From: Perkinsus olseni
Taxonomy: Eukaryota
NCBI GenBank assembly: GCA_013115125.1
Contig: JABANN010000005.1
Span: forward strand, 1-64,000
Length of the DNA stretch: 64,000 nt
Direction of reading: 5' to 3'
The translations under genes and the position numbers were made by a program. Below are positions 1 through 64,000 of this stretch, in pieces (within the stretch, counting starts at the first letter, position 1; every line of letters begins with the position of its first letter). Below the pieces are notes generated by a model that was not told where the DNA came from, did no database searches, and was given only the letters and a program-made list of their open reading frames with translations.

Positions 1-319
1 GCCAACCACGCGTTTGGACAACCGAAAAGGGGTTTTGCCAAGTTTGGTGAGTTGGCGAAACCTGGCGCTCCGTCGCCATTACTACAGAAAGCAAGGCGTC
101 AAATAGGGTGTGTGTAGCGGCTGTGACGCTGTAGTATTGTGGCGCTAACACGACCAAAGCATGACACTTGTGGGCAATTCCTCAAGGCTGGTGCGTTGAG
201 TGCTCGACCAGCTCGACTATCGTCCTTACCAACCTAGATTGCTGTAAGAAGGAGGGCTCGTGACGGCGCATCCGTGACGAGGCAAGATTCAGTTTTTGGG
301 GTATATATCGTGTACTAAG

Positions 320-1349
320 ATGAGTGACGATCTCCTACAGTTCACAGCACCATCACCAGCTGCTCCGACACAGCAGCCTCTTCCTACTGCCTCATCACCT
401 TCGTCCACTCCGGTACTCACCGGCTTCTTGGCTGCTGTCTAGAGTCATTGCCTGTACATCTAGGTATTGTCTTCCTCGTCACCCACTGCTGCTGCTCCCC
501 CTCCACCACCGCCCGAGGCCTATGATACTACGTCTAGTACAGCCGCAGTCGGTGTGAAGGATGAGGTCGTAGATACAACCGAGATGAATGGATTGGATAA
601 AGAGAGAGTAATAAGGATGAAAGGCTGGTGGAAGCTAGACTAGGCTGGTAAAAGTTGACTTCGCGTACGTGCTCGTGTCTGGACCGTAGCGACTCTTCTG
701 GCGTGCCCGACGGCGATGGTTTTCAGTCCTCGTCTGTGGATAGTTATATGGAGATGTCCAGAAGTGAGGAAGAGAAGAAAGCAGCCCTTCGTGCTAAGGC
801 ACAAGAGGACATCAAGTATGACATGGCTACGGTTACAGTATGGGTTGAGGATTGATCCATTCCCTAGGTCGTTTTATGCTGATCGAGCAGAGAAGATAGA
901 GGAAAATAAGGGGGCGCAACTCGAGGCTGAAAAGGAGTTTGTTGATCGTGTGAATCAACTGGACAACTCCGCCGCTGCTTCCAAGTAGTAACACGTTCTT
1001 TATCTCGCTCAATAGCATGCAGCTAGAGCGAAGTTGAGGGCTCTTGGTCCAACGGCCAGTACCGTAACAATCGTGATTCGTACCTCATCTCAGCCCGTGG
1101 GCAGTTGTAGCCAACCATATCAACTTCTACAAGGATCCAATCAATGGTATAGCCAGTACTACCGTGAGTGGCAGCAGCAACGGCAGCAATAAGGCATCAA
1201 GTGAGAGGACTGCGGCGGCCCACAAGGAACGTGAGGTCCAGAAGGAGGGAGGCAACCAGACGCGGATGAAGCAGCTGTTGCAAGATTTGAGGAAGAATGG
1301 TATGGACGCCACCAACCATGCCAAAACTGTCGCGAATGTTGGAGCATAG
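320..1349 (+). CDS. CLC: Clathrin light chain (spliced)
   Basis: Hand-spliced: Pro/acidic N-terminus (MSDDLLQF...), helix EEEKKAALRAKAQEDIK..FYADRAEKIEENK..EAEKEF, then PWAVVANHINF and QTRMKQLLQDLRK, matching the CLC W..V and D.SRM..LL.LK motifs; TAG at 1347-1349. Confidence 0.7.
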
Positions 1350-1985
1350 ACCAGTATCCTCCTCACCTGCCTGGATGTCGAGCTGCTGCTGATGTGGCTG
1401 TAATAGTAGTAGTACTAGACCATCACTATTACTATTCGGGAGATGATATTATTTCTATGCTGCTTGGACGCTGCTACAGGGTTGTGTTGAGTAGTGTGTC
1501 ACATATCGGTTTTCCTCTATCTTTCCTACAGCGATACACATGCCAGTCGCACTACAGCACACAGTGAGTCGCTAGAAGTGGGGTGAGGGCGCAGCAGCAC
1601 CACCAAGTGGTAGACAGATGTAAATCATGCTCCCTAGGAGGACCACAGCGGCTTGAGAATCGCGAGAATGTACAGCTATTCTTCTTTGCGCTGATTGATA
1701 CAGATGTTGCCATATACTGTAAGTCAGCGTTGAATGCGAAAAGGTAGGCGTGCAACAGATTATTTGCCTTTCAGAGGTGCAGGTTGGCGCGGGCTGATTT
1801 CGTTGTTCATGGACAGTCGACCAACCTCACTTACGGACAACCCTGTAGGGCCAGTTTGCAGCGGCCAACTGTTGTTATGGTTTTAAACACTCAATATTGC
1901 AACTTGCGATATTGAAGTGTCTCTGCGATTCGCAAGTGGTAACTCCCGAGTTGAGACTCAGTCGAACGCAGCAAATGGGTGAGTA

Positions 1986-2059
<74 letters not shown>

Positions 2060-2060
2060 A

Positions 2061-2096
<36 letters not shown>
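1986..2096. repeat. (CAT)n microsatellite, ~37 units with one CAA interruption
   Basis: Directly visible; explains the spurious poly-Met and poly-Ile ORFs. Confidence 0.97.
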
Positions 2097-2194
2097 GACC
2101 GACACCACTATGTCGTTCTCAGTATGGTCGCATGCGCTGGTTAGGAAGTGGCGATAAGATGAATCTCTGCGTGCAAAGACATCAGATTCGGCTC

Positions 2195-2666
2195 TCAGTG
2201 AGCTGATTTAATGTATTTATGACGCTGATATACGAGATTACGACCGTAAACGTCTTGCTCATCAATCACCCAGTCTTCCAGCCAGGTAGTTTGCAGGGCT
2301 TCCCCGCAGACGTGCCGGTATGTGCTGCACAATTCTTCGAACGTGCCGAAATATTTCTTCATGGCCATCACCACAGCGGAGCACACACCCTCAATTATGT
2401 GTATCGTCTCTATCGCGTCTTCGTCATTATCCTCTGCCGCTTCGAGCATACCGTCTGTGGGGATCCATGACGCCCCGGGTTTGAATGTCATTTTATTAGC
2501 AATCCCGTACAGTCTCCTCAACTCATGATCAAAGTTCCAAGGCAGCTCTCTGAGCGGGTCTAGGCCCGTGTCGTCAGGAAGGGGATGATCTATGAAGTAG
2601 TACCACGGCTCCCCATGATAGGGATAAACTGTCTGATAAGAATGAAGCTCGGGAGTCCCCCACCAC
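2195..2666 (-). CDS. Hypothetical protein exon or fragment
   Basis: Stop-free frame of ~155 codons (WWGTPELHSYQTVYPYHGEPWYYF...QRHKYIKSAH*) downstream of a CAG acceptor; no family recognised. Confidence 0.3.
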
Positions 2667-2739
2667 CTGCACTGTAGACATGGAGGTCAGTACTTCGGAG
2701 CAGCAGATGTTGCTTTTTTGTCGTCACTTACCCTGCTCT

Positions 2740-3300
2740 GAACGCAGTCTCGTTACCAATCTTTGGGCAGTTGATAGCGTGTGTTCGCACGGTGTTGTTC
2801 TTAACGTAGAACTCCAAGGCTGTATGCTCCTCGGTGAGGAGTCCTCACTGAGGACCTCGTTCTTTCTATACAAGCAAAAGATGCGCCTAGCGTAGGGAAA
2901 CTCCTACTATCGGAGGGTCACTGACTTCCCGCCGGGAACGCTAGAAGCATTGGGAAGCAAGTGAGGGTCAACGGACGCTCGATTGCGCATTGTCTAGCTG
3001 GTTATGAGACAGGCATTCAACAATACCCCACCCCATAGGGGTAGGAGAGTGAGGATCTTCCAGCTAGATGGTCGAGGCCACCAGAGCAGATCATGCTATG
3101 GAAGAGCTTGCACTGCCGCGTCACGCGACAGAGATCTGTTTCTGCGGGGTGAACATATCCTCGAAGGTTCATCACGAGACAGTTCGCGTCTCGCTACCTA
3201 TCCAACTCACATCTGTTCTGTCGTTAGCAGCCACTGCGCCGATTGATTTACTGAGTAGCGAGTTGAAGACCAAGGCACCAGCAACAGCTGACGCTCCGAC
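2740..3300 (+). mobile_element. Highly degenerate reverse-transcriptase-like relic
   Basis: Fragments MLLGEESSLRTSFFLYK and EICFCGVNISS loosely resemble gypsy RT motifs; interrupted by stops and frameshifts. Confidence 0.3.
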
Positions 3301-3329
3301 GGTGTAACTTTTGAGTGCCATTCGAGTGA

Positions 3330-5300
3330 TTCACATGAGTACTGTGAGAGTAACACATGTTCCTTTATGTTAGGAGGTAAGCTCAGTTCATCTGAGTGGG
3401 CTTCAATGAGTTATTTCTACCCTCCTCGAGCGCAATGCGTCAGACACTATTCCGGCGCTTCAGTATCAAGCGGAACCTTCTCGCCCGAAATTCCGCCGGA
3501 GGGCTCAACTCACGGCGAGCGAGAGTCATGAGGGTGAAAACATGGCTAGCAATGCTTGCGCAGCGCACGGGAATACGGCTTCCTCGTAGAAGTCCATGAA
3601 CAGTGCTCATCGGTGGCCCTGAGCGTCTCTGCCCTGTGTCGCCACGGCAACATCGTCCAGATAACAGTGAGAACTCGATTAGGTCATTCGTACAGGTCCT
3701 TCGAGGCATCCGCTCACCTCGATAAGTTTGGCTGCCAAATTCTGTCATTAACATCGACTCATTGTTCGGCAAAGGGAGTTCGGGCAAGGATCGCGTGAGC
3801 TCACAGAGGCAGCCCATAAGTCTCGGTGTTTACTTGTACAATTCCCCTCCTCATCCGCCACCATCAACCCCTCATCATGGCCCGTTATGAGCCCCGCAGC
3901 ATGACGTGTGAAATGCACGAGGCAAACAGAGTTTACTGGCTTAAGGCCAATAATATCAGACCTCGCCAACCTGATACCAAGTTCCTACGTTTACATTATA
4001 GACAGAGGCGATCTCTAGATACTGCTGAGACGACCAGATCATCACTCTCGGACGCCAAGGCAACAATCGCGAGAGTCAAACCGAGCCATTCTTCTAACTG
4101 AAAGAATGCCGAAAATCTTGACGACTACAGCGAATGTTCACCGCAGGGAAGCCGGGAGGATTTGCGAGCTGCGGTTGACATTGACTGTTGACATTAGTTG
4201 GGCTTCCAGAACACGAGTGTATTTATGAGAGACATCGTGCATCGCCGTAAAATTGTCGTGTTAAATGGTGTTCTTAACGAGGCATACTGTACTCCGATGT
4301 ACCACTCTATAAATCCCACTAAGCTTTGGTCAGGGATAAGCGATAGATGAGCACCCTATCATGAGACCAGTCCTCAATAAAGAGGTTCATTTCTACATCC
4401 CCCACCTTGGGAACTCTCACCTCATGAACTCAAAACCTCGACTCCTCTGTGGAGCTGCCAGAAAAGCAGGATGAAACTTTCACCTAGCAGAAAGTTCCTC
4501 CTTGTCAGTATATCATCCTTCCCGCATGCTAAGAATGGCATTCTTAGAATGCACTGCGGCATTCCACGAGTGGTGCCAGGCTCCGTCGCCGTTGTTGAGC
4601 CAATGTCGGGTCAGACTACCCTGCTATTTTCTGCCTGTCGGGGATGCCGATTCGAGATATGCTCTCACTGTACGGGCTATTGAAGTGGCATGCTCAGCAT
4701 CCGTGTACACGAGGCACGCGTCGAGTAGCTAGGCTCATCACGCTAAGTCTAGAATACCTCATAGCTCAACCCGAGTGTCGCCCTTCGAGAAAGCCTGCTT
4801 GATATCAAAACGGAAAATTACCCGAGTTGGAGCGAACCAGTGGGTCCAAACAAGTGTCGGCGTTCTTGTTACGGTAATGAGGTATGCTGCCCTCCTAGAT
4901 CTAAATGACCAGTATCTCAATACTGTAGCTTCCATAAACCTTAATGAACTGGTGTTGAGGAGGGGAAAGGCATCTCATGCTCGCTGCTCATCGCTTCGAT
5001 GCGGTGAGCATGCCGGCTGATATGGCCCTAGAATATCCCCTGCAGTCTCCTGAGTGCCCACCGCCACATTCCATGGTACGAGCTATTATGCCATCGAGCG
5101 TGGTCTGAGTACTGAAGTTATGTCTGCGCATGTCTGCGGCTAGTGAGATCTTTAGGATTCTTTCCCACGGCTCCAACTAGTGTGATGGGGGGAGTGTGAA
5201 GTAGGTGGTGCGAAGCGCTGTCAGGGGTGAAGCCAACTCTCACTACACATATACGGCGATCAGTAATGGTGGAAAGATGGCTACTCACCTGAGGGGTGCA
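3330..5300 (-). mobile_element. Degenerate Ty3/gypsy-type pol relic (RNase H to integrase)
   Basis: Broken fragments GYSRAISAG (RNase H-like), a CxxC-like segment, ARSDIIGLKP..LVHFTR and LPELPLPNNESMLMTEFGS (integrase core-like) in the expected order; no intron pattern. Confidence 0.45.
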
Positions 5301-5547
5301 AATTCTTGCATCTGTTAATTGATAAGATACTTCTCGGGAATACTCTGTTTTAAACAGCGGGCTATGGCAATGCCTGGTACTTCAACGCGACCCTCCGGCC
5401 AGTACAGCACGGCTTGAACATGCGGCTATGAACACGATAACACTAACAACCGCTACAGCATACAACATTAAAACAAAATACTGAGCCAATTACCCTCGTC
5501 CTCTGCGAAGAAGTCACATAACAAATGACAGAGGTCGAAGACGTGAC

Positions 5548-6514
5548 CTACATTAGACGCTCCCTCTGGTCATCCTCGTCCTCGTCGGAGACCTTGCCTC
5601 CACCAATGAAAGTGACAACTGTCGATGCAGCGAGGAGCACGAATACGATCTGAAATACAGAATACAATCAATGAGGTATGTGGCACATCGATCACGGACC
5701 CAGGATGCTGCACAGAGCCACTGAACCAACTGCCCTATCTCCCAGCTAAGCTGAGCATTTAGTCGGCACCAGAGCCCATCCTGATCACAGCGAAGTAGCG
5801 GCGCGGCAGTAGATAGACGAATCAGCTTACAGCTTGATCAAAGAACGGTGTGTCGGACATACAATACTCCCACTCCTCGAGGTGCTGGGCAGTCTCGGGC
5901 TCACGGGCCAGGCGAATCATCTCACGAAAAGTCTGTCATCGGAACAGTCGACAGGGGAATGCCGTGCGAAAGGCACTTACCTGGAATTCTTTGCAGTAGG
6001 GCCTGGTGAACATCTTAGTAGCCCTCTCATAACCACCACCGTGGCATTCACCTTCACTGTAAGATCTAGCGAATGACTTGAATAAGTCATCGACCAGATC
6101 CTGGGCATAGCGATCTCTAGAAGGCACTAGGGTGATCTCACCACGGTCGAGTCTTAGCTTGTAGAATGTGATGGACCAATGGCAGAGGGAGATGGCGATC
6201 ACCAACCAGCATATGGTCAGGACGGCGGAGAAGCCCCCATGCACGAAGGGAAGGGAGCCGGCCTTGGAGTTAATGGCGGAAAAGGCGAGACCAGAAGCAC
6301 AAAGCATGAGGATGAAGACTGAGCTAATGGTAGCTGCGTCGGTACGCAGTACACCGAAGAAGTCGTAGTATAAGGGGTTGTAGGAGATGAGGGTGAGGGT
6401 CATGGTGAGTGCTATGGCGAAGAGGATGAGGAGGCCGTTGATGGCCATGTAGATAGGGCCGAATACACCATTGAGGTAAGGCATAGGGAATGGGTATATA
6501 CAATGGCCTAGCAT
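5548..6514 (-). CDS. Four-TM, tetraspanin-like membrane protein (spliced)
   Basis: Three TM helices in ORF 5936-6607, a Cys-containing large loop, and a fourth TM in the last exon (IVFVLLAASTVVTFI...RLM*); no canonical CCG motif; start at 6514 inferred. Confidence 0.5.
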
Positions 6515-6694
6515 GGTGATACAGTAAACAGTGATCAGGGGTACAACAGCGGCAGCCCTTATCAAAGAAAAGGCTTTGAAAACAGCATAACTCAGCTTCA
6601 ATTCCACCAGCCTGGAAAAGTGCAGAACTGCGCTGTTGATTTAGCGCTCGCCCTAGAGTAGAACGCATGATCAGCGTCACTTGCGACACATACC

Positions 6695-8745
6695 ATGGTA
6701 ACTCTCTTCCCTGGAAAGTCCTACGATAGGGCTGGACAATTGGGTAGATAGTACGTATCTCGAGGGACCGTGATGCGGTGGTCAGGTGAGGGAAGCTTCG
6801 GTGCCGTCCTGACGGTCTATGAAGCCGACTCCGGTGCAGAGTATGCAGCTAAGAGGTTCGAGGTAGTGGTACTGTGTAGTATACTAAGATCAAGTCTGCA
6901 CCAATGCCGCTGTAGTTGAATGAAGATGATGGTTGTACATTGAGCAGTGGTGCATTGATAGAGGTGTCCTTCCTCAGCGCTATGAGGATGGCTAGCCTGG
7001 ACAAGAAGGGAATAATTCATCTTGTAGGGCAGCTTGGGGCCGATGGGTTATCCTGAGTCATACCCTCAGGAGGATGTATGTGAGCTCACCGAAGAGGGTG
7101 AGGATATTGTCTGTGCCGTAGTGCCCAAATACAACTGTAGTTTAGAGGAGGCTATACAAGGTATCAAGAAGGGGTACAGCGGGCAGAGGAGGTCGCTCGT
7201 CTCTCCACCTCCATTATAGTACTGGGGCAGGTGGAGCCCTTACGTCCAATCGTGCTAGACTGCCCATTGCCATATCCCTACTAGAGGCAGTGGCAGTACT
7301 ACATAGCAATGGTGTGGTCCATAGAGACATCAAGAGTGCTAACGTTATGCTAACCGAAGAGCTCAGACCTGTGGGTGCCGCTTTGTATGATTTGACTCAT
7401 CAACAGGGAAGGTGCTTATCGACTTTTCACTAGCCAAGTACATGCCCGAGGGGGCGGTCCTCTCTGAGGAAGCTCCATCAGGCAGCGCTGAGCATACAGG
7501 ATCTGTTGGCACGCCAACCTATATGGCACCTGAGCTAGTTGAGGCAAATGGGGAGAATCTTAGGTCACGCTCGTAACCTACACAGCAGATGCATTGCTGC
7601 TTGTCAGATACGATAGTCGAGTAGATAGCTGGTCAGTTGGAGTAGTCCTGCTGGAGCTGTTCACGGGTAATGATACGTTGGCCTACACAGTGGTGATGGT
7701 GACTCAGGGAAGGTGATGGAAGAATGCAAGGATAGGGCAGCATTTAGAATGATCGATGAGGCTAAGGCACGTATGTCGGACAAACCCGTACCCAGGATCA
7801 TCAAAGGCCTTCTGGAGGTGGCTACTGCTGCCTCTTCCCGTCCTCGGGAGCTCGATAGTGGCAGGTGGAGCCCGACAAGAGACTAAAATGTAGTGATGCG
7901 TACAAGAAACTACTCCAGTGCAGCAGCCATGCAGACAAGGAGAATTCAAATGAAGGGTTCTTACGTAATGTGGTCGGACGACGCGGATGAATACGAGGAG
8001 GAAGGTTGCTCTCAGTACCTGATAGTTCGAAGCCTTTAAGAGATTACTTTGGCAACTACGTGATAGCGGGTGGGGCACACGCTGGCGAATTGCAGGAGAT
8101 CCGACGATTCTATCACGTGCTGGAGATGACTAATCCCACCACCATCAAAGCAGCCATGTGCGGTCATATAGTACCACACCATCCCGGCATCACGACCTTT
8201 ATACAGGTACTACAGCTCACTATTCGATCAATCGAATGAGGATAAGCCCCCGCCTCTCCATCTACTGTTACTAGCTCAGAAGATTTACGAGCCCCGGACT
8301 ATTGGTACTGATGCTTGGGCCTGAGGTCCGAATCCCTTCCTCAGACCTCGTCACCATCGACGAGTTCGATGAGGATGATCCTCAGCTGTCTGACTTTGAT
8401 ATTGATGAATACATGAAAGACGAGATGACTATAATGAAGGCAGCTAATTGGTAAAGCCACTCTCCTGGCTGCTTAATGACTATGCGTACTTCGTAGGTGT
8501 TGCTTAGTGCTGCCTCCGTCGAGTGAGGCTGAGGCTCATTCTCTAGTCGGGAAGGATGCTGTCCAAGGCTCCTGTAAGAGGGCTCTGAAAGGTGGGGTGG
8601 GGTGTTAGAGAGGGTACGGGTGAAGTAGGTGAAGGCAGGTAAGAGGAAGAGACGGGCAGAGAAGCAAACCCAGAAGAGGCGGAGACATGCAGCGGCTATC
8701 AGGCAACACGAAGGAGAATCTGATGATGAATACACTGATGATTGA
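6695..8745 (+). CDS. Ser/Thr protein kinase with C-terminal cyclin-like box and basic NLS (multi-exon)
   Basis: Spliced motifs GEGSFGAV, YAAK, SSGALIEVSFL, HRDIKSANVML, DFSLAK, GTPTYMAPE, DSWSVGVVLLELFTG, PDKRL; continues in frame to LLLAQKIYE..DEMTIMKAANW and KRKRRAEKQTQKRRR; TGA at 8743-8745. Confidence 0.85.
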
Positions 8746-8907
8746 TGACCGTAGTATAGTGACCCTCCAACCATGCATAGTAATTCATCACTCTAAGTGT
8801 AGTATTTCCATTCAGAACTGTCGACTCGAGTTCTGCTAAGGTCATCGGCCTTACCGAGGTCGTATGTGGGCTTCGACAACCTACTACCACTCCTTCCCTT
8901 GCTCAGT

Positions 8908-9622
8908 ATGCGCTTCCCATCCTTTTTATATTTATTACTCCTGCCACTACCAATAGTAATGGCAGACCAAGAGTACCATGCCGAGCCACGTAACAAACAT
9001 ATCGTCGGAGGGTAGGCATCAATGACTCATTCATGAAGTAATGGTGCTCTTCCAGGTTCACTAACAGGGTATCGGTCCCCAAAGAATGCAGCCGCCGCCC
9101 TGGGGATGTGCAGGCCCCTGATGCTGCTGATAGGTTAGAGGGGGTGGTTGACGCTCTCTACATACCCGCCCCTCTCAGTTCCCTTTGCCTTGGTGCCTCG
9201 AGGGAGCAGGGTATCCTTGATAAAGTGAAGGACCAAGTGTTTCAACGCCTGGCAAAGACAGGGTAATAACAGCAACATCCTCGGCGGCCGCTCGTGGTGC
9301 CATCGTTGATGCCTTCTCAGGTATAATGGTATGGTCTCTGGACTGGAGTTGGACCTCCGACAATATGCCACTCAAGTGGTTGCTGGTGAGTTCCCGCAAC
9401 TCTACGACTGGGTAATGATGATTGCCATGATCAGGTGTCAACCACAACATGTGGGTTCAGCTGAAGCCCCATAAGGACGTCATCCTGGTTCGTGTGTTCG
9501 AGCCATTGTACGCTGATGAGAACGGCGGATACGAGGTCACTGATCTCACCTCCGTCGACAAAGTTGGTGATGGTGGAGTTGACACCGCGCTCGAGAGAGC
9601 CGTTCGCGACGACTTACTCTAA
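8908..9622 (+). CDS. Secreted cystatin (cysteine protease inhibitor)
   Basis: Signal-peptide-like start MRFPSFLYLLLLPLPIVMA, N-terminal IVGG, QxVxG motif (YATQVVAGVNH), stefin-like VRVFEPL; three short introns. Confidence 0.8.
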
Positions 9623-9759
9623 GTACGGCGCGTCTGAGCGCATTTGATCGATATTCCATTTCATTATTGATACAACTAGATTCAGTCTGGTAACTCTAGT
9701 CGTAGCTGTTGAGTGAAAGTAAGGCTAGTTTAAGATGAAGCTGGTTCGGCCGCCAAATC

Positions 9760-10326
9760 ATGACTCCGCAGCCGTCGGCGACGGATGGAAAATCACAAAC
9801 TGAGGTTTTCGTATACGGAACTCTCAAGCGCGGATTTTACAACTGGGACAAGTACTTGCGGCCCGACCAAGGGGCCGAGTTTATCGGTACGCAAACACAT
9901 GTTCAACAGCTTGTGGTATGATACATCACTTCAGCAACTGCCAAGACTGTGGAAAGATATCCCCTGATTGTGGAGAAGAAATATGGCATCCCCTTTCTCA
10001 TCAACCAAGAGGGCGTGGGACATAACGTCGAGGGGTAGATTCTGTCCAGCTCTTATCTTTCGTATTCTTTCTTGCTGATCAGAGAGGTCTTCGCTGTAAC
10101 CTCTGCATGTTTGCGGTCATTGGATGAGCTTGAAGGGTATCCTCAGTGGTACGACCGTCATTCTATCCCTGTGCTGTTGTCCGATGGTCAAGTACGCAGT
10201 GCTTTGGTTTACATGCGCAATTTAGACAAAAGCCCTATGGACTGGGGAAATGAGACTTTCTATTCATCATACTCCCTCCAACTTCACAAGCAGTTTTACG
10301 TTGCTGGCCTCGCTAAGCGTGCATAG
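9760..10326 (+). CDS. GGACT: Gamma-glutamylamine cyclotransferase / AIG2-like
   Basis: VFVYGTLKRGFYN, YPLIVEKKYGIPFL, VEGEVFAV, LDELEGYPQWYDR. Confidence 0.88.
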
Positions 10327-10696
10327 GCCTCTGAAGAGCCTTGTAACATTGATTCAATTCGAGACAGTCCTATGGTTTTCACTTTATTTTCCAATATAAA
10401 TCTGTTGTGTTTGAGAGTCCTCACATAATGTGAGGACAATGTGTAATGTAATGTGAGTCACATTGAACAGGAAGCGCCGGACCGCGGCCGGATGGACAGT
10501 CGTTAATCACCGTAAGTTAACGGTCATAATGCAGGCCTGCCTCCGCGAAGGAGAGATGATGACTCAATAACGCAACCCGTAAAGAAAGCCACGAAGCGTC
10601 ACATGACGTTGTATTGTACATGACTAAGACAGTGCGGTGAAGTTAACTTCATACTTTACGGGTACATCGTGACAGATCGTCATAGTACATGGCATG

Positions 10697-11254
10697 TCAA
10701 TCAGAACCGACGAGGAGTTTACCAAAGATACCCAACTTATCTCTGATGAGCCCCTTGAACATAGCCCAGAGCTGCGGCATCATGTTATCAAACAGCATTA
10801 TTCCTGCTAGAACGAATAAGAATATCAATATCATAGTCATGAAGGTGGCATGACCTGAGGAGATGGTAAGAGGGGATTACGGCAATCACAGCCCTTCACT
10901 TACGAGCACCGCAGAATACTGCGAACATGATCAGCCCGCCAAACATGAGGATCGATTCTGACAAGAGTAGGTATGACTTTGGCAAGCTGAACGGAGGTGG
11001 GGATTACCGAAACCCAATGCCCAGCCTGCATAAGTCGTTATGACATTCTGCCACCACCCCTGAGACTACTCGATGAACACTGTATACAACGATTAGGTCG
11101 CCGCACAAGCCTTTGAACGATGTCAAATGGTGAGCATTGGACGTAACGAGTGACTTAGATGGCTTACATCTCTATAGTCTGAGCTCTGGACGAAGTAGTC
11201 TAGACTGGCTCCTTTAAAGAGCCATTTCCAGAAGGAATCGAGAAACTCAAACAT
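10697..11254 (-). CDS. Small multi-TM membrane protein, paralog A
   Basis: Spliced MFEFLDSFWKWLFKGASLDYFVQSSDYRD...GWWQNVITTYAGWALGF...GHATFMTMILIFLF..PQLWAMFK; same exon structure as 12836-13565. Confidence 0.7.
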
Positions 11255-11515
11255 AAGGCTGAGACCTCAGTATCGGTATCGCCCATCATCGATGACCAGC
11301 AGCAGTGGACAACCAAAGATGGCATTAATGAAGGGCTACAGGCTTCAATGAACGTTCATCATCATCATGCCAGACACGAAAACAACTTACACAAAGAAAA
11401 CTCAGAGTGAGCTTGTTGACGATCTCTTAGACAAATGGCTAATTACATGAGGCACGACCAGCCTCTGGAAGATTTTAGTCTACGAACAGTTGACAGCTGC
11501 CTTTATCGCGTTTAG

Positions 11516-12400
11516 TTAGAAGATTCTGCCGATGAAGCTGAAGACGCCCTTGACTGCATCAATTGGATTTTTGCCGAGGAAGAAACTCCACAGGCCGGCG
11601 TTACGGAGCATCTCGATATGGTACTGCACATCTTCGAGTACGCGTTGGAAGTGGAAGAATGCACCCATGAATATCAATATTATAGCCAACACCATGAACG
11701 CGGCGACGTGTTCTGAGGAAGAACACAAGGAGGAGCCATCCCAGTGACGATGAGGACGACCACCTACTCAAGCCGTAGAACTTGTAGATAAATACGAGAA
11801 AGATAATGAAGAAAAAGCTACCTGAAAGACACTCCGGCAGAGTGCATCGGTAATGGACTTACCGAAGCCCATCATCCAGCGGGGCCACTTGTAGAAGAAT
11901 CCTAGGAACCAACTCTGAGAACAGCGGACAGAGTAAAGCGAACGCAGCGAAGGCTTGCAGCGTGGAGGCCAGCCTCACATTGTCTATGGTATCCCTCATC
12001 TTCAGCACCTTCAGACGCTCAAGTCTGATTCGAGCCCATCGTAGGGATTTGAAATAGACCTGCATCAAAGACGACAATGACGCCGCCAATGATAACGGGG
12101 TGTGGTCACTTTGTTGGTTTTCCTGTCATATTTCAAGCCCACAAGAACCTTCAGGTATTTACCACCGAGGTACTTGTTGAAGACTTTCTGAAGTTGACGA
12201 GGTGATGGTAGGTGGTAGTAGAAAGCGCGTCATCCTACCACACCAAACTTCTCTCCTTGATCACCGAGGAACTTCCATATATTCAAACGACGGACTTGGG
12301 CTTCATCATCATCATCGTGCTCTCCCGTCAACTCATCATACTCTACTGCTGCTGCTGCTGCATTCGGCTGAGATTGACACGATGGTGACGCTGATGGCTA
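11516..12400 (-). CDS. Hypothetical membrane protein (spliced; 5' end uncertain)
   Basis: Exons VYFKSLRWARIRLERLK..., FFFIIFLVFIYKFYGL, EHVAAFMVLAIILIFMGAFF...GRIF* bounded by GT-AG. Confidence 0.5.
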
Positions 12401-12835
12401 TGCCCCCCTCACTTGTTTATGCTCCCCTTCCTGCACAGTGACAGTATGTGGCGGTTCGTCATGCTCGAGTAGTTCCAGTCCGACCAATACCAGCACCAGA
12501 GACGACAGCAGCATCAGAGACCTCGGGCCTCCCCCTCCTCGACGGCGATGACGGGGCACTAGCATGAAGGGCAAGAGCTCAGGAGTGCGTCTCAACGGTC
12601 CATAAATTTCCGTGATTCGATGAGGCTGCGGGCAATTCAGCTCACAACCTGGGAGAGAACGATGGCCGAAATCTAGCCATCGCATCGAGGCTCCCGCGGA
12701 AGGCAAGGGGATGTGAGGTATCTCAACACAACAGCGTTGATACTATGATGCATGATCCGATGTCATATTAGACATGAGCACAAGTGCAGCAATTGTGTGG
12801 TACTTTATACTGTCACTCTTCTTTACAGTCCCCCT

Positions 12836-13565
12836 TTACCAGTCTCCGACTTGCTCGTTCATGAATTCGAAGAGGAGGTAGGACGAGCCTTGGCTAATCC
12901 GCTTAGAAATGGAACGCTTGAACGTGGCCCAAATCTGTGGCAAGTAGTAGTCGGCTAATATAGTGCACGCCAAGATGAATAGGAAGACAAATAACATAGT
13001 CATGAAGGTAGCGCGGCCTGACAGGATCATCGTCAGTGAATACCGCCGCAGCCCCCCAACTCACGAGCTCCGCACAATCCTGCAAACATCACTAGTCCGA
13101 CGAACATGATGACCGAGCCTGACATGAGGAGATATGATGACAGTCCGTGCGTATACTCTCACCGATGCCCAACAGCCAGCCCAAGTAGGTGGTAGTAGCA
13201 TACTTCCACCAACCCTGAGGACAGTACGGATGGCGACGGAGCGTGAAGGGCGAACTGGAGCAGGGCTACGCCACGGATGCCCTTTGATGAGGAAGATATG
13301 TTACAGACGCACCGCAAAGAAGACTTGAGAATTCAAAAGCCTTATCTTTACGCCTCTGGATTCCCTTTTCTTCCATTCCTGATGTCCTCTCGGTTATACG
13401 CTACATGAGTTCACGAATCGAGTTGGTGATTACCACCGGGCATAGCAATAGTAACGGCCGAGGTGGTCGTAAGCTCACCTCTCTGTACTCTGAACTATTG
13501 ACGAAGTAATCGAGGTCAACTCCCAAGAACAGCCATTTCCAGAATGGGTCAAGAAAGTCCAGCAT
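12836..13565 (-). CDS. Small multi-TM membrane protein, paralog C
   Basis: MLDFLDPFWKWLFLGVDLDYFVNSSEYRE...GWWKYATTTYLGWLLGI...GRATFMTMLFVFLF..PQIWATFK; clear paralog of 10697-11254. Confidence 0.7.
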
Positions 13566-13946
13566 TACACTGCCTTCCCATTAACATCCCTCAATTTCAA
13601 TTGATTAACGATCGATAACAACAAAACACTGTGTGGAATGAATAGAGACCGATGAGCTTCAATTAAGGACCCTCAGCATCCTCCAGTCACTTTGATAACA
13701 AGGCCTCCACTACTCAACTCACAGCTCGGGTTAAGCGTGGGCTCCGAGCTGCATCCTGCTCGCTACAACACGGTCTCTTGATGGTTGGGATGGAATCAAC
13801 ACGACTCGACTCGACTTCAGCTGGACGTTCTTCAGTGCTTGGGGTCTCAAGGCATTCAATGCGCGCTTCGGCAAGAATAGAAAATCTTGCATATCTTGCC
13901 TTCCTTGCAGTTTCTCAACACCCACCAGATGGAGTGAAGTCTCGTA

Positions 13947-15357
13947 ATGGTCTTGACTGGCGGTCCACTATTCACCCTACGACCACGCGACTCGGTGTCA
14001 TCAGTGAATGATGTAGTGGCTGTACACGGAGGCAGCTTAGCAACAGGAAGCAGTGATGGGTGCCTAAGGATATGGGATATGGTAATAGTAATCACCAACC
14101 TTGATGGGGTCGTCTGATAAACCAATTCGGAAACTCAGAAGCGATTTTGGAAGCGCATTTTTCGCGCAAACAGCAATCCCAGAGTCGATTCTGAGTTTCA
14201 GAGCTGCTTTATTGAACGCTACAAGAGCTTCGCCATCAGGTAACAAGGAGGCCTAGTGTATCGATCAGTACTGGGCCTGACTCAATAACCAGCGTGATAG
14301 AAGCAGCGACCGATGGCCATGCATTGGCAGTGCAGACAAAAGCGAAGGCCCTATCACTTTGGGATGTCAACCAGTCGAGCAAAGGTAACATCATCGATGC
14401 AGTCCTTGAGTACCATCATACTAGGGCTTCTACAGCTTCCCCTGTCTGGTCTGCCCCTACGCCCAAGGCCTACACCTTCTGTAAGGCAGTGCCCTTGAAG
14501 GGAGGCACTATAGCATGCCCCATCACGGAAAGCGACATCGGGATCTTTGATTGTCGTGTTGGCTCCGCCACTGCTACACTACGGTAATCACAGTGACATC
14601 TTTCCTCCCTAAACTCGTCGTACAGGGCACCTGGCTCGGAAGGCTCGAATGATGCGAAGACCGGATCTGCTGTAGCAATCCGACAGTTATATGAAGAGGA
14701 CGGCAACGGTTTAGTTGTCGTATACGAATCGGGACGTAGGAAGGGCAGCACTTGTAAAGACTTAATGAAAGGCCTGTGTATAGGTATGGCCTTATTCGAC
14801 CCTCGACGGTTCGGGCTGCCGTGTGCCGAGGCCCGCTGTGAGCTTTCGAAGGGACGGGGTAGTGGTAGTAGTACGGTAACGTGTATGGAAAGGCTGGCCA
14901 ATGAGCTGTGGATCGGCACATCTGATAGTCATGTTACTATGATGGTAGCAGGCGGAGATGAGAATAAGGGCGAATACGCCATCGAACAGGTATTGCACCG
15001 CTGTAACTGTTATCGTATTATTCATGACCAGGTTGATATTGAGAACCCCTCCTTGCGAGTAGGAGGCTCCAATATTGGTATCGGTAGTATGGCGGTTCGG
15101 CAAGATCTCCGTCTGCTTGTTGCTGGGCTATGGGATGGCCGGATCGTCCTCGTAGACGTTAAGACACGTAATGGTGATATCAGCCGCTTGCCCGAGTAGT
15201 GCAGAAGCATTTTGTAGGTACCATTCTGGGGGATTTACCACAGTCTCACGATGCTAGTATTACTAAAGTTACTTTTCTACCGGACGACCGCTTCGCCATT
15301 GCCAGCACCGATGGGCGTGTATCGGTTTGGAACACTTATCAGCATACTGTTGTATAA
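13947..15357 (+). CDS. GNB1L: WD40 protein, GNB1L/Asa1-like
   Basis: PLFTLRP..LATGSSDGCLRIWD at the N-terminus; C-terminal GIGSMAVRQDLRLLVAGLWDGRI...HDASITKVTF..ASTDGRVSVWNTY parallels GNB1L. Confidence 0.75.
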
Positions 15358-15478
15358 TCACCATTAACAAGGTATAATTCAGTTTCCTTAAATTCCATGT
15401 CATTCACGTGCTTGGAGTTGAGATATTTCTGCCTAGTGAACTCAGTTCAGTTTTTCTTCTTCCCTCTGTTGCATCAGT

Positions 15479-16050
15479 ATGGCTGTTGGTCCCCTAGCTC
15501 GGTACTACACATACAACCTAGTGGCGTCAATAGACCCTTCATCAGGTTGGTTACACGAATAGCATCTGTAGCCGGTAACACGGTCGGTAAGGCGGTGGTT
15601 AGTGCGTATAAGGATGCCGCCAAGCAAGCTACACAAGCAGCAGCTATGGCGTGAGGAGGGGATGCGTGTATTGGCCTCGCTGGTGACAATGCTATTCTGC
15701 AGGGCTGCTAGACGTAAGATGCCAGTTGAGGAAGCTCATAAGATACTAGGCGTGGACAGTGCTGAGCTGCATGATACTGAGGCCAGGGATATACTAGCTG
15801 AAGTAGGGGGCGTTCATCCAGGAGTGGTATAGTTATGTATTCATCAGCACTATAAGAAGTTGTATGAGCTCAACAGCCCCAACCCTCCTGACTTCTACGG
15901 CAGTCCGTATCTACAGACCAGAGTGGAGCATGCGTATAAGGTAGTAGTGTATTCATGACGAGCATTGAGGAGACCAGGGGTGATCACTAGGTTGCATTAC
16001 AAGAAATTCAGAAGGCTAAAAACGCTGATACCGCTAAGGCTGGTAACTGA
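15479..16050 (+). CDS. PAM16: Mitochondrial import motor subunit PAM16/Tim16
   Basis: VGKAVVSAYKDAA, MPVEEAHKILGV, HYKKLYELN, GSPYLQTRVEHA (J-like domain). Confidence 0.9.
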
Positions 16051-16308
16051 CGGGATTGAAGACGATTTCAAGTCTTATACAGCCTTGCATTCCCCTAACG
16101 GGTTAGCTCCCCTCGAACCATACCACTTTTACTGTTTCTCATCATTCACTCTCCTGTACAGATCCTCTCTTACCAACATAATACTCTTGTACAATTTTCC
16201 TGTGAGACCAGTGCCATTGCGTTTTGACTGGTGGCAACGTTGATCTGAATGCGAGGGGTCCCATTATCGTTGGTAGTGCTAGGGAGGCAGTATCATTTTT
16301 GTAGTGCA

Positions 16309-17001
16309 ATGAGCTCTTCAGCGATAGTGATCGGGAGGCCGGTGGCGCGGAGCTGTGACGACATTGAGACCTGTGATGGGAGGCCGGTAGTGGTAGCAGG
16401 TGTGGCATGCTGCTTTAAAACCTATAAAGTAATCATACTTGAGGGACTTCGCGAGGGTGGTGTAACCTGCTCAGTAGATACGGTATGGTGTATCCTTCTG
16501 GATCTACCTCATAGTCATTTCTATTGGCTGCACCAGCGGTGTGTGGATTGGGTTGATACGCGACAGTGCAGGACTGCCATGGCGAATATCAACGCTCCTC
16601 CTCGTACTTGTTTTAATCTGGTTCATACTGGCGTTCTTCATACCGATACGTCTACAACGATTACCGGATGGAGTGGTACTCGTTACCCCTCTGGTTAAGT
16701 ATACAGCCATGCTCGATGACATAACGGATGTCATGATGGTAAGCCATAACGACGCCGACGCCAGCGGCCTCCGTCCAACCCCCCTTAGGTCCGTAGTGCC
16801 TGCGGGAGTGAAGCCTTGGAGGCGGCCCACCGGTACCCCTGCCGGACCTTCTTCGGTTTTCCGACAGACTACCCTGGGTATCTGCTCATCGCTAGCAACA
16901 AGTGCCTAGGCAACATGATAGTATCCCTGGACGAAATGCAGCTGTTGTATGATGATTTAAGGAACGTGATCGATGCTCGTGGAGAGATGGCTGGAGTGTG
17001 A
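16309..17001 (+). CDS. Hypothetical two-TM membrane protein
   Basis: Spliced frame with two hydrophobic helices (SFWIYLIVISIG; TLLLVLVLIWFILAFFIP) followed by a soluble region; TGA at 16999-17001. Confidence 0.5.
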
Positions 17002-17463
17002 TAGCCTTACCACAACGCTGCAGCCCCGGAAGTACCATCATCATTACATTTTTAGTGTGTCGTGTGACCCCTTTACCAGCACTACTTAGGTTTAGTTATT
17101 ACAGGATAGGGGATACAATATCGTACGAGGCAGCATGCGTATCTGGCCTCTAACTTCACCAGCGTCGAGCATTGCCACTTGTCGCTGCGAAAAATCTTCC
17201 GGCAATCGCTGCCCATAAACCGCCGTGCTGCTCGCGTATCGGTGTCGTGCAGTCCATACCGCTAGCCCGTGGATAACCGACTCGTTCTCACATCATGTTA
17301 AGCCCTTTATCGTCATGTGGTAGCGGGGCCACTTATCGTGAGGAGCGGCGTGGGCAGTTAACAGTACACTACCAGTTAGCACTCGTCCACCCATGCGCTC
17401 GCACTCTGCGGTGGTTGTGATTGCCCATATCCAGACAGTTGCAATTGATTACTTTTCCGACTA

Positions 17464-19105
17464 ATGAGCCGTGGTACAGCTCTTTCATCGAGCGGACCAG
17501 AGAGCATAAGCAACACACGAGGGATGACGGATGATGCTGTCCCAAACAGCAAGGCTGAAAACAAGCCCAAGTCGGAGCCTGCACCTCGGATTAGGTGGAT
17601 ACGCACTGCCGCTGTCGATGAGGAGACCGGGCTCTCGTAAGGGGCTTTCTCAAGGCTTGAGGCCTTACCTTCATAATGCAGGTACCATACAGATCACTAC
17701 GGTGGTGTGGCCGTGGACCGGTTCCCCGATAATCTCATGGACGCATCATCGTGTATTGACGCTTTGTCGAAGCTGTGTAGTCGGTGCAAGAGGGAAGGGG
17801 TCCTCACTGGAGCATTCTGGGTTAGAATAGAGGAGGAGCGTTACCATTTGGTAGGTTGCGGTGAATTCTTGGTATTATGGCAGTCCGCATGGTAGTTACC
17901 ACTGCTGTTAAAAGAACAGCCGCCATCGAACGGTCTTCCCCACTTCCGTTTTCACCACGCCGATCCGACCTACGCTGAGATTGTCGGATGGACCAACCCA
18001 AACAGAGAGGATCGTGTACCCCACCAGGCTAGCCATACCGTTGGCGTTGGAGCTATCGTACTGGACCAAACAAGTACCGCCATACCCGTATACTCTCCTA
18101 CCTGGACCGTTTCTCTTGTCGCAGATAGAGTGCTGCTAGTGCAGGAAGCCACAGGTCCCGCTGCTAGTATCAAATTATGGAAGTTGGTGACAGGTCTAGT
18201 GGAAGCAGGAGAGGAAATTGAAGATGCTGCTGTTCGTGAAGTCCACGAGGAAACCGGAATTACCGCGACCTTCGAGCGAGTTCTCGCCGTCCGCCATTCT
18301 CATAAGGGCACGGCTGAGCTCGGCAACAGATCGGATCTTTTCTGGGTGTGCATACTACGAGTGGATGAAGACAATGACGCCAATAAAGCTGTGCTCAACC
18401 TTCCGGACGGGGAGCTGCCACGGAGTTATCTCCAAGCTAGTGAGATCAAGGAAGCAAGATTTGTGCCCTACAAACAGCTGCATGAAATTACAGGTAGTAA
18501 TAACAATAACAGTAGTATGAGCATAAGCCGTTTTGTTCCGTGAAACCCAGGCAGCATCCATTGATTGAAGTGAGATCGTGTACTGTTATTTTAGGGGTAC
18601 CGGAAGGTAGTGTAATGTGGTGTATATACAAGCAGGCTCAGCGTTATATACAAACCGGCGAGGGCGGACTTAAAAGCGTCCTCGTCCCTTCTGGGAATCT
18701 TGGACCCCAACTTACTCATATTTATTATTAGACCCTCGCGCAGTGTACACGCTGTGATGTAGAGCGCCAGCAACTCCCTCTTGTTTCCCTGGACGAGGCA
18801 TGCGGACCGAGTGATCCACCCAGCCGCAGTCCCTCGAATGTTACTCTTTTTTCTACAACTTCTGTGTGGTTTCACCTCCCATCATCGGAATGGAGTCGTT
18901 CTTGGGTAGTGGTCAATCACGTCGCTGTCGAGTTGTGTCGGGAAGGTTGTGTTTCCGTTTGTTAGACGTTCCAAAGGGCGGCACTATGTGGTGCGTGTAC
19001 GAGCATATCCAGCGGTATATCGACAGAAAGGAAGGAGGCATAGACTCGATGTCCCTTGCGGGGCAAGCGTCTGATAATCAGAGATTATATTTCAGCATCA
19101 AGTGA
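17464..19105 (+). CDS. NUDT6-like Nudix hydrolase with two alternative last exons (18595-18731 and 18966-19105)
   Basis: DHYGGV, FRFHHA, ASHTVGVGAIV, VLLVQE, Nudix box GLVEAGEEIEDAAVREVHEETGI, SDLFWVC; start approximate. Confidence 0.88.
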
Positions 19106-20116
19106 ATTGAACTTTGCTTGTGTCTATGAGTGCTGTGTTGCCCTGATAGTTGAGCGAGGACACTGACCACTCAAAGAACGATGAGGCACACCGCCGTTAT
19201 GAGTCGTATGACAGCGCCCGACGGGGCCAAACGCACCCGCCTAGAATGTGAACAGGCGGGAGTGAGGTATCGGATAAGACTCGCTTCTTCGAGAATACGG
19301 GTAAAGATCGATCACAGCGTTGCAGAAGCTGACGAAGTGCACAAGCTCATCACTGACACGAGCATACGATAGCAGCAGGGCAGCCGACTTGGAAAGTGAA
19401 CACGGATCATCGAGGAGCGATAGACTCAGCGTTCAGCTAAGGCTCCACGAACGGAGTTATCTCAGCAGAATGATAGCTGTAAAGAGGACTGCAGAAGGTC
19501 TCACTCGGTCGTGTTGGAGTAGAGGCAGTTAAGGTTGCCCGAACTGTGCTGCCGGCTTGGGAGCCTATATACTCACGAAACTGTATACGGCAGAGTCTGT
19601 TGATCAGCCTCGGCTCACTTGTAGTCCAGAGAGGAGGAGGACGATACTGGGCTGAGTAGAGGCCCGAGCTTTCAGTTCAAGGACGATCGATCGCTGCCAA
19701 AGCAGGGATGAGATGAGCATCTCACGGGGATTGCGTCCCAAGGGCTTTGATTCGGTCTGGGCTGTATGATCGGTAAGAAAACCTTTGCCTGCAATGTCGG
19801 AGATGGCGCTAAATTAGACGACTCCCACAGGAGCTCTATAGGGTTGGTAAAGTGACTGCACACCGCGCTCAGACACTGTTGAGAGCGGTGAGTGGATGTG
19901 GATCGGGGCCTGCACAATTGGCTCTCCTCCTCCTCGTCCTCCCACTGTGGCTGCCTCCCTTCGAGATCCGGCACAGGAGTTTAAGCCCGATAATGAATAG
20001 ACTAGTTCGAGAAGGCTCCTAAGACTTTCCGTTCTAGTCCCATCCCACTCACTTAAACACCAGCTCCTAAGGTCGTCTAGATCAAGTCGCGTAGCTACGT
20101 AGCATGCAAAACAATA

Positions 20117-23267
<3,151 letters not shown>

Positions 23268-24299
23268 GTTGTGATGGCCAAAAAGAAAGACCTACTACCA
23301 CTACCGCCGGTAAGACCCTCATGGTATTACCACCCGAACCCTCCTAACGCCCCTGGAGATTTTTCAAGCAGCGGAGGTGTTCAATGTATCCCTCCTGTAT
23401 CTCAGAAGCGCTTTTTTACGTGTGAGGAACGATCCTGGCAGTGCTCTTGGACGAAGATCAGATATGCGCAGTTGAAAGCGCGCGCGCCCGCGGCTCGCCT
23501 CTGGCGCACGCCCGAAAACTTTCCCATCTTTGCGACGACGTTGAGAGTGTATGAAGACGATGGAATGAAGTATGAAAGTGCTGTATCTTGGGGTGTGTAC
23601 GGGATTCTAACTAAGGATTATGTCCTCGCTCTCCACTGCAGTACTAGCAACAAGGACTAGCAGCTAAGGTATACTGATTTATGATACTAATATTTGATTT
23701 TGGATCGGACGGCTCTGGAGTGTGAGGGGATTGCGGACTCGTCGGACTCCGACGGTCGGAGAGATGGTCCGATGCCGCCGCCACTGCTCAACTCACCGGT
23801 GAGTACTCATTGATGGGCTACAGGATCGTGGTGTTCCAGTGGAGAGGGCCATGCGCATGAATGTACTGCCATGAATGGCAGTACCAGAAAGGGACCCCCT
23901 TACATGTACTCGCACTGCGAGTATCAGAAGATATGAATTTGCTCTCTTGCACCGTGTGGGCGTTGGCCCCGTAGTAGTTCATCGGCCGCTCTCCTGCCCT
24001 GTCGAGAATACAACCACTGTTAAGGTTTTACCCTGAGTGGGATTCTGATTATCACAATGTCCAGGCATCGGACTTTGAAACAACAAGGGCAACAACCACT
24101 GTGAAGGTTGCATGTTTTACTCTATGACGGTAACGCACTTGTATTTGGTTTTGAGTTAGTAGTGGTTGTGGGAGCCCAGTTGGTAGCTGGGACCGTATTG
24201 CCTTCATTGTAGGGCTGGAAATTCTCGGACGTGGACGTCCTTATCACATTCCTTGCGGCACTTGGACCTTTTACCAAGGGCTTTTTTACCTCCTTCACC

Positions 24300-27200
24300 A
24301 TGTCTGATGACGAAGCAGAGATGGCGGAGCTGAGGGCAGTTCGGGAAGGAAGGGGGTTTACCAGTCGAGGCAGGGCGGCCCACCGTCAAGAGTAGTACCG
24401 GGGGCGCTGCTGGGGCGGACTGTATTCGGAGTCCTTTTTGTCACGCTCGAACTACGTAGTGGCATACGACGGATCATCCTTAAATCCATCGGTAAACCCA
24501 GTAGACCGATCCCGGTAAACCCATGGTCGGTGTTAGATCCATCCTAGGCAGCAACAATGGTCCATCTTGAGCGTTCGTAATCTTGATTCGGCTCTTGAGC
24601 CACTCTGTATGAATCCTGAGAGCATATCTGAGCGACAAGGGACGATTTTCTACTTTACGGCAGCCAGTGGTGTACAATATGTCTTTAAGTCTTGAAGACT
24701 TGACTTTCATGTCGTCATTACCTTCATCTCGTTTTTCTTTCATTAACACAGAAGGCAAGGCTACAGGGAAAACTAGCTATTTACCGTCCCAAAAAGTCTC
24801 TGAAAGTTAAGCCAATACAACGAACGGCACAGGCATAGCTCTCTGGCCGGTGCGCGTCATGCAGGAATGAGGATATCACCGCCACCACCCGGTACTGGAG
24901 TCAGTACCGGGCTTCTCGCTCTGCGGCAGCATCGCCCACGTTGGTTCCCTCGGTGAAACCGGTGGTGTGCTAGCAGCGTTACGCTTGGATACGAGTTGCG
25001 GCAGGTCCGTGGGAGCTACGACGTCTTCCAGTACCTCTTCGAGCTCTGGCCTAGGAGGAGGGTCTTGGCTGCTACCACCGCCGGAAATGCATCTTCCGAC
25101 TCAGTTTGGGAAGAAGGGCAATAGGGTGGACGAAGAGGCTGTTCACAAAGAGTAACCTGCTGTTGTTGTTGGTTGCGTAGCATATTGTCTCCAGGCACAT
25201 TCGAGTGCCCGTCGAAGAGCCTCCAACAGTAGCAGCACAGGCATTGGCCGGTGGGGAGTCGGAAGAGGATGATGACGATCGACGGGAAGCACCGTAGTGT
25301 ACTGTGGTAGACGGGTTGGTCGGCGACTATCGTCTTCAGGAGCCGTATACCGGATACGCATGAGATCTGCCTGGATCTTTGCCCTGAATCTCATAAGTAG
25401 TATGATACCCTTGAACCTAGCGAAGTCCTCTACTCTGGCTCCGGTAGGTCTCTCACGGCGTTGAGTATGGACCCCAAGGGCAGTCGTATGGTCACTGGTG
25501 GAACAGATGGTATGGTAAGGTAGTAATTGGGGGGCGGGCTATGGGCAGCAGGACGAAACGGCATTGACTGAACGTGACTTGCGAAAGAAATGTAGCCTGT
25601 ACGCGAAGCGGCTTTGAGCGGGGACGTGCCTCGCTGTTCCGGGGCACCTTTGGTCGTCACTCCGGCGGCTGGTCGCTCCAAAGTTCACTACGCAAAATAG
25701 CGGGAAAATAGTTTGCTGGGAGAGCGTGTGACAGCAGCAGCGACAGCTGGTGCGTATGCTCTCGTTGATCTTCATGGAGACGACCCTCTAAAGTCAGTGC
25801 GGAAGCCTCATGGGTCCAACGCTCTGCTGTCTCCACTGGCCTGGGAGGATCCACATTCGGTTAGGTATTGGGACCTTAACGGCATCAATGCCATGGACCC
25901 TAAGCCCTTTAGAGAGTTTGCACCGCAGGAAGGATACCCGATCAACTGTGTGAGGTACTGAACCGCTGCTGCTGCTGCTGATGATGATGTGAGCGTTTTT
26001 ATCAGAGTTTGCTTCTCGACTCAGGTTCAGCAATACTGGCGGGCAAGTGCTGGTCCTTCCTGCTGACGCCAGATGCCGCATGTAAGTGGCTTCCCCTTCG
26101 AGTGGCATCACTCTTTAAAATAGTGTAGTTACTGTAGTAACTACTGTAGTGTATATACTATATAGCGGTAGTGCCACGGTACTCCCAACACTAATCTCTT
26201 GTTGTGCTTTCGAACCCACGCTACTTACAAGGCACATATCTTTATCTCAGTCATGATCGTAACGGTACGAGTGCTCCAGTACAGCAATCGGTGAAGGGTG
26301 ATCAGTATATCAGGGATTTGCAGCACACTAAGGGACACACAGCAACCATCACTGATGGTACTAAACCCTCATATGCCGACCCACTGCCACCATCCTTCAT
26401 CGTCAGGTCACTGGCACCCCATGGACCCTTCTAAGTGGATAACGTCAAGTCTTGACTGTACTATACGGATATGGGATATCAACACTCCTGGGACTGGCAT
26501 GGTGAGCCTTGGCACAGCATCGCTCCGCTAAGATGTTCTCCCTTTTCAGGATATGTGGATCCCTTGCATTCACACACTGAAGTGTGTGGATAAGCGTGGC
26601 ATCTGCGGAGGTCGAGGTGGTGTAGAGAACCAACTTTTCGTCAACTCTTGCGGGTAAGCCGCGTCATCGTACTCGTATGGTGGGAGTACTAGCCTCCCCC
26701 CCCCTCCCTCAGGTTTAAGCCCTACGATGGAGGGTTCATTGTTGCTGGATGCAGTGATGGCAGTTTGCAGCTCTTCAACGAACGGAAGAGGTATCATGCT
26801 CCACTGGCGTGCAGGTGTGCTCCATAATGGCTCTAGGTACGGCAAGGCGGATATGATAGCTCGAACGGCTCATACAGATGTCGTCACGTCTGTTAATGTA
26901 CTTGAGGATGGGCAGAGGATGCTCAGTAGAAGCTTGGATGGTAAGGCTGTCTCCAGTGCCACCTCGAAGCTGGCATGGGGCACTCACCGTTTAATTGATA
27001 GGTACAATGAAGCTGTGGGATTGCCGCAAGCTGAGAGCATCGACCCCAGTACGTACGTGGGGTGATCTACCCTGCACTGATGAGCACACGGACATCACCG
27101 TCTCTCCAGACGAGTCATTGGCCCTCACTGGTATGTACCCCCCTCCTCGTATTCTGCCATCCACTATCTTCATACCCCAGGTACCAGTGATGGCCGCGTG

Positions 27201-28637
27201 GTGGCGTTCGATCTCCAGTCTGAGTCAGTGGACCCTATCAAGAGCTATCCATTCCGAACTCAGAGCGCTGTTAGGGTAGGACCCGCGCAACGGCGTAGCG
27301 TCACCATGGCATGCTGTCAAAGGGGGTTTACGATGGCTTTACACGTTTGCTGGGTGCCTTGATGATGGGATGTAGTGGATGTATGGTATGCTCAGACCCT
27401 ATGGCATCCGGTACTGCAGCAGATCATAGTGGCCTGTAGTGATGGTAATGCCTACTTCTTATATGATAGGTATCAATCTGTTCACGGTAAGTACCCCTCT
27501 CGGCCATTCCCTACCTCTTACGACGCTCTATCAGGTGCCTTGCTCTTCGCCCAGCACAGTGTCCCCAAGAAGAAGCCGATCGAGGAGCAGTATATGCCAC
27601 AGAAGATCTACAACTACGATGAGATGGTGCAAAGGGGAGGTCAATTCCGAGAGACTCGCAGCGGTAGGTTAGACGGCGTTGCTACTAGGGTGGGGTTACT
27701 GAGCGGCTACTTAGGTAAACTACGACGCACGAGGGATGCTGATAAGCGGCGAGACAAGCAGCGTCGCGAGAGGATGGGTATCCCGGATCCAGATGAACAG
27801 CACAAGGTAGAGTATACCATCTATTTAGTGCATACTTATTGCTATATAAATCTAATGTATGTACTGTATGTTGTGGTATTAGATAACCTCCTACAATATA
27901 TACCGTCTTCTTGTACGGTGATGATGATCTTGTGATGTAGGTGAAGCCAGCGGCCCCTCCACCGGAGAGTACTGAGCCGACTGTGTTTGGTAACAAGCTG
28001 AATGTCGAAAAGGAGAAGTATATTGATGAAGATCCTCAAAAGGTGGGGTGGGAGAAGCGCCGGCACCGGGGATCGAACCCAGGTCCTCTTCATTACGCCA
28101 TTCTCTGTCAGACCCTCCTCGCTGTTGACACCAACAAGGGTGACTCCTTCGTGAGTCAAGCCTACGCTAAGACCCAACCTCATAATATCCTGGATTACTC
28201 TGATGTCAAGAGTGCGGTAAGTTGTCGTGACACCAGTGGTGTCACACCACTGCCCTTGAAGTGTTATTAGAGAGAACACCGCGCGATCCTCTGCCCCCTC
28301 CCTCCCGTGTCATTCTCACTTATTTTCCTCCCACTCATTCGAGTCTGCTTGAAATGCCTTCGAAATTAGGATTTGAAGAAATTTGAGCTCGACGTTCATT
28401 TAGGGATTACCGCCACTGTCAGTCGGCGGTCATCTTCAGTCCATGTGCACTGCTTGGCTGGTTTATAGCAACTATTCGAAAGCGATCTTCCATCCCCTAT
28501 TTCTCCTTTAGGGGGATCGATTGCTGAGCAAGAAGCGTTATTGCCCCAAGTGCGGTGTGAAGATGTGCACTTGCGGCTACTTGACTGCTCTGGAGAAAGA
28601 AGAGGCGAGGAAGCGACGCCGAACTGAAGTGGCGTAA
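24300..28637 (+). CDS. WDR70: WD repeat protein WDR70/GAD-1 (many exons)
   Basis: LSMDPKGSRMVTG, YWDLNG, KGDQYIRDLQHTKGH, WHPMD, SLDCTIRIWD, SRSLDGTMKLWD, WHPVLQQI, EDPQKTLL, AYAKTQP. Confidence 0.9.
28059..28097 (-). repeat. tRNA 3'-half sequence (Thr-CGU-like) inside a WDR70 intron
   Basis: Reverse complement reads CGTAA TGAAG AGGAC CTGGG TTCGATC CCCGG TGCCGGC = anticodon, 3' anticodon stem, variable loop, T arm, acceptor strand; no 5' half present. Confidence 0.6.
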
Positions 28638-29013
28638 CGAGTATCCAACAGGACTGCTTCTTGCGTTGTATTTGACAGGGATGGCGAGTATATGGATTTT
28701 CAGCGATATGAGCAGTGGTATGAGTGGCGCCGGGTAGAGGGGTGCTCAGTGTTGTGTTCCACGACTAACAACCCTGTCGAAGGGATCAGGAGAATGTTAG
28801 CATGCCTTCTTCATCACTATCCTCTTTTCTCGCCATACCAACGGCAGAACGTACCTCGTCTGTTAGTAGTGACATTCTCTGCGTTCAACGATCCTGGTCG
28901 TTCTAGGTTGAGGCCTCAGCTGCCCGCAATGGATTTTCCGCCTCTCGGGGCGCCCCCTTATATCTCGATCGTTCCACTGCTTACTCCTGCAGTACAAAGC
29001 CCCTCGTAGTTTT

Positions 29014-30538
29014 ATGTCGAGGCTTCCATCCCTTAGCAATGGCCTCGCCGCCTCTGCGCCATCGGTTACTTGGAGGGCCTATGCGCTGCTCATCATAACC
29101 ATGTTCATCTTATCAGGGTGGCAAGTCGAAGGGAAAGTTATTTTTTTAAAGCAAAAGTTGAACCCTCTCACGTTTTCTCTTTACCGTCAAGGTAGGGCGC
29201 CCTCTGGACTCTAATTCCCATCAGCATCCCCTCAGGTTTGGCCGCTGCAGTGCTATTGTTCTTCATCGACCGCTCCTTCAAGCTGCCTGCTCGAGCCGAC
29301 CTACCCCTGTTAGTGTACCTGGGTGCCGTCACCGGTGCAGCAACCGTAGCGTTCCTCGTGGGTAAGCAGGATCTTCCCTAGTCGTAGCCTCCCTGCTGCA
29401 TACACTATGCGTCGCAGAGTCCCGGGTTGTTGTAGGCCTAGAGTTGTCGAGCCCCCTGATCGCCTCAATGCTGCAGCCCACAGTTCTTGTCTTTGCCTAC
29501 ATCCTGGGCATACTCCGAGGGACGGAGCACCGCTCGACAAAGAGGGTCCTGGGAGTCGTCACATGTGTTGCTGCAGCTGTTGGTGCGGTCATCAGTGGTG
29601 AACACGTCGATGGTGGGTTTCTTAAAAGACATCTTTGGTCTGCAGAAACCCCTTCAGATGCCCATCCCGTGGACTGGTCAGTGCTACTAGGAGGTCTGCT
29701 CATCCTGCTACAGTGTATCCTCACTTCATCTATCATAGTCCTCCAGCGAGGACTCCGGCATCTCTCTCCACCCTACTTGACAGGTACTTTCGATAACCCT
29801 TGCCTCCTGTGTCAGTCACTGCCTCAGGTTCCTCCTATCTCATCGGCTCCATTACTACGTTACTGCTGCTGCTAAGGTAGGTCCCACCCCTCCCCAATCA
29901 CACATCCAGCGCTGAGCCCATTCAGTTGGCGCGGCACCTGTGTGGCCCTCGAGTTGGACTGCGGTGTAATCACCTTTGCCCTCGGCTACTCGGGGTCCTC
30001 TAGCACCGAAGGTAGCTCTTCCAGTCGCCTGTCTCTGTTAAGCTGGCCCCCTCAGGCTTGGTACTTCTCCTCTACGCTGTCCTACTGGCTACGTGCTTCG
30101 TATACTGTGCCATGAACTGGTGTAACAGACAGACCTCTCCATCTGTGGTGAGGCCTTAACACCTTCTGAAAATGCTCCTTCTCTGAAATCTCCCTTTCTG
30201 CAGGTAGCTAGCTTCATGACGCTACAGCCGGTCACGACGGCTATCGTACAATATTGGCTCCTACAGGAGACCCCTTCTGTTATGCAGGTCAGTACCGGCG
30301 CATCGCCGCCCACACCTCACGACGCTTCACCCTCATCCCCCAGCTTATGCAGGTTCTCTTCTTTCCCTTCATAGTTGCAGGGGTCACGCTGGTGTCTGCA
30401 ACAGCTAACCGGTTACAAGAGCGCCCGCCCGAGGATGTCGTTGATAAGGCTCGGGAAATGCAGCAGCTCGAAGATGTGGAGACAGGACGACCCGCTGCTG
30501 GCAAGAAGCAGCAGCACCTCACGAGTGGCCTTGAGTGA
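29014..30538 (+). CDS. EamA/DMT superfamily transporter (WAT1-like), copy 1
   Basis: About ten TM helices over short exons; LNPLTFSLYRQ, SPLIASMLQP, NRQTSPSVVASFMTLQPV. Confidence 0.8.
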
Positions 30539-30640
30539 TTGCTTTTCAACAATTGAACTCTGTGATTCTCAATTCATGTGCCTTGCGTTGTGTGACGGCA
30601 ATTGATGGTCGTGAGGGAACTCTCTCAGCTGTCCCAGACC

Positions 30641-32206
30641 ATGGCCTGGCTACGGGTCCTTCAAGAACGATGTTCTATAAGCCCAGTAGCCCTGGCATAC
30701 ATCCTCCTATTCGCCAACCTCGTCATCGGATCCGGCTGGGAAGTGGGCACCAAGCTTGCCCTCTCCAAGCTAGATATCAATCTATTAACCCTAGCGTTCT
30801 ATCGACAGTGTAAGCGGCACCGCACGACGCCTATCAGTCGTCACACGTTCCCTCATTTCAGTTTTGGGCTGCATAGTGCTATTGGTGGTTGATCGCTCTT
30901 TCAAGCTCCCTAAGAAAGAGGATGTGATGCCCCTGGCCGTACTGGGGGTCTGCACGAGCTTAGCAATTCTATGTTTCTTTAAAGGTACCATCATAGACGC
31001 CCGCCTCTGTTGTCGTTGCGCCATCAGTTCTATCGTCAGGCGTTCAACTCACCACCCCTCTTATTTGTGCCCTCCTCCACCCGACTTTGCTTGTTTTCTG
31101 TTACGCCTTGGGCATTATCCAGGGCTGCGAAACCTACTCTCGCCGTAGAGTAGTTGGAGTCGTTCTGAGCGTTGGAGCTGCTATGGCATCCTCCCTTCTA
31201 GGAGAGGAATTCCGGGATGGTAAGCTGGGGGACTCGCCTTGAGCTCAGTGTCCGACCCCGGTACAGTCAGTGAGATAGCGTCATTCCGGTATGTGATTGA
31301 TGTTGTGCTGCTTCTTCTGGCCAGGTACCCGCTCTGTAAATTGGAGCATCCTGCTCGGCTCGCTCATCATACTTGCGGGAGTGTTTTTCGCCGCAGCGGC
31401 TGTGGTCTATCAAAGAGAGTCTATCCACTTACCATTCATTTACGTTGAAGGTACGTTGGTCTCCGTTACCGTCTGTCATCATCATCAGGCTTGTTCTACT
31501 GAACTCAGGCTATGCCTACGTTTTCGCCTCATTGACGACATTGATCTTCATCATAATGTGATGCATATCCCACCTAGGCTCGCTGAATCCAAACTTCCTT
31601 TCAGATCGCGCTTGGGCTGTATCTTTTCCCCCGACACTTGCAGTGATATGACGCTCGACCTGGGTCTAATTGGTGATGATGGAGCTCTTCACTTCGAGGG
31701 TGATTCTCCGGTTCGCTATCCATCTCTCCGGCCTCCTTTCATTTCTACTGATCTTGATTGACTACCGCTGGTGCGTCTCTCAGGGTGGCTCCTGCTGCTT
31801 TACGGCGTGCTACTGATCTCCTGCTTCCTGTATTGCAGTATAAATTGGGCCAATCGGCAGACTTCTCCCTCTGTGGTGAGCCTGTATCAGCAGTACCTGT
31901 CCTATGACACCGCATTCACGCAGGTCGCAAGCTTTGCAACCCTCCAACCTGTCGGAACGGGAACTTTCCAGTACTTGGTTACTGGAAAACAGGTCGTAAG
32001 CCTGCCCCAGGTAGGGACGCTCCGAGCCGCTAAACGCCGTAGGCATCCTTGCTCAGGTCGGAATGTACCTATTCGTTGTGGTTGGTGTGGTATTAGTATC
32101 GGTTGGACATCCACGAGAGCAGGAGCCCATCAAGTCTAGCGATGATGAGGAGACGCTTGCAAGCGATCTCGAGGACGGTGTTACTGTTGAGGACGAGCTC
32201 GAGTGA
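30641..32206 (+). CDS. EamA/DMT superfamily transporter, copy 2 (tandem paralog)
   Basis: Parallel exon structure and motifs (LAFYRQ, DRSFKLP, WANRQTSPSVVASFATLQPV); TGA at 32204-32206. Confidence 0.8.
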
Positions 32207-32656
32207 AGTCCCAGCACGCTGAGGCTGACTCTAGCGTCTGGTTAATCGCATAAAAGCACACTTGATACGTCATCAAACCAGGAGGAAGCTTATTTTCCTA
32301 CTCGCTCAATTCGCTGAGACATTTGCCATCATTTCTTCTTTTCCTCTGTGCCTAGGCCGAGTAGCGCATCACGTTTGTCTTCTCGGCAAATGCCGTCGTT
32401 CATTCAAGATTTTTCGTACCTAAGGAGAAGCAGTAGTGGCGAGTTATCGGTGTTCTACCGAAGTAAGCGGTTCACGAAGTTCAAAACACGAGCCCGCCTA
32501 ACTAACCAAGTCATTTCGTTTTATTGTTCGATTGTCGCAATCATCCTGCCTTCGTGCTCACTCGGAGGGGTTGAGTTGTTGTTACCGAAGGTGGTAACAT
32601 GTCGGAGTTCTCACTCGTAGACAAAGTGAGTTCCTAGGCGTAGTCACTAACCGTTA

Positions 32657-35600
32657 ATGCCGCCGATCCTGCTGGAGGCCTCGCTCCAACCTCTGCGTTC
32701 CCTGCCAAGGACCATCTGCCATAAACCCTTCTCAACAGTGCAGGTGCGATGATCGGATTTGGCCTGAACACCGCATCTTGTTCACTCTCTCCAGGCACTG
32801 GTAGCTTCACGAGGCGAGGACACTGAACGGCTTCCCATTCATGCGGATAGACCATCGAAGTTTCCGTGCCTCGGCGATGCAGGAAGCGATGGCATCCAGA
32901 TCGCCTCGGTATTCGACAAAATCAAGCACCGCAGGAGGTAGCCTTACAGGAGCTTCGAAAAGATCCACTCCGTTTCGAGTTCAGGAGAGGCGGTAGGACG
33001 GCCTTGGCGTTGTACACCCCGCCGAGTCAGCTGAATGGAGTCAGCGAGTTCGCGGAGAGCCGCGACATCTCACTACAATTCACGTACATTTCTCGAGCAC
33101 AGGTGAGTGGGCAGAGGCTCACTGCCTGCGGTGGCAGCAGTAACCAGGCAGACATTCTCATGATGCCTCAGGGTCCCTCCAAGGCTCGATTCGTAGCGAA
33201 TGGGTTGTTACCTTCAGATTCGGGATATATCGGTATGGCACTCGATTGGCTACCAAACTATGCGCCAGCTGAAGCTGCTGAACACCACCGACATCTCGGC
33301 GGTCGCCAGAGCTATGGCCTTCATGGGTTACCGGGACACGTTCCTCCTCAATGGCTTGGCTGATGCCATGTGGTGCTTAGCAAAAGTGATCTGCCGGACG
33401 CCTTTCTGCGCGCCCTTTATGCTCCAATTCACTGTGTTGGAATCGCTCATGGTTCCCGTCAGGTTAGACGAGGCAAATTGTTCGACTCGGCGGAGATACT
33501 ACATTCATTTCGAAAGCTCAACTTCATCCCGAGGATGCTCGCACTGGATGCCATAACAGCGGACTTGAGACGCCAGGGCTGGGACAGATATAAGTGGCGT
33601 AGCGCCGACATCGCCAAGATATTCCTGTACGTCCCGGGGCCCTCACCTTCACGGTGTTGTCGCTCAGGGCTCGCTTGTTGTTGTTGTTGTTGTTGTTGTC
33701 GGTTTTGCCGTATTGCGATCTAATACCGTCGTTCTGTGACAATAACCGGGGGTCGTGGCGATAGCGTACCTGCTCACTGTTGGTCCCTTGCGATGGCTTT
33801 TGTTCGAGAAGTTGTAGGAGCTGACGGCGTTTATGCGCATGAGGGGGTGGCGGTTTGCAGGGATTGAACCCGGGTCTACAGTCTGGAGGAAGAACGGCTT
33901 TGTTTTGTGCTCTTCAGGTACTACTCATCTCTGCCACCGCGTGTTGCCGAGAAGCTACGCGACCAAGCCTTCCTCCAGGACTTGGAGGCCCACATCGAGA
34001 CCAAGCTCGGCCGTATGTCCGCTAGAGACATCTCACTTATATCCCGCTCGACCTCCATCAGCCTTGACCGCCTGACGGAGGCCTTCCTTCGCTCGAAGGA
34101 AATCCGTACCGGAAACCTATTGTATTTCTGCATCACCTTGTTGAAGGCGGATATCACCAGACCCCCAGTCAACTTCATGAATCGTCTAAGACGTGAGATC
34201 GACTCTACCTTCACGCAGTTGAAGCCGGCCCACATCGAGCGCTTCCTGCATGTGTTCATGAACTTCGAGTGCTTCAGTGATGACAGGATACTCATCTGTC
34301 TTGCCCGGGCGACCGAGTCCAATCTGGAACGCATGAGTCAGCGTAGACTGAGGTCGATATTATTGGCCTTCCACAGGCTGTGCAAACCAACTAACTCCTT
34401 GTTGCCGCAACTAGCAGCTCGAGTACGGGCCGCAGTTCCGAGAGAGGCTATTCACGCTGAGACCATCGCATTGCTGATGCGTGCATTTGCTGTTGAGTCG
34501 CCTCTGAAGCAACAACAGAATACCAGGTTGATCCTCAATGATCTGGGCAGACAGCTGGTGGAGCGACTGCGCTTGACCGGACGAACTGCAGCGACAAGGC
34601 ACCCCATCACCTTGGAGGTCAACAATGTGGAAGAGTGCGCGGGCCCTATATTTGAGAACAGAGTTTCTAAATCGCCGGAAGTAGTGGAGTCGGTCGAAGA
34701 CAACACACCATATGCTGCTGTTGGTGATCGTTCGGGGCGAAACGAGCCCTCGCCCTCTCGCGCAGTCCAGTCGAGTTCCACGGTTCTGCGGTCTGAGCCC
34801 TCGCCACGAGCAGCAGATGCTCAGCGTATTCCCAGTGTACGCTGTGAACCTGTTGATCCAGCTCTTGGTGCCGAGGATGGCCTGGATGAGGACCAGTTGG
34901 CAGTACTCAAGCAGATGGAGCAGGAAGTGCAGCTCCTCCGAGATTTAAGGGAGCAGGAGATTGCTGGCGAAAAGGTGTCCGTCGGCGATGCCCCAGAGAC
35001 CGTCGACTTTGGCCCACGAGGAGAGTACGACGACTTCATCAACTCGGATAGAGTTCCCCGACTGATGCACGTGGTAGCTGGCAAGCACCCGGCGCACCAC
35101 CGGTTGATCCGCAAGTTGGAGCGAATGGAAAAGAAGCTGGCTGATCTCTATTCGGAAAATGATAGCGAAGAGCCGGCGGTGAAGTCGCGAGAATACCGAG
35201 AAGTGGTGCGACGGTGGAAAAGACGGAAATCTCGGGAGCTCACAGGAGAGGAGAAGCATCGACTAGCTGCAGGTTTCGAGAAGTTCACAATTCGATGGCG
35301 AAAGTGGCGACGAAAGATCCTGGCGAAGTACTCTCATGTGGACTTCGACTCTGTGGCGAGGAATGGTCCTGGTAAATTAGAACGGCGGGTCGCTCGTCCG
35401 AAGAAGCTAGCGTATAATCAGAAGTCTTACTTAGCTCTGAGAAAGAGTGCTGCTTTGGCAGAGGCTTTGAAGGACACGCCGGGCTTGTCCTGTCGATCGC
35501 AGGTCTACGAGTCCCTGGCCCACAATGCGGTTGAACACGTCTGTGCTATCACAGATGCCGAAACAGCTTTGGAAGAGTTTTCTCAGCTCGTGTTGGCCAT

Positions 35601-36078
35601 CGTGTCAAGCCAGGAGCCCTTAGGCGAGGCATACGGGGCACTTATTGCTGGGTTCCAGGAGGCCCTGAATAGAGAGACTGTCCATGGATCGTATCTGAGA
35701 CTGGCGACAGCCTACGTGGACCTGGTTCTCTCGGCCCGCACGATTAATGGGAGCATCGCTGGGTCCCTACTGGATAGGTGCTTGGAAGACCCGACTGTGC
35801 GGCCCAATGACCTTCTACTGCATGCTTGTCCTATAACCACGCTAGCCTATCTTCATGGTCAACGGCGAGAAGAACTGCAGCATCGCTTGGCGAGTGCTCT
35901 GGCGACTCCTTCCACCGAGGCACTCTCCTCAGCGTCAACTTTACAGGATTCTGTCGCTTGCCTGCTACTTCTGGGGGAAGATATATGGCCTGTCTGTGAT
36001 CGCCTATCGCTGAAGACGGAGAATGTCGAGAGAGCGGCCGCTGCGATACGAACACGGTTGTTGAAAGTTTCTGCATGA
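32657..36078 (+). CDS. Putative organellar helical-repeat RNA-binding protein (FASTK/RAP/HPR-like)
   Basis: Transit-peptide-like first exon; ~37-aa helical repeats (LNTTDISAVARAMAFMGYRD, FDSAEILHSFRKLN, MSQRRLRSILLAFHRL); ~2.2 kb terminal exon. Confidence 0.6.
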
Positions 36079-36852
36079 CGTTTCTATCTCGGTCTTGTCG
36101 GGTTGCGTCTTAACCAAGTACCATTCGGTGCTCCACCTGATTGAGCAAACCAATTACGGGCCTTCTTGCCGAGTGGGTTCTCCAGGCTACGGGCCCTATC
36201 TAAGCCGAAGCACACTAGTCAACCAAGGAGAGCTGCAACTTACGTGTAACCGAGTCGCATCAACACGGCGGTGCTGATTGCGGGATTATTAGCGATGATC
36301 AGCGGGTAGAGTGTAAGCGTTCATCCCGATGCACTGTGGCTAGTCAAGGCAGAGTTGGAACGATAGAGTTGGAACCCTATCGGCTCAATCCTCGGATACG
36401 TTCTCAAGCGAGATCGATGACGCTTACGCATCCTGTGAGGTAGACGTTGTGAAAAAAAGATCAGATGGAGGAGTGCGCATCTGCTCGGTAAAACGCAGTA
36501 GCCAACGAGGTGCTGGCTTGCCACTAGGGTACACTGACCCGTTCAGTACTGTATGAACGTTCCAGGAGCTCCCGGAGAGGACGGATGAAATCGGATTCAC
36601 AGGCAAGACCAGGAAGCTGAGTGCAAGGAGAGCGAATAACTGTCCTGTACTGACTCGCACTGAAACTGTACGTAAGCGCAAAGCTTAGCCGGTCAGGCAT
36701 GTGCGTGCAACGAAATGAGCAACCCCCCCCCACAACGTTGGTACTCCCACTAGTAACGAAAGTTTGGGAGAGTGCGTGACGAGCTCGGTGGAGCTTGCTG
36801 CTCGCTGTAGTCGAACTTGCCGCTCCCAGGTTCCCAACTCCCGTCTCTTCGG

Positions 36853-38493
36853 ATGCGACTCTCATCGGTCGGCCCGCTAATGCTGCTCTGTGTGTCGGCT
36901 CTTGTGATCGGCGAGCACCACTACGAGTTTCAAGTCGAAATGAGGAATTACTGCATCAACGATCTTCGAGATCCTTTCGGTGAACCCTTACCCTGCCGGA
37001 AGTCCATGGAGGTGGAGACGTTGGGTTTGACACTTCCTGGCAGAGAAGACGGGGTGCTCACGACGAGAAGCCACGTGATTGCCGCCGCTGGCTACGAAGT
37101 CTCCGTAGACTCTCACCCCAGTCATCCGTATCAGTACTTCATGAATATCAGGACACCAGACACCTACCGCGTGGAGCACCTGATTGACGGCCGAAGCGTT
37201 CTGGTTGGTGAAGTGCCATCACACCCACAAGTCGCCCCGGCCCTCCACTCGGTTGCCGATCTTGAAGAAGATGGATGGACGTTCCTGCAGATGAACTGTG
37301 GTGGGAGAGTTTGTGAAGATGTTTGGATCAAGAAGAGTACTGTCAAGTCCGATGAATCCCCCGGCACTGACTTCACGATCATGTACGCCAGCAACATCAT
37401 GCCCGATACGTGGTCTTTCTACCTGCGCCATGACGATGGAACACCACTGCGTATTGTGGCAACCAATGAGAGGCATGGCGGGACCGTCCATCAGGAGATT
37501 TTTTTCACCAAGTTTGAGAATCGTTCTGGGCAGCCGACTTTGACGGAGGCTCGGCAGAATTTGTTCGACGTCTATCTCATCAAGCGGGGCCCCGAACCAT
37601 CTACTTCTGCCGAGGATAGAAAACTCCTCGGGCACACGGAAAACTTCAAGGAGCTGTTGTTATCTGGCACGGTTCCTGTGGCGTCGAGGATTCCCTCCAT
37701 TGCATCAGATTGGATTCCTGAATCGCAGTTCGGCGATAATGATGCCATCCCTTACGACGTTGTTGAGCCAGGATCGGCTGCAGATGTGTACTTCTCGGCT
37801 GCTAGTAGCAAGCGATCTCTGAGGCAAATACTCGATGTCGAGTACCCAGAGGGATGTCTAGAAGACAGTGAATCTGATAAGTACTGCCTGTCCGTTGTAG
37901 GCAACACGGACTTCTTCGAGTTGGCATTCGAGCTTGAGGCTACCATCCGTATACCAGATATCGGTGATAAGATGCTTAGTCTTGAGCTAAAGTTTGGTGC
38001 TCTCCTAGATATCGACGACTTTATCCTCGACTTCACTCTTGGAGGTGCTGGATGTGCAGTGGTGTGGCAGGTTGGTGCTCGCTTCGGCCTTACCGTCACG
38101 GTCTGCTTTGAAACCGATATTTCTGGTGACGATCTGTTCGACTCTGACGATTGGGTATTTGCAGGTAAAATATTACTCTCCGTCAGCTTCAGCATGAGAG
38201 TGAGCAAGACCGAGCTTCTCGAGGTCAAGATCGAAGGTTCAGTCGACTGCAAAGCATCTGCTTCCACCAACTTCCAAGCTGTCGGAATGCTCGGTGTCAG
38301 TATCTCGCCTCCCATCGGTGCAGCTGGTATGGCGCTCGACCTCACCGCTGAAACCCCTCATCTCCTGTCCAGCGATTGGGAGTTCGCTTCTGGTATTGAG
38401 TTCTCTCTGTCGATTACCATCTTCTCCTGGAAACCAAGTATCAGCCGAAGATTCCCCCTGTGGCAAGCCGGTCGTAAAGCGGTTGAGGTTTAG
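36853..38493 (+). CDS. Intronless secreted protein of unknown family, copy 1
   Basis: Uninterrupted ORF of ~546 aa from ATG 36853; signal-peptide-like MRLSSVGPLMLLCVSALVIG; central KRSL site; beta-rich C-terminal half. Confidence 0.85.
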   Translation: MRLSSVGPLMLLCVSALVIGEHHYEFQVEMRNYCINDLRDPFGEPLPCRKSMEVETLGLTLPGREDGVLTTRSHVIAAAGYEVSVDSHPSHPYQYFMNIRTPDTYRVEHLIDGRSVLVGEVPSHPQVAPALHSVADLEEDGWTFLQMNCGGRVCEDVWIKKSTVKSDESPGTDFTIMYASNIMPDTWSFYLRHDDGTPLRIVATNERHGGTVHQEIFFTKFENRSGQPTLTEARQNLFDVYLIKRGPEPSTSAEDRKLLGHTENFKELLLSGTVPVASRIPSIASDWIPESQFGDNDAIPYDVVEPGSAADVYFSAASSKRSLRQILDVEYPEGCLEDSESDKYCLSVVGNTDFFELAFELEATIRIPDIGDKMLSLELKFGALLDIDDFILDFTLGGAGCAVVWQVGARFGLTVTVCFETDISGDDLFDSDDWVFAGKILLSVSFSMRVSKTELLEVKIEGSVDCKASASTNFQAVGMLGVSISPPIGAAGMALDLTAETPHLLSSDWEFASGIEFSLSITIFSWKPSISRRFPLWQAGRKAVEV

Positions 38494-39661
38494 CCTGGCG
38501 ATTGGGATATCCTGACATATTGTCACCGAAATCGAGCTTTTAGCTCTTTCCTCCAACGCGTGCAAAATCCTCCATTCAAAGTGCTATCACTCAGAATTAT
38601 GAAGTGTTCATGTGAACAATCTCATTTTTTCTTACTGCTGCAGGGTTCGCCTCTCTCAAAGGTCGTGTATCTCACCAAGCGGTACCGTTTTTACCACAGC
38701 CTTTCGCCCCTGCCAGTAGCCATTTCTGAGAGTTTATGTTATCAGTTGTTTAGATCCGATTGCGTGTGTCATCCGGGACAGTGGTAAATTGGTTAGCTGG
38801 AGAGCAGCCCTTACAGGCCATTGGCGGTGCAGTCCTGTAGAGAGCGGTAGACAGGGAGGCAACGGTTATGGCCGTGAGCTTCCAACATAGAGGTGACTTG
38901 TTGCGAATGGGTCTCACCTCGGTAATAGATAGCTCCACCTCATAACGCCAGAGAGTTGGAACCATAAGCTGGATCAACTGAGCCAACGATCGCTTGTCAT
39001 GTGCCTTGACCAGCGGAATAAGAGTCCCCTCGTGAAACTGGTTGCTCCCTCAAACCCGAAACAAGATCCTCTCGAGAGGCGATCAAGACTCCTGCCGTGG
39101 TATAATAAGCTAGTCGTCGTCGCTCTGTGTTTTTTCGTCGGTCTGGTGCTTCTCATCTGCAAAGTAGAGCGTGATACCTCCTGTGCCACTTCCAGAGTCT
39201 CCGAAGTCGCCTTCCCCAGCTCAGTTTCAGTCATTGAAACTCATGGCCGTATCGTGGCCTAATCGTCTCGAGCGAGATTACGGCTTCGTGGCAGTTGTGC
39301 TGCAACACAAGTTCTGTTCAAAGGTGATGGCCCGCGCTGCGATGGCGAAGACGAGGTGCAGCACCCGAGGACGTAGATGGACCGCTCGGCTCTCAGTCGC
39401 ATGAGGGCTTCAACACCTCGGAAGTGTGGGAGAACATGGACTAGCAGCTTCATATGGAGCCCGAGTCAGCGTCTGTGATAAGTAGACGGTTGGATGTCAC
39501 CGATATGCACGCGAGTGTTGTGACGCTGAACCGTGATTCCGACGCGTCACGGCTGGCCGGACGTATTTAGCGGTGCGTAGGACGGAGCCAGCTGACTGAC
39601 CCTGCTCACCCGCATCACGCAGTCCGCTTATTGTTCTCAGGGTGCTTATGAGTTCCCCACC

Positions 39662-64000: not shown

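Follow-up and report, generated by a model that had tools for sequence, protein, structure and literature searches.

The window, a 64,000-nucleotide stretch of a Perkinsus olseni contig, carries on its forward (+) strand, as do all features described here, a gene of 14 exons and 13 introns that runs from the ATG at 6695 to the TGA at 8743–8745 (6695..8745) and encodes a product of 477 amino acids. In the model and its translation, exons 1–7 occupy 6695–6743, 6786–6862, 6916–7023, 7070–7160, 7231–7370, 7412–7563 and 7608–7666, and exons 8–14 occupy 7708–7817, 7865–7964, 8016–8157, 8207–8304, 8345–8450, 8497–8591 and 8639–8745. The peptide strings quoted in a first-pass annotation of this DNA are all present and lie in one frame through GT..AG introns. 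The first intron, set at 6744–6785 by a spliced contig, gives the N-terminus MVTLFPGKSYDRAGQLGEGSFG, while intron 7371–7411 was placed after the gene models of annotated relatives. P0003 (465 residues), an NCBI gene model made independently on a different P. olseni assembly, has the identical exon chain and the same stop, and 449 of its 465 residues are identical in the window product. A profile of the C-terminal domain, which contains P. olseni's own row, matches the window exons colinearly at 7991–8236 (profile positions 8–50), 8172–8321 (49–81) and 8275–8451 (81–114). In the databases the P. olseni proteins are named 'Cdk9' or 'hypothetical'.

To examine splicing we aligned contigs of three public runs to the window; the run type was guessed, no run being recorded as RNA, and it is the exact GT..AG skips in the contigs that suggest spliced RNA. 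Together contig X1 (1545 nt) and the shorter X2 and X3 precisely remove seven of the 13 introns, namely 6744–6785, 6863–6915, 7024–7069, 7818–7864, 7965–8015, 8305–8344 and 8451–8496. X1 retains five others (7161–7230, 7371–7411, 7564–7607, 7667–7707 and 8158–8206) and does not cover intron 8592–8638 because it ends at 8552. Two introns decide whether the kinase continues into its C-terminal extension. The 51-nt intron between kinase and C-terminus (7965..8015, GTAATG..CTCAG), which if unspliced would bring a frame stop at residue 304, is removed in X1 at the joint 7964/8016, so that the frame neither ends nor changes before 8017, the point on which the first-pass annotation had staked the fusion. 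The other, a 49-nt intron within the cyclin box (8158..8206), would upon retention give a stop at residue 370 and half a cyclin box; it is retained in X1, the sole contig covering it, and the partial annotated model P0001 also extends into it. Of the junctions that had been expected across 7975–8500, those of 7965–8015, 8305–8344 and 8451–8496 are seen spliced and that of 8158–8206 is not.

The kinase domain (residues 17–276; 6786..7906, with seven introns inside) was delimited by Pfam Pkinase and the catalytic columns. Pkinase matches P0003 residues 5–264 with an E of 4.9e-36, and single window exons match it too. The key residues are Lys39 (6851–6853), the HRD motif (7320–7328), a DFS motif (7421–7429) and the T-loop Thr184 (7496–7498). 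Across 107 relatives the catalytic columns show little or no variation, with the HRD Asp present in 107/107, and the kinase is apparently active, its catalytic residues being intact. The first-pass annotation had remarked that the activation segment is not canonical for a CDK. DFS replaces DFG in 106 of 107 rows, and the window protein reads HRDIKSAN in its catalytic loop as compared with HRDLKPxN in CDKs. A Thr stands 10 residues ahead of the APE alanine in 101/107 rows. The αC region TLSSGALIEVSFLSAM (6937..6984), located from the family alignments, has the PSTAIRE-like family consensus LGTLREISILRLL, in which R is kept in 104, E in 107 and S in 102 of 107 rows; the P. olseni version is SGALIEVSFLSAM, in which Ile replaces the Arg kept by 104 of the 107 relatives. 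Conservation this strong is what one would expect if the helix always meets the same partner. The LREI motif is found in MAPKs as well.

Searches of PDB sequences placed the kinase less clearly. With the single sequence the best matches were STK33, PAK4-7 and GCN2, with CDK13 only at 8e-13, and the family profile left CDPK, CDK and PAK entries tied at 1e-38 to 1e-42, most CDK rows aligning to profile positions 9–226 only (CDK4 to 228, CDK9 to 243). In neither search are CDKs the closest kinases when the entire domain, CMGC C-lobe and all, is considered. The first-pass annotation's view of the kinase as a CDK is only partly borne out: the αC motif and the spacing of the T-loop Thr look CDK/CMGC-like, but the PDB searches do not place CDKs over CAMK or PAK kinases. 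We regard the N-lobe as CDK/CMGC-like and the enzyme as a kinase with all catalytic residues and DFS for DFG that is not clearly a CDK.

Between the kinase and the C-terminal domain lies a variable linker (7907..8062), marked out by the family alignment and by the low pLDDT with which the model begins; family members have linkers of 27–98 residues, with a median of 57. There follows a single cyclin-box fold of five main helices (residues 312–412; 8063..8500), delimited by AlphaFold, VIA-align, Foldseek and column counts and crossed by introns 8158–8206, 8305–8344 and 8451–8496. This domain was found in 99 of 107 relatives. Its best-conserved columns, out of 107 each, are T (97), A (99), A (100), K/R (101), E (99) and E (96), which correspond in the window to T338, A342, A366, K368 (8280–8282), E371 (8289–8291) and E402 (8422–8424). 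Their spacing, a T with an A at +4, then A-x-K-x-x-E, then an E with an aromatic residue at +9, is what we take to be the cyclin-box signature. The helix-3 Lys and helix-5 Glu pointed out by the first-pass annotation are K368 and E402, and the family keeps K/R and E there in the 101 and 96 rows just given.

Profile searches detected the box weakly. The window protein has no Pfam Cyclin_N (PF00134) match at E<=10 as a whole, as exons or as its C-terminal piece, and Pfam scans of the single exons and of P0003 returned kinase families only. Among the relatives, however, 12 of 107 full proteins match Cyclin_N at E<=1 (best E 2.4e-4), as do 6/26 C-terminal pieces and, in a set of 40 full proteins, six, and Cyclin_N is the sole non-kinase Pfam family matched repeatedly. 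The three such matches for which scores are listed reach 12.3–16 bits, below the gathering score of 23 bits, and span profile positions 72/80–126 of 127. Against PDB sequences, phmmer with the 147-residue C-terminal stretch gave no match at E<=10, and a 26-row C-terminal profile gave six matches at E<=10, none a cyclin, the best being a ferritin at E 0.3. A word-index search with P0003 residues 284–465 found three P. olseni proteins only, whereas the language-model neighbours of two members' C-termini are Cyclin_N clusters, with scores of 0.87–0.89. A repetitive protein of 532 residues with Cyclin_C stretches (P0127) was set aside as low-complexity. Pfam Cyclin_C has no match in P0003 or the 107 relatives; the approximately 65 residues after the box are modeled at low confidence or as a basic helix, and a second cyclin box is absent. 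Within this tail a basic stretch, KRKRRAEKQTQKRRRH (8641..8688), which from sequence only is NLS-like, precedes an acidic end, and the basic stretch is retained in fragments P0121 and P0122 of other Perkinsus-like proteins. We take the C-terminal extension to be a real domain.

To model the fold of this domain we used AlphaFold. A prediction from the 26-row alignment reached a pLDDT of 83.3, some 95 residues scoring above 90, and a pTM of 0.71, while P0003 as a single sequence gave a pLDDT of 35 and no usable fold. Compared by VIA-align with 48,161 chains, the model superposed best on cyclin A2 residues 206–305 (Z 10.9, rmsd 3.2 Å for 94 residues), followed by cyclin A (7luo_C), cyclin B1 and yeast cyclin C, all at Z 10.7, and cyclin D3 at Z 10.5. 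Helical models may reach a Z near 13 without kinship; here 27 chains lie at Z>=8, the first unrelated chain at Z 5.8, and ranks 1–37 all belong, by entry title, to the cyclin, TFIIB, Orc6 or Rb fold class. Among the 48 PDB matches listed by Foldseek, 44 are cyclin or CDK-cyclin entries and four are TFIIB/Brf, although none in the PDB or BFVD reaches E<=1e-3 and the best in the PDB stands at 0.08. The C-terminus is therefore predicted to be one diverged cyclin box of the N-terminal type with a five-helix fold. For the window protein the cyclin-fold match sought by the first-pass annotation was lacking in Pfam but emerged from the structure search, and its central claim, that the kinase continues in the same frame into one cyclin-box fold, is sustained by the spliced contigs, AlphaFold, Foldseek and VIA-align together.

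The 107 relatives come from diatoms, a haptophyte, a bolidophyte and Perkinsus; their alignment (A3) omits hits shorter than approximately 380 residues and two RWD forms, P0012 and P0015. The family motifs are a kinase with DFS and GT.TY.APE and a C-terminal domain with T..AA..Y, A.[KR]..E and E..[IL], and the window protein, 31–41% identical to 39 aligned relatives, bears all of them. Six giant-virus ORFs (L001-L004, L006 and L007) of 351–371 residues have kinases of 30–38% identity and C-termini that match the family domain profile with E values of 4e-14 to 5e-11, retaining T..AA..Y, A.K.YETE and EE..I; Pfam Cyclin_N matches none of these six C-termini. The viral forms are compact, with a very short linker, a reduced loop between helices 3 and 5 and T.TYRAPE. 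Judged by these shared motifs and profile matches, the six genes are members of the single-box kinase family of P. olseni. Diatoms, haptophytes and giant viruses all conserve the layout of a kinase with a single cyclin box.

These data suggest a model in which the protein probably works as an active Ser/Thr kinase, probably in the nucleus, and its linker-joined cyclin box most likely folds back in cis, a reading to which we give a probability of about one half. A flexible linker would join the CDK/CMGC-like kinase to one diverged cyclin box, and the box would fold back on the αC/T-loop side of its own kinase, like a cyclin on a CDK. Docked there, it would keep the kinase in its active conformation and might also offer a surface for docking substrates. 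In this proposal a separate cyclin would be unnecessary because the built-in box holds the kinase active; the kinase may carry its own activator. Against this explanation stand the missing Cyclin_N match of the window protein and of the six viral C-termini, the sub-threshold scores in relatives, the PDB sequence searches that found no cyclin, the weak Foldseek E values and the ease with which helical models reach a high Z. It also speaks against it that P. olseni lacks the αC Arg, that the kinase is not clearly a CDK and that X1 retains intron 8158–8206.

The box could instead act in trans, in a head-to-tail dimer, on another CDK or in the recruitment of a substrate or partner, with the kinase active or regulated independently; we consider this possible, if somewhat doubtful. 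The linker is long and variable, and its range of lengths would permit contacts in cis or in trans. Moreover, the cyclin folds of TFIIB, Rb and Orc6, which match the model at Z 6.6–9.5, bind non-kinase partners, and the published fusions, in the available part of their description, were suggested to serve chiefly as cyclins, with the dead kinase for a scaffold. The single-box family differs from those fusions in keeping every catalytic residue, however, and the very short linkers of the giant-virus members, with their ORFs of 351–371 residues, favor a compact single-chain unit; the unusual conservation of the αC helix likewise counts against the trans reading.

It is unlikely that the C-terminus is a conserved five-helix module that merely resembles a cyclin, without cyclin ancestry, and serves stability, localization or the binding of nucleic acid or a partner. 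No sequence search was significant, helical folds match readily and a single box stands alone with Cyclin_C absent, all as such a module would have it; yet the top 37 structural matches fall in one fold class led by cyclin N-boxes, weak Cyclin_N matches recur in independent relatives, in the three listed at the same profile positions, and the invariant residues coincide with the cyclin signature. We consider it still more improbable that the extension is mostly unmade, such that retention of 8158–8206 or 7965–8015 would leave the kinase alone or with half a box, and the complete fusion would be a minor isoform. The retention of 8158–8206 in the sole contig across it and the extension of P0001 into this intron are in keeping with such a form. 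But X1 also retains four introns whose removal any kinase requires and thus is not mature mRNA, two runs show splicing of the introns that follow 8206, and the domain is conserved family-wide. Cis docking, activation and a nuclear location are what we infer for the fusion protein.

Control of a CDK by a separate cyclin is the textbook rule, and a conserved, intact kinase with its own single cyclin box would represent a natural single-chain CDK-cyclin switch, as well as a compact natural template for the effects of an N-terminal cyclin box alone on a kinase. Routine annotation overlooks the box because Pfam overlooks it. Because its members include ecologically important algae (diatoms and haptophytes), a parasite of shellfish and giant viruses of protists, the family bears on the control of the cell cycle or transcription in these lineages and on virus-host gene exchange. 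Tentatively, one may picture an old class of self-contained CDK-like kinases common to giant viruses and protists, in which the built-in box replaces a separate oscillating cyclin and activity is switched by abundance, T-loop phosphorylation or nuclear import, the gene having passed between giant viruses and the algae or perkinsids that are their hosts.

In CDK-cyclin pairs the two partners are separate chains, the cyclin has two boxes, of which the N-terminal one contacts the CDK, and the CDK has DFG and a CMGC C-lobe. As in CDK2-cyclin A, the predicted domain superposes on an N-terminal cyclin box (9qcv_L, 4y72_B and 3g33_B; Z 10.3–10.9), the K and E positions are conserved, αC is PSTAIRE-like and the T-loop Thr has the spacing found in CDKs. 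Unlike these pairs, the P. olseni family has one chain, one box, DFS, HRDIKxxN and GTPTYxAPE. The Acanthamoeba polyphaga moumouvirus protein L7RCF3 bears the name 'Cyclin-domain fused to serine-threonine kinase'; its structural match to the P. olseni domain is weak (E 0.81, Foldseek BFVD), which leaves it no more than a candidate member of the family. In Phaeodactylum, the 'hypothetical CDKs' hCDK1-7 have divergent cyclin-binding motifs and are unplaced in the CDK tree (Huysman et al. 2010, PMC2872877), and several are cell-cycle regulated; by this description these diatom kinases are comparable with the P. olseni family, and the accessible portion of that paper mentions no cyclin box.

A literature search (supplements excepted) returned only the Phytophthora, Stentor and diatom hCDK papers, and the single-box family was not found in print. 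The first-pass annotation knew of no characterised family with a kinase-cyclin fusion; that the architecture is unknown is not supported in view of the moumouvirus name and of the published fusions. According to the available part of one report (Judelson and Ah-Fong 2010, PMC3019232), CDKs with integral C-terminal cyclin domains are encoded by four genes of Phytophthora infestans (e.g. PITG_21617) and have relatives in ciliates and in Theileria; CDK-cyclin fusions of Stentor have also been described, as far as the accessible text goes (10.1101/168187). In the same part of PMC3019232, the Phytophthora/ciliate-type fusions match both Pfam Cyclin_N and Cyclin_C strongly, that is, they have two boxes, and all carry an Asp-to-Asn change in subdomain VIb, because of which they are thought to be inactive; for one of them self-activation was raised as an idea. 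The family of the P. olseni protein differs from this published family. Both place a kinase before a cyclin-fold sequence in one chain and both occur in stramenopiles and alveolates, but, set against what those sources describe, the P. olseni family has one sub-threshold box and keeps the HRD Asp throughout its 107 relatives.

Short open frames in series, separated by GT..AG introns of 40–70 nt, occupy the forward strand of 6000–9500, as judged by sequence reading and frame listing. Our final model of the gene (6695–8745, forward strand) contains 14 exons, 6695–6743, 6786–6862, 6916–7023, 7070–7160, 7231–7370, 7412–7563, 7608–7666, 7708–7817, 7865–7964, 8016–8157, 8207–8304, 8345–8450, 8497–8591 and 8639–8745, and any intron, if retained, introduces an in-frame stop. 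The 477-residue product begins with MVTLFPGKSYDRAGQLGEGSFG, read from the joint 6743/6786, ends at the TGA at 8743–8745 and contains every peptide string quoted in the first-pass annotation. A word-index search with the exon 8018–8155 returned three Perkinsus olseni proteins. P0003, a 465-residue 'hypothetical protein' from another assembly, has the same exon chain and stop, starts at an internal Met and is identical to the window protein at 449 of 465 residues; P0001 and P0002 are partial models with the source name 'Cdk9'. P0001 bears an 80-residue N-terminal extension, apparently an artefact of annotation, read from the forward strand over the 5936–6640 region. On the reverse strand, 5936–6640 contains a 234-residue open frame without a Pfam match, whose product resembles a multi-pass membrane protein; the 5′ end of this frame lies ~55 bases from the ATG of the kinase gene, head to head. 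The window also contains an open frame with a NUDIX domain (17896–18540, forward strand; Pfam E 1e-17).

Contigs from three public runs, none on record as RNA, were aligned on 6600–8800. Seven introns are skipped exactly at GT..AG by the 1545-nt contig X1 and two shorter contigs: 6744–6785, 7024–7069, 7818–7864, 7965–8015, 6863–6915 (X1 and X3), and 8305–8344 and 8451–8496 (both X1 and X2). The joint 7964/8016, by which kinase and tail become one chain, is among them, and the result that the first-pass annotation named as refuting, transcripts that end or shift frame before 8017, is not what these contigs show. X1, which ends at 8552, short of the last intron, retains 7161–7230, 7371–7411, 7564–7607 and 7667–7707 within the kinase domain and 8158–8206 within the tail. 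No kinase product can arise unless the four kinase introns are spliced out, so X1 combines spliced with unspliced paths and is not a picture of the mature mRNA; five unspliced introns (7161–7707 and 8158–8206) beside seven spliced ones suggest either that RNA still in processing is abundant or that the assembly mixed different paths.

The kinase domain (Pfam Pkinase, E 4.9e-36, P0003 residues 5–264) retrieved 318 proteins at E ≤ 1e-10, the majority of 420–480 residues; where the source is named, it is a diatom, the haptophyte Diacronema or the bolidophyte Tetraparma. From these, 40 and then 107 proteins were aligned. In the 107 rows the catalytic residues are nearly invariant: the catalytic Lys (106), the αC Glu (107), HRD (106, 107 and 107), the catalytic-loop Asn (107), the Asp of DFx (107) and the APE Glu (107). 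The third DFx position is Ser in 106 rows, and a Thr 10 residues ahead of the APE alanine, the spacing of CDK2 Thr160, is found in 101. The αC consensus, LGTLREISILRLL, is PSTAIRE-like. In CDK2 the Arg of this helix contacts the T-loop phosphate; P. olseni has Ile57 (6955–6957) in place of the αC Arg kept in 104 of 107 relatives, and retains the T-loop Thr. With a single-sequence query the top PDB matches were STK33, PAK4–7 and GCN2, while the family profile placed CDPKs, CDKs and PAK1 in a tie at 1e-38 to 1e-42, with CDK matches ending at or just past profile position 226. By sequence, therefore, the kinase is not clearly a CDK, and the name 'Cdk9' is unsupported, since the PDB matches do not rank CDKs above other kinases. 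Two open frames at 21965–22603 on the reverse strand also match the family profile in its kinase portion (E 3.7e-9 and 0.014) and make up another protein kinase gene, unrelated in appearance, on the opposite strand to 6695–8745.

The tail is conserved as well, with at least 70 of 92 domain reference positions filled in 99 of 107 rows, and is joined to the kinase by a linker of 27 to 98 residues. Numbered as in P0003 (positions in the window protein are 12 higher), the best-kept columns are Thr326 (97 of 107 rows), Ala330 (99), Cys350 (99), Ala354 (100), Lys or Arg356 (101), Glu359 (99), Glu390 (96) and an aromatic residue (Y, F, W or H) at 399 (97). They form the pattern T..(+4)A..(+7)Y, A-x-K-x-x-E, E..[IL].....[YFW], presumably the signature that cyclin boxes carry in helices 2, 3 and 5, which we use as a lead and not a test. 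Whole-library phmmer with the 147-residue tail returned 21 proteins at E ≤ 1e-3, all full members or fragments of the same family, and the Perkinsus-like fragments among them retain the box and basic tail. Two relatives, P0012 (578 residues) and P0015 (580 residues), make up a subfamily in which an RWD domain at the N-terminus precedes the same kinase and C-terminal box.

Sequence tests for a cyclin box are weak. Pfam Cyclin_N has no match in the window protein at E ≤ 10, though among non-kinase families it alone recurs in the relatives: 6 of 26 C-terminal pieces (best E 0.01), 6 of 40 relatives and 12 of 107 (best E 2.4e-4 in the 107). The three matches listed singly cover profile positions 72/80–126 of 127 and score 12.3–16 bits against a gathering score of 23, below Pfam's own threshold for membership. 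Neither phmmer of the tail nor the 26-row profile found a cyclin among PDB sequences. Cyclin_N clusters are language-model neighbours of two members' tails at 0.87–0.89, in a range (<0.9) that provides a lead only.

By structure prediction the picture is clear. The model based on the 26-row C-terminal alignment (pLDDT 83.3, pTM 0.71; single-sequence model, pLDDT 35) consists of five main helices with ~95 residues above 90. Of 48,161 representative chains compared by VIA-align, 27 have Z ≥ 8, although helical models that share no kinship may score close to Z 13. The highest-scoring are Cyclin A2 (9qcv_L, Z 10.9, rmsd 3.2 Å over 94 residues, chain 206–305, the N-terminal box), Cyclin A (7luo_C, 10.7), Cyclin B1 (10.7), yeast cyclin C (10.7), Cyclin D3 (10.5) and TFIIB chains (about 9). 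Judged by their titles, the entries at ranks 1–37 are exclusively cyclins, TFIIB/Brf, Orc6 or Rb pocket, and the first unrelated chain has Z 5.8. Foldseek found none at E ≤ 1e-3 (best 0.08); its 48 listed rows comprise 44 cyclin or CDK-cyclin entries and four of TFIIB/Brf. Because the match list is uniform and the N-terminal box is matched, we take the predicted fold of the tail as that of a cyclin box, and together with the spliced joint it supports the kinase-cyclin fusion that the first-pass annotation had proposed.

A cyclin touches the PSTAIRE helix through its N-terminal box, and in this protein the box may fold back onto its own kinase and activate it in cis, as the first-pass annotation proposed. 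Several features fit this favored reading: αC is very conserved, the T-loop Thr and the K/E pair of the box are kept, and the linker is long enough to span the distance to the N-lobe. Action in trans, by dimerization, on another CDK or in partner recruitment, is a possible but less favored alternative. A helical module that resembles a cyclin box but plays no cyclin role would suit the weak Foldseek and Pfam results and the Z caveat, and is improbable beside a match list without unrelated folds through rank 37. Least probable is that the tail extension is mostly not made: intron 8158–8206 stays in X1, while introns 8305–8344 and 8451–8496 are spliced and the tail is kept across the family. The basic stretch KRKRRAEKQTQKRRRH suggests, by sequence, nuclear import.

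The family extends to giant viruses. Viral contigs scanned with the family alignment gave 311 pattern matches, 211 of them relatives, of which 80 were kept. Six loci (L001–L004, L006 and L007) encode compact members of 351–371 residues with LGALREISI, T.TYRAPE and 30–38% kinase identity; their C-termini match the C-terminal profile (E 4e-14 to 5e-11) and retain T..AA..Y, A.K.YETE and EE..I, with Cyclin_N matched in 0 of 6. In the ESM Atlas, a diatom C-terminus is nearest (0.92) to a cluster of 125-residue giant-virus proteins, possibly boxes that stand alone, to which Pfam assigns no family. Our literature searches returned no publication on this single-box family. The gene at 6695–8745 thus represents, on the cellular side, an undescribed family with a wide distribution among protists and giant viruses.

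The architecture type itself is not new: the first-pass annotation knew of no characterized family of this kind, but kinase-cyclin fusions are described in two reports (PMC3019232; 10.1101/168187). Phytophthora has four CDKs with C-terminal Cyclin_N and Cyclin_C, confirmed by RT-PCR, with relatives in ciliates and Theileria, and all carry an Asp-to-Asn change in subdomain VIb (PMC3019232). Stentor has two CDKs with cyclin domains, one likely a pseudokinase (10.1101/168187). The diatom 'hCDKs' with odd cyclin-binding motifs (PMC2872877) may overlap with the present family. Compared with the Phytophthora and Stentor fusions, the present family has one box, hidden from Pfam, and a kinase with all catalytic residues.
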